Source: an uncultured Verrucomicrobiae bacterium
GTDB lineage: Bacteria > Verrucomicrobiota > Verrucomicrobiia > Opitutales > JABDGR01
Length of the DNA: 64,000 nucleotides
NCBI GenBank assembly: GCA_963765205.1
Contig: CAVXVB010000005.1
Location: 320,001-384,000 of the forward strand
Direction of reading: 5' to 3'
Below, piece after piece: positions 1 through 64,000 of the stretch (the stretch's first letter is position 1; each line of letters starts with the position of its first letter). The position numbers were made by a program, and so were the translations under genes. The notes under the pieces were generated by a model, which did no database searches, was not told the DNA's origin, and saw nothing but the letters and a program-made list of their open reading frames with translations.

Positions 1-1097
1 CCGGCGCCAATGCTCCAAAACTGGTTGCCCGGGGTAAACAATTGGTTGAGCATGGTCGCCACGCTGCCGCCGCTGGCGCTAAGCGTGATATTGGGCAGGC
101 GGTTGGCGACGGCGACGCCCACGAGTGCGCTGGCCGCATGAAGATTCGCCTCCGCCGAGCGCACATCGGGGCGCTGTTCAACCAATTTCGACGGCAGGCT
201 GACCGGCAAATCCTGGGGAAGTTGCAGGCTGGCGAGGTCGAAGACCGGCACGGAGTTGTCGCTGGGAAAGCGCCCGGCGAGCGCGGTCAGGAGATCGCGT
301 TGCTGCGCCAATTGTTTTTGTAATGGAGGCAAGCCCGCCTGCGCCTGGGCCAGCGCCGCCTCCTGCGCTTTAACATCGGCCTGGGCGATTTGCCCAAGGT
401 CGTATTGTTTGTGCATGACTTCGAGTTGCTCGCTATTAATCTTGATCACCTCCTCCGTTGCGGCAATTTGCTCGCGTAGAGACCCTTCCTGCACCGCCGT
501 GGCCACGACACTGGAGGTCAAAGTCAAATAGGCCGCTTCAAGCTGGAAACGCTGCGCATCCTCTTGCGCTTGCAACGACTCCACCGTCCGCCGGTTAAGT
601 CCAAAAAGGTCGAGCGTCCAAATGGCGTTTAGTTGCGCGGTGTAGAGATTGAAGAGCAAAACAGACGAGGTTAAAGATGGCGAGGGCTGCCCGGCATTTT
701 GGTTGCGCGTCGGTGTGAAGCTGGCCTGGACACTGGGCAAATAGGCGCCCGCTTGCGCGCGCACACCTTCCTGCGCGACGCGGAGGGCGGCTTGGGCGGC
801 TTCCAAGCTGGGATTCGTTTTGAGGGACTGCTCGATCAAATCATTCAGCGGCTGCGAATGAAACAAGGTCCACCACTGCGCAGGAATATCCGCGCCTTGG
901 ACGAAATTTTGCGCTTCGCCATCCGACGCGTCGGCCGAGGCGGTTTGGGCGGGTAAAGGCTCTGCCGTATAACCCGCAGCCGTGGGCGGCTCGGGCTGGT
1001 GGTAATTCGGCCCCACCGCGCAACCGCCCAGCAGCAGCAGCATTGCCACCAGCGCAAGGCTGCGGCTGAACCCAACTTTGGTGATAAAATGCGCCAT
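1..1097 (-). CDS. RND efflux outer-membrane lipoprotein (NodT/TolC family), truncated by the window edge
   Basis: Manual translation from ATG 1097: MAHFITKVGFSRSLALVAMLLLLGGCAVGPNYHQPEPP (lipobox LGGC plus the typical CAVGPNY). Directly downstream of the RND pump. Not in the ORF track because the stop is outside the window. Confidence 0.85.
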   Translation of the reverse strand, partial: MAHFITKVGFSRSLALVAMLLLLGGCAVGPNYHQPEPPTAAGYTAEPLPAQTASADASDGEAQNFVQGADIPAQWWTLFHSQPLNDLIEQSLKTNPSLEAAQAALRVAQEGVRAQAGAYLPSVQASFTPTRNQNAGQPSPSLTSSVLLFNLYTAQLNAIWTLDLFGLNRRTVESLQAQEDAQRFQLEAAYLTLTSSVVATAVQEGSLREQIAATEEVIKINSEQLEVMHKQYDLGQIAQADVKAQEAALAQAQAGLPPLQKQLAQQRDLLTALAGRFPSDNSVPVFDLASLQLPQDLPVSLPSKLVEQRPDVRSAEANLHAASALVGVAVANRLPNITLSASGGSVATMLNQLFTPGNQFWSIGA

Positions 1098-1099
1098 GG

Positions 1100-4000
1100 T
1101 TATTCTTCGGAGAAAGTGGCGGGTTCCGCGGGAAGGACTTTCCTGTTCATGCGCCCGCGGCGGGAGAAAATGTCAATCAGCACGGGCAAGATGATAAGGA
1201 TCAAAACCGGCGCGAGCAGAATCCCACCCACCACGACGAGCGCCAACGGTTTTTGCACTTGCGAGCCGATGCCGGTGGACATGGCTGCCGGCAAAAGCCC
1301 CACACACGCGGCGATGCACGTCATCACCACTGGCCGCAGACATATTTGGCAGGCGCGCAGTAGGGCCTGCGCCCGCTCCATGCCATTGTCAATCAGCCGG
1401 TTGAAATAGGAGAGCACAATGATGCCATCCATCACGGAAATGCCAAACAGCGCGATAAAGCCAATCGCGGCGGAGACGCTGAACGGCGTGCCGGTCAGGT
1501 AGAGGGCAAAAATTCCGCCGATCAGCGCCATGGGCATGACGCTGGCCGCCAGCAAAGTGTCGGCGAGAGACGAAAAATTTGTGAAGAGCAACAAGCCGAT
1601 GAGCAAGAGGCTGATGGGCACCACGATTTTGAGACGGTCCAAAGCATCTTGCAGGGCGCCGAATTCCCCCACCCATTCCAAGCGCGCGCCGGCCGGCAAA
1701 TGAATCTGGGCATTGATTTTTTGCTGGGCTTCCAGCACGGCGCTGCCAAGGTCGCGCCCGCGCACGCTGAATTTGATGGGAATGTAGCGTTCCTGGTTCT
1801 CCCGGTAGATGAACGAATAGCTCGAGACGAGGCTGACATTGGCCACGTCGGCCAAGGGAATTTGCACGACGCCGTTGCCACTCGGATTGGGCGCGCTGAT
1901 GGGAATGTGGCGGATGGCGTCAAGATTCTGCCGGTATTCCAGCCCGAACCGGACGATAATGGGGAAATTGCGGTCGCTGCCGTATTCGTAAAGATTACCC
2001 GCGCTCTGGCCGCCGATGGCCGCCTGCACGGTGTTGTTAATGTCGCCTGTCATCAGGCCATAGTGCGCGGCGCGGAGGCGATCCACGTCAATATTGAGGG
2101 TGGGCTGGCCCAGCGCGTCAAACACGGAAAGGTCGGTGATGCCGGGAATCGTCGCCATAATGCCCTTGATTTTGTAGGCCGTGTCTTCAATCGCATAGAG
2201 GTCGTTGCCATACAATTTGACCGAGTTTTCGCCCTTCACGCCGGACGCCGCCTCTTCGACGTTGTCCTCGATGTATTGCGAGAAATTCCATTCGACTCCC
2301 GGAAAGGGCGCGGCCAACGCGTCGTTCATTTGGTCGGTCAATTTATCCTTGTCCACCCCCTTGGGCCAGGCGCTGGGTGCCTTTAGCGGGACATTGAACT
2401 CGGCGTTGAAAAAGCCCGTGGTGTCGGTGCCATCGTCCGGCCGGCCCAATTGCGAGATGACGGTTTGCACTTCGGGAAAGCCTTTGATGATTTTCCGCAT
2501 CTGGCTGACGTAGCCCTCGGCCTCTTCCAGCGAGATGGACGGTGGCAAAGTGGCGCGAATCCACAAATTGCCCTCTTCCAGCTTCGGCATGAATTCCAGG
2601 CCGAGTGAGCGCCCGGCGAGCAGCGCCATAATAATGAGCAAGGCCGCGCCACCCAAAGTCACAATGCGGTTGGCGAGCGTGAACTTCAACAGCCCGGTGT
2701 AAAAACGCCGCAGGCCGCGCACGATGAAGGTTTCCGTTTCCACGACGCGCTCGGGCAGCAGCAAGGCGCTCAACGCGGGCGAGATGGTGAAGGTGGCCAG
2801 CAAGCCCCCGGCGATGGCGTAGGCATACGTCTTGGCCATCGGCCCGAAAATGTGCCCTTCGATGCCGGTCAGTGTGAACAGCGGCACAAACCCCGCGATA
2901 ATGATCGCGGCGGAAAAGAAAATCGCCTTGTTGACCTCAAACGCCGAAATGGCGATCACCCCGAATTTACCCGGCAGCCCTTCCAGCGGGCGGATGCGGT
3001 GCAACACGCCCGTGTTGACGAAACGCTGATCCGGCTTCTGCGCCAGGTGCCGGAAGATGTTTTCCACCATGATGACCGTAGCATCCACAATCAGGCCGAA
3101 ATCAATCGCGCCGATGGAAAGTAGATTGGCCGATTCCCCCCGCGCCACCATGATGAGGATGGCGAAAAACAAAGCAAAGGGGATGGTCGCCGCCACAATC
3201 AACGCGCTGCGCAGGTTCCCCAGAAACAGCCATTGCACGAGAAAGATCAGCGTTACCCCCACCACTAAATTATGCAGCACCGTGTGCGTCGTCACGTTGA
3301 TCAACTCAGTGCGGTCATAAATCTTTTCGAGATGCACGCCGGGTGGCAGGACATTGGTCGTATTGATTTTTTCCACCTCGGCCTCGACTCGCCGAATCGT
3401 GGGCAGGCTTTCCTCGCCCCGTCGCATCAGGACGGTGCCCTGGACGATATCGTCATCGTCATCCTGGCCGACGATGCCGAGCCGGGGCTGGAAGCCGACC
3501 TCGACCGTGGCGACATCCTTGATAAAAATTGGCGAGCCGTTATTGGCGCTGACCAGGGTGTTGCGGATGTCGTCCATCGTGTGGATTAGGCCGACTCCGC
3601 GCACCACCGCCGCCTGCGGTCCAAAATTCACCGTCTGGCCGCCAACATTGATATTGCTGTTGTTCAACGCTTGCAGAACCTGCGGCACGGTAAGGCCCTC
3701 CGCCAGAAGTTTATTTTCATCAATCGTCACTTCATAAGTTTTTGTTTTACCCGCCCAGCCATCCACATCCACGACGCCCGGCACCGCTTTGAACCGGCGT
3801 TCCAAAATCCAGTCCTGGATGGTCTTGAGGTCGGTGACGGAATAACCCGGCGGCCCGACGATGCGGTAACGGTAAATCTCGCCAATTGGGCTTTCCGGCG
3901 AAATTTGCGGCGCGACCCCGTTGCCAAAAGGCGTCAATTCGGAAAGCTGGTTGATGACCTTCTGCTCCGCCTCTTCATAAGAGTAGTCATACGTGAACTG

Positions 4001-4285
4001 AACGCGCACATCGGACAGGCCGAATAGCGAAATGGTCTCAACCGATTTGACATTCTTGATGCCGGCCAACTGAATTTCGATGGGGATCGTGATATACCGC
4101 TCGATTTCCTCGGCGGACTGGCCGGGGTTTTGCGTGATTATTTCTACCAGCGGCGGCACCGGATCGGGGTAGGCTTCAATGTTAAGCTGGTGGAAGGCGA
4201 CCAAGCCGGCCCCGAACAAGGACAGCATCAAAATCAGCACCAGAAAACGCTGTTTGAGGGCAAAGGCGACAATGTGGTTGATCAT
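1100..4285 (-). CDS. CusA/CzcA family heavy-metal efflux RND transporter
   Basis: MINHIVAFALKQRFLV start; AYPD, GAIDFGLIVDATVIMVEN, LRPVVMT and GSQVQKPLALVVVGG motifs; about 1060 aa. Confidence 0.93.
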   Translation of the reverse strand: MINHIVAFALKQRFLVLILMLSLFGAGLVAFHQLNIEAYPDPVPPLVEIITQNPGQSAEEIERYITIPIEIQLAGIKNVKSVETISLFGLSDVRVQFTYDYSYEEAEQKVINQLSELTPFGNGVAPQISPESPIGEIYRYRIVGPPGYSVTDLKTIQDWILERRFKAVPGVVDVDGWAGKTKTYEVTIDENKLLAEGLTVPQVLQALNNSNINVGGQTVNFGPQAAVVRGVGLIHTMDDIRNTLVSANNGSPIFIKDVATVEVGFQPRLGIVGQDDDDDIVQGTVLMRRGEESLPTIRRVEAEVEKINTTNVLPPGVHLEKIYDRTELINVTTHTVLHNLVVGVTLIFLVQWLFLGNLRSALIVAATIPFALFFAILIMVARGESANLLSIGAIDFGLIVDATVIMVENIFRHLAQKPDQRFVNTGVLHRIRPLEGLPGKFGVIAISAFEVNKAIFFSAAIIIAGFVPLFTLTGIEGHIFGPMAKTYAYAIAGGLLATFTISPALSALLLPERVVETETFIVRGLRRFYTGLLKFTLANRIVTLGGAALLIIMALLAGRSLGLEFMPKLEEGNLWIRATLPPSISLEEAEGYVSQMRKIIKGFPEVQTVISQLGRPDDGTDTTGFFNAEFNVPLKAPSAWPKGVDKDKLTDQMNDALAAPFPGVEWNFSQYIEDNVEEAASGVKGENSVKLYGNDLYAIEDTAYKIKGIMATIPGITDLSVFDALGQPTLNIDVDRLRAAHYGLMTGDINNTVQAAIGGQSAGNLYEYGSDRNFPIIVRFGLEYRQNLDAIRHIPISAPNPSGNGVVQIPLADVANVSLVSSYSFIYRENQERYIPIKFSVRGRDLGSAVLEAQQKINAQIHLPAGARLEWVGEFGALQDALDRLKIVVPISLLLIGLLLFTNFSSLADTLLAASVMPMALIGGIFALYLTGTPFSVSAAIGFIALFGISVMDGIIVLSYFNRLIDNGMERAQALLRACQICLRPVVMTCIAACVGLLPAAMSTGIGSQVQKPLALVVVGGILLAPVLILIILPVLIDIFSRRGRMNRKVLPAEPATFSEE

Positions 4286-4316
4286 GTTTCGTTCCTGGCT
4301 GTGGGCCGAAGCCCGG

Positions 4317-5621
4317 TCACTCGGCCTGGGCCGCGCGATCAATAAACAAGCTGCCACTGGTCACCACCTTCTCGCCCGCCGCCAATCCGGACAGCACCTC
4401 CAGCTTGCCGTCAGTGGCCCGGCCCACTTGGATTTCCCGCAACGCGAGTGATTTATCGCTCCCCGCGACCCAGACATGGGTCTCCTTGCCTTCATACACC
4501 ACGGCTTCCTCGGGCACGGCCGGCGCCGGCTGATCGTCGCTGGTGATAATCTTGAAGTTCGCAAACATTTGCGGCTTCAGCGCGCCATCTGGATTCGCCA
4601 CTTCCGCCCGCACCAGCAGCCGATGCGTGTTCGGGTCAATCGCCGGCGCGACATAGGCGAGCTTCGCCTTAAATACGCGATCAGGGAAAGCCAGCACCGT
4701 GACCTCCACCGGCGCGCCCACGCGCATCGCCGGTGCATCCGCTTCGCGCACATTGGCCACAAGCCAAACGGTTGAAAGGTCGCCAATGGTGAAGACCTGG
4801 TTTGTCGCGCCTCCCGCCACGCTGTTGAGGTATTGGCCGATGCCCACCTGGCGCTGTGTCACGGTGCCGGCAATGGGCGCCGTTACAATGGCTTCCGCAT
4901 CCAAGGCCTGTACGTCCGGCGTATTTTCGAGCGCGCTGATTTCATCGTCGCTTTTGCCCAAAATGCGCAGGCGATTGCGCACCAGGCCGAGCGCAATCTG
5001 CGCCGAGCGAAAACCGTTCTGGGCGGTGGCCAGGTCGGATTGGCTCTGCTGCCAATCTTTGAGTGCGCCGCCTTTGGCGTCATAAAGGTCGTGCTGGCGC
5101 TGCTCGCTGGTCTGCGCGAGGGTCAACTGGGCCTGCGCGGTCTTGAGCGCTCCCACGGCGGCGACCAAATCATTCTGGGCCTGCGCGAATTCCGATGCCT
5201 GCACCGCAAACAACGGCGCGCCCTGCGCCACGCTGTCCCCGGCTTTGGCCAACAACTTGGTGACCCGCCCGGAATAAGGTGAAAATACCGGCGTGGTCGT
5301 GTCGTCATCCACGGCGATTTCCCCGTCGGTTGTTACTTCGGTGCGGAAAGGCTCGGCTTTAATCTCGGCCACTTTTAAGCCGGCCCACTGCTCGTCCGTG
5401 GGCCGGAATGCTCCCGCCGCGGTGGTCGGCGTCGCATCGTCCGTCGTGGCCGCTGGGGCCGATCGCGCAACATGCACCAGAACCAGCACCGCCATCACGC
5501 CTGCTATCAGCCCGACCAGGATCAAAAGCTGTCGGTGAACCGACAACCTCGCTTGGTCGATTCCCGGCGGAGGGTTGACGGTCTCGGATTCAGTAGGGCT
5601 AATGGGTTCTTCCGGCTTCAT
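4317..5621 (-). CDS. RND efflux periplasmic adaptor (CzcB-like membrane fusion protein)
   Basis: N-terminal TM anchor; lipoyl-like VFSPYSGRVTKLLAKAGDSV; APIAGTV, DLSTVW and LKPQMFA motifs. Confidence 0.92.
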   Translation of the reverse strand: MKPEEPISPTESETVNPPPGIDQARLSVHRQLLILVGLIAGVMAVLVLVHVARSAPAATTDDATPTTAAGAFRPTDEQWAGLKVAEIKAEPFRTEVTTDGEIAVDDDTTTPVFSPYSGRVTKLLAKAGDSVAQGAPLFAVQASEFAQAQNDLVAAVGALKTAQAQLTLAQTSEQRQHDLYDAKGGALKDWQQSQSDLATAQNGFRSAQIALGLVRNRLRILGKSDDEISALENTPDVQALDAEAIVTAPIAGTVTQRQVGIGQYLNSVAGGATNQVFTIGDLSTVWLVANVREADAPAMRVGAPVEVTVLAFPDRVFKAKLAYVAPAIDPNTHRLLVRAEVANPDGALKPQMFANFKIITSDDQPAPAVPEEAVVYEGKETHVWVAGSDKSLALREIQVGRATDGKLEVLSGLAAGEKVVTSGSLFIDRAAQAE

Positions 5622-5658
5622 GCCGACGCAGCCTACAGAGATTTTCCGCCCATGTCTT

Positions 5659-5696
5659 TAGGGGCATACTCTAAAATCAACTAGGATGCTTCCCTA
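5659..5696. promoter_or_regulatory. Two imperfect palindromes upstream of the efflux operon; putative response-regulator sites
   Basis: TAGGGGCATACTCTA (5659-5673) and TAGGATGCTTCCCTA (5682-5696). Confidence 0.45.
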
Positions 5697-5740
5697 ATCA
5701 ATGGTGAAAATTCCGCGTCATTCGCCATCAAGAAGTCGCT

Positions 5741-6442
5741 TCAAGTCTGCTTTTCGCTTTCCACCCAGCGCACCGCCTCGCGAATCAGCGCGGTGGCCGT
5801 CTCAATCCCAAGTTTCTCTTTGATATGTTCGCAATGGGCCTGCACCGTCTTGAGGCTGATATGCAATTCCTGGGCGATGCGGCGGTTTTCGTGGCCCTGC
5901 CCAATCAGGCGGAAAACTTCCAGCTCCCGGTCGCCCAATTGCTCGAGGGTGGACTCCCCGTGGGCCATTTTCCGGCCCAAATATTTTTGCGCAATCAGGT
6001 TCGACAATGGTTCGCTGACGTAAAACTGGCCCAGTAAAACCCGGCGGATGCCCTCAATCACTTTTCCTGTGGTCTCCCGCTTCATCACATAGCCCAGCGC
6101 CCCGGCCCGCAACGCCCGCTCGGCGTAAAAAGCTTCATCGTGCATCGACAGCACCAAGACCCGCGGCACCGGCGTCAACGTCTGCAACCGCTTGATCAAG
6201 TCCAGGCCTGACTCGTTGCGCAAGGAAAGGTCCACCACGACGACTTCCGGCTGCAAGCGCGTGATTTCCGCCAACGATTCATTGATGGTCGCGCCCTGCC
6301 CGCAGACCCACAGGTCGACTTGTTGGTCAATAAAGTTCGTCAGCCACTCGCGTGCAAACGCATGATCGTCCACCACAAACACCCGTCGGCGACCGGCTGG
6401 CGGGACCGGAGCTGTCTCGGATAATGTCGAAGGCATGGTCAT
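5741..6442 (-). CDS. NarL/FixJ family response regulator (REC plus LuxR HTH)
   Basis: VVDDH, VVDLSL, LSMHDE, GYVMK; C-terminal RELEVFRLIGQG...LHISLKTVQAH; ATG overlaps the kinase stop. Confidence 0.93.
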   Translation of the reverse strand: MTMPSTLSETAPVPPAGRRRVFVVDDHAFAREWLTNFIDQQVDLWVCGQGATINESLAEITRLQPEVVVVDLSLRNESGLDLIKRLQTLTPVPRVLVLSMHDEAFYAERALRAGALGYVMKRETTGKVIEGIRRVLLGQFYVSEPLSNLIAQKYLGRKMAHGESTLEQLGDRELEVFRLIGQGHENRRIAQELHISLKTVQAHCEHIKEKLGIETATALIREAVRWVESEKQT

Positions 6443-7569
6443 GGCGTGGGCCCGGCGTAACGATACCGGCAAGAAATGAGCGTGCCACCCTCCGGCGGCG
6501 TTTCAATGGTGAATTTTGCGCCGATGATCGCCGCGCGGTGGGCCATGATGCGCAAGCCCAGCCCCTGGCCGCGAGCCTCCGGCGAGGGCAGTCCATTGCC
6601 GTCGTCAGAAATGCTCAAGACCAGGCCGTCATTGTCTGCCGCCAAGGTTATCTCGATGGCGCGCGCGCGCGCATGGCGGACCGCGTTGCGCACGGCTTCC
6701 TGCGCGATTCGGTAAAAATGGGTGGCAACGTCGTTTTCCGAAAGATTGATTTCTCCCTGGCTGCGAAAGGTACAAACGATTTGGTGTTGATCCTCGGTGG
6801 CCTTCGCCAATTCCGTCAACTCGGCCGCCAGGTTTTGCCGTTCAATTTCGGCCAGCAGGAGGCCTTTGGCCAAACCGCGCGTTTGTTCAATCGCCTGCTC
6901 GACAAATTCCACCACTTTGCGAGCGTCCGCGGCTTCGCCCGCCTGCCGCGCTTCCAGCTTGTCCGCGAGAATTTTCCCGGCCAGGGCCGTGCCCGTCAAA
7001 TATTGTCCCAAACCATCATGCAACTCCTGGCCGATGCTGGTGCGTTCTCTTCGTCCGATTTCCAACACCGCTTTTTCCAGCCGCTCGCGTTCGGCGATTT
7101 CCAAAGTCAGCGCCTCGGTGCGTTGCCGCACCCGCTCCTCCAGTTCCCGGTGCACGGCCTGCAGTTTGGCATTGATCGAAATCAGTGTCGCCAGCAGCCA
7201 GACCACCACCAGATAGGTGGCGAGCACAATCAACGCATTCCACCACGGGGTCAGCGGATCTTGGTAGTGCGCTCCGGCCGCGATATCGCCAATCAGCGAG
7301 ATGGCCATGCTGACCACTGCGGTCACCACCCCACCCACCCAACCCATCGTCACCACCGCAATGGCCACCGGCAGCAAGTAGAAAACCATCACCGAGGCTT
7401 CGTAACCGGTAAAGTAGTCCAGCGCCCCAATGACCAAAACCAGCCCAGCCACCACCAACGCCCAATACCATCGAGAATGGCGATGCACGGAAGTCGTCAA
7501 CATGGCCGACAGCCAAGGTAACGGCTTGTCCTTCATGCGATTCGTTGTCGGATGTGAAAGTTTGTCCAT
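6439..7569 (-). CDS. Membrane sensor histidine kinase (HisKA_3/NarX-like)
   Basis: N-terminal TM helices; ELHDGLGQ H-box, QEAVRNAVRHA N-box, DDGNG and GLGL boxes; start uncertain. Confidence 0.9.
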   Translation of the reverse strand: MDKLSHPTTNRMKDKPLPWLSAMLTTSVHRHSRWYWALVVAGLVLVIGALDYFTGYEASVMVFYLLPVAIAVVTMGWVGGVVTAVVSMAISLIGDIAAGAHYQDPLTPWWNALIVLATYLVVVWLLATLISINAKLQAVHRELEERVRQRTEALTLEIAERERLEKAVLEIGRRERTSIGQELHDGLGQYLTGTALAGKILADKLEARQAGEAADARKVVEFVEQAIEQTRGLAKGLLLAEIERQNLAAELTELAKATEDQHQIVCTFRSQGEINLSENDVATHFYRIAQEAVRNAVRHARARAIEITLAADNDGLVLSISDDGNGLPSPEARGQGLGLRIMAHRAAIIGAKFTIETPPEGGTLISCRYRYAGPTP

Positions 7570-7829
7570 CTTCTGCGCCCTGACCGCTTGCCTTTCTAGA
7601 TGAAAACCACCCTTCGCGCGAGCCAGGAACTTTATTGCCGAATTATGCAATTTGGTTGATTATTCACCAGGCAAGAAAGGTGTAATCCGTTTGTTTAATC
7701 CGGTGGTCGAAAAAGGGATGTTTTTGGAGTTTACAGGATAACGACGCGATTCCCTGAAGCACCTGAATGATACGGTCTCGACTATGCAAGAGCACAACAG
7801 ACTATGCTGGGAAATAATATCATTTCACA

Positions 7830-7866
7830 TTAAAAGGCCGCTGCTCTACCCTTGAGCTACCAGCCC
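7830..7866 (-). tRNA. 5' half of tRNA-Lys(UUU), truncated after the anticodon loop (probable att junction)
   Basis: GGGCTGG-TA-GCTC-AAGGGTA-GAGC-A-GCGGC-CTTTTAA gives acceptor 5' strand, D arm, anticodon stem 5' strand and loop. No T arm or acceptor 3' strand follows. Confidence 0.85.
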
Positions 7867-7907
7867 GTGGCGGGCGCGGGCCGGTTTGGTTCCGCGCTCG
7901 AAGGGTG

Positions 7908-7937
7908 AAGTTACTCCATGACCCGGCCCGTTGGCAA
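7908..7937 (-). promoter_or_regulatory. Sigma70-like promoter upstream of the tRNA-Lys half
   Basis: TTGCCA-N18-TAACTT, about 40 nt upstream of the tRNA 5' end. Confidence 0.4.
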
Positions 7938-7955
7938 GCCGGTTTGCGCCGGTGC

Positions 7956-8705
7956 CTAACAAATCCGCATGGTCAGGCCGCCGTCAATGGCCACGGTTTC
8001 GCCGGTGATGTAATCGTTTTGCACCAGTTCGCGGATCAGGGTGGCGACCTGCTCGGGCGTGCCTTCGCGGTGCAGCGGAATCCGGTTATCGAGGTTGTGC
8101 TGCTTCGCCTGCGGCGTCATGGCCGCGTGGAAGGCGGTGCGAATCACGCCCGGCGCGACGCAGTTCACGCGGATGTTGTCGTCCGCAAATTCGTAGGCCA
8201 GGGCGCGCGTCAACTGCGGCAGCGCGCCTTTGACCGTTTGATACGCCACGTTGCTCTTGATCCCGCGCAGGCCCGCCGCGGAGGAGATCAGGATGATCAC
8301 GCCCTCCTTTTGTTTTTTCATCCCGGGGATCGCCGCGCGGCTCAAATGAAACACCGCGTGGACATGCACCGCGAACGCCCCCAGCCAGGCCTCCGGCGTC
8401 AACTGCAACAAGCCTCCGTTGACGGCCCCGCCCGCCGCATGGATGAGCACCGCGACCGGCCCCAGCCCGCGCTCCGCCTCCGCGACGCAGCGCGCGGCCT
8501 CCTCGGGGATGCCCACGTCCGCCGCGATTAAAAGACAGCGCCGGCCCAATTTTTCGACGCGCGCTTGGGTCTGCCGCGCCTCGTCATCGAGATGCCGTGC
8601 GACGAGGGCCAAGTCCGCGCCGCCCTCGGCGAGGAGCACGGCGGTGGTCGCGCCGATGCCCTTGGTGCCGCCGGTGACCAGGCAGATTTTATTGGTGAGA
8701 TTCAT
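7956..8705 (-). CDS. SDR family oxidoreductase
   Basis: TGGTKGIG Rossmann motif, YQTVK catalytic YxxxK, IRVNCVAPG, ITGETVAIDGG. Confidence 0.93.
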   Translation of the reverse strand: MNLTNKICLVTGGTKGIGATTAVLLAEGGADLALVARHLDDEARQTQARVEKLGRRCLLIAADVGIPEEAARCVAEAERGLGPVAVLIHAAGGAVNGGLLQLTPEAWLGAFAVHVHAVFHLSRAAIPGMKKQKEGVIILISSAAGLRGIKSNVAYQTVKGALPQLTRALAYEFADDNIRVNCVAPGVIRTAFHAAMTPQAKQHNLDNRIPLHREGTPEQVATLIRELVQNDYITGETVAIDGGLTMRIC

Positions 8706-8837
8706 GGGAAAGTGTTTTGCGGGGAAAATTTTGATTCAAAAAACTCTTAAACGGAAATATGGCCTGAGTTATAAGATGGCAGTTCACGCCAGCGGCAAAA
8801 TTGGAGCAAGCTAAAAACCTAATCCTATACATGATTC

Positions 8838-9190
8838 TTAATCTTCAAGACGAAGGCCAAGGCTTCTAGCATTATTCAAGATCTTCATGCGCTGCTCATG
8901 ATAGCTAATAAGATAAATGGAAATCCAGACAAGAAGGCTGGTAGTCAAAAACAATCCTATCGTCAGCCAAGGCACCTCTTGATGCTTATCAAATACAACA
9001 TAGAGAAGTCTTTCAAAAACCATCTCAAAACAATCAAAAAAAAAGACTCAAAAGTGAGGCGAATAAAAAAATCGCCACAGCGATTCCGTTGATGCGCCCC
9101 GGAGTTTGTTTTTTGCCCGTAACCTCATCATAAATAAATTTAATTACGAAATTAATTTTTTCAAGTGCCCTTTCTATAATACCAGTGTGA
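8838..9190 (-). pseudogene. Small membrane protein, apparently frameshifted at a poly-T run near 9035-9045
   Basis: Upstream frame IIERALEKINFVIKFIYDEVTGKKQTPGRINGIAVAIFLFASLLSLF joins ORF 8838..9023 after a one-base shift; AT-rich; start uncertain. Confidence 0.4.
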
Positions 9191-9205
9191 TCAAAAATTT
9201 CTTTG

Positions 9206-9331
9206 TTACACTCTCATCAACGCATCGATTGTTATTCTTATAAAAGTTGCAACTGCAAAAATAATGATTGCAAATGAAATAAGGACGACAAGTAAATCCA
9301 CCGGGCTGTTTATTTTAAGATGGAATTCCAT
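9206..9331 (-). CDS. 41-aa single-TM peptide
   Basis: MEFHLKINSPVDLLVVLISFAIIIFAVATFIRITIDALMRV preceded by GGAGAG Shine-Dalgarno. Confidence 0.45.
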   Translation of the reverse strand: MEFHLKINSPVDLLVVLISFAIIIFAVATFIRITIDALMRV

Positions 9332-9462
9332 TTTAATCTCTCCAAGCAAATGCCTCGTGGTATGCCACGAAGTTCTTTACTTAGTGCTTAATTTTGGAAG
9401 AGTTCTAGCGATCCAATAGACAGTAAGAGATAAAATTATTCCTATTTCTGGCCACGGAGGTA

Positions 9463-9915
9463 TTATCGTGAGCCCTCCAAAAAACAGATTTTTATCTCTG
9501 CCGCAAGCATTACAACCAAGAACGCAGCGCTCAATTTCATCACGAACCCACGCAATCCAAATTTTTGTATAAAGTCAGCAGATTCCATAAACGCCTTCCG
9601 TAGTTCGACGTTTTCCTTTTCTAGCTTTTCCAACCCCAAATCATATTCGCCATATACTGATGCGAGTGAAACATCAAATACTTTATCATATTCATAATCA
9701 GCAAGCTTAAGAATGTCCCGCTGGAACGATTGTTCCATAAATACGGCGTTCTTTGAAATCGATTTAGTTTTCATTGTGACACCCATAAAGTTCTTGCATG
9801 CGGTGCTGTTGAGTAATAGGGAACGGAAGTTCAGTATAAAAAGCTGTTTTCGCATATTTGTGCATCGAATAATCGAAGTCAAGAGGGCAAAATAAACATC
9901 AGTCTGAGGATTCAC
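9463..9915 (-). CDS. Hypothetical AT-rich membrane protein; true C-terminus may continue in another frame to about 9377
   Basis: ORF track. The shifted frame after a homopolymer reads LFFGGLTIIPPWPEIGIILSLTVYWIARTLPKLSTK (second TM). Confidence 0.45.
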   Translation of the reverse strand: MNPQTDVYFALLTSIIRCTNMRKQLFILNFRSLLLNSTACKNFMGVTMKTKSISKNAVFMEQSFQRDILKLADYEYDKVFDVSLASVYGEYDLGLEKLEKENVELRKAFMESADFIQKFGLRGFVMKLSAAFLVVMLAAEIKICFLEGSR

Positions 9916-9930
9916 ATTCCCCTCTCCGCG

Positions 9931-10524
9931 CTACTTCCCCGGTGGTGTGGCCACGTCGAGTTGGGCGTCGCCGTTGGCGGTTTGGCCGAGGTGGGCGAGG
10001 AGGGCGCGGAAGAATTGCGCGCGGTATTGCTGGGCATCGGCGGTGTCCGCCTCGATGCGGCCTTGCCAGATGATGACTTGGGGGTCATGCAGACGTTGTA
10101 GCGTCACTTCGAGGTCGGTGAGGTTCACGTCGTGCGTTTCCGGGACGACGAGATCGCCGTAGGTCGTGCCCGAAATTGGGCGGCCATTGAGGTCTCCGAC
10201 AGTGTTCGAGATGGTGGGCATGGTGACGCCGGAGGTCATCGGCACGCTTTTGTTGGAGATGGTAAAGCCCAGTTGGTAGTCGGCCTCGGGGGCGGGGGCG
10301 AGGTTGTAACCGAGGGCGCGCAGTTGCTCGATCAGGGTGCCGCTGGCCAGCCGGGTGATTAAATCCACGGAAGGGGAATCCTGCACATCGGTCACGGCGA
10401 TTTTGTCCTGCGGGGCGAGGGGGTATTTGGGGTCCTGGAGGGTGGAGAGGTCGGCGTAGGTGTGCGCGCAGCCGGTCAGCGCGGCGGCGGCGAGGACGAA
10501 GAGGAAAAGGGCGAAGTGGCGCAT
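9931..10524 (-). CDS. Lipoprotein (DUF4136-like)
   Basis: Lipobox LTGC; LRALGY and IWQGRIE motifs; TTGACA-17-TAGACT promoter directly upstream. Confidence 0.7.
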   Translation of the reverse strand: MRHFALFLFVLAAAALTGCAHTYADLSTLQDPKYPLAPQDKIAVTDVQDSPSVDLITRLASGTLIEQLRALGYNLAPAPEADYQLGFTISNKSVPMTSGVTMPTISNTVGDLNGRPISGTTYGDLVVPETHDVNLTDLEVTLQRLHDPQVIIWQGRIEADTADAQQYRAQFFRALLAHLGQTANGDAQLDVATPPGK

Positions 10525-10916
10525 GGTGGTAGTCTAGGGGGAGGGGGGAGGGTTGTCAAAGCTGGGTCGGGAGGGGGGCGATTCATACGCTTTGCGTCTC
10601 TTGCGGTGAAAATTTACCACAAAAAACATAAAAGACGCAAAAGGGGGGCCGAGATGGTGTTCCGGGACTGCCTCATTTTTTTATTTTTTTGGTTTGATTT
10701 GGTGTTGGAGGGGGGGTGGGGCGGAATGCGGAGTGCGGAGTGTATGGGGCGCAGGATACTCGAAAACGAGAAACTTGGCCAGTGATGGGTTGGGTGGGTT
10801 AGGTAGGTTTGATGGGTTGGGTGCAAACCGGCCCACAGAGGAATTTGCCGCCGGGCATGAGCCTCAAGGGAAGGTTTTTCTTGGCTTGGTGCCGGAGCGT
10901 GGCTAGGGTCGGGGCG

Positions 10917-12097
10917 ATGAAGCCACCCCTCTTTCATTGTGGTTTGATTTTGCTGGGCGCGGCATGGCCCGCGCTGGCGCCGGCGGCGGACCTGCTGGTT
11001 TACTTTGGCACGCGCGACCTGGGGCCCGACCGCGGGTTTTCCCTCGCACACTTCGACACCGACACCGGCGCGTTGAGCAAACCGACGCTGGTCCAGGCCG
11101 CCGTCGGCCCGGCGTTCTTTGTGGTGGCGCCCGACGGCCAGCACCTCTACACGGTGAACACGCAGGGCCGACGGTGCCGGCGGAGGGGCGGGTGAGCGCC
11201 TACGCGCTGGACGCAAAAACCGGGCAGCTCACCCTGCTCAACAGCCAGCCGTGCGGGGGGCCGAATCCCGCCTACGTCAGCCTTGACCACACGGGGCGGT
11301 TTCTGTTTGTCGCCAATTACAACGGGGGCAGCGTGGCGGTGTTTCCCGTGCTGGCCGACGGCACGCTGGGCGCGCGCACGGCGTTCGACCAGCACACGGG
11401 CAAGAGCGTGACGCCGGATCGCGTGCCACAGGCCTATTCCCATTCCATCATAATTGACCCCTCGAATCATTTTGTGCTGAACGCCGACCTCGGCCTCGAC
11501 CGGGTTTACATCTACAAATTCGACGACAAAACCGGCGCGCTGACCGCGAACGATCCGGCCTGGTTCACGGACCATCCCGGTTCCGGCCCGCGCCATGTGA
11601 TTTTTTCGCCGGACGGGAAATTCGTCTATGTTTCCCACGAAATCGCAAACGTGGTCGGGGTGTATGCGTGGGATGGCGGGAAGGGCACGCTGACTGAAGT
11701 GCAGTCCGTTTCGACGCTGCCGGCGGATTTCAAGGGGACGAACACGGCGGCGGAGATTCAATTGCTCCCGAATGGCATGTTTCTCTACGTCTCGAACCGC
11801 GGGCAGGACAGCATTGCGGAATTCGCGGTGGACGCCACGAGCGGCCGGCTCACGCTGCTGGGCACGACGCCGACGCAGGGTAAGACGCCGCGCAATTTCA
11901 CGCTCGACCCCAGCGGCCACTGGCTGCTGGCCTCGAACCAGGAATCCAATTCGGCCATCGTTTACCGGGTGGACCAGGCCACGGGCCAGCTCACGCCGAC
12001 CGGCCCGCTGGCGACCTTTGCCGCCGCGCCCTTTTGCGAGCGATTTGTGCCCGCCGCCAAGGCAACCGGGGCCAACATGACGCCGACGGGTAAATGA
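10917..12097 (+). CDS. Lactonase family beta-propeller (6-phosphogluconolactonase/cycloisomerase-like), frameshifted near 11160-11170
   Basis: Signal peptide plus VYFGT in one frame; FLFVANYNGGSV, GSGPRHV, YVSNRGQDSI and TPRNFTLDPSG in the other. Confidence 0.85.
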
Positions 12098-12335
12098 GGA
12101 TGAAGGGGCGTCGTTTTGCCAGTACGAGGTGAGCAACACCGACGATTTGGTTCTCAACGATCAGCCGGCTTCGACCGGAGGAACCCCATAAGACCCTAAA
12201 ACCGTCCGAAAAATCGGGGTGCAAAAGACTGGGTTATCGGTTATACTAACACCCATCGCGGGAATATATCCCTACCCCATGATTTTCGACGCCTGACTCG
12301 GGCGCGGGAGGTTGGGTGTTTTTCAAGTGAATTCC

Positions 12336-15300
12336 ATGATTCCACATTGGCAGCGCCATTTTTGGCTTCGACCGAACCGACTGGGGCTGGTGCTGGGCGG
12401 ATGCCTGGCCTATCTGTTGGGCAGCGGGGCGGCGTGGGCGAATACGGCGGGGGGTGGCGCGACGGGCGCGAATGTGGTCTATGGCAACCCGGGCGGCAAT
12501 GTCACTGGCGGCACGGTGACGCTTTCGAACGGCATCATGAACGCGACCATCAACGTGGCGGGCGCGACGATTTCGTCGCTGACTTACAATGGATTTCAGA
12601 CCGTGCAGAGTTCGGGTGACCAGGTTTATTTCAGCATGGACGGCGGGAACACGTATGAGGAGCCGCATAACTGCGTGCTGTCGGTGGTGACGAACACGAG
12701 CGACATGGTGGATTTGGCCTTCACGCAAACTTACGTGAGCGGCAACACGGCCTATATTCACCCCGAGGACATCCAAATCCACTACGTGCTGCGGCGGGGC
12801 AACACGGGGCTATATGTCTATGCCATCCTGAGTCATCCCGCCAGCTATCCGAAGTTGAACATGGGCGAGTGGCGCATGGTCTGGTGGCACCCGCACACGA
12901 ACAATGTCACGTTCGATTTCGAAAAGGAATACATGGACAACTTCCGCCACCACGACATGCCGACGTATGAGGAGTATTTGAATCCCGTCATCACCGTGCC
13001 GGCTTCGGGCAACACGGCGGCGCAGTCCACCCGCATTGCGGAAATCGAGCTGATTCCGCCCGCGGGCACCTTCCCTCCGAACGCCACGAGCACGCGCGCG
13101 GGGTTGTTCAATTGCAAGTATGAGTTCAACATGGAATACAACACATTCGGCGCGTGGGGCCACGCCAGTGATGTGAACAAAAAGGGCGTCTGGTTAATCC
13201 CGGGAAGTTTCGAGTTTTTCAACGACGGCCCGACGCACCAGGACCTGAGCATCGCCGAGAGCTACTCGTTGATGCACTTCGGACGCGACCATTACGACGG
13301 GTCGAGCACGGCGGTCGCGGCGGGCACGGCGTGGAGCAAAATTTTCGGCCCCTACCTGATGTATTGCAACAGCGGCGCGACCGCCGACGCGTGCTGGGCG
13401 GATGCGCAGGCGCAGGCCCAAGCCGAGCAGGCCGCGTGGCCGTATGCGTGGCTGACGAACAATTCGCTGTATCCCCTGGCCAGCGCGCGCGGTTCGGTGA
13501 CGGGCCAGTTTGTCGTCACTGATCCGCTCAAACCGGCGGTCAGCAGCGCGAACGCGTGGGTCGGTTTGGCCACGCCGGACACGAGCAGCACCTACACCGC
13601 TCTCTACGGCAATTACGACTGGCAGTTTGACAGTAATAATTACGAATACTGGGTCAAGGCGGACGCGAATGGCAACTTCACGATCCCGAACGTGCGCCCG
13701 GGCGTTTACACGCTCTATGCCGTCACCTACGGCGCGGTCGGGCAGTATTCCCAGGCCAACGTGACCGTCAATGCCGGGCAGACGACCGCGCTGGGTTTGG
13801 CGCAGTGGCAGGTGACCCATCCCGGCAACTGGATTGCGTGGGAAATCGGCGTGCCCGACCGCAACGCGACGGAGTTCAACAATGGCTCGACGGATTATTA
13901 TGTTCCCTTTGCGTGGACGAATTTCTCGAACGAATTCACCAACCCGCTTAATTATAATGTTGGTTCGAGCAATTGGGCGACGGACTGGAACTACGCGCAG
14001 GACTTTTGGCAGATTGGCGGCAATGATTCCACGGTCGGCACGCTGAGCCTCTGGCCGTGGAATATTAATTTTAATCTGGCGGCCGCCCCTGCGTCGGGCA
14101 ACGCGACGCTGACCATCGCGTTGGCGGGATCGTATTACGGGCATCTGCGCGTGTATATCAACAACCCTAGCATGTCCGGCAACCAGGTTCTGGACGACGA
14201 TACCCTACCGGCGGGTGGTACGAGTGGCGACGCCCTGCTGCGCGAGGGTGTCCACGCGAAATACGGGGTCGTCACAGTCTCCTTTGCGGCGTCCATGCTT
14301 CATGCCGGCAACAACACGGCCACGCTGCTGCAAATCAACAACCCGCTCGCGGAGGCAAACCATATCATGTATGATTATATTGATTTGGAAATGCCGGGCA
14401 GCGCGCCGACCAGCCAGCCGCCGGTGGGCCGCAGCTTCACTTGGGTGGGCGGCAACGGCAGCAATTCGTGGGACACGGGCACGTATATCAACTGGACAGG
14501 CACGGGCGGCAACGCGACCTTCAACGCCGGCGATGTCGTCACCTTTGACGACACAGGCAACGCCACCACGCCCATCTTCCTCCACGGCGCGCTGGCGCCC
14601 AACGGCGTCACCATCAACGCCAACCAGAATAACTACACCTTTATCGGGAACGGGAGCATCACTGGGACGACCGGCCTGACGATGACCGGAACCGGCACGC
14701 TGACCCTAGCCAACACCGCGCCGAATACTTATACGGGCGATACCACCATCAGCGCAGGCACGCTGCAACTGAACGGCACTTTGAGCAACGCGGCGAACGT
14801 GATCGTGCAAAACGGCGCGACGCTGAGCCTGGCCGGCAACCTCACGACGGGGACGCTGATCATCAATGTCGGCGGCACGCTCACCGGCAGCCCAGGTGCA
14901 AATCTCACCGCTGCGCTGGTGAACAATGGTACGCTCAGCCTTTCCGATGGCGGCATTTTTCCCCTGAATGGCAATGTGACGAACAACGGCTTGGTACAGG
15001 TGACGGGCGGCACGCAACTCACGGTCGGCGGCACGTTTGTCAACAACGGGGTGCTGGACCTTATTACTGGCACGCAAGCCCTCCCCGCGAATTTCGTGAA
15101 CAACGGCGTGGTGCTCGACGCCAGCGTGGTGAAAGTAACGAATGTATCGGTCACGGACGGCACGGTCACGCTGGTCGTGCCTTCTTACGTCGGACACAAT
15201 TATCAGTTGCAGTGGAGCGCCTCGATGGAACCGGTGGATTGGCAGAATCTGGGCGCGGCCCAGCCGGGCACTAATGGCAACCTCACCTTCACCGACTCGA

Positions 15301-15350
15301 GCGGGCTGACCAGCGGCACCGGTTTTTACCGTGTGTTCGTCGCGCCGTGA
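12336..15350 (+). CDS. Rhamnogalacturonan lyase (PL4) with autotransporter-associated beta-strand repeat and C-terminal FYRV domain
   Basis: WSKIFGPYLMY, WPYAW, YWVKADANGNFTIPNVRPGVYTLYA, WEIGVPDR, IMYDYIDLE; GTGTLTL..NTYTGDTTISAGTL repeat. Confidence 0.85.
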   Translation: MIPHWQRHFWLRPNRLGLVLGGCLAYLLGSGAAWANTAGGGATGANVVYGNPGGNVTGGTVTLSNGIMNATINVAGATISSLTYNGFQTVQSSGDQVYFSMDGGNTYEEPHNCVLSVVTNTSDMVDLAFTQTYVSGNTAYIHPEDIQIHYVLRRGNTGLYVYAILSHPASYPKLNMGEWRMVWWHPHTNNVTFDFEKEYMDNFRHHDMPTYEEYLNPVITVPASGNTAAQSTRIAEIELIPPAGTFPPNATSTRAGLFNCKYEFNMEYNTFGAWGHASDVNKKGVWLIPGSFEFFNDGPTHQDLSIAESYSLMHFGRDHYDGSSTAVAAGTAWSKIFGPYLMYCNSGATADACWADAQAQAQAEQAAWPYAWLTNNSLYPLASARGSVTGQFVVTDPLKPAVSSANAWVGLATPDTSSTYTALYGNYDWQFDSNNYEYWVKADANGNFTIPNVRPGVYTLYAVTYGAVGQYSQANVTVNAGQTTALGLAQWQVTHPGNWIAWEIGVPDRNATEFNNGSTDYYVPFAWTNFSNEFTNPLNYNVGSSNWATDWNYAQDFWQIGGNDSTVGTLSLWPWNINFNLAAAPASGNATLTIALAGSYYGHLRVYINNPSMSGNQVLDDDTLPAGGTSGDALLREGVHAKYGVVTVSFAASMLHAGNNTATLLQINNPLAEANHIMYDYIDLEMPGSAPTSQPPVGRSFTWVGGNGSNSWDTGTYINWTGTGGNATFNAGDVVTFDDTGNATTPIFLHGALAPNGVTINANQNNYTFIGNGSITGTTGLTMTGTGTLTLANTAPNTYTGDTTISAGTLQLNGTLSNAANVIVQNGATLSLAGNLTTGTLIINVGGTLTGSPGANLTAALVNNGTLSLSDGGIFPLNGNVTNNGLVQVTGGTQLTVGGTFVNNGVLDLITGTQALPANFVNNGVVLDASVVKVTNVSVTDGTVTLVVPSYVGHNYQLQWSASMEPVDWQNLGAAQPGTNGNLTFTDSSGLTSGTGFYRVFVAP

Positions 15351-15483
15351 GAACGGGCGAGGAACGGTCGTGAAATTCCTTTTCACCGCAAAGGCGCGAA
15401 GCGAAAAAGAATTTAACCACGGAGAACACGGAGGACACGGAGGGGTTGCCACAGCGCAGGCATCCACCTAAACCGAAGAGGTG

Positions 15484-16827
15484 CTAGGGCCCGGCGCTGG
15501 CCGCGGGTTTGGCGTCCGCAGGCTGGCCGCCGGCGGCTTTATACGCCGCCCATTCGGCGGTGATGCGCTTGGTTTCCTCGGGCGTGGCTTTGGCGATTTC
15601 GACTTGGTACACGTGCAGCGCGCCTTCCATGTTGGAGCGGAACGTCAGCCACTTGTCGTCGGGCGTGAAGGTGGCGTTGGGTTCGACGCGGCTGGGTTCG
15701 CCGTTGCCGTAGTTATGCTTCGACATATCCACCAGTTTCTCCGTCGTTAATTTGCCCACTTTCACCTTTTCGCCGTTCACGTCCATGGTGGTGTATTCGC
15801 CGGTGGGGGTGAAGAGATACATCCACTGGCCGTTTTGCGGCGGGTCAAAATGGGCGTTGGTGACGGGGTCGCGGTTGGCCACGCTGTTCGGGCCGCCGCC
15901 GTCGCCCAAAAACATCTTGCCGTCCCAAGAGACGTAGTAATGCACGGACCACTCGGAGCGCAGGATCGGGTAGCGGATGTGCTCGCCGGTCTTGACATTG
16001 GCGCCGCCGATCCAGAACACGCCGGACTCGGGCGTCTGCAAATCGTAGTAAACCCACTGGCCGTCGCGGCTGAAGAATTCGTGCCCGGCGATTTCGTTGG
16101 GCATGGTGCGCTGGTGCATGAGCTTGAGGCCGGTGCCGTCGGCGTGCATCGTCCAGATGCGCTGCTCCTGCGCCCAGTTGCCCTCGTGGGCGAAGAGCAT
16201 GAGGTTGGGATCCGTCGGCGAGCATTCGAAATGGTTCAGGTTGTCGTGGCTGAGGCCGTCGTCGCTGGGGAAGAAGGATTTGGTTTCGCCGGTTTTTAGG
16301 TCCACGGTGTAGATTTGCTTGCCGCCGCTGACATTGCGAATGCCCATGATGGTTTTGTCATCGGCGGAAATGCCGCCGAGGGTCGCGCCCGCGGGCAGGA
16401 CGGCGGCCTGCTTCCATTCGTGTGTTTCCATGTTCATGGCGATGACCACGTTTTGCCCGTTCTGGTTCTGGTTGTAATACACGACGGGTTCCTTGCGGCT
16501 GACTTCGATGCCGTTGCTGGTGCTCATGGACAGGGCGCGGAAGCCCGGCACGAGCAGGTCAATCGCGTGGGTTTGCAAATCCACGGTGGACATGCCTTCG
16601 GGCGTGAAGATGAGCAGTTTTTTCCCGTCCGGCGTGTAGCCGTTTTGGTGGAAATACATGCTGGCGGTGGGGGCCTCTTTGGAGAGGCGCACGATGACGT
16701 GGCCGGTGGCCGGGTCAATCCACTCGGCGGGCGCGACCGGGGCAGTCGGCGCATCGGCGGCGCGCGCGGTGAAACCGGCGATTAAAAAACTGGCGGCGGC
16801 AAGAATTTTTATGGAGGGGGTAGGCAT
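15484..16827 (-). CDS. Oligogalacturonate lyase family protein (PL22)
   Basis: EWIDPATGHVIVRLS, SMYFHQNGYTPDG, FAHEGNW, AGHEFF, EPNATFTPD; signal peptide. Confidence 0.85.
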   Translation of the reverse strand: MPTPSIKILAAASFLIAGFTARAADAPTAPVAPAEWIDPATGHVIVRLSKEAPTASMYFHQNGYTPDGKKLLIFTPEGMSTVDLQTHAIDLLVPGFRALSMSTSNGIEVSRKEPVVYYNQNQNGQNVVIAMNMETHEWKQAAVLPAGATLGGISADDKTIMGIRNVSGGKQIYTVDLKTGETKSFFPSDDGLSHDNLNHFECSPTDPNLMLFAHEGNWAQEQRIWTMHADGTGLKLMHQRTMPNEIAGHEFFSRDGQWVYYDLQTPESGVFWIGGANVKTGEHIRYPILRSEWSVHYYVSWDGKMFLGDGGGPNSVANRDPVTNAHFDPPQNGQWMYLFTPTGEYTTMDVNGEKVKVGKLTTEKLVDMSKHNYGNGEPSRVEPNATFTPDDKWLTFRSNMEGALHVYQVEIAKATPEETKRITAEWAAYKAAGGQPADAKPAASAGP

Positions 16828-16991
16828 CAGGGTTGGGGGGAAAGCGCCAAGGTAAGCCAGGTTTTTCATTTTGTCCAGCGCGGGAAGAGGCCTCCGCGTC
16901 GGGGTGGGCGGAAAGGGGAAAGCCAGCGGCTTGATTGATTTTATACGCAAAACAATTTGACAACGCGTAAATTTTAATGCAAGTTACCCGA

Positions 16992-17237
16992 GTGGACAAG
17001 GCCGAGAAAACCAAGGCCCGGGTCCTCTCCGGCCAGTCCGACCACAACCTTCGCTTCGCCGATGTGGTGGGCCTGTTGCTCGCGCTGGGCTTCAGCCTGC
17101 GGGTGAAAGGCAGCCATCATGTCTTCACCAAACCCGGCTGTGCCTGTTTCTTCAATCTCCAACCCGGCCACGACGGCAAGGCCAAGCCTTATGAGGTGCG
17201 CCAAGTCCGCCAAGCCCTGAAAAAATTCTCCCTATGA
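16992..17237 (+). CDS. hicA: HicA family toxin
   Basis: LGFSLRVKGSHHVFTKPG...KAKPYEVRQV; GTG start lies 6 nt after the -10 box. Confidence 0.88.
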   Translation: MDKAEKTKARVLSGQSDHNLRFADVVGLLLALGFSLRVKGSHHVFTKPGCACFFNLQPGHDGKAKPYEVRQVRQALKKFSL

Positions 17238-17614
17238 AATACCGCATTGAAATCGTTTATGACGCCGTGGCCGGCTATTATGTCGCCAATTTACCCGAGG
17301 TCGAATACTGCGCCGCCGATGGCCAGACTCCCGAGGCCGCCGTCGCGGCGGTCACCGAAAAACTGGCTGTGCTGGAGGAAGTTCTGCGTGAGCAGGGGCG
17401 CACGCTGCCAGTTCCCGCCGCCGAGCGGCCGGTGACGGCGGACATCTTGCGCCGGGCCAGCTCGCTCGTAAATCTTTCCGCACTGGCGCGGCAATCCGGC
17501 CTGTCGCCGCAGACCCTGGCCACGAAAGTCAAACGCGGCACGGAGTTCGCGCCGCGGGAATCGGTGCGGCTCGCCCGCTCCCTGCGCCGCCGCGGCTTGC
17601 TCCTAGCGCAGTGA
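17234..17614 (+). CDS. hicB: HicB family antitoxin with C-terminal HTH-like extension
   Basis: YYVANLPEVEYCAADGQTPEAA...GRTLPVP; ATG overlaps the hicA stop; VNLSALARQSGLSPQTL. Confidence 0.85.
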   Translation: MKYRIEIVYDAVAGYYVANLPEVEYCAADGQTPEAAVAAVTEKLAVLEEVLREQGRTLPVPAAERPVTADILRRASSLVNLSALARQSGLSPQTLATKVKRGTEFAPRESVRLARSLRRRGLLLAQ

Positions 17615-17624
17615 GGGCTTCTGG

Positions 17625-18572
17625 TTAAAGAGCAGGCGAAGATTTGCGCAAATGCAGAAATAAGTTTACGCCTTCCGCCTCTTGTCCGACCCGAATGTTG
17701 GTGGCAGGCACTCCGGCTTGTGCTGCCAACGATGCCAGTTTATCGGTGTCGCGATGGTGAAGAAACCATCCACCCAGCAATTCCATATAGCTGCGCGTGG
17801 GATTCTTAGGCGAAAAGTTTCCAATGACCATCTCGCCTTCGGGAGACAGTTTGCTCCGCAAGCGGCGCAATAAAACAACAAAAAGCCGGTCGTCCAGATA
17901 ATCAAACAAGCCGCCCGACCAAATCAATTGATAGGCATGTTTAGCCTGAAACTTGAAGGCGTTTTTGGAGTGGAACTGGATTTTTTCACGATGGATGGAA
18001 CACAGTTCCGATGCGTAAGCAATAGCCTTGGGGTCTGCGTCAACACAGTCGCAGCGAATCCGGCTGTCGGTGTTACGGCTGAAATGCTCGAAGATGTCCC
18101 GGCTGGGTCCGCTTCCGATATTAAGCAGCCGAAGATTATTTGCAGGCATATTCGCTTCGTGTCTTTCCAGCCACTCCAGAAAATAGGTCTTGCGGTTGCG
18201 CACGGCTTTGACGGCGGGTTGTGCATGGAAAAACCTGTCCCAGTTGGATAGATTGGCCTCGGGGGACAGCCATTCTTGATAAATGCGGTCAATTATCTCA
18301 AAATCGCCTGCGTAACCATGCGGTTTTTGCAGGGCGAAGCCTTGCATCGTTTGTAATGAAGTGGTGGCGGGCCCAGCGCCGTTCCACAGGCTTTGCAAAT
18401 CATCCAGGCTGATTTGACGACCCTCCAACTCGTCTCGCAATTGTTGGAACCACGAATCAAGCAGGGAAAACTCATCCGAATGAGGGCCGCCTTTTTGGAC
18501 TAAATGATGAAGAAATGCCCTATGCTTCGCCATCAAGATGGCAGGATGCGCAGAGTTTGAAACATTCACCAC
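17625..18572 (-). CDS. Class I SAM-dependent methyltransferase, PhcB-like
   Basis: KPHGYAGDFEIIDRIY, AVRNRK, LLNIGSGP SAM motif, WSGGLFDYL, GNFSPKNP. Confidence 0.75.
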   Translation of the reverse strand: MVNVSNSAHPAILMAKHRAFLHHLVQKGGPHSDEFSLLDSWFQQLRDELEGRQISLDDLQSLWNGAGPATTSLQTMQGFALQKPHGYAGDFEIIDRIYQEWLSPEANLSNWDRFFHAQPAVKAVRNRKTYFLEWLERHEANMPANNLRLLNIGSGPSRDIFEHFSRNTDSRIRCDCVDADPKAIAYASELCSIHREKIQFHSKNAFKFQAKHAYQLIWSGGLFDYLDDRLFVVLLRRLRSKLSPEGEMVIGNFSPKNPTRSYMELLGGWFLHHRDTDKLASLAAQAGVPATNIRVGQEAEGVNLFLHLRKSSPAL

Positions 18573-18579
18573 TTTGTAT

Positions 18580-18595
18580 TGCTACTATGGTAGCA
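18580..18595. promoter_or_regulatory. Palindromic operator candidate between the divergent methyltransferase and XRE genes
   Basis: TGCTAC-TATG-GTAGCA. Confidence 0.5.
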
Positions 18596-18632
18596 TAACT
18601 ACGCAAGCCCATTTTAGCGTAAGAACAGCGAT

Positions 18633-18884
18633 GTGGCCCAAAACCATAAACGCCAAGCCATGTGTTCGCATGTCGCCCGACGATTGTGCGAAGAGCGGGA
18701 GCGTCAGCAATTGTCGCGCAACCGGCTCTCGGAAATGGCTGGCTTGTCCCGCCAGATGATCACGTTTGTGGAACGGGAGGAGCGGAACCCGTCATTGGAA
18801 ACATTGTTTCGGATTACGGAAGCGCTGGGTATTCCTTTAAGCAAAATTGTGAAAGAGGCGGAGGAGCACGCCAAGGTGAAGTGA
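18633..18884 (+). CDS. XRE family HTH transcriptional regulator
   Basis: LSRNRLSEMAGLSRQMITFVEREERNPSLETLFRITEALG. Confidence 0.88.
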   Translation: MAQNHKRQAMCSHVARRLCEERERQQLSRNRLSEMAGLSRQMITFVEREERNPSLETLFRITEALGIPLSKIVKEAEEHAKVK

Positions 18885-19008
18885 ACAAAGGAACTATTAT
18901 CCCAGAAGCAGCCCCCCGCCCACAAACAGCCTGCCTCGGCCGGGCGCAGCGCGTGTTTCAGATTGCCCGGCAGCGTGAAAGCCCGCAAGGTGGCGGGGCA
19001 AACCGGCC

Positions 19009-19530
19009 ATGAAAAAGACATCATTCGAGGCGATTGCGCGAGCGCTCAACGAGGCGCGCGTTCCGTTTCTGGTGGTCGGAGGCATTGCCGTAATCCACCA
19101 TGGCTACGGGCGGGCGACCAAGGACGTGGACTTGGTAGTGCGGCTGGAAAGAGAAACGATTTTGCGCGCGTTTCAGGCGCTCGCAAGCATCGGTTACCGG
19201 CCCGCCGTGCCGATTACGGCGGAGCAATTCGCCGATCCCGCGCAACGGGAGGAATGGCGGCGCGACAAAGGCATGAAAGTCCTCAAATTCTGGAGCGACG
19301 CCCACCGCGAAACGCCGCTCGATGTCTTTGTCAGCGAACCTTTTGATTTTGCCAAGGAATTCGACGCCGCAGCGGTTCGCGAATCCGCACCCGGGGTGCC
19401 TGCGCGTATTATTTCCCTCGCCAGGTTGCTGGCCATGAAACGAGAAGCGGGCCGGCCCCAGGATTTAGCCGATATTGACGAACTCAATCTTTTGCACGAT
19501 AATCCCTCCAGTTATGACCGCCAAAACTGA
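19009..19530 (+). CDS. Nucleotidyltransferase (DUF6036/AbiEii-like)
   Basis: LVVGGIAVIHHGYGRATKDVDL; LLAMKREAGRPQDLADI. Confidence 0.8.
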   Translation: MKKTSFEAIARALNEARVPFLVVGGIAVIHHGYGRATKDVDLVVRLERETILRAFQALASIGYRPAVPITAEQFADPAQREEWRRDKGMKVLKFWSDAHRETPLDVFVSEPFDFAKEFDAAAVRESAPGVPARIISLARLLAMKREAGRPQDLADIDELNLLHDNPSSYDRQN

Positions 19531-19741
19531 ACCGGTGATTGATTGGAGCCTCACCACTTGGAAGGGCAGCCGTCGGCAACAGCATCGCGAATTCCTCGCC
19601 TTGCCGTTTGCGCGCAAATTGGAATGTGTCGAGGAAATGGCGGATCTGGCGCGGGAGTTCGCCAAGCCTCAGCCGGGCGCAACCCCCCAGCGCGCGAGCA
19701 ACTCGTCCGCGCCGGGCACGTCGCGCATCAACCAGTCGTAG
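19514..19741 (+). CDS. Small protein coupled to the nucleotidyltransferase (putative TA partner)
   Basis: Overlapping ATG; DWSLTTWKGSRRQQHREFLALPFARKLECVEEM. Confidence 0.6.
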   Translation: MTAKTEPVIDWSLTTWKGSRRQQHREFLALPFARKLECVEEMADLAREFAKPQPGATPQRASNSSAPGTSRINQS

Positions 19742-20430
19742 AGGAGCCGGCGTTTTTCCTCTTCGGGCAGTGCCCAGGCGATGTTCCCGCGCGGGTCGCG
19801 CAGGCGCTTGGTCAGTTCATACAGGCAGAGGGCGGCGCAGACGGAGAGGTTGAAACTCTGCGCGAAGCCTTCCATGGGCAGCTTGACGGCGAGGTCGGCA
19901 GCGGAGTGGGCAACGTCGCTCAGGCCGGTCAATTCCGTGCCGATGAAGAGCGCGAGCGGGCGGTCCAGCGGGACTTCGGCCAAGTTCACCGGCGCGCCGC
20001 GCAGCGTCAACGCGGCGATGCGGTAGCCGCGCGCGCGCAAAGTTTTCGCGGCCTCGGTGGTCGCCGCGTGAGCGAAAGCGGCTTCGGCGGGGGCGCTTTT
20101 GGCGAGGCGGTGCCGGTGCAGCGTCAGCCAGCGTTCCGTGCCCATCGAGACATTCGAGCCGGGCGCGCGCAGGCGCAACGTGTTCAGGTTTTCGATGACA
20201 TGCACATCCTGCACGCCGAAGCCATCGCAGGAGCGCAGCACCGCGGCGGCATTGTGGGGCTGGTAAATGTCCTCGAGCGCGACGGTGAGCCAGCGGGTGC
20301 GCCGGGCCAGCACGGCCTCGAGGCGCTCGCGCCGGTGGGGCGTCAACTGCGCGGCCAGGCGGTCGAGCAAGTCGGCGGCGCGGGCGGGGTCGGCCAGCCA
20401 GGCGGGTGGGGTGGGGGAGAATGCGGGCAC
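19669..20430 (-). CDS. TrmH/SpoU family RNA 2'-O-methyltransferase
   Basis: LEDIYQPHNAAAVLRSCDGFG, GTELTGLS, PMEGFAQSFNLSV (SPOUT motifs). Confidence 0.9.
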   Translation of the reverse strand: MPAFSPTPPAWLADPARAADLLDRLAAQLTPHRRERLEAVLARRTRWLTVALEDIYQPHNAAAVLRSCDGFGVQDVHVIENLNTLRLRAPGSNVSMGTERWLTLHRHRLAKSAPAEAAFAHAATTEAAKTLRARGYRIAALTLRGAPVNLAEVPLDRPLALFIGTELTGLSDVAHSAADLAVKLPMEGFAQSFNLSVCAALCLYELTKRLRDPRGNIAWALPEEEKRRLLYDWLMRDVPGADELLARWGVAPG

Positions 20431-20543
20431 GGGGAGGGGGCGCGGAATGCGGAAAGGCGGCCCGCCCCAAAAATCGCCGTTGACTTGGCGGGGGTAACCC
20501 GGTTTGCTGGACAGCTTTCCCGCAAAATACAGACCTACACCGT

Positions 20544-20744
20544 ATGCCCGTAGAAATCAAGATTCGCAAAGGCGAACCGATGGACAAGGCCTTGCGCCGG
20601 CTTAAAAAGAAGCTGGACCGCGAAGGCATCATCCGTGATGTGCGCGCCAAGCGCTACTTCGAGAAGCCCTGCGAAGTGCGCCGCCGCAAGGAGAAGGTCT
20701 CCGCCTTCACCAACATGCTCCGCCAGCGTTACGAGAACATGTAA
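20544..20744 (+). CDS. rpsU: 30S ribosomal protein S21
   Basis: RKGEPMDKALRRLKKK...KRYFEKP. Confidence 0.96.
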   Translation: MPVEIKIRKGEPMDKALRRLKKKLDREGIIRDVRAKRYFEKPCEVRRRKEKVSAFTNMLRQRYENM

Positions 20745-20757
20745 CGCGACGCGGCCT

Positions 20758-20811
20758 GGTAGGGACGCCTCTCCGAGGCGTCCACGGATGGCTCGGAGCG
20801 CCATCCCTGCC
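20758..20811. repeat. REP-like inverted doublet (GTAG type)
   Basis: GGTAGGGACGCCTCTCCGAGGCGTCC followed by a degenerate inverted copy; exact reverse complement at 36298-36323. Confidence 0.7.
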
Positions 20812-20822
20812 CAATCCAAGTC

Positions 20823-21788
20823 ATGCCCGCCGCGCCCATCTTGTCACTGTCCACCTGCTGGCTTTCCCAGCGGCACCAGGACGGGTATGAGATGATGCGC
20901 GAGATCGCCGACCTGGGCTTTCAGTATTCCGAGTTGAGCCACGGCATCCGGGTGACGCTGGTGCCGGGCATCCTGAAAGCGGTCGAGGAAGGTGTCATCA
21001 AAATCAGCTCGACGCACAATTTCTGCCCGCTGCCGCCCGGCGTGATGAGCGCCGCGCCGAACCTCTACCAACCCAGTTCGCCCGCCGTCACGGAGCGCGC
21101 CCTCTGGCGGCGGCACACGATTGCCTCGCTCGATTTTGCCCAGCGCCTCAACTCCCATGTGCTCATCACGCACCTGGGCAGCGTGTTTTTCTTCCTGATG
21201 GACCCCGCGCGCAAGGTCGAGGCCCTTGAAAACACGCTCGAATTCTCGAAGCTGCGTGAAGACGCCAATTTCCAGCAGGAAATTTCCACCCTGCTCGGCA
21301 AGCTGCGCAAGGTTGCGCCCAAACATTACGCGCGCATCCAGGACTGCCTGGCCGATGTCGCGGCGAGGGCGCAGGCGGTGGGCGTCAAGTTCGGCTGCGA
21401 AAACCGCGAAGGCCTCCTCGAACTGCCCCTCGACGAGCACATGGACGCTTTTCTGGCAAGCGTGGACGACCTGGCAATCTGCGGCGGCTGGCACGACACG
21501 GGGCACGCCTGCATCAAGCACCGCGAAGGCGTCATTGACCACGCCGCGTTCCTCGAAAAGAACGGCGCGCGCCTGCTCGGCTTCCACCTCCATGATGTCA
21601 GCGCCGAAGGCCGCGACCACCAACCCATCGGCACGGGCCTGGTGGACTGGAAAATGGTGCGCAAACACGTCCGCCCGGAACACCTCCTCATCATCGAACT
21701 CAGCCCCAAACTCGAAAAAGAACAGGTGCTGGAATCGAAAGGTTTTATCGAGAAGTGGCTGGCCGAAACGCCGGAAGCTAGAAGTTAG
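20823..21788 (+). CDS. Sugar phosphate isomerase/epimerase family TIM-barrel protein
   Basis: ELSHG, STHNFCP, GCENRE, WHDTGHA, FHLHDV, DHQPIGTG metal-ligand motifs. Confidence 0.85.
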   Translation: MPAAPILSLSTCWLSQRHQDGYEMMREIADLGFQYSELSHGIRVTLVPGILKAVEEGVIKISSTHNFCPLPPGVMSAAPNLYQPSSPAVTERALWRRHTIASLDFAQRLNSHVLITHLGSVFFFLMDPARKVEALENTLEFSKLREDANFQQEISTLLGKLRKVAPKHYARIQDCLADVAARAQAVGVKFGCENREGLLELPLDEHMDAFLASVDDLAICGGWHDTGHACIKHREGVIDHAAFLEKNGARLLGFHLHDVSAEGRDHQPIGTGLVDWKMVRKHVRPEHLLIIELSPKLEKEQVLESKGFIEKWLAETPEARS

Positions 21789-21889
21789 AAGTTGGAAGTT
21801 GGAAGTTGGAAATTGGAAATTGGAAGCAGATAACGCACTCGTTGTATTGTGTCCGGCGGTTTTATTCTAGCATCTAACTTCCAACTTCT
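21774..21889. repeat. Heptamer tandem array (GAAGTTG-like) with an inverted partner array
   Basis: gaagtta gaagttg gaagttg gaaattg... then ttctagcatctaacttccaacttct. Confidence 0.8.
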
Positions 21890-21956
21890 GTTCAACCAGA
21901 AATTTGCTTTTTCAGCGTTGCCGCGGGTGGGGGCGGGGGTTAATCATCGGAACGCC

Positions 21957-22388
21957 GTGAACCTTAGCACCAAACATCTGGCCCGTTGCATTCAGACGCT
22001 CGAAAGGTCCCTGGCCGAGCTGCGTTTGGCGCCGGCCGGGAGCATCGAGCGCGAGATTTTCCGCAACGCCACGGTGAAGAGCTTCGAGCTGACTTTGGAA
22101 ACCGCCGGCAAGTTGCTGCGCAAAGGACTCAAATCCTACGTGGGCAACCCGCGCATGGTGGACGAATTGACCTACAAGGAAGTGCTCCGCCACGCCGCCA
22201 AGCACGGCCTGGTCGAACCGGCGGCGGTCGAGCGCTGGTTCGCCTACCGCGACAACCGCAACGACACCGCCCACGATTACGGCGAAATCTTCGCCGAGGA
22301 GACGCTGAACCTGCTGCCGGACTTTATCACCGACGCCCGCCGGGTCGAGACCACCCTGCGCGAAAAATTGAGCCATGGGGAAACTTGA
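21957..22388 (+). CDS. HEPN toxin (HI0074/nucleotidyltransferase substrate-binding family)
   Basis: FRNATVKSFELTLE; RNDTAHDY = RX4H plus Tyr. Confidence 0.88.
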   Translation: MNLSTKHLARCIQTLERSLAELRLAPAGSIEREIFRNATVKSFELTLETAGKLLRKGLKSYVGNPRMVDELTYKEVLRHAAKHGLVEPAAVERWFAYRDNRNDTAHDYGEIFAEETLNLLPDFITDARRVETTLREKLSHGET

Positions 22389-22710
22389 CCTGCCGCCCGC
22401 CCACTTGCGCACGCTGCTCGACCTGCTCGCGCAGCACGCGCCGGACGTGGAGGTCTGGGCCTATGGCAGCCGCGTTTCCGGCGGCGCGCACGAGGGTTCC
22501 GACCTCGACCTGGTGCTGCGCAACCCGGCGAAGCTCGACGCGCCGCAGCCCCACCTGCCCCGCTTGCGCGACGCGCTGGGTGAAAGCAACCTGCCCATTT
22601 TGGTGGAAATCCGCGACTGGGCGCGCCTGCCGCCCGACCACCGCCGGGAAATCGAACGCTGCCATGTCGTCGTGGCGCCGGCCTCCACTCCGCCGGTCGC
22701 CAGTTCCTGA
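22375..22710 (+). CDS. MNT minimal nucleotidyltransferase antitoxin
   Basis: VWAYGSRVSGGAHEGSDLDL = GSX10DXD; overlaps the HEPN gene. Confidence 0.88.
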   Translation: MGKLDLPPAHLRTLLDLLAQHAPDVEVWAYGSRVSGGAHEGSDLDLVLRNPAKLDAPQPHLPRLRDALGESNLPILVEIRDWARLPPDHRREIERCHVVVAPASTPPVASS

Positions 22711-22776
22711 GTTGATCAGCCAATGATTCTTCGGGGTTGTCGTAGCTTGGGAGAGGGATAAGTTTTACATTTTAAC

Positions 22777-23481
22777 ATGCACGCATCGCCATTCTCGCTC
22801 GCGGTTGAAGTCAACGAAGCCGGGTTTGCGGTTGCGCAGGCGGCGGTGGGGGAAATGTTTTTGAAGGAATGGCTTGATGCGGTGCGGGAGTTGTTGGCGG
22901 AAACTGGTGGCGAGGCCGCGCATGGCGTGCGGGGCTTGCTGGCGTGTTCCGAACGCTGTCGCGCGCTGGCCGCCCAACCGGCGTTGGTGGATTTGGCGCG
23001 GGCAGTCCTGGGATCGAATGCGCGCGCGGTCAAAGGCATTTTTTTCGACAAAAATCCGGCGGCCAACTGGCTCGTGTCCTGGCATCAAGACCTGACCATC
23101 ACGGTGCGCGAACGCCGCGAGACACCGGGCTTCGGCCCATGGTCGGTGAAGGGCGGCCTGCCGCATGTGCAGCCGCCGGTGGCAATTATGGAAAATATCA
23201 TCGCGCTGCGCGTCCACCTCGACGACGCCGGGGCGGACAACGGCGCGCTGCGCGTCCTGCCAGGCACGCATCTACGCGGACGGATTCCCGCGGCGGAAAT
23301 CCCGCGGTTGGCGCGCGAAATCACGCCGGTCATATGCGCGGCGGCGCGCGGCGACGTGTTATTGATGCGCCCCTTGCTGCTTCATTCCTCGCCGATCAGC
23401 GCCGCGCCCCAGCACCGGCGGGTGATCCACTTGGAATACACCACGGAAAACTTGCCCGGCGGTTTGGAATGGGGCGGTTGA
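22777..23481 (+). CDS. Phytanoyl-CoA dioxygenase (PhyH) family protein
   Basis: WHQD, RVHLDDAGADNGALRVLPGTH, LLLHSS, RRVIHLEY. Confidence 0.9.
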   Translation: MHASPFSLAVEVNEAGFAVAQAAVGEMFLKEWLDAVRELLAETGGEAAHGVRGLLACSERCRALAAQPALVDLARAVLGSNARAVKGIFFDKNPAANWLVSWHQDLTITVRERRETPGFGPWSVKGGLPHVQPPVAIMENIIALRVHLDDAGADNGALRVLPGTHLRGRIPAAEIPRLAREITPVICAAARGDVLLMRPLLLHSSPISAAPQHRRVIHLEYTTENLPGGLEWGG

Positions 23482-23799
23482 TGGTTTTTATTTCGGCTTA
23501 CCCATCAAGAGCTTGCGGGTTTGATATCGCAAATTGCGATATCAAAGGGTAGTGTATCAGTTTGGTGCAGCCTCGTTGAATTCGTAGCCCAATCCGGGCT
23601 TACGGCGGGGTCTAACTAAACGGCCCCTGCCTCGAAAAATAGCTAAGTCGGATGCGCCGCGGAGGCGTGAATGACTTGATGTTTTCGGGATGCGGTGGGC
23701 TGTGGATGTTGGCCAAAGGTTAATCCACCCATCCACTTTTGCAAAACAAAATCATCTTTGTGTTGGCCCTTGCAGTGTGCTGCCTGGGACTTCGCCTAA

Positions 23800-24189
23800 T
23801 TACTTGGATGGATTCAGGGGAGGGTCGGATGGAGAACTTGGAGGCTTGGGCGCGTTATTGGAATTATCGCGTGAACGAGGAAACAGCCATGCGAGCATCG
23901 CAATTACGGTCGCCACAATCGCCACCAGCAATGCCGCCGAAGCCAGTTTTGTTGATTTCTTCGACTCCCCCAAGGCGCTTTTTGAAATTCGAGTTGCCTC
24001 TGCTCCTTGAACAAGAGCCTGTTGGTGGCGGCTTTCACTTTCAGCATCTTCCATTTCGGCGAGTAATTGCACAGCCGCAATATGCTGTGGAGAGTGGGGA
24101 ACGTAGGTATTTCTTATCTCTAACAATTGACCCTTTGTTTTTTTTGAAAAAAAACGACGGTGGGTCTGAATATCAGGATCGGAAAGCAT
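23800..24189 (-). CDS. Hypothetical protein with C-terminal TM helix (IS passenger)
   Basis: Helical region, then LASAALLVAIVATVIAMLAWLF and a Pro-rich tail. Confidence 0.55.
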   Translation of the reverse strand: MLSDPDIQTHRRFFSKKTKGQLLEIRNTYVPHSPQHIAAVQLLAEMEDAESESRHQQALVQGAEATRISKSALGESKKSTKLASAALLVAIVATVIAMLAWLFPRSRDNSNNAPKPPSSPSDPPLNPSK

Positions 24190-24241
24190 TTGGAAATTAG
24201 TAGGCCACTATGCACCCTCCCGCAAATTAAATCCACCCCCT

Positions 24242-25084
24242 TCATGCGGCCTTTTCTTGAGCGTCCAGCGAACCGATAACCTCACTCATTTCCCAAACGT
24301 GGTCACTCAACCCTGATTCCATCGCCGGGGTCACCCGCAAAGTCTGGTGAATCCGGCAGAAATTATGAAACATAAAATAAATCGCCAGTTGGTGCTCGTG
24401 ATGCTCGATTTTCTTGCTGAACGCATTGGTCAGGCGCGTGAATCGGCGGTTGTGCATCCTGATGTTCAGGTTTTGCCGTTCGGCGTAGGACGTGGAGACG
24501 TGGGCAAACTCCGGGTTGCCGCTGATTTCAACCTTCTTGGCCCCCATGCACTGGGCGGGGCTGTAGCGCGTCTCCGGCGTCTCTGGGCCGTTGCCGTATA
24601 TCTTTTGCAGCATGGCGTAATCAATCTCCGCGCCAAAGGCATCCTCTACCGCCGTCAGGTAGGCCTTATGCCCGTCCGTGGTCAGTTGCACGCGATTGGC
24701 GAGCCTTCCCGCCAGATCGTGCATGAAGTGGTAGGCCGCGCCCGCGTCGCGCGTGCCGACATACCAGCAGGGAATCAGCTTGGTATCGGCATCCAAGGCC
24801 GTCCAAGTCCAGCAATCACCTTCGCCCCGCGCCTTCTTTTCGGCGGTCACGACCTTCTCCTTACAGCCCACAAAACTCCAAATCTCATCGCATTGGAGCC
24901 GCTTGCATTTGAGGTTCCGAAACGCCTTGTCCTGATACTCCGCGCAGGCCGGCCCAAGCTCGCACAACAGCTTTTTGACCGTGTTGATGGACACGTTGCA
25001 AAGCCGGGTGGTGGCCCGCATGGACATACTCTCGACCAGGCAGGATGCAATCTGCGCCCGCTTCTCTGTGGTTAATTGATTCAT
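24242..25084 (-). CDS. IS1 family DDE transposase
   Basis: N-terminal HTH SMRATTRLCNVSINTV; QCDEIWSFV, LTTDGHKAY, STSYAERQNLNIR, RRFTRLTNAFSKK, TPAM. Confidence 0.93.
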   Translation of the reverse strand: MNQLTTEKRAQIASCLVESMSMRATTRLCNVSINTVKKLLCELGPACAEYQDKAFRNLKCKRLQCDEIWSFVGCKEKVVTAEKKARGEGDCWTWTALDADTKLIPCWYVGTRDAGAAYHFMHDLAGRLANRVQLTTDGHKAYLTAVEDAFGAEIDYAMLQKIYGNGPETPETRYSPAQCMGAKKVEISGNPEFAHVSTSYAERQNLNIRMHNRRFTRLTNAFSKKIEHHEHQLAIYFMFHNFCRIHQTLRVTPAMESGLSDHVWEMSEVIGSLDAQEKAA

Positions 25085-25262
25085 GCCGCCAATATGACAC
25101 GAAATGCCTAAGCTGTCAACTATTATTTTTGAGAAAAAAGCGTGCGAATGGCCTAGGAGGGCCGCTGCACCGTATTTGCTCACGCAATTTCCTTGGGGCC
25201 GGAGTCTGGCAACGCAATTCTGGACATCGGGACTTCCGTGTATAGATTGGATTCCCAGGACG

Positions 25263-26189
25263 ATGCCACATTTAGGCGAATATGAAAGGCTGCTTCAATC
25301 GGTTTTCTTTCTTTATGAAAGCGAAGGCGATGCGTTTTGCGGCAATCATCAGGGGGGAACCGGATTTTTGGTGGCCCTTCCGGCGGATTGCGGAAGTATA
25401 AGCAGTAAGCATCATTTTTATGGCGTCACCAATTACCATTTAGCGCATGAAGGATACCCGGTCATTCGACTAAACAAAGAAGATGGAACGCCCGACATAC
25501 TTCCACTTACAAAAGATGACTGGCATTATGATCCCATGGGTTGCGATTTGGCGGTTACTCCCCTATCGCTTTATACAGGCCATAAAGTTGCTCCGCTAAC
25601 CCCAGACTGGTTTGTAACAAAGGAAGATTTGGAGAACAAAAGGACGGGGGTGGGCTTGGGCGAAGATGTCTTTATGGCCGGAAGATTTGTGGATTATGAC
25701 GGGACGGAAGACAATCAGCCCTCCCTAAGATTTGGGCATCTCAGTATTATGCACGCCCCGATTGAACAAAAAACGCCATGGAAACCCCGTAACCCCTCCC
25801 ATGTAATAGACCTACACAGTCGAAGCGGTTATTCAGGAAGCCCGGTGTTTGTTTACCATACGCCGGGTTCAATCTTACCGCAGTCGGACACCACTCAAGC
25901 CGCGCATACGAAAAGCATTCTTGTGCTTGGAGGGGATAGCGCCTGGGTCAAGCTCTTAGGGATTCACTGGGGCCAATTTCCTGAACAGTGGCAAATAGAG
26001 AAAGGTGACGCACGAGCGGAGGGAGCACTGGTGAGGGAGGGCGAGTATGTAAATGGATTAAGCGGCATGACACTTGTAATTCCTGCCGCTGAAATCTTGA
26101 AGCTATTAAAAACCCCAAAACTGGAGGAAATGCGCGAAAAAATAGAAATCCAATGGCTGAAAGAATACAAAAAGACTGGCATATTATGA
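25263..26189 (+). CDS. Trypsin-like serine protease (IS passenger)
   Basis: GTGFLV, VTNYH (His), DLAV (Asp), GYSGSPVF (Ser), LLGIHWG; no signal peptide. Confidence 0.8.
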   Translation: MPHLGEYERLLQSVFFLYESEGDAFCGNHQGGTGFLVALPADCGSISSKHHFYGVTNYHLAHEGYPVIRLNKEDGTPDILPLTKDDWHYDPMGCDLAVTPLSLYTGHKVAPLTPDWFVTKEDLENKRTGVGLGEDVFMAGRFVDYDGTEDNQPSLRFGHLSIMHAPIEQKTPWKPRNPSHVIDLHSRSGYSGSPVFVYHTPGSILPQSDTTQAAHTKSILVLGGDSAWVKLLGIHWGQFPEQWQIEKGDARAEGALVREGEYVNGLSGMTLVIPAAEILKLLKTPKLEEMREKIEIQWLKEYKKTGIL

Positions 26190-26193
26190 TCGC

Positions 26194-26475
26194 TCAATCC
26201 TTTTTTCCCCACCGTATAGCCGCCCCTTTTTTTCCAATCTCCCGTTTCGCCGCTTCCGACAACACCCTAGCCCTAGCCGGGCCACCCTTCAAACCACCCA
26301 ACCTCCCCAACATGACCGCCGCCGGATTCTTCCCCGCCAGCTTGGCTCGCGCCGCTTCCTCGCGCTCGCGGTATATGGCCGCAACCCCTTTCGGGATAAA
26401 CTCGCCGTGGGTAGCCTGGGCGACGACAAGCCCGGCAATCTGGTTCATGTCCAGTCTGGTTGAACGCTTAGGCAT
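26194..26475 (-). CDS. Small basic protein (KNPAAVxLGRLGGLKGG type), putative DNA-binding regulator of the IS
   Basis: KNPAAVMLGRLGGLKGGPARARVLSEAAKREIGKKGAAIRW; TTGAGT-17-TATCTT promoter. Confidence 0.75.
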   Translation of the reverse strand: MPKRSTRLDMNQIAGLVVAQATHGEFIPKGVAAIYREREEAARAKLAGKNPAAVMLGRLGGLKGGPARARVLSEAAKREIGKKGAAIRWGKKD

Positions 26476-26591
26476 GGCCGCAAGATACGCCCGGCACACT
26501 TAAAACTCAAACTCAAAAACGATTTATGAAATCCAAACTGATACACTACCTATCAAAGAAGGGCCATGGCGCATTTTGCGGCAAAGGCCTT

Positions 26592-26672
26592 TTTCGTAGC
26601 GCTGAGCTCCAGCCAGCGCTTCTTCGGGATTCGCGCAGCCCAGAGCGCTGGCTGAAGCTCAGTGCTACGAAA
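26592..26672. repeat. REP-like 29-bp inverted repeat pair
   Basis: tttcgtagcgctgagctccagccagcgct ... agcgctggctgaagctcagtgctacgaaa (2 mismatches). Confidence 0.7.
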
Positions 26673-26779
26673 TTGAGTCACAACCGAACCTCGCGACGGA
26701 GCATCATACCCTTATCAAAAACCATGACAAATGGAAATTGCCTTTTCAAAATTGCCGCATGGATGGGGGGATCAACGAA

Positions 26780-27556
26780 TTACGTTTTCGGCCGATGTTC
26801 GTGGATATAATCGTTCAGGCTTTTGGCGAGCGTGACAAAATCCGAGGGGATCATGATTACCGTAGTGCTGTTGTTTTCCGCGCCGACCTCCGCAATCATT
26901 TGGAAACGGCGCAACTCGAGTGCCGCCGGATTGGCCGCCATTTGCAGGGAGGCGGCGGCCAGTTTCTGCGACGCCTCCAATTCCGCTTCCGCCTTGATGA
27001 TGCGCGCGCGCTTTTCCCGAATGGCTTCGGCCTGCATGGCCATGACCTGCTGCATGGCCTCCGGCAGCTCGACATCCTTCATCTCAAACCGCTCCACCTG
27101 CAGGCCCCATTGCGTAGTCGAGCCGGCAATGGCTTGCTGCAACAGCCCGTTAATCTTGTCGCGCTCCTGCAAAACTTCGTCGAGGTCGTGCTGACCGATG
27201 ATATTGCGCAAGCTCGTCATGGCGAGTTGATAGATGGCCGCGCTGGCCTCTTTAACGGCGATGACGGATTTCGCCGCGTCCTCGACCCGATACCACAGCA
27301 CGGCGTTGACCTTGATGGTCACACTGTCGCGGGTGATCGTCTCCTGCTGCTCGGCGGAAACCGTGCGCGTGCGGATATCAATAATCATCGAGCGCTCGAT
27401 GCCCAGCGGGATGATCCAGTAGAGGCCCGGCCCACGCAAGCCCAGGTAGCGCCCCAGCCGGAAAACCACTCCGCGTTCGTATTCCTGGGCGATGCGGATG
27501 CCCGACAGCGCCACCACCACAACGCCCGCCAAAACACAAAGTAAAACTTGTGTCAT
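26780..27556 (-). CDS. Slipin/stomatin (SPFH, band 7) family protein
   Basis: EYERGVVFRLGR, GPGL, QETITRDSV, QAEAIREKRARIIKAEAE. Confidence 0.93.
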   Translation of the reverse strand: MTQVLLCVLAGVVVVALSGIRIAQEYERGVVFRLGRYLGLRGPGLYWIIPLGIERSMIIDIRTRTVSAEQQETITRDSVTIKVNAVLWYRVEDAAKSVIAVKEASAAIYQLAMTSLRNIIGQHDLDEVLQERDKINGLLQQAIAGSTTQWGLQVERFEMKDVELPEAMQQVMAMQAEAIREKRARIIKAEAELEASQKLAAASLQMAANPAALELRRFQMIAEVGAENNSTTVIMIPSDFVTLAKSLNDYIHEHRPKT

Positions 27557-27658
27557 AATACTTGGAGATTCGATGAATCCCGCGGGATGGCAAGAGTTAT
27601 TTTCGAATTTGATTTAGCGCTGGCAAACGTAACCGGGCAGCGATTTGAAATATCGCCG

Positions 27659-30109
27659 CTAACTGCGAATCGTATATTTCCCGCCCGCCGTTAACGTTTG
27701 CTGAATCGCCGCGAGGGCTGTGTTCACTTCATCATCCTTGAGTGTGCGTTCGAGCGAGCGGAAGCGCAGCGCGAAGGCCAGGCTCTTTTTTCCCGGAGGC
27801 AAACCGGCGCCGGTGTAGAGGTCGAAAATCGCCACCGATTCCACCGTGAAGGCGCTGCCGGTTGCGGCGCGGGCGGCGGACTCGACTTCGCGGCGCACGG
27901 ATTCGGCGGGCGCGGTTTCGTCCACGACGAGCGCGAGGTCGCGCGTGGTCGGCGGATACGCCGAGAAGGGCTGGAAACGTGCGCGGGGTTTTAACTGCGC
28001 GAGAATGTCCGGCCGTACAAGCAATTCGCCGGCGAACACAAAACCGTCGAGGCCGTTTTCCTTCGTCAGCACCGGGCTGATGAGGCCGCATTTGATTTGA
28101 AAGCCGTTCTTTACCCAGCAGCCCGACTCGGCGGCGTGGCCGCTTTGCCACAGCGGGCGCGGGCCGATGGGTTGGAAATCCAAAGCGGCCGCATCCACGC
28201 CGAGCAAATGCGCGGCGAGTTGCGCGGCCAGGCCTTTCACGGCATAAAAATCCGGGGCCGCCGCGGGTTTCCACGAGCGCTCGCCGGTTTCACCGGGGAT
28301 GATAAAGGCGACGGCTTCCAATTCGCTGAGTTGCCCGTCGTTCTCGCGGAAGACGCGGCCGCATTCGGCGAGGCGGGGCAGGCCGTTGCCGTGGTCGGCG
28401 TTGCGCCGCAGGGCTTCGAGCAGGCCCGGCACCAGCGACGGGCGCAGGCCGCCCATTTCGGATGTGAGCGGGTTGGCGAGCGCGAGCACCGTGGCGTTGG
28501 TGTCGGCCTGCCATTTCGGGAATTCCGCGCAGTCGCGCAGCGTGTAATGCACGCATTCGGCGAATTGCCGCGCCGCGAGAAACTCCGCCGCGCGCACGCC
28601 GAACGTCCCCTGTGCGTCGTCCGCGCGGTCGGAGCCGGCGAGGGCCACAGGCGCGGCGGGAATTTTATCCGTGCCGTAAATGCGCAAAAACTCCTCGACC
28701 AAATCAATCGGTCGCGCCACTTCGCCGCGCGCGCTCGGCACGCTCACGCGCCAATGCGCGCCGGTGGCGTCGGAATGGACCGGAAACCCGAGCCGCTCAA
28801 ACACGCGGTGGATTTCTGAGTTGGAGACCGTGAAACCCAGGCGTTCGCGCACAAATTCCGGCGCGATTTCGATGACATGGCCTCCGCGTGGCGGCGCGCC
28901 ATGGACGGCGTAATGCGGTACGAGTTCGCCGCCCGCCGTCTCCAAAATCAAATCGAGCGCACGCCGCAGCGCGAGCGCGACGCCTGCGGGGTCCACGTCG
29001 CGCGCGAAACGCTGGGAACTGTCCGTATGCAGGCCGAGGAGGCGCGTGGCCTGGCGCACCGCGCCGGGGCGGAACCACGCACTTTCCAAAACAATGTCGG
29101 TAGTGCCAGAGTCCACTTCGGCGTCCACGCTGCCCATCACGCCCGCGACGACGAGCGGGCGTTCCGCGTCGGCGATGACGAGCACCGAGGGGTCGAGCGC
29201 GCGCTCCTTGCCGTCGAGCGTGGTGATTTTTTCGCCCGCCTGCGCCGCGCGCACGACGATTTCCGCGCCGCGGATTTTCGCGGCGTCAAAGGCGTGCAGC
29301 GGCTGGCCGAGTTCGAGCATGACCCAATTGGTCGCGTCCACCACGTTGTTGATCGCGCGCAGGCCGACGGCTTCGAGGTCGCGCTTGAGCCAGGCCGGGC
29401 TGGGGCCGATTTTCACGCCGCGCACGGCGGCGGCCAGATAATACGGGCAGTCCGCCGAGGTGACGCGCAGGGTCGTGAGCAAGTGGCCGGGGCCGGGCGC
29501 GGGTTGCGCGGCGGGCACGCACTTGGGCGCGGGCGGCGACAGGGGCTGGCCGTAAAGCGCGGCGAGTTCGCGCGCGACGCCGACATGGCTCCAGCAATCG
29601 CCGCGGTTCGCGGTGAGTTCGAGCGTGAAAACGGCGTCCGGCTCGGGAAATAGATTATTGATCGGCGTGCCGATTTCGGGCCGGCCTGCGAGAATCATCA
29701 GCCCGCCGTGGTCATCGCCCAGGCCGAGCTCCCTGGCGGAGCACATCATGCCGTCGCTCTCGACGCCGCGCAGCTTCGAGCGCTTGATCTTGAAATCCCC
29801 CGGCAACGCCGCGCCCGGCAGCGCGACGGGCACGCGGTCGCCCACCTTGTAGTTTTTCGCGCCGCACACGATTTGGCGCGGCGGCTCGTTCAACGCGGTT
29901 TGCACCGTGCAGACGGACAGCTTGTCCGCGTTCGGATGCTGGGCGCTCGTCAAAATCTCGCCGACGACGACCTGCGGCAGCCGCGGCAGGCCCTTGAGTT
30001 CGACGCTCTCGACCTCGTGCCCGATCATCGGCAACGCGCGGCGCAACTCCTCGGGCGAAACCGCGCCGAGGTTGACGTATTTTTTGAGCCAAGAAAGTGA
30101 AATTCGCAT
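27659..30109 (-). CDS. pheT: Phenylalanine-tRNA ligase beta subunit
   Basis: MRISLSWL, HPNADKL, IVCGAKN, NNVVDATNWVMLELGQPLHAFD, RDLALVV, KSLAF. Confidence 0.97.
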   Translation of the reverse strand: MRISLSWLKKYVNLGAVSPEELRRALPMIGHEVESVELKGLPRLPQVVVGEILTSAQHPNADKLSVCTVQTALNEPPRQIVCGAKNYKVGDRVPVALPGAALPGDFKIKRSKLRGVESDGMMCSARELGLGDDHGGLMILAGRPEIGTPINNLFPEPDAVFTLELTANRGDCWSHVGVARELAALYGQPLSPPAPKCVPAAQPAPGPGHLLTTLRVTSADCPYYLAAAVRGVKIGPSPAWLKRDLEAVGLRAINNVVDATNWVMLELGQPLHAFDAAKIRGAEIVVRAAQAGEKITTLDGKERALDPSVLVIADAERPLVVAGVMGSVDAEVDSGTTDIVLESAWFRPGAVRQATRLLGLHTDSSQRFARDVDPAGVALALRRALDLILETAGGELVPHYAVHGAPPRGGHVIEIAPEFVRERLGFTVSNSEIHRVFERLGFPVHSDATGAHWRVSVPSARGEVARPIDLVEEFLRIYGTDKIPAAPVALAGSDRADDAQGTFGVRAAEFLAARQFAECVHYTLRDCAEFPKWQADTNATVLALANPLTSEMGGLRPSLVPGLLEALRRNADHGNGLPRLAECGRVFRENDGQLSELEAVAFIIPGETGERSWKPAAAPDFYAVKGLAAQLAAHLLGVDAAALDFQPIGPRPLWQSGHAAESGCWVKNGFQIKCGLISPVLTKENGLDGFVFAGELLVRPDILAQLKPRARFQPFSAYPPTTRDLALVVDETAPAESVRREVESAARAATGSAFTVESVAIFDLYTGAGLPPGKKSLAFALRFRSLERTLKDDEVNTALAAIQQTLTAGGKYTIRS

Positions 30110-30194
30110 AAACAATGAAGCAAAGCGCAAATAGTGTCCGGGAAGCAAGCTTCCGATGATTTGTCTCAGGCCATCGAGATGAATGGGCAGCTAT

Positions 30195-31154
30195 TCAGGT
30201 CCGGAACTGTTTTTTCCGCTCCAAAAGCTGCAACTGTGCTTCGTATTCTTCTTGGTGCCCGTTGGCTTCGTAGGCAAAGAAATCCTCGCCGTTCATTCCG
30301 GGATACAGGGCCGCCAATTTGGAGATAGATTTCACGGCCATCCGATAGTAGTCGGGGTCAATTTCGATGCCAATCGCCTGATGTCCCAGGGCCACCGCCG
30401 CCGCAATTGTCGAACCCGAACCCATGAATGGGTCGAGGATGACGCCTTCGCCCAACGGGAGAAGCGCGCGGATAAAAATTCGAAGCAGGTGTTGCGGTTT
30501 GAGCGAGGGATGATCGGCAATGGCACGCTCTCTGGCCGGGGTCTTGAAGCTCGGGATCACGTCGGGCAGCGGTTTTTCTCCCGCCAACATGCGCAAGCCG
30601 CCGGTGCCCCATTTGCGCAAATTTTGGGCCACGGTCCGCTCGGAAATCGGTTTGCGGAAGAGCATCCACGGTTCGTAATTGCCGCGCGGGGTGACGCAGA
30701 CTTGCGGGAATTCCGATTCCGCGTTTTTCGGCCGGTCGCCTCCGCGAAACCCATGATAAAGACGCAAAATGGTCGCCCGGCTTTCAAAGCCTTCCCGCAC
30801 CAGTGCGTTTTGCACATACATTTGCAGGGTGGAGTTGCTGGCAATCAACAAATGGCCGCCGGGCCTGATTTTCGGCCCCAGCACATGCGCCCACTGGTGG
30901 AAAAAATCCTCAATGGCTTGCTTTTGCTCCGCGGTCAGGATCGTAAAGCGGGGCAACGGGCGGCGTTTACAGCCATCCCAATCGGGTGGCAGCCGCCAAA
31001 TTCCCCCTTTGCCCTGCCGCAATTTCACCACCTCCTCGGCGGAAAATTCGACGAGGCCGTAGGGCGGATCGGTGCAGACTGCGTGCAAGGAGTCCGCCTC
31101 GAGCAAGCGGATGTGCTCCAGGCACTCGCCGAGGATTAATTTGGGAAAAGTCAT
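30195..31154 (-). CDS. Site-specific DNA methyltransferase (N4C/N6A, beta class)
   Basis: TDPPY (motif IV) N-terminal; HPSLKP and ILDPFMGSGST (motif I) C-terminal. Confidence 0.92.
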   Translation of the reverse strand: MTFPKLILGECLEHIRLLEADSLHAVCTDPPYGLVEFSAEEVVKLRQGKGGIWRLPPDWDGCKRRPLPRFTILTAEQKQAIEDFFHQWAHVLGPKIRPGGHLLIASNSTLQMYVQNALVREGFESRATILRLYHGFRGGDRPKNAESEFPQVCVTPRGNYEPWMLFRKPISERTVAQNLRKWGTGGLRMLAGEKPLPDVIPSFKTPARERAIADHPSLKPQHLLRIFIRALLPLGEGVILDPFMGSGSTIAAAVALGHQAIGIEIDPDYYRMAVKSISKLAALYPGMNGEDFFAYEANGHQEEYEAQLQLLERKKQFRT

Positions 31155-31155
31155 A

Positions 31156-31173
31156 TTTCAACTATAGTTGAAA
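31156..31173. promoter_or_regulatory. Perfect 18-bp palindrome (C-box-like operator) overlapping the MTase -10 box
   Basis: TTTCAACTATAGTTGAAA; minus-strand TTGACA-18-TATAGT promoter. Confidence 0.7.
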
Positions 31174-31212
31174 GACAAGCAGGCTGTCAACTGATAGAAT
31201 CCACGTTTTTCC

Positions 31213-32106
31213 ATGGAAGCCAAGTCCGCAATCGGAGCCACCATTCGCCAGTTGCGCGAAGCCGCGGACCTATCGCAAGAGCGCCTGGCGGAACGCGCCG
31301 GCATCACCTATCAATATCTTTCCGCGGTCGAAAACGGCAAAGAAAACCTTTCCCTCGGCATCCTGGAGGCCTTGGCCAATGGACTGGGTTTGAGCCTGCC
31401 GGCCTTGGTGGAGCGCGCATTTGAGTCGCCGCGCATGATGCCATTGGTTCAGCGGCAATTTTTCATTGAGAAGGCTCCTTTACCGCCGCGCTTGACCATA
31501 TCGGGCGTGGAAGCTGCCTTGAATGAGACCCACAAAATCATCCGGCTCATCAATACGACCCTGACCAAGGTGGCTGAACGGCCGCTGTCAGCCTACATCC
31601 AGGGGAATAATTTTAGCGGAATTGTTTCCAACATCCTTTGCGATGCTTTGTCGCGGCTCACGCCCTATAAGCACAATCATGACCAACGCTATCCCGATCT
31701 CGTCTGTAAAACGGACAAAGGGAGCACGGTGGCCGGGTTGGAAATCAAAACCACCATTCGCCCGGGCAAGGGCGGCGAAAGCCATAATGGACATTCCGGC
31801 TGGCACATGGTGGCCTGTTTTTCGCTGGACAAGACGTTGGGCGACATTCGATTCATCCACATCATGTTCGCGGAGTTGATCGGCCACGGCAAACCCAAGG
31901 CGGACTGGAAATATGTTGGGAGCAAAGTCAACGAGGACACGGGAAGTCAGCGGACGGAGACTTACACAACCACCCCGGCGGGCACGGCCAAGCTAAGACA
32001 CGGCACCGTTTATCTGGATACGTCCATCATAAATGTTGCCCGCTGGCGCACTGATTCATCATTGCCAGCGCCAGTCTATTCGCCGTTCCGTAAAAACCAA
32101 AAATAA
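31213..32106 (+). CDS. XRE/controller HTH fused to a putative PD-(D/E)xK restriction endonuclease
   Basis: LSQERLAERAGITYQYLSAVENGKENLSL; YPDLVCK...GLEIKTT; divergent from the MTase. Confidence 0.75.
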   Translation: MEAKSAIGATIRQLREAADLSQERLAERAGITYQYLSAVENGKENLSLGILEALANGLGLSLPALVERAFESPRMMPLVQRQFFIEKAPLPPRLTISGVEAALNETHKIIRLINTTLTKVAERPLSAYIQGNNFSGIVSNILCDALSRLTPYKHNHDQRYPDLVCKTDKGSTVAGLEIKTTIRPGKGGESHNGHSGWHMVACFSLDKTLGDIRFIHIMFAELIGHGKPKADWKYVGSKVNEDTGSQRTETYTTTPAGTAKLRHGTVYLDTSIINVARWRTDSSLPAPVYSPFRKNQK

Positions 32107-32231
32107 CGGTATGTTTTATATCAACAAGGTATTTTATCATTACCAAGCCTCCTTTAAATGAAAAAGTGGAATGGCGCGTCAGGCTATCATAAGTAAGTGG
32201 CATATTATGATTTACGCTCATTTTGAATTTT

Positions 32232-32849
32232 ATGGATAACGTCTATTCCCCGTTTTTTGACTCAAAGGAGGGATCTTCGGATGCTATTAAAGACCCGTTG
32301 TTGCGACCGCTTTGGACCGATATGTGTAAATGCGAAGAATTGATGCAAAAGCATCAAGATGAATTTTCAAGGCGCACATATGTTCGAGCGAGCTTCGCGT
32401 TCTTAGAAGGATTCCTCTTTATAGTTAAAAAGCAATTCCTCCAATGGTTAATTCAAAAAGGTATGAGAGATAATAATTTGGAAATTTCCAAAATTGAGCT
32501 CTTGGGTGATTTGTCGCTCCGTGCTGGTAGAACCGGGAAAATCGAATCTGAATCCAACCGGATGCCCTTTCTTAACTATTGTGCTTTAATTCTTCGGACA
32601 GGTGCCGAATGTGTCGGAATGGAACCAGCGGCAATTTTTTCTGATAATGGATGGATGAGCTTACAAAAGGCATTGGCAGTTCGCCATCGCATCACACATC
32701 CTAAACAGCCAAGCGACCTTGACGTATCCCTAGATGACGTAATGGCGTGTAACAAATCCATCCGGTGGCTTTATAATAGCTTGATAGACCTTATGTCACA
32801 TGGAGCAGAATCCGGCAATCTTCACTTTAACTCTGACGTACAAGGGTAA
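32232..32849 (+). CDS. Hypothetical protein, HEPN-like
   Basis: AT-rich, helical; RRTYVRASFAFLEG and RHRITH (RX4H). Confidence 0.55.
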   Translation: MDNVYSPFFDSKEGSSDAIKDPLLRPLWTDMCKCEELMQKHQDEFSRRTYVRASFAFLEGFLFIVKKQFLQWLIQKGMRDNNLEISKIELLGDLSLRAGRTGKIESESNRMPFLNYCALILRTGAECVGMEPAAIFSDNGWMSLQKALAVRHRITHPKQPSDLDVSLDDVMACNKSIRWLYNSLIDLMSHGAESGNLHFNSDVQG

Positions 32850-32866
32850 TCTTGTATATTAGTCCC

Positions 32867-33907
32867 TCATGCGAATTGGCGCAGAAAACGCAAATCGTTC
32901 TGATAAAAATGCCGCAGGTCGTCCTGGCCGGCGCAGACCATGGCGATGCGTTCGAGGCCGAAGCCAAAGGCGTAGCCGGTCCACTCCGCGGGGTTCAATC
33001 CGACGGCGTGGAAGACCTCGGGGTCCACCACGCCGCAGCCGCCGAGTTCGAGCCATTTGCCGGAGAGTTTGCCCAAATCCGGCGAGGTGAAATCCATCTC
33101 GAAACTCGGCTCGGTGAAGGGGAAAAACGACGGGCGCAGGCGGATTTGCGCGCCCGCGCCAAACAGCCCGCGCACGAGGTAATCCAGCGCGGCCTTCAAA
33201 TCCACGACCGTCACGCGCCGGTCCACGCACAGGCCCTCGACCTGGTGGAAATTCGCGCTGTGGGTGGCGTCCACGTTGTCGCGGCGGAAGACGCGGCCGG
33301 GCGCGAGGATGCGCAGCGGCGGCTTTTCCTTGAGCAGCGTGCGGATTTGCACGGTCGAGGTGTGCGAGCGCAGGAGGTAGCGCTCCTGGCCGTGGCGCGA
33401 AACATTGCCGACGGGCGTTGCAGCGGGGAGGTAAAACGTGTCCTGCTCGTTGCGCGCGGGGTGGTTGGGCGGCGTGTTGAGCGCGTCGAAGTTGAACCAC
33501 TCGGTTTCGAGTTCCGACCCCTCGGCGATGGTGAAGCCGATCTTGCGGAAGAGGGCGCAGACCTCGCGGCGCGTGCGCGTGAGCGGGTGCAGCAGGCCGG
33601 GCGCGGCGTCCGGCGCGGGCAAGGTCGGGTCCACGGGCGGGCCGAGGCGGGCGGTCAGCGCGGCGGCGTCGAGCCGCGCGAGCGTTTCGGCGAAAAGCTT
33701 TTCAAACTCCTGCTTGTATTGGTTGATGAGGCGGCCGGCGGCGGGCTTTTCCGCCGGGGGCAGGGTGCCCATGATCCGCATCGAGCCGGTGAAGGAACCC
33801 TTCGGGCCGACGTAGCGGGCCTTGAACGCCTCGAAATCCGGGCGCGAGGCGAGGGCCGGCGCGGCGGCGCGGGCTTCGGCGAGGAGGGCGGCAAGGGCGG
33901 GTTCCAT
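32867..33907 (-). CDS. pheS: Phenylalanine-tRNA ligase alpha subunit
   Basis: NFDALNTPPNHPAR, LLRSHTSTVQIR, DATHSANFHQVEG, RPSFFPFTEPS, GYAFGFGLERIAM. Confidence 0.97.
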   Translation of the reverse strand: MEPALAALLAEARAAAPALASRPDFEAFKARYVGPKGSFTGSMRIMGTLPPAEKPAAGRLINQYKQEFEKLFAETLARLDAAALTARLGPPVDPTLPAPDAAPGLLHPLTRTRREVCALFRKIGFTIAEGSELETEWFNFDALNTPPNHPARNEQDTFYLPAATPVGNVSRHGQERYLLRSHTSTVQIRTLLKEKPPLRILAPGRVFRRDNVDATHSANFHQVEGLCVDRRVTVVDLKAALDYLVRGLFGAGAQIRLRPSFFPFTEPSFEMDFTSPDLGKLSGKWLELGGCGVVDPEVFHAVGLNPAEWTGYAFGFGLERIAMVCAGQDDLRHFYQNDLRFLRQFA

Positions 33908-34091
33908 AAGTAGAATGGAAAATGGAAGATGGAAAATGGAAAAGCAACTGACTGAATATCAGTTGGACGGCAGTTGCCTCTTAATCAATTGGCCAGAAAT
34001 TGAGGCATGGGGCAAGCATGTCCGGGCATTCAGCCCGAAAAGGTTGGGAACCGCAAATGCGTCCTGCGAAAGGACGCGGGGGCCGTTGGTC

Positions 34092-34469
34092 CTACGCCTT
34101 GGCCGGGGCGGCGAGGGCGGCCTTCGCCTGCTCGAAAATCTTGGTGAAGGCGGCGCTGTCGTGGATGGCGAGTTCGCTGAGGGCTTTGCGGTCGAGGCCG
34201 ATTTTGGCGGCCTTCAGGCCGGCGATAAATCGGCTGTAGGTCAGCCCGCCGCCCGCGGCGCGCACGGCGGCGTTGATGCGGATGATCCACAGGCTGCGGA
34301 AGTCGCCCTTCTTGCGTTTGCGGTGCTTGTAGGCATACTGCCCGGAGCGCGCGAGGGCGTCCTTGGCGTAACGATACAACTTCGACTTGTTGCCGAAGTA
34401 GCCCTTGGTTTTCCGCAGCGTGCGCTTGCGGCGCGCTTTGGTGTAAACGGCGTTGGTGACACGAGGCAT
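34092..34469 (-). CDS. rplT: 50S ribosomal protein L20
   Basis: MPRVTNAV...KGYFG...RKKGDFRSLWIIRINAA...LDRKALSELAI. Confidence 0.97.
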   Translation of the reverse strand: MPRVTNAVYTKARRKRTLRKTKGYFGNKSKLYRYAKDALARSGQYAYKHRKRKKGDFRSLWIIRINAAVRAAGGGLTYSRFIAGLKAAKIGLDRKALSELAIHDSAAFTKIFEQAKAALAAPAKA

Positions 34470-34479
34470 GGCAAAAGGG

Positions 34480-34603
34480 AATTAAGAATTAGGAATTAAG
34501 AATTAAGAAGTAAAGAATGGAAGATAAAAAAAGAAGAGACTGGCGGCGGGCTATATTGGGCAAGGGAAGTCATTTTTCCATTTTCCATCTTTCATTTTCC
34601 ATT
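34480..34603. repeat. Heptamer arrays (AATTAAG and TTTTCCA types) between rpmI and rplT
   Basis: aattaag aattagg aattaag aattaag; ttttcca ttttcca tctttca ttttcca. Confidence 0.75.
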
Positions 34604-34609
34604 CTGTGT

Positions 34610-34804
34610 TCAGAATGAGTGCGGCATGGCCATGCGGACGAAGCGGGCGACGCCGGCGGAGACGGGCTTGTCGTTGCGGGACTGGCGCTTCTGCTTCTTG
34701 GACTTGGCGCCCAGCAGATGGCGGCGCCCCGGCGTGCGGCGCAGGATTTTGCCGCGGCCGGTGATTTTGAAACGCTTGGCGATGGACTTTTTGGTTTTAC
34801 GCAT
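34610..34804 (-). CDS. rpmI: 50S ribosomal protein L35
   Basis: KTKKSIAKRFKITGRGKILR...RHLL. Confidence 0.95.
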   Translation of the reverse strand: MRKTKKSIAKRFKITGRGKILRRTPGRRHLLGAKSKKQKRQSRNDKPVSAGVARFVRMAMPHSF

Positions 34805-34928
34805 GACGGGAAAGACTGCCGAGAGGGTGGAAACCGGCTAACAAACCATGTTTGGGCGCGGGTGTAAAGGGTAAAAGGCGGATATTCGGACGGTTGACAG
34901 GGCCGACGCCGCCTGCGAGAATTGGCCC

Positions 34929-35126
34929 ATGAAATTCCGCGTCATCATTGAACCGGACGAAGACGGGGTCTTTGTGGCTGAATGCCCCAACCTGCCCGGC
35001 TGCATTTCCCAGGGCCGCACCCGCGAAGAGGCCGTGACCAACATCAAGGACGCGATTCAGGGATACTTGACGAGCCTCAAAAAACACCGCGAGCCAATCA
35101 TGTTTGGGCACGGGTGTAACTGGTAA
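34929..35126 (+). CDS. Orphan HicB family antitoxin, probably C-terminally truncated
   Basis: EPDEDGVFVAECPNLPGCISQGRTREEAVTNIKDAI; flanked by 28-bp imperfect direct repeats. Confidence 0.8.
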   Translation: MKFRVIIEPDEDGVFVAECPNLPGCISQGRTREEAVTNIKDAIQGYLTSLKKHREPIMFGHGCNW

Positions 35127-35182
35127 GTTTCCCGAACCGTGGGCAAGCAGCTTTTCTCGATTTCTTGGGCTGGGGAAATCCG

Positions 35183-35393
35183 GGCCTCGCGGAGCGAGGC
35201 CGCGATATTAGCCGGGGGTTTCAACCCCCGGACCGGGGCAACGGGGAACCGCGTCGCGTAGCGACGCTTGAAGGAAGTGCAGCAATGTATTTGAACGCAA
35301 ACTCAGGCGTCGCTACGCGACGCATTGTGGGTGAGATTCCGTTCCCGTGGACTGAAGTCCACGGCTACTATCATTGCCTCGCTACGCGAGGCC
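35183..35393. repeat. Composite palindromic REP/REPIN-like element
   Basis: Nested hairpins ggcctcgcggagcgaggcc, ccgggggtttcaacccccgg and gcgtcgcgtagcgacgc, followed by inverted counterparts. Confidence 0.7.
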
Positions 35394-35593
35394 AAGGCGC
35401 GCAATGTGAACGCACAAATGTCAAAAAGTGAGCATAGCCACACGGCTGTGTTCAAAGCGTCGCTCCACGAGGGAAAAGGGTGAAGTATTCGTTTGAATGA
35501 GGCCCTGCTGTTTTGGGATGGCCTTAATTTGAAACATGTCGCTGAAAAAGGGGTTACTTAATCTGTCGGGATCCCCCCTTAATTGCAAAGTTA

Positions 35594-36244
35594 ATGAAGC
35601 CTAAGCACTTCCTCCTGGCTTTCTTTATCGTCGCTATTGTGGGCGTTGGCATTTGGTGGTTTGCCCAGCCAAAGCCGACGCCGCTGGAAAAAACCGCCGA
35701 CTCGAAGTCACCCGCATCGGGCAACATTGCCGCGCCCAAGCCTGCGCCGACCCAAATTGCCGCGCCGATTACGCCCCCGGCGGCGAAATCCAGCACGGCC
35801 CCGCCAGACGGCGGGTCGGAGCCGGACAAAGGCGACCCACACGCCGAATTGAGCACGGCGATTAATGATATCTCCAGCCGACTTTTGTCGGGAGATTTGT
35901 ATTCGGTGGAAACAAATTATTCCTTGCCGGAGGTGCTCGCCAAAATTCCGCCCGAAGAACTGGCGAATCTGCAGGAATTGCAAACCGCCTTGGACAGTTC
36001 TCCACAACCTGTGCGAAGGCTGCAAAACTATGCACAAGTTTACCAAACCCTTGAAGGTCAGACTCCCGAAATGAACGCCGCTGGTGACGAGGCCACTTAC
36101 CAAGTGACGCCCCCACGCGGAATGGCCGGCGACCCCGTGAGCGGCAGTCCCGTGACGCTCCCGACACTGACGGTCACATTCCAGAAAATTGACGGCAAAT
36201 GGTATATCAAACGCGGCCCAGGCGGATTGTCCGCCCCACATTGA
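35594..36244 (+). CDS. Hypothetical membrane-anchored exported protein
   Basis: N-terminal TM, Pro/Ala linker, C-terminal FQKIDGKWY. Confidence 0.7.
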   Translation: MKPKHFLLAFFIVAIVGVGIWWFAQPKPTPLEKTADSKSPASGNIAAPKPAPTQIAAPITPPAAKSSTAPPDGGSEPDKGDPHAELSTAINDISSRLLSGDLYSVETNYSLPEVLAKIPPEELANLQELQTALDSSPQPVRRLQNYAQVYQTLEGQTPEMNAAGDEATYQVTPPRGMAGDPVSGSPVTLPTLTVTFQKIDGKWYIKRGPGGLSAPH

Positions 36245-36297
36245 GGGACACCGGCATGCGACTACGATGCTGGGTTGCGCCAAGGCTGCGGATGCTC

Positions 36298-36323
36298 GGA
36301 CGCCTCGGAGAGGCGTCCCTACC
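36298..36323. repeat. REP-like palindrome
   Basis: Exact reverse complement of 20758-20783. Confidence 0.7.
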
Positions 36324-36436
36324 ATTGCGGGGGATGTAGCGGGCGTTGTTTCCGCCAGCGCAGTCCTATCCTTGCCAAACGCCGTCCGCCTGTTCATGCT
36401 CGCAGGTTTCGCCCCTGATTGGGGGCTGGCCGCGCC

Positions 36437-39400
36437 ATGATTCATAAAATTTTCAGCTACTTTTCCGGACGGCATTACAAGCAGTTCGTGCGCTCCTGCC
36501 TGCCCCTGGTCGCGCGCGTCAACCAGTACGACCAGGAATACAAGGCCTACACGGACGAGCACTTGCGCGCCAAGACCACCGAGTTCCGCGAGCGCTTCCA
36601 CAAGGGCGAGACGCTCGACCAGCTTTTGCCCGAGGCCTTCGCCGCGGTCAAAAACGCCGCCCGCCGCCTGAGCGGCCAGGAGATCATGGTCTGCGGCCAG
36701 CCGCTGCAATGGAACATGGTGCATTTTGACGAGCAGCTTATTGGCGGCATGGCGCTGCACGGGCGCAAAATCGCCGAAATGGCCACCGGCGAGGGCAAGA
36801 CGCTTGTCGCCACGCTGCCGCTCTACCTCAACGCGCTCTCCGGTCGAAACTGCCACTGCGTCACCGTCAACGACTACCTGGCCCTGCGCGACTCGGAGTG
36901 GATGGGCCATCTCTACAAATTTCTCGGCCTGACGGTCGGCTGCATCCAGCAACAGCAGCCGCCCGACGTGCGCCGCGCCGCCTACAAGTGCGACATTACT
37001 TACGGCACGGCCTCGGAGTTCGGCTTCGACTACCTGCGCGACAACGGCATGGCCACGCGCGTCGCCGACCAGGTGCAGAACGGCTATTATTATTGCATCG
37101 TGGACGAGGTGGACTCGATTCTCGTGGATGAGGCGCGCACGCCCCTCATCATCACCGGCCCCTCGACGGAGGACAGCGAAGGGCCGTATCTCGCGCTCAA
37201 GCCTGGCGTCGAACATCTTTTCGGCCAGCAAATGCGCCTGTGCAACCGCCTCGCGCAGGAGGCGCGGGAGGAATTGGAGAAGCCCGGCCAGGGCGAATCA
37301 AGCGAGGCCATCCACAAGCTCCTCCAGGTCAAGATGGGCATGCCGAAGCACAAGCAGTTGCTCAAGCTCATGGAAAACGGCACCGTGCGCAAGTTGCTGG
37401 ACAAGTATGACCTCGAGATGAGCGGCGATTTCTCGCGCGACCAGCGCTACCAATTGAAGGAGGAACTCTTCTTCACTGTGGACGAGCGCCAGCGCACCTC
37501 CGACCTGACCGAAAAAGGCCGCCGCGCCCTGCGGCCCGAAAATCCGGAGGCGTTCATGCTGCCCGACTTGCCGAGCTTTTTCATCGCCACCGACCGGCGC
37601 GACGACCTCACCCCCGAGCAAAAGCACCAGCTCAAGCAGGCGGAGGAGCAGCGCTTCGCCGCCGTCTCCGAGGAAATCCACTGCCTTGCGCAACTTCTCA
37701 TCGCCTACACGCTCTACGAGCGCGACCAGCAATACGTCGTGCTCGAGGGTAAGGTCTTCATCGTGGACGAAAACACCGGGCGCCTGATGCCGGGGCGGCG
37801 CTGGAGCGAGGGCCTCCACCAAGCCGTTGAGGCCAAGGAGGGCGTCGTGATCGAAAAGGAAACGAAGACCTACGCAACCATCACGATCCAGAATTATTTC
37901 CGCCTTTATGAAAAACTCGCGGGCATGACCGGCACCGCCGAGACGGAGGCCGCCGAGTTCAACGACATCTACCGCCTCACGGTCATGCAGATTCCCACGC
38001 ACAAGACGTGCATCCGCAAAGACCTCAACGACATTGTTTTCAAGACCCGGCGCGAGAAATACAACGCGGTGGTGGAGGACATCAAGCAAGCCCACGACCG
38101 CGGGCAGCCCGTCCTCGTCGGCACCACGTCGGTGGACGACTCGGAGGTGCTCTCGAAGATGCTCAAGCGCCTGAACATTGTGCATAGCGTCCTGAATGCG
38201 AAGTATCACCAGCAAGAGGCGGAAATCGTGGCTCGCGCGGGCTCGCGCGGGGCTGTCACCATCGCGACGAACATGGCGGGCCGCGGCACGGACATCAAAC
38301 TCGGCGAAGGCGTGCCCGAGACGGGCGGCCTGTATGTACTCGGCACCGAGCGCCACGACTCTCGCCGGGTGGACCGCCAGTTGCGCGGCCGCTGCGCGCG
38401 CCAGGGCGACCCGGGCTTGTCGCGCTTTTATGTTTCGATGGAGGACAAGCTGATGCGTCTGTTCGCCAACGCCGGGCCGCTTTCGACGATGCTCGACAAG
38501 TCCATGCAGGAAGGCGAGCCGCTCGAGCACGGCCTGCTCAACCACAGCATCCAGCAGGCGCAGAAAAAAGTCGAGTCGCAGGACTACAGCATCCGCAAGC
38601 GCCTGTTGCAATACGACGACGTGCTCAGCCGCCAGCGCGAAGTGGTTTACGGCCTGCGCAATGACGCCATCCGCGGCGAAAGCCCCCGCGCAACGGTCTT
38701 CGAGGTCGTTGAGGAGGAACTCAAACTGCGCGCCGACGCGCTGGCCCCCGACGGGCGCGTCCCCGAGGGCGAGGCGCTGGCCGGCTACCTCGCGTGGGTC
38801 AACGCGCGCTTTCCACTGTCGCTGAAAGCCGCCGACGCCAAGGGCAAGGCCGCCGACGCGCTGGTGGCCTGGATCATGGAAAATTTGCAAAAGGCCTACG
38901 CGCAACGCTGCGAATTCGAGACGCCCGAGGCGATGCTCGCCATCGAGCGCTACGTCGTCATCCGCGCCATTGATCGCAACTGGCAGGATCACCTGACGGA
39001 AATCGAGGACTTGCGCAAGAGCATCAACCTGCGCGGCTACGGCCAGCGCGACCCACTCAATGAATACAAGGCGGAGGCCTTCACCTATTTTGAGCAGATG
39101 ATGGGCCGCGTGCGCCAAGACGTGTGCGGCGGCCTCTTCACCTCGGCGACGAACATGCAGTCCTTCCAAAGCCTGCTGCAACTCATGCAGCGTGCCCAAG
39201 CCACCGGCCCGACCGATCCGATGCAGCCCGCCACGACCACCGGCACCGCCACGCGCCCGCCGGCCGCGCCCGCCCGGCCCGCCGCGCCGCCGCCCGCGAC
39301 CACGGCTGCGACCGCTCAGCCGGAAGCCAAGCTGCCAAAAGTCGCTCCGCGCCCGCCGCCCGAAGCACTGAAATTTGGCCGCAACGACCTGGTGACCATC

Positions 39401-39490
39401 AAGCGTGGTGCCGAAACCCAGCAGGTGAAATTCAAAAAAGCCGAGCTGATGCTCAAAGAAGGCTGGGTGATTGTGCCGGGGAAAGAATGA
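36437..39490 (+). CDS. secA: Preprotein translocase subunit SecA
   Basis: [64 protein letters not shown]. Confidence 0.97.
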
Positions 39491-39767
39491 AGGATGAGGG
39501 ATGAAGGATGAATTATGGGTGTCTCTGACAACTCCTCGTTGACCAATTTCACAATAGGTAAAAATGAAACTCCAGGCGAAAAGAGAGGTTGGTAGAAGCA
39601 CCTTTAAGAAAGATGAAAGATGAAAGATGAAGGAACATCCCACACGCAGAGGAAAAATCCGGCGCGGAACAAAAAAAATCCGCCGAAGCTGGTGATATGC
39701 CCGGAGCAAAAGCCAGGAAGCAAACTTTGAGTCCGAATTCATCCATCATCCATCATCCTTCATCCTT
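39487..39767. repeat. Heptamer arrays (GATGAAG type) with an inverted partner
   Basis: atgaagg atgaggg atgaagg; gatgaaa gatgaaa gatgaag; ttcatcc atcatcc atcatcc ttcatcc. Confidence 0.75.
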
Positions 39768-41433
39768 CTCCCGCCGCCGGCTTCCGCTGTTCGTGGCCGC
39801 GGCCTACATCCTCGCGCTCACGCTCGCGTTTCCGCCGTTCAACCAGGCCTGGGCGGTGCTGGTTTTTCTGACGCCGTTTGTGAAGTGGGCGTTCAGCGCG
39901 CCGCGCTGGCGGACGTTCTTGGCGGCGGCGCTCGCGGCGGGGTGGGGGTCGTGGTTTTGCATCATGATCTGGCTGCGGCATATTTATCCGCCGTGGGGCT
40001 GGCTCGGCTTGTTTTTGTTAAGCGGTTATCTCGGGTTGTATGCGCTCGCCTGGCTGGCGGCGGTGCGTTGGGCCGCGCCGCGGCTCCAAGGCGCGTCGCG
40101 CTGGCGACGGCTGGTGGGGCTGGTGGCGCTGGCGGGGTGGTGGGTGGTGCTCGAGTGGGTGCGCGGCACGGCGTTCACGGGATTTCCCTGGCTGCCGCTG
40201 GCGGCGGCGTTTTGGAAGTTTCCCCTGCTCCTGCAAATTGCCGCATGGACCGGCCAGTGGGGTGTCACGTTCATGATCGTGTTGTTTAACCTCGGCCTCG
40301 TCTGCGGCACCGGGCCGGAGCCGGTGGCCGGGAAGGCGCCGCCGCCGCGCCGAAAAATTTGGTGGCCCGCGCGCTGCGGCCCGGAACTGCTATTGCCGGC
40401 GGGTTTGTTCTTGGGCGCGATATTTTTGTCGCTCCAACTAGGTTCCAGCAAAGAGCGCGCGACCGTCCGGCTCCTGCGCGCGGGCATCGTCCAGCCGGCG
40501 ACGCCGGCGACTCTGAAAGAGGATCCCGCGTTTGTGGTTAAAAACCGGGACATCGTATTGGGCCTGACTCGGACCTTCACCCACCGTGAAAGCAGCCCAA
40601 ACAATGTGGACTTGGTGCTGTGGCCCGAGGCCGCCCTGGGCTATTTTTCGTTTCAAGGCCCCAACGCGGAACCGAACCGGCGGGCGCTGGAACAGTTTGT
40701 CCACAATTTGGGCGTGCCGCTGCTTTTTGGCGGGCTGGGCGAGGCTTTCCCGCGGGCCGGCCAGCCGGACGAGGCGGGAGAATATGACAGCGTCTTTCTC
40801 GCGCTGCCGGGCCAGCCCGGCCGTTTCGCGGAGGAAGTTTATGCCAAGCGCCACCTCGTGCCCTTCGGTGAATATGTCCCGCTGCGCCAATGGCTGCCCT
40901 TCATCGGCCAGGTCGTCTCCGTGGACGCGGTGCCCGGCGACCGGGCCGTGACCATTCCGCTGACTCTGTCCAACGGCCACACCGTCCACGCCGGGCCGCT
41001 GGTGTGCTTCGAGGATATTTTTGCCAACCTCGCGGGCGACCAGGCGCGGGCGGGCGCGGACTTCCTGGTCGTCGTCACCAACGACGCCTGGTTTGGCCTC
41101 GGCGGCGAAGATGAGCAGCACGCGGCCCATGCCGTCCTGCGCGCCATCGAAACGCGGCGCCCGATCGTGCGCTGTGGCAACGACGGCTGGAGCGGCTTCA
41201 TTGACCAGGACGGCGACGCGTTCGCGCTCGATAAAAACGGCCACGTCATCCAGAGCGGCTGGGTTTTGACCGCGCGCGGCACGACGCATTTCCAAGGCGC
41301 GGGCGCGCTGTATCTCTACAGCAACCCGCAGTTCGACGGCGTCGAAACTTTTTATGTGCGCTTCGGCGACTGGTTTGTCACCTTGAGCGCGCTGCTGGCG
41401 GTGGCGGGAGCGGTAGGGTTAAGAAAAAAATAG
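39697..41433 (+). CDS. lnt: Apolipoprotein N-acyltransferase
   Basis: EWVRG..FTGFPW, LVLWPE, YAKRHLVPFGEYVP, LVCFED, TNDAWFG, LRAIE; start uncertain. Confidence 0.93.
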   Translation: MPGAKARKQTLSPNSSIIHHPSSFSRRRLPLFVAAAYILALTLAFPPFNQAWAVLVFLTPFVKWAFSAPRWRTFLAAALAAGWGSWFCIMIWLRHIYPPWGWLGLFLLSGYLGLYALAWLAAVRWAAPRLQGASRWRRLVGLVALAGWWVVLEWVRGTAFTGFPWLPLAAAFWKFPLLLQIAAWTGQWGVTFMIVLFNLGLVCGTGPEPVAGKAPPPRRKIWWPARCGPELLLPAGLFLGAIFLSLQLGSSKERATVRLLRAGIVQPATPATLKEDPAFVVKNRDIVLGLTRTFTHRESSPNNVDLVLWPEAALGYFSFQGPNAEPNRRALEQFVHNLGVPLLFGGLGEAFPRAGQPDEAGEYDSVFLALPGQPGRFAEEVYAKRHLVPFGEYVPLRQWLPFIGQVVSVDAVPGDRAVTIPLTLSNGHTVHAGPLVCFEDIFANLAGDQARAGADFLVVVTNDAWFGLGGEDEQHAAHAVLRAIETRRPIVRCGNDGWSGFIDQDGDAFALDKNGHVIQSGWVLTARGTTHFQGAGALYLYSNPQFDGVETFYVRFGDWFVTLSALLAVAGAVGLRKK

Positions 41434-41498
41434 CCACAAGTCCTGATTTGCCTCAACAACGTTAAAGCGGGCGCAGTCTTGCTGCGTCCTCGGCCTCT

Positions 41499-42038
41499 TC
41501 AAGGCGTCGTCGCGGCCGGGGGCGGCGTGACCTCGGGCGCGGGCAATTCCGTCGAGGGCGCGGTGGTCTCCGTCGTCGCGGCCGGGGTTGCTGACTCCGC
41601 GGGCTGGTCTGTCGCCGGTGCGGGGTGGGCGACAAGGTAGGAATCAATATTTTCCTGCACCATGCGGGCCAGTTCCGGGCCGGGTTCGACGATTTCTTCC
41701 TTTTCCGCAAGCGTGCCCGAGACCACCATCACGCCTTGAAAGCCGCTGGCCGAGGCCCGCCGGGTGGTCTCCAAAACGGCGGTGGGCGTGACGGCATCTT
41801 GGCGTGCGACGAGGAACTTGCCCTCCGGGAATGGCGCGCGGTTCAACTGGACGACGGCGATGGCGGTCTTCAGGTCCACCCAGTTGGCGGTGCCGACGAT
41901 GGTGGTTTTCGCGGCGGGGACGAATTTGTTATACAGGCCGCCATCCTTGGCGACCTGGCCCGCCGACTTCACATGCGCGCAGCCGCCCAGCGCGACGACG
42001 CCGCAAAGCGCGAGGAGAAGTGACGAAAAAGCACGCAT
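41499..42038 (-). CDS. Hypothetical lipoprotein
   Basis: Lipobox LGGC; Pro/Thr-rich tail. Confidence 0.7.
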   Translation of the reverse strand: MRAFSSLLLALCGVVALGGCAHVKSAGQVAKDGGLYNKFVPAAKTTIVGTANWVDLKTAIAVVQLNRAPFPEGKFLVARQDAVTPTAVLETTRRASASGFQGVMVVSGTLAEKEEIVEPGPELARMVQENIDSYLVAHPAPATDQPAESATPAATTETTAPSTELPAPEVTPPPAATTP

Positions 42039-42056
42039 GACGGCGCCCGGAATAGA

Positions 42057-44111
<2,055 letters not shown>

Positions 44112-44174
44112 GGGCCAGAAATCTAATTTGAGTTGAGAAGTTAGACCGGAAAAAACGGGCGAAGTGCCGGGCCA

Positions 44175-46058
44175 TCAGGGGGGTGGGGGAGGATTAATGC
44201 GCGGGGGGTGACGAAGCAGTTTTTGGATTTCGTTGATGCGTTGCTGCAAGGCGGCGAGGGACGCTTGATCGTCGGCGGGCAGGTTGACGGCGCGGGTTTT
44301 GAGTTCGAGGAGTTCGCGGCGGAAATGTTCGGTGAAAATGGTCTTCAGGCATTCGTTGATGTGCTTGACCGGCTCATCGCTTTCAAAAGGCCGGGAACGC
44401 AGGTTCGTCGCCAAATTGCGTTCGTCGTCGGATTCGAGCAATTCATCAAGGTGGTCGGCGCCCGGCCAGGCGTCCTCGCGGTGGGCGGCCAGGCAGCGGT
44501 CTAGCAGGCGGCCCTCCGGGGTTTGAGTGTCAAGCCATTGATGATCAAGCGCATGGGCAATCAAAGACGCAAGGTCTTCATAATGCAAAACGAACACTAA
44601 TAACTCATTTTCGGCCGTTGTCAACTTATCATTCGCAGATTCAAGTGGTTGCGCATTCTGCAACGAGCTGGCTTGACCTATACTTTCCAGCGTTTGAATG
44701 GGCCGGGTGGCGCGTTGGGAATGTTGGGTTAGGAAGCGGGCAAAGTCACGCTCGGCCGCCGTGCGGTCGGCGCCGGCCAGGCGGCAGGCTTCCGCCAGAT
44801 AGTCAGCCCGCAACATGGCGGAATCGGATTGCGCCAAAATCTCAAAAATCTCGCGTAGCGCCTCAGCCTTCTCACGCGCGCTGGGGCGGGACGAGGGCAG
44901 CAGTGAACGCACGGCGAAGGCCATCGCCGACTCGGCGTTTTGGTCCAATTCGGCCAGCGCACCCGCGCCTTTTTCCAGAAAGAGCTCATCCGGATCGCAA
45001 TCCGCCGCCAAAGGCAGGAAGCGGATTTCCAAACCGGCTTTGAGCGCCAGCGGCAGCGCGCGCAACGCCGCCTTCTGCCCCGCCGCGTCTCCATCCAAGA
45101 GGCAGTCCACCCTCCCAGCGTATCGCCGCATGAGTTTAAACTGGTTCTCGGTAATCGCGGTGCCCTGCGGCGCGACGACACTTTTGACCCCCGCCGACCA
45201 GCACCGCAGCGCATCCAGTTGGCCCTCAACCATCACGAACCGCCCGGCTTCGCGTACCGGCGCGTGCGCGCGGTCCAGGTTGAAGAGCACATCACCTTTG
45301 CGAAACAGCGGCGTTTCGGGAGAGTTGACGTATTTCGCCTCCCGCGCAGGGTCGTCGGTGGGCGTGCGCTCCGTCTGCCGTGCCGTGAAGGCGATGACGC
45401 GCCCCTGCAACTCGCGGATGGGGATCATCAGCCGTCCGCGAAAGCGCGGGCGTCCGCGCGCGGGGTCGCGTTCCCCTTCGCGGTAGAAAAACAAGCCGCT
45501 GGCCAAAAAGGTCTCCGGCGCGAATTTTTTGGTCTTGAGCAAGGCGTCCAGCAGGCCACCGCCGTCCGGCCCGGCCCAGCCGATCTTGAATTCCTTGGCC
45601 AGCGCCAGGTCAAAGCGACGCGCCTCCGTCCAGTATTGGCGGATGAAGGCACCGCCGTCGTCGTGGCGCAGAAACGCCGCGTGGAAATGCGCTGCGGCGG
45701 CTTCGTGCAGGTCGAATAATTCTTTGCGGACGGACTGGGCCTCGCGCGGCCGGCCATCTTCCTCGTATTCCAAGGTGACGCCAAAGCGTTGCGCCAGCGC
45801 CTCGACCGCCTCTTGAAAGCCGAGGTTCTCCTTGGTCTGGACGAACTTGAAAATGTCACCGCCCTGGCCGCTGCTGAAGCAATAGTAGAGGTTCTTGCCC
45901 GGATCCACGTAGAAGGACGGCGTTCGTTCTTGGGAGAACGGGCTGAGGCCCTTCCATTTCGCGCCGGCCTTTTTCAGCGCGACGTAGGGCAGCACCACGT
46001 CGTAAAGGCTGACGCGGGCGCGCACCTCGTCAATGGAGCTACGTTTGATTTTTGGCAC
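44175..46058 (-). CDS. dnaG: DNA primase
   Basis: GLSPFSQERTPSF, FRGRLMIPI, AKYVNSPETPLF, VEGQLD, DGDAAGQKA; GTG start. Confidence 0.95.
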   Translation of the reverse strand: MPKIKRSSIDEVRARVSLYDVVLPYVALKKAGAKWKGLSPFSQERTPSFYVDPGKNLYYCFSSGQGGDIFKFVQTKENLGFQEAVEALAQRFGVTLEYEEDGRPREAQSVRKELFDLHEAAAAHFHAAFLRHDDGGAFIRQYWTEARRFDLALAKEFKIGWAGPDGGGLLDALLKTKKFAPETFLASGLFFYREGERDPARGRPRFRGRLMIPIRELQGRVIAFTARQTERTPTDDPAREAKYVNSPETPLFRKGDVLFNLDRAHAPVREAGRFVMVEGQLDALRCWSAGVKSVVAPQGTAITENQFKLMRRYAGRVDCLLDGDAAGQKAALRALPLALKAGLEIRFLPLAADCDPDELFLEKGAGALAELDQNAESAMAFAVRSLLPSSRPSAREKAEALREIFEILAQSDSAMLRADYLAEACRLAGADRTAAERDFARFLTQHSQRATRPIQTLESIGQASSLQNAQPLESANDKLTTAENELLVFVLHYEDLASLIAHALDHQWLDTQTPEGRLLDRCLAAHREDAWPGADHLDELLESDDERNLATNLRSRPFESDEPVKHINECLKTIFTEHFRRELLELKTRAVNLPADDQASLAALQQRINEIQKLLRHPPRINPPPPP

Positions 46059-46366
46059 CGGGAAAGCAGGCAGGATGAAGGAGGAGGGATGAAGGATGCA
46101 ACGAAAAGACAAGGGTGACGGTTCTGCCAAGCCATCCCAAGCGGTGAAAACATATTTTAGAAAACGTTTGCTTTGGGGATTATTAGATGAATTCGGCCAA
46201 AAGCATGAACGTTTGGGCAGGCTTGGGCCAGTAGCCCGTGCGGCGGCCCGGGGCCTGGCCTGGACCACCTGCGGTAAAGCTTTGCCAACGGGCAAAAATA
46301 TCAGTAGTCTTAATGCTTTAGCAACCCTCCCGGTTCACGCCCGAACCCTCCCTAATATTATTTATT

Positions 46367-46726
46367 ATGAAAAACAATCATAAAGGTAGGGGCTTCACCC
46401 TAGTGGAAATCATGATTGTGGTGGTCATTATCGGCCTGTTGGCGGCGATGGCCATCCCTGCGTTTGCCAAAGTCATCCAGCAATCGCGTCTCAAGGCGGT
46501 CACGAATAATCTGCGCCAGCTCGCCAACTCCGCCCAGCAATACATGCTCAACAATGGCACCACCCAGGCCGCCTACACCGACATTGTCGGCACCACGACG
46601 GACCACCTCATCAACGCAATGAACGTCATCGCGAGCGAAGACTACACTGGCATCGTCGTTATTCAGAGCCAGACCCAAGTCACGCTCTCGTCGGTGGCCT
46701 TCGGCACGGTCACCTACAATTTTTGA
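46367..46726 (+). CDS. Type IV pilin / pseudopilin
   Basis: RG/FTLVEIMIVVVIIGLLAAMAIP class III signal peptide. Confidence 0.93.
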   Translation: MKNNHKGRGFTLVEIMIVVVIIGLLAAMAIPAFAKVIQQSRLKAVTNNLRQLANSAQQYMLNNGTTQAAYTDIVGTTTDHLINAMNVIASEDYTGIVVIQSQTQVTLSSVAFGTVTYNF

Positions 46727-46804
46727 GCCGCCGACCAAGTTGAATCCGGGTGACAGGCGCGTTTCAGGTTTGAAAACGCGCGGGGTTGACTTTTGCATGG
46801 GTGC

Positions 46805-48082
46805 ATGTCCCTCCCGCCAACGTTTTTACCGCCCCGCGTGGCCGTGACAGGCCTGGGCGGCTACGCCCGGCACCATCACCTCACCCTGCAGCGCCTGGAA
46901 AAAGCGGGTCGGTGTCGGGTGGTGGCTACTTGCGACCCCTCCCTCGAACAAATGCTGCCGCTCAGCGCGGACCTGGACCTCGCCGCGCGGGGCGTGAAAG
47001 TTTTCCCCAGCTTGGAGACCCTGCTCGAAGGCATGGCGGGCGGCCTGGACGCCATCACCCTGCCCACGCCCATCCACACGCACGCGCCCATGCACCTTGC
47101 CTGTGTCGCCCGCGGGGTCCCGGTGTATCTCGAAAAGCCCCCCACCTTGTGGTGGGAGGAACTCGAGACGATGATCACGGCTGACGCCCGCGCCCCATGC
47201 GCCACGGAAGTGGGCTTCAATTTTATCACCGAGCCGGCGCGCGCCGGGTTGCAAGCGCGCCTGCGGGCGGGCGAATTCGGACCCTTGCGCGCGGCGGCGT
47301 TTCTCGGCCTCTGGCCGCGGCCGGCGGCGTATTTCCGGCGCAACAACTGGGCGGGAAAAATTTTTCGCGCGGGGTCGCCCGTGCCGCTGCTCGATTCGTG
47401 CTTTGGCAATGCGATGGGCCACTACCTGCAAAACCTGCTGCATTGGGCCGGCCCGGAGCCGGCGGGTTTTGCCACCGTGCTCGAGGTGCGCGCCTGCCTC
47501 CACCGCGCGCACGCCATTGCCGGGCCGGACACGGTTTTTGCCGAGGCGCGCACGCCGGCCGGGGTTACTTTGCGCCTGGCGGCGACGCACGCCTGCCCGC
47601 CGAAGAGCGAAAGCCACGCCGAATACTTGTTCTGCGAACATGCAACATTACGCTATGTCACCGACCACGATTGCGAAATACGCTGGACGGATGGCCGCCG
47701 TGAAACGGTGGACCTGCGCACGCAGGGCGACTGGCAGGAGCGCAACTTCCGCCGCTATTTCGACTACCTCGCCGGCCGGCATCAAGCGCCGGTTGTGACC
47801 CTGCGCGACTGCCGCCCATTTGTCGCCTGGAACGACTTGATTTATGCCGCAGCGCCCGGCATCGCTTCGTTTGGATCGGAACACTTGGAGTATTATTCCG
47901 GGGGAACCATTCCCGCGCCCCGCGGGTTGCCGGCCGCGCTCCGGGATTTTGCGGAAGCCGGTCGCTGGCCGCACGAAAACCGCGACCTCCCCTGGGCCCG
48001 CGAGCCGGGCCGCGCCCACCTTGCCGACCTCCCCCTTGCGAGTGCGAAAATCCGGGCGCAGGTAGAAGCGGCGGGGCGATAA
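46805..48082 (+). CDS. Gfo/Idh/MocA family oxidoreductase
   Basis: VAVTGLGGY, TPIHTHAP, VYLEKPP. Confidence 0.88.
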   Translation: MSLPPTFLPPRVAVTGLGGYARHHHLTLQRLEKAGRCRVVATCDPSLEQMLPLSADLDLAARGVKVFPSLETLLEGMAGGLDAITLPTPIHTHAPMHLACVARGVPVYLEKPPTLWWEELETMITADARAPCATEVGFNFITEPARAGLQARLRAGEFGPLRAAAFLGLWPRPAAYFRRNNWAGKIFRAGSPVPLLDSCFGNAMGHYLQNLLHWAGPEPAGFATVLEVRACLHRAHAIAGPDTVFAEARTPAGVTLRLAATHACPPKSESHAEYLFCEHATLRYVTDHDCEIRWTDGRRETVDLRTQGDWQERNFRRYFDYLAGRHQAPVVTLRDCRPFVAWNDLIYAAAPGIASFGSEHLEYYSGGTIPAPRGLPAALRDFAEAGRWPHENRDLPWAREPGRAHLADLPLASAKIRAQVEAAGR

Positions 48083-48247
48083 AGTTTGGGTCAAAATGCC
48101 GCCCATTTTGTTCTTGTGAAAGGGGGCGGGGGCGGGGTATGCTGTGACCGCTATCCAGTTGGTTGCCTGTTGCTTGGGTGCGTCTTTGCGAACGTGATGT
48201 TGCGCGAAGGCAGCCGGGTGCGGGCACGCGGCTGGCAGACACCCTTC

Positions 48248-49282
48248 ATGGCCAAAGCTCGCAAGGTGCTTTTTTTGGAAATCTCCGAATATTCGGTGCT
48301 GGCCGCCCGAACCACCGGGCTGGAGCCGCCGTTTGTCATTGAGGAAACGCGCGAGATACCCGCGGGAACCATGGACGACCTGGCGACGCTCGTCAGCGAA
48401 ATGATGTCCCTGCCGACAGGGCAGTATGCGCACACGGTGGTTGGCGTGTATCCGCCGAGCCGCTTCGTCCGCCGATCCGTCATGGAAAATCCCGCCAAAG
48501 CGAAGGACCCCGCCTTTCTGGCCGAATACATCAATTCGCAATTTCAGGTGGACCCGGCCAAGAACATGGTCGCGGTGCTCAACGCCGAAACGGGCCAGTT
48601 TGCCTCGGCGGAAACGGGTTACAGCAAAGAGTTGATTTTTTGCGGCGCGACGCAGGACGACATCAAGGAACGCCAGCAATTCGCCGTCAGCGCGGGGATT
48701 TATCCGCACCGGCTGGAGCTGGGCACCGTCGCCACCATCGCCGGGCTGGGCAGCTACCTGGCTGCCGAGGATTTGAAATCGCCGACGCTGCTGCTGGAAA
48801 TAACCCAGGAGAACGCGCAGGTCTTCATCCTGCGCGGCACGCAGCTCGATCTGGCGCGGCCCATCCCCGTCGGCCTGAGCAGCATGTTCCCGATCGTCCA
48901 GCAGGAACTGGGCCTCAAGGACGAGGAATCCACCCGCAAACTTTTTTTCTCGAACACCTTTGATTTCACCGAGATGGGCCCGACCCTGCTCAAGAAAATG
49001 ATCAAGGAACTCCAATCCTCGACCGGCTTCTACGAAGTGCAAACCGGCCAGACCATCGGGCAGATCCACCTCAACATCCTGCCGAAAAACCTCGCCTGGA
49101 TGGGTGGGCTGCTCGCCCGCACCTTGGGCATTGACACCCTCAAACCGGAATTTCCACGCTGGCTGAAGACCCTCGGCATCGAGCCGGCCCCTGGCCTCGA
49201 ACTGGCCGCGCTCAACGGCCGCTGGCTCGGCGTGTTCGGCCTGATGGGCAAATACGAAGCCAAACCGGAAGTCAAAACCTAG
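48248..49282 (+). CDS. PilM-like pilus assembly protein
   Basis: First gene of a five-gene operon ending in a secretin; actin-like LLLEI...ARPIPVG...ELQSSTGFYE. Confidence 0.65.
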   Translation: MAKARKVLFLEISEYSVLAARTTGLEPPFVIEETREIPAGTMDDLATLVSEMMSLPTGQYAHTVVGVYPPSRFVRRSVMENPAKAKDPAFLAEYINSQFQVDPAKNMVAVLNAETGQFASAETGYSKELIFCGATQDDIKERQQFAVSAGIYPHRLELGTVATIAGLGSYLAAEDLKSPTLLLEITQENAQVFILRGTQLDLARPIPVGLSSMFPIVQQELGLKDEESTRKLFFSNTFDFTEMGPTLLKKMIKELQSSTGFYEVQTGQTIGQIHLNILPKNLAWMGGLLARTLGIDTLKPEFPRWLKTLGIEPAPGLELAALNGRWLGVFGLMGKYEAKPEVKT

Positions 49283-49287
49283 CCGCC

Positions 49288-49926
49288 ATGTTCGCGCGCA
49301 AGAAAAAACCCGAAGTAGTCCTGCACTGGCACCCGAATTTCCGGGTGGTGGCGGCCCTGCCTGACATCAAGCAGGTGCGGACGGGTTTTATTGTGAATTT
49401 CATCGCCATTTTCCTGGCCGTGCTGGGCTTGGGCTGGACGCTCTACGTCGAGGTGCTCATCCACAAGACCAATACGGAGTTGGACCACTACAACACGCAG
49501 ATTACCGCCCTCAAGCCCACGAACGACAAAGACCTGGGCAAGAGCGCCAAATTCGTCAAGGACTCGAAGCCGCTGCAATTTACGGCCAAGTTTTTCTCCG
49601 AAAAGCTCCCCCCGCTGGACGTGATGTCGAGCTTGCTCGACGCCCGGACCAGCGATATATACTTCGATTCCGTCGAAATCGAATCCATCGTGCTGGACTT
49701 GCCGGGCAACAAAAAGGTCAACACCCAGCGGATCACGATCCTGGGCACGCTCAACAGCCCGCGAGAGTCAGACCTCGATCCGTTTATGAAAAGCTTGCAA
49801 AACAGTCCCTTGCTCAAGAGCCGCATCACGGGCGATCCCAAGGACTTCAAACTTGATACCAAGGGGGACCCGGCCATCAAAATCTTCACCTTCACCCTCA
49901 CGATCACCCTCAAGCCCCCCGCATGA
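49288..49926 (+). CDS. PilN-like protein
   Basis: Single TM, then a periplasmic domain; operon position. Confidence 0.55.
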   Translation: MFARKKKPEVVLHWHPNFRVVAALPDIKQVRTGFIVNFIAIFLAVLGLGWTLYVEVLIHKTNTELDHYNTQITALKPTNDKDLGKSAKFVKDSKPLQFTAKFFSEKLPPLDVMSSLLDARTSDIYFDSVEIESIVLDLPGNKKVNTQRITILGTLNSPRESDLDPFMKSLQNSPLLKSRITGDPKDFKLDTKGDPAIKIFTFTLTITLKPPA

Positions 49927-50498
49927 ACCTCCAGCAAATCCTGGCCAAGCTGAAGGCCTATCCCCTGGCGTTGTCGCTCTTTGGAGTGGCCATCCTGCTG
50001 GCTGGCTGGGCTTATTACCGGGACACCGGGGCGCTGCAGGATGCTTCCGCCGCGTTGGACCAGGCCACGCAGGACAACGACCGCTACAATCAGAATGTGG
50101 CCGCGGGCGAAAAAATTGACGACCACCTCGCCGAATTGGCGGCCGACGTAAAAAAATACAACGACGCGCTCATCAACACCACCGCGGTGGTGTTCAACCA
50201 GCAGTATTTCTACGATATCGGCGCGCCGGCCGGCGTTACCATTGTGAACCCCACCCAAGGCGCCACCGAGCCAAACAAGGACCCGTCCCGCCCGTCCGTC
50301 ACCACCTTCAATTTGACGGCCATTGGCCATTGGGATAGTATCGCCTCCTTTGTTTACGGCCTGCAGACCGGGCCGCACCTGATGCGCTTCAGCCGCTTCC
50401 GGCTGGTCAAGTCCCAACAATCGCGCAGCGCAACCAATACCACCGGCGATACCAACCTGCTGGAACTCACCCTTATTGTCGAAGTGCTTGGCCAATGA
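49923..50498 (+). CDS. PilO-like protein
   Basis: N-terminal TM, coiled coil, GHWDSIASFVYGLQ; operon position. Confidence 0.55.
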   Translation: MNLQQILAKLKAYPLALSLFGVAILLAGWAYYRDTGALQDASAALDQATQDNDRYNQNVAAGEKIDDHLAELAADVKKYNDALINTTAVVFNQQYFYDIGAPAGVTIVNPTQGATEPNKDPSRPSVTTFNLTAIGHWDSIASFVYGLQTGPHLMRFSRFRLVKSQQSRSATNTTGDTNLLELTLIVEVLGQ

Positions 50499-51196
50499 AA
50501 CATTTTCTCAACCACGATCGGTTTAGGCGTCTCGTCCGCTGGACGGCGGGCTGGGTCGTGGCCGTGGGGTTGGGCGTGCGGCTGCTGGCGGCCGATGTTC
50601 CGACCGATGCAGCGGCGCCGGCCCCGGCGCCCGGGGCGCCCGCTGCGGCGTCCGCCGGCACCTCGTCTGTGTTTTCCCCGCCCAAGGAGGGCGAGGTGGT
50701 CGCCCTCATTTTGCGCACCAAACTGCTGAACGTGGCCGACACTTTTATCGAGCGCGACAATCCGGGCCTGCTCGCCAAGCTCACCACCGCCGACGACCCC
50801 TTCTACGCCAAACTTCCCCCGCCACCCGCCGCGGAGGTGACGCCGGGAACCGGCGCGGGGAGTGCCGCCACGCCCCCCCCGCCGCCCAAGTTGACGGATG
50901 CAGACCGGCTCCAGCAAGTCGCCGCGGCGGCGATGCCCACCGGCCTGATCGAAGCCGCGAATGTGCGGCTCGTAACCTTTGCGAAGCGGGATCCCGTGCA
51001 AGTCGGCCAATCGTTTTCGGTGCAATTCCCGGACGAGGCCGCGCCGGCAATGATTCAAGTCGTTGACGCCGATGAATCCTCGTGCGTGCTCAAGCTCGGC
51101 GACACCACCCTATCCGCAGAGTATGTCGCCAACGCCTCGGCTGCGCCGGCCCCGCGTCCGGCCGCCCCGGCGTCCTCCACCTCTCAAACAAAATAA
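50495..51196 (+). CDS. Exported protein in the pilus operon (PilP position)
   Basis: Signal peptide, Pro/Ala-rich, DPFY motif. Confidence 0.5.
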   Translation: MKHFLNHDRFRRLVRWTAGWVVAVGLGVRLLAADVPTDAAAPAPAPGAPAAASAGTSSVFSPPKEGEVVALILRTKLLNVADTFIERDNPGLLAKLTTADDPFYAKLPPPPAAEVTPGTGAGSAATPPPPPKLTDADRLQQVAAAAMPTGLIEAANVRLVTFAKRDPVQVGQSFSVQFPDEAAPAMIQVVDADESSCVLKLGDTTLSAEYVANASAAPAPRPAAPASSTSQTK

Positions 51197-51220
51197 AGCT
51201 CACTTAACCAACCTTGCGCC

Positions 51221-53053
51221 ATGAAAGCCAACCGCACCCTCCTCGCTCTCTTCCTTGCCACTACCGTCGGGCTTGCCGCGCAAGACGCCCCCGCGCCGGC
51301 CCCGGCGCCCACGCCGGCCCCGGCACCCGCCGCAGATACCACCACCCCGCCCAATCCATTAGCGCCCGTGACGCCCGCGGCCGCGGCGCCCGCCCTCAAT
51401 GTGAGCCTGCCTTCGGATACGGCGAGCGTGGCCGCCGTGGATGCCGGCGGCGCGGCGACCAACGTCATGCACGTCGCGAAATTCCCCAATGAGGATATCC
51501 GCACCATCCTCACGAGCGTGGCCACCTTGTTTAACCTTAACGTCATCATCCCCGACACGCTCAGCGGCACGACCACCCTGCAACTGCACGATGTCACCTG
51601 GCAGCAAATTTTCAAATATGTCCTCGATCCCATCGGCTACACTTACACGATTGACGGCGCCGGCCCCAACGCCGTCATCCTCATCAAGAACAAGACGGAC
51701 ATCGCCGCCGAGCCGATGGAAACAATCGTCCACCCCGTCAACTCCGCCAAGGCTGACGAACTGGCCAAATCGCTGGTGCAATTCATTGACGCGACCTCGA
51801 AGCCACCCGAAACGATCATCCCGGACGTGCGCACGAACTCCCTAATCATCACCGCCCACCCCGGCAAGATGAGCGGCATCCTCGACGCGATTGACCGCTT
51901 GGACAAACCAACTGCGCAGGTTTTGATCGAAACGAAGTTCATCGAAGTGGACGCCAAAGACGAAAAAGACCTCGGCATTGATTGGAACTTCAACGGCACG
52001 CCCCTGGGTTCCGTCGCTTATGCCACCCAATACTCGATCTTTGAAGGCCTGCCCGCGCTCTACACCTCCGGCGCCCTGCCCAGCGCGTTCCCAGAGCAGA
52101 ATGTCACCGGCAACGTGTCGTCCACGCCGAGCACCAACCTCAACATCCTGCAGACCCCCTCCACCATCGGGGGCAACCTGCCGGTGGCGCCACGCAAGGC
52201 CCTCAGCCTGGCGGTCTTCAACCAGGCCCAATACAACGCCGTGCTCGAAGCCTTGCAGACCGCCTCGGACACCAAGTTGGTCTCCAACCCGACGGCGGTA
52301 ACCATGGACAACACGGAAATCACCATGGGTTCGGCGACAAATATCACGATGGTTTTTCCGACCATTAATAACCAAAGCGGTGTTTCCCAGCCCGGCAACA
52401 CCACCACCCTGACCGTCGGCATCACCATCAAAATCAAGCCGCATGTAACCAATGACGGTGACATCAACCTCACCCTCAACCCGGTGTTCAGCACCCTGAA
52501 TGGGCAAACCGACACTTATTTCGGCGCCAGTTATCCCGAGGTCGTCACCCGCAGCCTCACGGACGCCCAAGTCCGGGTCAAGGACGGTTTCACGCTTGCC
52601 ATCGGCGGCCTCATTGACGACCAGGACATCAAGTCCTCCTCGGGCGTGCCCATCCTGGCGGATATTCCCTTCATCGGTAATCTCTTCAAATCCAATCAAA
52701 CCACGCATCAGCGCGACAACCTCCTCATCTTTGTGACGGCCCGCACCCTCCCCAATGACGGCGGCAGCTATCGCGACTCGCTGGACCCCCAACTCATGTT
52801 GCGCAGCGGTGTCACCGCGGACGAAGTGCCCGGGTATTACAACACGAACCGCTCCGCCGACACCCCTGGCATGAGCTACCCCTCGGCCGATCAGTCGCAA
52901 GCCATGGAGGATGTGCAGAAGCTGCGCGACCAGGCCGCCGCCATCCAAAAGATGCAGGAATATCTGCAGCAGATGCAAGACGCCCAACAGGTGCTCAAAA
53001 ACGAGCAGGGTCCGCCGGCCAAGCCCATCACCACCACCCCGCTGCAGCGCTGA
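51221..53053 (+). CDS. Secretin (PilQ/GspD family)
   Basis: DVRTNSLII, LDKPTAQVLIETKFIEV, LAIGGLI, GVPILADIPFIGNLFKS, LLIFVT. Confidence 0.92.
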   Translation: MKANRTLLALFLATTVGLAAQDAPAPAPAPTPAPAPAADTTTPPNPLAPVTPAAAAPALNVSLPSDTASVAAVDAGGAATNVMHVAKFPNEDIRTILTSVATLFNLNVIIPDTLSGTTTLQLHDVTWQQIFKYVLDPIGYTYTIDGAGPNAVILIKNKTDIAAEPMETIVHPVNSAKADELAKSLVQFIDATSKPPETIIPDVRTNSLIITAHPGKMSGILDAIDRLDKPTAQVLIETKFIEVDAKDEKDLGIDWNFNGTPLGSVAYATQYSIFEGLPALYTSGALPSAFPEQNVTGNVSSTPSTNLNILQTPSTIGGNLPVAPRKALSLAVFNQAQYNAVLEALQTASDTKLVSNPTAVTMDNTEITMGSATNITMVFPTINNQSGVSQPGNTTTLTVGITIKIKPHVTNDGDINLTLNPVFSTLNGQTDTYFGASYPEVVTRSLTDAQVRVKDGFTLAIGGLIDDQDIKSSSGVPILADIPFIGNLFKSNQTTHQRDNLLIFVTARTLPNDGGSYRDSLDPQLMLRSGVTADEVPGYYNTNRSADTPGMSYPSADQSQAMEDVQKLRDQAAAIQKMQEYLQQMQDAQQVLKNEQGPPAKPITTTPLQR

Positions 53054-53115
53054 GGGCCGGGCGCGGGTTCACCCCGCAGCTTGCCAAGGCCTTGCCGAGG
53101 CGTTTCCCTGAGGGC

Positions 53116-55152
53116 ATGGACTTCCGTCTCGAAGCCGGCTTCGCTCCCACCGGCGACCAGCCCGCCGCCATCGCCGCGCTCGAAAAATCCCTGCGCGCGG
53201 GGAACCGCTTTCAAACCCTCCTCGGCGTCACCGGCTCCGGCAAGACTTTCACGATGGCCAACCTGGTCGCGCGCCTCCAGCGCCCGGCCCTCATCATCTC
53301 GCACAACAAGACCCTCGCCGCCCAACTCTACAGCGAATTCAAGGCCTTCTTCCCCGACAACGCGGTCGAGTATTTCGTCAGTTACTACGATTATTACCAG
53401 CCCGAGGCCTACGTCCCGCAGACGGACACCTACATCGAAAAAGACTCCTCGATCAACGACGAGATCGAGCGCCTGCGCATCTCCGCCACCAGCGCGCTCA
53501 TCAGCCGGCGCGATGTCATCGTGGTCGCCAGCGTGTCCTGCATCTATGGCCTCGGCTCGCCCGAGGACTTCCGCGCGATGATGATCCCCCTCGCCCCCGG
53601 CGCCGAGTTCCCGCGCGAGTCCTTTCTCGAACGCCTCGTCGAAAACCTTTACGAGCGCAACGACATCGCGCTCGAACGCGGCAAGTTCCGCGCCCGCGGC
53701 GAGGTCGTGGATGTATTCCCCGCCTACATGGAAACGGCCCTGCGCGTCGAGTTCTGGGGCGGCGTCATCGAGTCCCTCCGCCCGCTGGATCCGCTGACGG
53801 GCGACACCGGCGCGCCGCTCGAAAAATTCAGCCTCTACCCCGCCAACCAGTATATCACGCCGCGGCACAAACTCGCCGCCGCCGTCGCCGGCATCCGCGC
53901 CGAACTCGAGGCCCAGGTGTCGTTTTTCGAAAAGCAAAACCGCCTGGTCGAGGCCCAGCGCATCCGCATGCGCACGGAATACGATTTGGAAATGCTCTCG
54001 GAAATGGGCTTTTGCAGTGGCATCGAGAATTATTCCCGCCACATCTCCGGCCGCGCGCCCGGCTCGCGCCCGTGGTGCCTCATTGATTTTTTCCCGCCGG
54101 ACTTCCTCCTCTTTATTGACGAAAGCCATGCCACCGTCCCGCAAATTGGCGGCATGTATGCCGGCGACCGCTCGCGCAAATCGCGCCTCGTGGACTTTGG
54201 CTTCCGCCTGCCCTCCGCGCTCGACAACCGCCCGCTCGACGCCAAGGAGTTTTTGGAGGTCACCGGCCAGACCGTCTATGTTTCCGCGACGCCCGCGCCC
54301 TACGAGTTGAAAAATTCCGCCGTCGTCGCCGAGCAACTCATCCGTCCGACCGGACTGCTCGACCCGCCGATGGAAGTGCGCCCGATTCGCGGCCAGGTCG
54401 AAAACCTCCTCGGCGAAATCCAGGCTGCCGTTGCGCAACACGAGCGCGTCCTCGTCACCACGCTCACCAAGCGCATGGCCGAGGACCTCGCCACTTATTT
54501 GCGCGATGCCAAGGTGCGCGTCGAATACCTGCACAGCGACATTGACGCGCTCGAACGCGTCGAAATTCTGCGCCGCCTGCGCGCGGGCGAGTTCGACGTG
54601 CTGGTCGGCGTCAACCTGCTGCGCGAGGGTCTCGACCTGCCCGAAGTCGCGCTCGTCGCCATCCTCGACGCCGACAAGGAAGGTTTCCTGCGCAGCGAGA
54701 CGAGCCTCATCCAGACCTCCGGCCGCGCCGCTCGCCATGTGCAGGGCCGCGTGCTGCTCTACGCCGATGTGATGACGGAATCGCTCAAGCGCGCCCTGGC
54801 CGTCTCGCGTTACCGCCGCGAACGGCAGCTCGCCTACAACACGGAGCACGGCATCACCCCGCGCGGCATCTCGCGCGGTGTGCAATCCAGCCTGCATGTT
54901 TACGCGGACGCCGTGCCCGACCCGGTCAGCGTCGCCGAGGCGCACGGCGACCGCGATGTCGCCGCGGTACTCGCCGAACTCGAGCAGGAAATGCTCGACG
55001 CCGCGGGCAAGCTCGAATTCGAGCGCGCGGCAATTCTGCGCGACCAAATCGAAGCCCTCAAAGCCGGCTACGCCGGGAAGCCATTGCCGCCCCGCCGCGC
55101 TCGCGCCGAATATCGTTATCCGAAAAGCAGTAATAAGAAAAAGAAGGGATAA
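53116..55152 (+). CDS. uvrB: Excinuclease ABC subunit B
   Basis: [63 protein letters not shown]. Confidence 0.97.
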
Positions 55153-55205
55153 TCATGGAGCACGCGGAGAAGACGGAACCGGTGCTCGATCGGTTGGTTT
55201 CGTTT

Positions 55206-55426
55206 TTTGCCCCGCAGGGGCAAAGGAATCCAGCCCAGGGCTTCGTGCAGCGAAACCCTGGGGATGAATGTCATAAAATATCTTGCGCCCTGTCCGGGCG
55301 CAGGAGCGGTGCCCAATTTCCTCCGCCCCGTCAGGGCGGGAATTTATGTTCGACCGTTGACCCAGGGTTTCTCCCGCAAGGCGGGATTAACCCTGGGCTT
55401 GGCTCCTTCGCCCCGTTGGGGCGAAA
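55206..55426. repeat. Composite palindromic REP-like element
   Basis: tttgccccgcaggggcaaa, cccaggg...ccctggg twice, and terminal ttcgccccgttggggcgaa. Confidence 0.65.
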
Positions 55427-55498
55427 AAACCAAAACCAAATTTATACACCTCCTCGCCGCTTGCCTTTGCGCTTGGCCCCGTCATCTTAAACTCGGAT

Positions 55499-56578
55499 AT
55501 GAAAATTCTCCCCGTTGCGCTGAGGCTTGCGGCCTTTGGCTTGCTCGCGTGCCACACCAGCTATGCCGCCGTCACCGTTGTCCCTCCACAGTTCACAGAT
55601 ATGGACTTTGCGGCACTGGTCAACGATGACCAAGCCAGCATCATCCACATGGACGGCCAGGGCCACGCCATAGTCGAGCCGCTGGACTTCCTAAAGGGCC
55701 ACGCTGTGTTGGGCTGGGCGATGGCCAACTTGGATCAGGTTGTTACTTGCGAGCTAAACGCAGCCAACTCGACCGAACTGGAGTTTAAGTATTACCAGCA
55801 CTTGGTTTTGCAGCAAACATTTCGATTTCCAGTCACCAGTAATCTTCAGTTGCATGCCCCAATTTGGATGTTTTTGTTACCCGAGAAGAATTGCCTTCTG
55901 TTCAAGCCGTGGGCGCAGAGTGCAAATATCCTAATTAGAATTGATCTTACGACTGGTGCCAGGAAAGAGTTAACCATTACCTCGAAACTGAAGGGGCAAT
56001 CCCCGACGGGAATCGTTGAAAATCCCTTATGGGATTCGAAACATGGTAATTTGATCGTAGCCGTTGAGGAAAATGTGCCAAATCGAAACTCCACGCAACC
56101 CTTTTGGGCCCGACTGGATTCGGACGATGCTTCTCTTAAGGGCGAAACGCCGTGGGAAGAAGGGCCACTTGTCTATGATGCCGACGTTAGCCAATTGCTT
56201 TATTACGACCAAGCCAGTGACGATGTGATTTTCTATGGAGTGTGGGGCAATATGGCCACCGTCTTATTAAATGGAGGCGCACCGAGCTTTAATACGATGC
56301 CCCTCAATTCAGGCCATCCGAAGGTGCTCATGGAGGAGATTGGGATGCAACCCTACCAACCCATGATCTCCACGAATTATATTGCCATCATCAACCGGCG
56401 CTACGTGGTCATGACGCGGGTGATCCATAACCCGCGGCTGGGTGACGGTGATCCCCGCACCTTTCTAATAGACCTGCAAAACCACGGCGTGCAGATGCTG
56501 GACATGCCTTATGTGACCTGGCCCATCAGCCAGGATGGATTGCATATTGATAATCCGCCAAAAAGCGACCAGCCTTAG
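55499..56578 (+). CDS. Hypothetical secreted protein, lower GC
   Basis: Signal peptide (SYA-A); no recognised motif. Confidence 0.65.
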   Translation: MKILPVALRLAAFGLLACHTSYAAVTVVPPQFTDMDFAALVNDDQASIIHMDGQGHAIVEPLDFLKGHAVLGWAMANLDQVVTCELNAANSTELEFKYYQHLVLQQTFRFPVTSNLQLHAPIWMFLLPEKNCLLFKPWAQSANILIRIDLTTGARKELTITSKLKGQSPTGIVENPLWDSKHGNLIVAVEENVPNRNSTQPFWARLDSDDASLKGETPWEEGPLVYDADVSQLLYYDQASDDVIFYGVWGNMATVLLNGGAPSFNTMPLNSGHPKVLMEEIGMQPYQPMISTNYIAIINRRYVVMTRVIHNPRLGDGDPRTFLIDLQNHGVQMLDMPYVTWPISQDGLHIDNPPKSDQP

Positions 56579-56751
56579 GCAGTGGCTTCAATCTCCGATG
56601 CAACCATTCCTTCGCCTTACCGTGCGCATCTTGGACAAACATGATCGGAGCGCGGGCTAAAGCACCGCGCTACGCATCAAGCCAGCCTGACGGCCCGACT
56701 TTGTTTTTCAACGCCTTTGTCCCTCTGCTCCTTTGTCCCTTTCTTCCCCCC

Positions 56752-57474
56752 ATGACCTATTTTCGCTTCCATCTTTTCTTCAACATTCCGGTGCTGGCCA
56801 TCCTGCTGGCGTGGCCGGCGGGCCACGCGTTTGGCCTGAGCCAATGGGTGGCCGTGGCGTGGGTGCTGTTGGCGGTGTATGCTTTCACGACGCCGTGGGA
56901 CTATTACGCGGTGGGGCAGGGGATGTGGAATTTCGCCGAGGGCAAGCATTGGAAGCGCGTCTGGCGGCTGCCGGTCGAGGAATATCTTTTTTTCGGCCTG
57001 CAAACCATCGAGGTCTTGCTCCTCGTAAACGGCCTCATCGGGCTGCGCTGGGGCGCCGACTCCTGGCCGATGCCGGCGCTGAACAGCCCGGTGGTTTTGA
57101 GCATGCTCGGCGCGCTGGCGGTGGTCTGGATTTTTCTGCGCCTGGTCGGCGTGCGCCGCCCGCGGCGCTTCAACTATGCGTGGCATTTGTTTTATTGGTT
57201 CCTGCCGGTGCTCGCCGCGCAATGGATCATCGGCTGGGGCATCCTCGCCCCGCGCTGGCCGCTGCTGCTCGTGCCCACCTTCGCCGTTGGGCTGTGGCTG
57301 ACGGTGGCCGACCTGGCGGCGGTGCGCTCCGGCCTGTGGTATTTCGACCACAAGCAAGTCACCGGCCTGCGCCTCTTCGGCATCCTGCCATGGGAAGAGG
57401 CGGCGTTTTTCCTCCTCACCAGTTTGCTCGTTGCGCAAAGTTATTTACTGCTGCTGCCGGAAGCGGCGCGGTGA
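56752..57474 (+). CDS. Lycopene cyclase domain-containing membrane protein
   Basis: Two repeats: FTTPWDYYAV...W...LPVEEYLFF and ADLAAV..GLWYF...LPWEEAAFF. Confidence 0.85.
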   Translation: MTYFRFHLFFNIPVLAILLAWPAGHAFGLSQWVAVAWVLLAVYAFTTPWDYYAVGQGMWNFAEGKHWKRVWRLPVEEYLFFGLQTIEVLLLVNGLIGLRWGADSWPMPALNSPVVLSMLGALAVVWIFLRLVGVRRPRRFNYAWHLFYWFLPVLAAQWIIGWGILAPRWPLLLVPTFAVGLWLTVADLAAVRSGLWYFDHKQVTGLRLFGILPWEEAAFFLLTSLLVAQSYLLLLPEAAR

Positions 57475-57492
57475 AGTGCAGTGAAGTTGCCC

Positions 57493-57617
57493 AAACGCTC
57501 AACTTTTAACGTTCAACGCTCAAGTTTGGCGGCAAACCAAGTTTCCAACCTATCTGCCCATGAGTGGGAGTTTACTTATTTGAGCGTTAGACGTTAAGTG
57601 TTAAACGTTGAGCGTTC
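57493..57617. repeat. Inverted heptamer arrays (AACGCTC/TTGAGCG)
   Basis: aacgctc aactttt aacgttc aacgctc ... ttgagcg ttagacg ttaagtg ttaaacg ttgagcg. Confidence 0.75.
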
Positions 57618-57738
57618 TTGGCGTCGCCTTGCACGGAAGCTGCTCCAAGCTCCCCTACTCGCGCGATCTCGCCGCCGCCGTTCACCCGCCACTTGCCTTT
57701 TTTTTCCAGCCCCTTTACCCTATTCTTCAATTCCCGCC

Positions 57739-58068
57739 ATGCACCCCCCCGTCGGCATCAAGCGCGCCCCGTTGGCCGCGACCTCCCAGCCGGGCCTCGC
57801 GCCGGACCGGAGCACACGCACCGTGCCCGCGCTCGAATCTTCGTGGAAGGTGGTCGTGATGAACGACGATGTGAATTTGATGACCTACGTCGTGCATGTT
57901 TTTCGCAAGGTGTTCGGCTACGAGACGGAGCGCGCGCGGCGGCACATGCTCGAAGTTCACCAACAAGGCCGCTCGGTCGTCTGGTCGGGCGCGCGCGAGG
58001 CCGCCGAGCACTACGTTCACCAGCTCCAGCAATGGCATTTGCGCGCGCAATTGGAGTCCCATGTCTGA
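57739..58068 (+). CDS. clpS: ATP-dependent Clp protease adaptor ClpS
   Basis: WKVVVMNDDVNLMTYVVHVFRKVFG...MLEVHQQGRSVV...AEHY. Confidence 0.9.
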   Translation: MHPPVGIKRAPLAATSQPGLAPDRSTRTVPALESSWKVVVMNDDVNLMTYVVHVFRKVFGYETERARRHMLEVHQQGRSVVWSGAREAAEHYVHQLQQWHLRAQLESHV

Positions 58069-58561
58069 GTTGCCCGCACGTTCCGCCGCGCCGGTGGTCC
58101 GGCTGCGCTTTTCCGCGCCGTTGCGGGAGCTGCTCGTGGCGATGGTAGGGCGCGTCCACGTCGCCGCGTCCGCCGCAATGGATGAGCTGAAGCCGTCCGC
58201 GCGCCAGCCGGCTGATTGGCCCGATCCGGAATTGGACGCCGCATGGGCCGCGGGCTTGCGCGAGCGCGAAGAATACGACACGCGCGCACTGCTCAGCCTC
58301 GTGATGAACCCTAATTTTGGCGTCGCCGATTTGCCGATCACCCCCTCTGCTGCCGAGGCTATTGCGCGCGCCAGCGTGCGCGTGCGCCTGCACTTGCGCG
58401 AGACGCTCCTGCGCGATTTGAATGCTCTGGAAGTGGACGGCGACCTCGATATTTTCCGCCTCCCAGCGGTCGAGCAGCAAGGCTATGCCTGCTTCCGCCT
58501 CCTCGCGCACCTGGAGGAAGACCTTATTTTGCAATTGGATCCGGGTTTGGCGAAATCATAG
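58061..58561 (+). CDS. Hypothetical protein coupled to clpS (DUF2017-like)
   Basis: Overlaps the clpS stop; helical acidic protein with VRLHLRE. Confidence 0.55.
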   Translation: MSELPARSAAPVVRLRFSAPLRELLVAMVGRVHVAASAAMDELKPSARQPADWPDPELDAAWAAGLREREEYDTRALLSLVMNPNFGVADLPITPSAAEAIARASVRVRLHLRETLLRDLNALEVDGDLDIFRLPAVEQQGYACFRLLAHLEEDLILQLDPGLAKS

Positions 58562-58593
58562 GGATGTTTTTTGAAACTCCGGGAAGTTGTTGA

Positions 58594-58673
58594 AATGGAA
58601 GATGGAAAATGGAAGATGGAAAAAGAAAACCAAGAATTCAGGCGAGTTCGTTTTTCCATTTTCCATCTTCCAT
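58594..58673. repeat. Inverted heptamer arrays (AATGGAA/TTTTCCA)
   Basis: aatggaa gatggaa aatggaa gatggaa ... ttttcca ttttcca tcttcca; same unit at 33914-33943. Confidence 0.75.
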
Positions 58674-58685
58674 TATTTTCCGCCC

Positions 58686-60356
58686 ATGCTTCAATTCCTC
58701 CGCATCCGCAACCTGGCGCTCGTCGAGCGCGCCGAGCTGGAATTCAGTGCCGGCTTTACCGCCGTCACCGGCGAGACCGGCGCGGGCAAGAGCGTCCTGC
58801 TCGGCGCGCTGAGCCTGCTGGCCGGCAACCGGGCGGACAAGACGGTCATCCGCCAGGGCGCGGAGGCGTGCGAGGCGGAAGGCGTGCTGTCCTTCGTCGG
58901 CGCGGCGCTCGCGCGGGTCAACGCGCTGCTGGAAAAACTCGGCCTGCCCGTGTGCGAGGACGGCACGCTGGTGCTGCGGCGTTCGCTCGCGGCCGCGAAA
59001 GCCCCGCGCATTCAAATCAACGGCGCGCTGGCCACGCTGGGCGCGTTGCAGGAGCTGGGCGAAAACTGGGTGGACTTTCACGGCCCCGGCGAGCCGCAAA
59101 AACTTTTTCAGGAAAAACACCAGCGCGAGATGCTCGATGCCTTTGGCCGGATCGAGGAGCCCGCCGCCCAATTCGCCGCGCATTATCAAGCCTGGCGCGA
59201 CGGCCTGCGCGAAGCCGAAGAGCTGTCCCGCGCCGGGCGGATGTCGCCCGACGAAATTGAATTCGCCCGCCTGCAAATCGCGCGCCTCGACCAGCTCGAC
59301 CCTACACCGGAAAACATTGCCGCGCTGGAACGTGATTTCAACCGGGCGGACAAGGCGCAGGAACTCGCCGCCCTCGCCACGCAGCTCGAAAACGGCCTGG
59401 CAGGCGAGGAGAGTGTGGCGGCGAAATTTCCTGCGCTGGTGCGCGCCGCGCGCGAACTGGCCGTGCTGGATCCCACCGCCGCCCCGCTCGCGCAGCGGCT
59501 CGAGGCCGCCGTCGTCGAATTGCAGGAACTCGGTGGCGATTTTGGACGCCTTGGCGAGGGCCTCGAATTCGACGAAGCCGCCGCGCGCGCCCTCCAGGAG
59601 CGCATGAGCCTGTGGCTGGAACTCCAGCGCCGCTACGGCGCGGACGCCACCGCCTTGCGCGCCAAGCGCGACGAACTGGCCCGCAAAGTTTCCGCCCAAT
59701 CCGACATCGAAGGCACCCTCGCCCGGCTCGCTGCGGAATCCGCCGCGCGTGAAAAAGCGTTGCGGCGCGAGGCCGCAAAATTACGCGAGGCCCGCGCCGC
59801 CGCCGCGCAATCCCTTGAGAAAAAAGCCGCGCGCCTGCTCAAGGCCCTCGGCTTCAAGCAAGCCGGCTTGAGCATCGCCGTCACCGCCGCGCCCGAATTG
59901 CGCGAACACGGCGACAGCCGGATTGAATTTCTCTTTGCGCCCAATCCCGGCCAGGCGCCGCTGCCGCTCAACAAAATCGCCTCGAGCGGCGAGACCGCGC
60001 GCGTGATGCTCGCGCTCAAGGCCGTGCTCGCCGAGGCCGACGCCACGCCGCTGCTCGTGTTCGACGAGGTGGACGCCAATGTCGGCGGTGAAATTGGCGC
60101 GGCGGTCGGGCGCGAACTGGCCGCGCTCGGCGTGAAGCACCAAGTCTTTTGCGTTACGCACCTGCCGCAAGTAGCCGCCCGCGCCGCCCGGCACTTCGTG
60201 GTCGAAAAACACCACGCTGCGCGCGCGACCACCATCGCCATTCGCGACCTGCCGGTTGATTCCCCCGCGCGGGTGGACGAATTGGCGCGGATGCTCGGCG
60301 ACCGCTCCGCGAAGTCCGCCCAGCAACACGCCCGGGCGCTGCTGGCAGCGGAGTAG
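58686..60356 (+). CDS. recN: DNA repair protein RecN
   Basis: TGETGAGKS, ASSGETARVMLA, LVFDEVDANVGG, VTHLPQVAA, ELARMLG. Confidence 0.96.
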   Translation: MLQFLRIRNLALVERAELEFSAGFTAVTGETGAGKSVLLGALSLLAGNRADKTVIRQGAEACEAEGVLSFVGAALARVNALLEKLGLPVCEDGTLVLRRSLAAAKAPRIQINGALATLGALQELGENWVDFHGPGEPQKLFQEKHQREMLDAFGRIEEPAAQFAAHYQAWRDGLREAEELSRAGRMSPDEIEFARLQIARLDQLDPTPENIAALERDFNRADKAQELAALATQLENGLAGEESVAAKFPALVRAARELAVLDPTAAPLAQRLEAAVVELQELGGDFGRLGEGLEFDEAAARALQERMSLWLELQRRYGADATALRAKRDELARKVSAQSDIEGTLARLAAESAAREKALRREAAKLREARAAAAQSLEKKAARLLKALGFKQAGLSIAVTAAPELREHGDSRIEFLFAPNPGQAPLPLNKIASSGETARVMLALKAVLAEADATPLLVFDEVDANVGGEIGAAVGRELAALGVKHQVFCVTHLPQVAARAARHFVVEKHHAARATTIAIRDLPVDSPARVDELARMLGDRSAKSAQQHARALLAAE

Positions 60357-60439
60357 CGTCGGCGCATTTTCACTATTTATTACGGACTTGCGCGCGGGTG
60401 CGGCTTCCTGTAACTTTACCCATCGTTCCTCCCACCCCC

Positions 60440-60862
60440 ATGCGACGACTCAACCTCGGTCTGGCCTTGCTGTTATTGGTCGTGGCGATTCTCGTCATCG
60501 CGCCCACCGTCGTTTTTTGGTATCTGTGGGGCCCTGAGGCGGTCATGCATCATTGGGCGTGGGTCACCTATCTTTTCTTTTTGACCCTGCTCGGAACCGT
60601 GCTGGTTTTGACGGCCCGCATAAAGCCGGGGCAGCCGGAACGAGTCAACCGCGGCCCCAAACGCCGCCTGCGGTTGGGCTTCGCGGCATTCGGCTTGGTG
60701 GCGGCGATTTTAATCATCGCGCCCACCGCCGCGTTCGGAAAAATTTTCGGCCTCGACGCCGTGGTGGCCTATTGGGGCAGCGTCATTCTGCTGGTGTTGA
60801 TGACGTTTGCCGGGCTGTTTTTGATTTTCACCGACAAGGGCCGCGTCCGCCAGAATTCCTGA
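60440..60862 (+). CDS. Hypothetical 4-TM membrane protein with internal duplication
   Basis: Two similar halves: AILVIAPTVVF..WGPEAV..HW and AILIIAPTAAF..FGLDAV..YW. Confidence 0.65.
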   Translation: MRRLNLGLALLLLVVAILVIAPTVVFWYLWGPEAVMHHWAWVTYLFFLTLLGTVLVLTARIKPGQPERVNRGPKRRLRLGFAAFGLVAAILIIAPTAAFGKIFGLDAVVAYWGSVILLVLMTFAGLFLIFTDKGRVRQNS

Positions 60863-60866
60863 GTTT

Positions 60867-61955
60867 TCACGCATAGGCCGCGCCGCCCAGCAGGAGATCG
60901 CCTTCATAAAGTGCCACGATTTGGCCGGGGGCCAGCGCGCGCTGCGGTTCCGCGAAAACGATGCGCGCGCGGGTGGGATCTGCCGCGTCTACCGCCAGGG
61001 TCGCGGCGGCGGCGGGGTCACGGTAACGCGGTCGCGCAAAAACTGAATGCGGCGTGCCCACGGCGAGCACCCGGTTCGTCCAATGCAAATCACGGAGCGC
61101 GAACTCGCGTCCCCACAACCCCGGCGCGTCCGGCTCGTCAAAGGCGACGACCAGCGCATTGTGCTCCTGATCCTTGCCGACGACGACGTACGCCTTGTGA
61201 TCCGTGTTCGACGGCACGCCGATGCCGTGGCGCTGGCCAAGCGTGTAGCGGTGCAGCCCGCGGTGCAGGCCCAGTTCACGGCCCGCGGGGGTGACAATCG
61301 GGCCGGGCTGTTCGGGAATGTATTGATCGAGAAACGTGTTGACCGGCACGCGCCCGAGGAAGCAAATGCCCTGGCTGTCCTTGCGCTCAGCGTTGGGCAG
61401 GCCGGCCTGGCGGGCCAGGTCGCGTACCTGCGGCTTGTGCAAATGGCCCACGGGAAAAAGCGCGCGGCGCAAACTTTCCTGCCGTACCAGCGCGAGAAAA
61501 TACGACTGGTCCTTGTTCGGGTCAGCGCCCGTGAGCACGTCCACCGAGCCGTTCGGCTCTTTCTGCCGGCGCACATAATGGCCCGTGGCGACGTATTCAC
61601 AGCCGAGGCGCGTGGCGTGGCTGGTGAGCACGCCGAACTTGATTTCACGGTTGCACATGCAGTCGGGGTTGGGCGTGCGGCCCCCCGCGTAGCCCGAAAC
61701 GAGATAATCTACGACCCGTGTGCGGTAGTCCTCCATGAGATTCAGGACGTGGAAGGGCACGCCGATTTTTTTGGCGACGGCCCGGGCGTCCGCCAAATCG
61801 CGCTCCCAGGGACAATCGGCAATAACAGCCGTGCCCTCTTCGTGCATCCAGGTGCGCATATACGCGCCCACGACTTCGTGGCCCTGCTCGCGCAGGAGCA
61901 GGGCGGCCACGGCGCTGTCCACGCCGCCCGAAAGCGCTGCCAGAATGCGGGCCAT
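60867..61955 (-). CDS. mnmA: tRNA-specific 2-thiouridylase MnmA
   Basis: ALSGGVDSAVAA, GRTPNPDCMCNREIKF, ATGHY, KDQSYFL, DSQGICF, PGQ. Confidence 0.97.
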   Translation of the reverse strand: MARILAALSGGVDSAVAALLLREQGHEVVGAYMRTWMHEEGTAVIADCPWERDLADARAVAKKIGVPFHVLNLMEDYRTRVVDYLVSGYAGGRTPNPDCMCNREIKFGVLTSHATRLGCEYVATGHYVRRQKEPNGSVDVLTGADPNKDQSYFLALVRQESLRRALFPVGHLHKPQVRDLARQAGLPNAERKDSQGICFLGRVPVNTFLDQYIPEQPGPIVTPAGRELGLHRGLHRYTLGQRHGIGVPSNTDHKAYVVVGKDQEHNALVVAFDEPDAPGLWGREFALRDLHWTNRVLAVGTPHSVFARPRYRDPAAAATLAVDAADPTRARIVFAEPQRALAPGQIVALYEGDLLLGGAAYA

Positions 61956-62058
61956 TCCGACAGTCTCGAGTTTCGGGTTTGAAGTTTCGAGTTAAAAAAC
62001 CAAGGCTTACAAATCCAACCAGGCATGTTATAAGCTACCCTTCCGCTCCATTTACCCC

Positions 62059-64000
62059 ATGTCCGAACGCCATCTCCTCGAAGCCTTTTGGGAAACCAGC
62101 GAACGCGGCCTCGCCATCCTTGCGCGCGACTGGACCGACCCCGCCCGCCCGCCGCCGCTGCGCCTCAATCCTGGCGACCGGCCTTTGCGCCTGCTCCGGC
62201 AGGTCTCGCCCTTTGTCTATGGCCGGCGCGCCGGCTGCTTTATCCACGGGCCGGACCTTGAGTTCGTCTTTTGGCCGCCGTATTATCCCAACCTCGACTG
62301 GGAGGATGAGCAGATTTTCGTGGCCGGGGATTTCAATGGCTGGCAAAAAGCGTTGGACGACCCCGCCTGGCAATTGCGACGTGAAATCCGCGACGGGCAG
62401 GGATATCTCGCGCTGCGCGTGCCCAAGGAAAAATGTCTCGGGCACCACCCTGCGCGCTTCAAGTTCATCACCGCCGAAGGCCGCTGGCAGGAATTGCCGC
62501 CGGATGTAATCAACCGCGACCGCGCCGGCGATTACGAAAATTATGTCATCGAGCCGGCGCGAACCGGCCTCCATGTTTTCTATTTTTGGGTGGACGAGGC
62601 GCACTACCTGCTCCGACGCTCGGAACTGGTCTGGGCCGACGGCGGCGGGCGTGAGACCTGCGACATCACTAATAGCGACTACCTGCTCAGCCACGCCACG
62701 GACCGGCCCCTCGGCGCCCAGCCCGAGGCCGACCGCACGGTTTTTTCCCTCTTCTCCCCGCGCGCCTCGCGCGTGAGTTTGCGCGTTTATGAAGATCCCG
62801 CCGGCCCGTTTACCTTGCAGGTGGATTTGTCCCGGCACCACGATGGCTGCTGGGAGGCGACCCTGCCGCACAACCTCCACGGCCATTACTACGATTACCA
62901 TATCGAGGGGGACAACTACGACGGCACGCGCCTGTTCAACCCCCGTATGCGCATCCTTGATCCCTACGCGCTGGCCACAGTCGGCCGCACCGGGCCGGGT
63001 CTGATTCTCGACGCTGGAAAATTCCCGCCGCCCGCGGCGGGCTTCATTCCGCCGTCCTGGCACGATCTCGTCATGGTCGAGGCGCATGTGCGCGACCTGC
63101 TCGCGCACGCGCCCCTCGAATTGCCGCCGGTCGAGCGCCGCGGCTTCAAGGGTCTCACCCAATGGCTGCGTTCGCCCGACTGCTATTTGCGCCGGCTCGG
63201 CGTCAATGCCGTCGAGCTGCAACCCGTGCAGGAATTCGACAACGAGCGGCCGGAAGATTACCACTGGGGCTACATGCCGGTGAATTATTTCGCGCCCGCC
63301 GGCGCCTACTCGACCGATCCTGCGCGCGGCGCGGCCATCGCCGAGTTTCGCGAGCTGGTCGCCGCCTTTCACGCGGCCGGCCTGGCCGTCATCCTCGACG
63401 TTGTTTACAACCATGTCGGCGAACCCAACCACCTGTTCAGCATTGACAAATATTATTATTTTACCTGCGATCACGAAGGCCACCTCACCAATTGGAGCGG
63501 CTGCGGCAACGACCTGCGCACCACCACCCCGATGGCGCGCCGCCTGATTATTGACAGCCTCATCCATTTCATCCGCGCCTTCGACGTGGACGGCTTTCGG
63601 GTGGACCTCGCCGATCTGGTCGGCCTCGCCACGCTCAAGGAAGTCGAAACCTCGCTCAAGGCCGTCAAGCCGTCCATCATCCTCATTGCCGAGCCGTGGA
63701 GCTTCAAGGGTCACATCGGCCACGCGCTACGGCACACCGGCTGGTCGTCGTGGAACGACCATTACCGCGAGTTCGTCACCCAATACGTCTGCGGCCAGGG
63801 CAATGCGGAGGGCCTGCGTTTTTTCCTCACCGGCTCGCGCGGCTCCATCGCCACCTGGCCGGCACAGACTGTCAATTATGTGCAGTCGCACGATGATCGT
63901 GCGTGGGTGGATCGCATCACGGAAAACCCCGGCCATCGCGGCGACATGCCGACGCCGACCGACATCCGCCGGCACCATTTGTTTGCCGCCATCCTGATGT
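62059..64000 (+). CDS. GH13 pullulanase/isoamylase-like glycosidase, truncated by the window edge
   Basis: Manual translation from ATG 62059: FVAGDFNGW, DPYA, ELQPVQEF, YHWGYMPVNYFAP, ILDVVYNH, DGFRVDLA, IAEPW, YVQSHDD. Confidence 0.88.
   Translation, partial: MSERHLLEAFWETSERGLAILARDWTDPARPPPLRLNPGDRPLRLLRQVSPFVYGRRAGCFIHGPDLEFVFWPPYYPNLDWEDEQIFVAGDFNGWQKALDDPAWQLRREIRDGQGYLALRVPKEKCLGHHPARFKFITAEGRWQELPPDVINRDRAGDYENYVIEPARTGLHVFYFWVDEAHYLLRRSELVWADGGGRETCDITNSDYLLSHATDRPLGAQPEADRTVFSLFSPRASRVSLRVYEDPAGPFTLQVDLSRHHDGCWEATLPHNLHGHYYDYHIEGDNYDGTRLFNPRMRILDPYALATVGRTGPGLILDAGKFPPPAAGFIPPSWHDLVMVEAHVRDLLAHAPLELPPVERRGFKGLTQWLRSPDCYLRRLGVNAVELQPVQEFDNERPEDYHWGYMPVNYFAPAGAYSTDPARGAAIAEFRELVAAFHAAGLAVILDVVYNHVGEPNHLFSIDKYYYFTCDHEGHLTNWSGCGNDLRTTTPMARRLIIDSLIHFIRAFDVDGFRVDLADLVGLATLKEVETSLKAVKPSIILIAEPWSFKGHIGHALRHTGWSSWNDHYREFVTQYVCGQGNAEGLRFFLTGSRGSIATWPAQTVNYVQSHDDRAWVDRITENPGHRGDMPTPTDIRRHHLFAAILM

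Follow-up and report, generated by a model that had tools for sequence, protein, structure and literature searches.

Transporter ISs (tIS) are IS derivatives that carry passenger genes, for example the IS1595-family tISCpe8 (PMC5704250) and MTnSag1/tISSag10 (PMC9330008). The canonical IS1 of E. coli is described as a 768-bp element that encodes the repressor InsA and produces InsAB' by a -1 frameshift (PMC12428005). TnGBS/ISLre2 (p-MULT 3) and ISKra4 (p-MULT 4) are reported to insert ahead of sigma-A -35 boxes, at a distance of 15-17 bp, and in both orientations where their inverted repeats (IRs) are near-perfect, and the contact with RNA polymerase invoked for them is a proposal (PMC3942029).

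The element considered here lies in a window of 64,000 nucleotides (the whole stretch of DNA analysed) from an uncultured Verrucomicrobiae bacterium. It spans 3003 bp (23548..26550), contains passenger genes within a single pair of terminal inverted repeats (TIRs) and is a tIS from an IS1-family lineage that is widespread. The ISMhu11 group of Siguier et al. 2009 reportedly comprises members of the IS1 family that have GGnnnTG ends and carry passenger genes, and the lineage may already be listed in that group in ISfinder. The reading favoured here with good confidence is that of an intact, probably recently inserted tIS, the backbone of which consists of the TIRs, the transposase gene (tnp) and a basic protein that is likely a repressor, and the two exchangeable slots of which hold seemingly independent protease and membrane passengers. 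The ends of the element, its target site duplication (TSD) and its transposase gene are located as follows:

23540..23547, no strand: left copy of the TSD, TATCAAAG
26551..26558, no strand: right copy of the TSD, TATCAAAG
23548..23565, plus strand: 18-bp TIR at the transposase 3' end (I5, 100%); related elements share the GGTAGTG...TTTG type
26533..26550, minus strand: 18-bp TIR at the basic-gene end, from the inverted-repeat search
24242..25084, minus strand: single-ORF IS1-family DDE transposase of 280 aa with an N-terminal HTH and D66/D137/E202, from profile matches and the alignment of relatives

The perfect 18-bp TIRs and 8-bp TSD noted in the initial annotation were confirmed, the TIR pair (inverted repeat I5) being complementary at 18/18 positions and TATCAAAG standing at both ends. 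The exact TIR 18-mer occurs at only 2 sites in the 4.02-Mb genome, the element's own two ends. The recent insertion deduced from these features is plausible given the perfect TIRs and TSD and the undamaged ORFs, although the analysis turned up no empty site: none of the relatives among 40 genomes has both flanks together, and an empty-site joint was absent among the matches listed for 4 sequencing runs. Both element junctions are spanned by contigs of X1, a run that may represent the sample from which the window itself came, and one contig of X2, a second sample of the same study, spans the left junction. No RNA holder of the element appeared among the matches listed, and no RNA family matched near its gathering score. 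Contig C9 bears a 1.5-kb sibling element with a gene of the transmembrane (TM) family discussed below, which would be mobilised in trans.

The transposase reading frame is uninterrupted over 280 aa. Assignment to an IS1-family element with a DDE transposase, as first proposed, is borne out by the Pfam model DDE_Tnp_IS1 (PF03400), whose cut-off is passed (29.5 vs. 24.1 bits), and by the D66/D137/E202 triad, in which D66 is nearly invariant, and the other two residues are fully so, across 35 relatives; the NCBIfam IS1 model is the best match, yet it stays below its cut-off (60 vs. 100). Three of four plasmid relatives with 57-60% identity are annotated as “IS1 family transposase.” IS1-family elements have TIRs that start with GG and TSDs of 8-9 bp, and the element combines both features with its DDE triad. 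Within the lineage, 32/52 loci show a TIR pair and a TSD of 8-9 bp. The marks of canonical IS1 (768 bp, an insA/insB pair with an A6C -1 frameshift and an N-terminal zinc finger) are absent from this 3003-bp element with one transposase ORF: the first 60 residues contain no CxxC, i.e., no zinc finger, and there is no A6C slippery site. Pfam and NCBIfam include Mutator-type models, none of which matched the transposase at E up to 1.

Cargo differs from one member of the lineage to the next. The 45 related elements compared contain 44 cargo sets, in slots that flank tnp on either side, and their 113 cargo ORFs fall into 82 clusters; between L017 and L021 the cargo differs, while the transposases are nearly identical. 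The same cargo can occupy either slot, as illustrated by an MqsA/SecB triple (upstream in L010, downstream in L026) and by the protease (upstream in the window's element, downstream in L128). Searching with the TIR and transposase and comparing cargo among copies, as the initial annotation had advised, thus upheld its idea of a cargo-exchanging lineage with a slot on each flank of tnp. The cargo includes Xre-ImmA, Fic, P63C, Panacea, PIN, NYN, ClpP, SDH, proteasome-like and MqsA-SecB proteins, and amounts to a collection of candidate TA, protease and defence genes that stand alone, from the poorly studied Verrucomicrobia. In the window, the slots contain:

25263..26189, plus strand: signal-less serine protease of 308 aa with a chymotrypsin fold (H59, D95, S191), upstream slot, from alignment and fold
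25221-25248: promoter-like site ahead of the protease gene, from the promoter scan
23800..24189, minus strand: single-pass membrane protein of 129 aa from an unnamed small family, downstream slot, from 77 family representatives and codon-position changes

The protease, first described from its His/Asp/Ser motifs and the lack of a signal peptide, retained that description: H59, D95 and S191 are invariant across 104 sequences, and no hydrophobic stretch was found at the N-terminus. The triad, a G-x-S-G motif and the two-barrel chymotrypsin fold place it in the PA clan, and both fold and triad are shared with PDZ-less proteases of this fold (the DegS/HtrA domain and 3C); a signal peptide and a PDZ domain are missing. 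By sequence, the Pfam Trypsin_2 match lies below its cut-off (20.7 vs. 27.6), and no solved relative was found at E below 0.05. A longer start, at 25104 or 25176, was rejected, as the upstream frame scored no better than shuffles (169/500 at least as high) and the promoter-like site falls within the proposed extension; an N-terminal extension is present in 55/103 relatives. Similarity to the PADLOC candidate PDC-S45, termed hypothetical, is weak (21.7 bits at E 2e-5, over positions 34-224 of the 293-position model, in a search that sets no cut-off), against E 1e-94 reported for a true member (PMC12429752), and seven protease relatives match it at 35-52 bits. An IS1595 transposase adjoins the protease in 31/62 protease groups; the promoter-target rule described below for the IS1 lineage did not extend to the IS1595 protease elements (0/5 by inspection). 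One match on plasmids (28%) and none in phage records were found. The protease is inferred to be a cytoplasmic enzyme that is active, works without a partner and is carried about by IS1595, IS1 and integrase elements, for which a solo role as a stress or anti-phage effector is the likeliest prediction.

The membrane protein had been annotated as C-terminally TM-anchored, which agrees with its single strong helix, starting at residue 85 of 129. No Pfam or NCBIfam family scored above cut-off, and no occurrence of its relative P0121 in viral contigs was confirmed. Compared with the C9 copy, 9/14 changes over the helix and 13/26 over the N-terminal part fall at third codon positions. An antisense ORF (23739-24200, plus strand, 153 aa) with a hydrophobic N-terminus was treated as a shadow, since it has no homologue at E up to 1 and the changes over the shared helix favour the minus-strand frame. 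This ORF has an open counterpart in the C9 sibling, and its first 20 codons show a weak signal (5 synonymous changes vs. 0-1 in other frames).

The initial annotation joined the two passengers into a protease/membrane-effector module. Bacteria do have protease-activated membrane effectors, and a defence or addiction pair, with the membrane protein either cleaved and activated by the protease or restraining it, would suit the presence of both genes in one element, the missing signal peptide, the weak PDC-S45 similarity of the protease and its relatives, and the TA-type and Abi-like cargo common in the lineage. This arrangement is nevertheless very unlikely. The two genes lie on opposite strands and in different slots with tnp between them, and in L128 and the IS1595 elements the protease is alone in its slot. 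The TM-family HMM matched 0/80 protease loci (the best 80 of 218), so that the conserved protease-effector linkage that marks conflict systems was not found there, in a sample in which short contigs limit the linkage test (at least 1.5 kb on both sides in only 23/62 protease groups). Apart from the IS1595 transposase and integrase, no neighbour family turned up in more than two loci. Conversely, the C9 sibling and L175 carry TM-family genes with no match to the protease HMM nearby, and neither family is present at 70 transposase loci, so that in all these samples protease and TM gene never co-occur outside the window's element, a result that the initial annotation had itself named as counting against its proposal. 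The two appear to be independent passengers, and their pairing looks incidental.

The third gene beside tnp, initially counted among the passengers, is instead a core gene, whole or half copies of which are present in 45/48 lineage elements. Together with the sites that link it to tnp, it is arranged as follows:

26194..26475, minus strand: core gene for a basic protein of 93 aa (KNPAAV...GGxxRA...RW type), predicted repressor, from lineage presence and operator analysis
25091..25119, minus strand: predicted tnp promoter, TTGACA-17-CATATT, ending 6 nt 5' of the ATG and likely leaderless, from the promoter scan
25104..25123, minus strand: predicted operator 1 over the tnp -35 box, 12/16 to ATGCTTGA-N4-TCAAGCAT, from the operator scan
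26456..26475, minus strand: predicted operator 2, covering the opening codons of the basic gene, 12/16, from the operator scan

The basic protein (93 aa, pI 11) bears the automatic name “histone H1.” Its predicted model is poor (pTM 0.36), a fold search gave an uninformative best Z of 4.0 with no DNA-binding fold recognised, and among the papers listed in the literature search none described DNA binding by its motif. Across the lineage, a -10-like core lies 6 nt before the tnp ATG in 30/44 elements, with an SD-like motif in 2/44. A 20-bp palindrome is present on the tnp promoter in 26/33 elements with the full basic gene vs. 0/7 without its C-terminal half. This count is partly circular, since these tnp promoters were themselves the source of the visually derived consensus, and it includes related elements, which do not count as independent cases. 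At the left end, the palindrome follows the presence of the basic gene (22/30 vs. 0/14), although the loss of this site may follow simply from that of the overlapping gene. Palindromes on the two backbone promoters co-occur with the putative regulator gene, and operator scores in sister pairs are 15 vs. 8, 11 vs. 8 and 10 vs. 7. The first Ser codon of the basic gene is TCA in 15/15 genes, compared with 14.7% TCA usage, and the background in the host genome is 0.018 matches per kb. The palindrome is seen in two registers, 10 bp apart. In the window's copy the operators are weak (12/16 each) and agree with one another at 15/17 positions as inverted repeat I14; six P63C-fusion elements score below 12/16 and have variant palindromes.

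Judged from sequence patterns, the basic protein is likely a repressor of both backbone promoters. In place of the InsA/frameshift control of IS1, a dimer bound to the palindrome would hold tnp down, and the protein would autoregulate through the operator at the start of its own gene. Alternatively, the palindrome might be bound by the transposase or a host regulator, the basic protein being otherwise a nucleoid-like protein, a KGG-type stress protein or a transposition cofactor. In its favour, TTGA occurs in the operator half-site and likewise at the TIR inner end, an HTH is present in the transposase, and the basic protein lacks a recognised DNA-binding fold. This alternative is improbable, however: seven elements with TIRs and tnp that lack the C-terminal half of the basic gene score 7-10 of 16, the host genome has only 6 sites of at least 13/16 (two of them at other IS ends), the palindrome type is common to elements of Verrucomicrobia and alphaproteobacteria, and fusion of the motif to P63C goes along with variant palindromes. 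Under the repressor reading, a motif that is common but unannotated gains a predicted DNA site of its own.

The site of insertion follows a pattern as well. A -35-like hexamer lies at exactly TSD+7, i.e., insertion is 15 bp upstream of it, in 27/46 elements, whereas other offsets average 1.1 with a maximum of 4. The motif recurs in two element sets (21/34 and 6/12) and on either side of the element (15 vs. 14), and is missing in 19/46 elements. Beyond the hexamer, a -10 core is found on 13/29 sides, against a background of 13-16%, and cores spaced 16-18 bp away occur at roughly three times the background rate, an enrichment that could be survivor bias for intergenic sites. The window's copy has a weak target, with a poor -10 and a hexamer matching at 4/6:

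23527..23532, minus strand: target hexamer TTGCGA, 4/6 to TTGACA, 7 bp past the TSD and outside the element, within a 27-bp palindrome (23520-23546)

The transposase would join the element ends and then insert them, in one orientation or the other, at a point 15 bp before a sigma-70 -35 box, through RNA polymerase contact or direct reading of TTGAC, which would leave the host promoter intact. The basic protein was rejected as a targeting factor for want of association (targeting in 19/33 elements with the full gene vs. 8/13 without). It is possible, but rather unlikely, that the fixed TTGAC spacing arises because the transposase recognises an IR-like sequence, or through survivor bias, rather than from promoter targeting as such. 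The TTGA of the TIR (positions 15-18) is one base off the target hexamer position when counted from the TSD far edge, three elements (L015, L035 and L043) lie exactly 8 bp from another family end, and 16/29 sides have no -10 core. True IR-adjacent insertions, on the other hand, place TTGA at a distance 7 bp greater than in the promoter class, the three-fold -10 enrichment at 16-18 bp speaks for promoters, and the spacing is that published for TnGBS/ISLre2/ISKra4 (PMC3942029). One offset dominates (27 vs. a maximum of 4), therefore survivor bias alone is insufficient to explain it.

A wider proposal is put forward tentatively, with the balance leaning somewhat against it: that this IS1 lineage independently evolved safe-harbour insertion ahead of sigma-70 promoters, guided by RNA polymerase, as well as a novel class of very small DNA-binding repressors (GGxxRA...RW, misnamed “histone H1” and also fused to P63C) that replaces InsA/frameshift control, and that it acts as a two-slot shuttle for single-gene effectors, including undescribed partner-less cytoplasmic proteases that may act alone against phage. 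In the literature searched, with the Siguier reviews and ISfinder outside its scope, no promoter targeting by an IS1-family element was found; promoter-directed transposition in bacteria is there confined to Mutator-like elements, with a proposed mechanism. An IS1-family enzyme of only 280 aa that shares their spacing would offer a small, testable model and a case of convergence.

Compared with the systems described, the element resembles canonical IS1 in its PF03400 family, in its HTH and DDE domains and, by prediction, in a small element-encoded transcriptional repressor; it differs in its 3-kb length, its single tnp ORF and its lack of zinc finger and A6C, while its predicted repressor is encoded separately, 1.1 kb from tnp, gives no InsA family match and would act at an internal palindrome, not at the IR (PMC12428005). 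As in the published accounts of tISCpe8 and MTnSag1/tISSag10, one DDE transposase and passengers share a single TIR pair with an 8-bp duplication, but the lineage has an IS1-family enzyme and two slots with very high turnover, and adds a dedicated small core gene with a predicted operator pair, with no resistance cargo seen (PMC5704250, PMC9330008). The insertion spacing described for TnGBS/ISLre2/ISKra4 recurs in the lineage as a whole (27/46 at TSD+7) and weakly in the window's copy (PMC3942029). Their transposases are Mutator-like and that of the lineage is of the IS1 family (PMC3942029), and because of this the targeting habit looks convergent.

The element at 23548..26550 is a real transposon unit whose four ORFs match their first description. 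Its terminal inverted repeats (TIRs; 23548-23565 and 26533-26550) are complementary at 18/18 positions, the target site duplication (TSD) TATCAAAG is present at both ends, and contigs of sequencing run X1, possibly the source sample, bridge both junctions, the left one being bridged by run X2 as well. Read depth equals that of the flanks, and GC content is 52% against ~60% for the genome. No further copy of the exact TIR occurs anywhere in the 4.02-Mb, 12-contig genome (G000), which holds two related features on contig C9:

C9:1383328-1384855, non-autonomous sibling (L169) of 1528 bp without transposase, with perfect TIRs and an 8-bp TSD
C9:674859-675692, more distant intact transposase (43%)

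The sibling carries a basic gene (81%) and a homologue of the membrane (TM) ORF (40%), lacks the protease, and is inserted 7 bp from TTGACT. By eye, its 149-aa ORF, without Pfam match, looks like the C-terminal portion of a proteasome-like cargo. The genome also contains ~20 further partnerless TIR-like ends and several decayed transposase gene (tnp) fragments. Directly right of the element lies an ~80-bp imperfect, REP/MITE-like hairpin repeat (26587-26679) with at least 5 further copies in the host genome and several in relatives; an Rfam search gave no family for it. Farther along the window, ORFs lying next to each other at 30195-32106 look by eye like a DNA methyltransferase and a restriction-like protein fused to an HTH.

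A genome scan with the transposase returned 52 loci, 32 of them with a TIR pair and an 8-9 bp TSD, and the set was enlarged with elements from relatives, from one viral contig and from four plasmids of alphaproteobacteria. Elements whose transposase is near-full number 45, measure 2.2-4.2 kb and carry 44 distinct cargo sets; their 113 cargo ORFs of at least 100 aa, called mechanically and in part spurious, form 82 clusters, and such ORFs flank tnp on both sides in 30/45 elements. Pfam names among the 86 cargo ORFs scanned include Xre-ImmA, Fic, P63C, Panacea, PIN, NYN, ClpP, SDH protease, proteasome subunit, MqsA, SecB and dCTP deaminase. Sister elements in a quick tree without bootstrap carry unlike cargo (L017/L021, L026/L030, L038/L039), and one cassette occupies opposite slots in L010 and L026. 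Because of this turnover and slot switching across the lineage, the initial proposal of cargo exchange is right. A separate ~100-aa ORF (M..AxRxxLLR...) recurs near one end of L007, L026, L030, L032 and L043, mostly in elements without a full basic gene; the four scanned had no Pfam match.

The TM ORF is, judging from sequence comparison, a real gene, since a three-sequence profile finds 77 family representatives and differences from the C9 copy are concentrated at third codon positions of its frame. An antisense ORF with a hydrophobic N-terminus (23739-24200, + strand) overlaps it and is also open in the sibling, with frame-preserving indels; a homologue search gave none. The protease and TM ORF had been proposed to form a joint protease/membrane-effector module. 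The TM-family profile matched 0/80 protease loci (the best 80 of 218), and TM-family genes stand without protease in the sibling and in L175, a locus with no family TIR near that gene. Only 23/62 protease groups include 1.5 kb on both sides, so a rare linkage could be missed; even so, a joint module is very improbable.

The protease instead looks like a partner-less passenger. It has 832 relatives, and H59, D95 and S191 are invariant in an alignment of 104 sequences. Structure comparison pairs its model (pLDDT 85) with DegS/HtrA and 3C folds (E ~1e-6), and a sequence search found no relative of solved structure. The best 80 of 218 confirmed metagenome loci form 62 groups (90% identity); an IS1595 transposase convergently adjoins the protease in 31/62 of these, or 27/47 with at least 600 bp downstream, and TIRs and TSD are visible in five such loci. 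One locus (L128) belongs to the element's IS1 lineage, with the protease in the opposite slot; of the remainder, several lie near integrases and the rest beside unrelated genes. A role as solo effector is plausible, the only defence link being its weak similarity to PDC-S45, itself hypothetical. Protease C-termini show a recurrent tail (NPxHxEDF... or ...MLxTPP) that tracks an adjacent IS1595 transposase (16/27 with versus 3/20 without), as if cargo ORFs ran on into carrier-derived sequence.

The basic ORF is a backbone gene of the lineage. Both halves lie in a single ORF in 31 of 48 elements; of the others, 5 have the N-half only, 4 an N-half together with a C-half that is fused to P63C, 5 the C-half only by threshold (three stand-alone end genes and two P63C fusions) and 3 neither. 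The protein has no Pfam family and is named 'histone H1' in databases. In aligned upstream regions a -10-like core lies 6 nt ahead of the tnp ATG in 30/44, and SD-like motifs are found at 2/44 tnp and 0/30 basic genes, so both promoters are likely leaderless. These regions also contain the palindrome ATGCTTGA-N4-TCAAGCAT, whose consensus derives from the scored tnp promoters themselves; at 12/16 or better it has 26 matches within the 3.2 kb of tnp promoter sequence, 19 within the 6.1 kb that make up the left ends, 9 across the other 136 kb and 72 in the 4.02-Mb host genome. It is present at the tnp promoter in 26/33 elements with a full basic gene and 0/7 without the C-half, counts that are non-independent among related elements (three sister pairs agree); at the left end, ATG positions excluded, the figures are 22/30 versus 0/14. 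Its two registers, 10 bp apart, imply more than a -35 box. In genes starting MPKRS the first Ser codon is TCA in 15/15, against 14.7% usage. The element's own two sites score 12/16 each and match one another at 15/17. The simplest reading is that the basic protein is a predicted repressor in place of InsA.

The P63C cargo of L012, L016, L022, L026, L028 and L036 starts with the basic protein's C-terminal motif. P63C-fusion elements have the palindrome at 0/6 tnp promoters, and variant palindromes stand instead in the promoter common to tnp and P63C cargo, which suggests a portable, predicted DNA-binding module. Extra operator-like sites ~283-295 bp upstream of tnp in L032, L034 and L158 possibly lie at cargo promoters.

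Target choice was scored as a TTG hexamer matching TTGACA at 4/6 or better, read away from the element at an offset fixed in advance, with duplicate L154 left out. The hexamer starts exactly 7 bp past the 8-bp TSD in 27/46 elements (23/46 at 5/6; 21/34 and 6/12 by set), against a mean of 1.1 and maximum of 4 at other offsets. It occurs at either element end (15 versus 14), and a -10 core follows after 16-18 bp on 13/29 sides, against 13-16% in three controls. Frequencies of 19/33 with a full basic gene and 8/13 without indicate targeting that does not need this gene. None of five IS1595 elements followed the rule. The element's own target is weak (TTGCGA, poor -10) and lies inside a palindrome:

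23520-23546, 27-bp palindrome (each arm 13 bp, perfect) located between a convergent pair of PhyH-like and SPFH genes, with the element at its edge

L015, L035 and L043 each sit exactly 8 bp away from another end of the family, which makes a second class of target that resembles the formation of circle junctions.

Taken together, the predicted repressor would hold tnp and its own gene low; on escape, the transposase would act on the TIRs and insert directly upstream of a promoter, leaving it unharmed, a step whose spacing is observed and whose mechanism we infer. Passengers would come and go independently in two slots, where turnover is seen directly. We regard this overall picture as probable. 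The literature searched described no separate repressor/operator pair of the kind predicted, no promoter spacing for an IS1-family enzyme and no protease family common to IS1 and IS1595 carriers; nor did it report promoter targeting by IS1 elements, a limited negative, as ISfinder and the Siguier papers lay outside it.

The 280-aa transposase scores above the Pfam IS1 cut-off, D66/D137/E202 are conserved across 35 sequences, and its closest relatives (55-77% identity) come nearly all from Verrucomicrobia records, which makes a verrucomicrobial host probable. The element is possibly a member of the ISMhu11 group. By class it is a transporter IS, following definitions in parts of PMC5704250 and PMC9330008. 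Canonical IS1 has a zinc finger and a slippery site, according to a section of PMC12428005, whereas this transposase has neither. TnGBS/ISLre2 and ISKra4, as described in part of PMC3942029, insert 15-17 bp ahead of the -35 box of sigma-A promoters, in both orientations where inverted repeats are near-perfect, and contact with RNA polymerase has been proposed. Theirs are Mutator-like enzymes and the element's is of the IS1 family, but the promoter spacing is alike. The element is neither a canonical IS1 nor a p-MULT element, yet its targeting is p-MULT-like.
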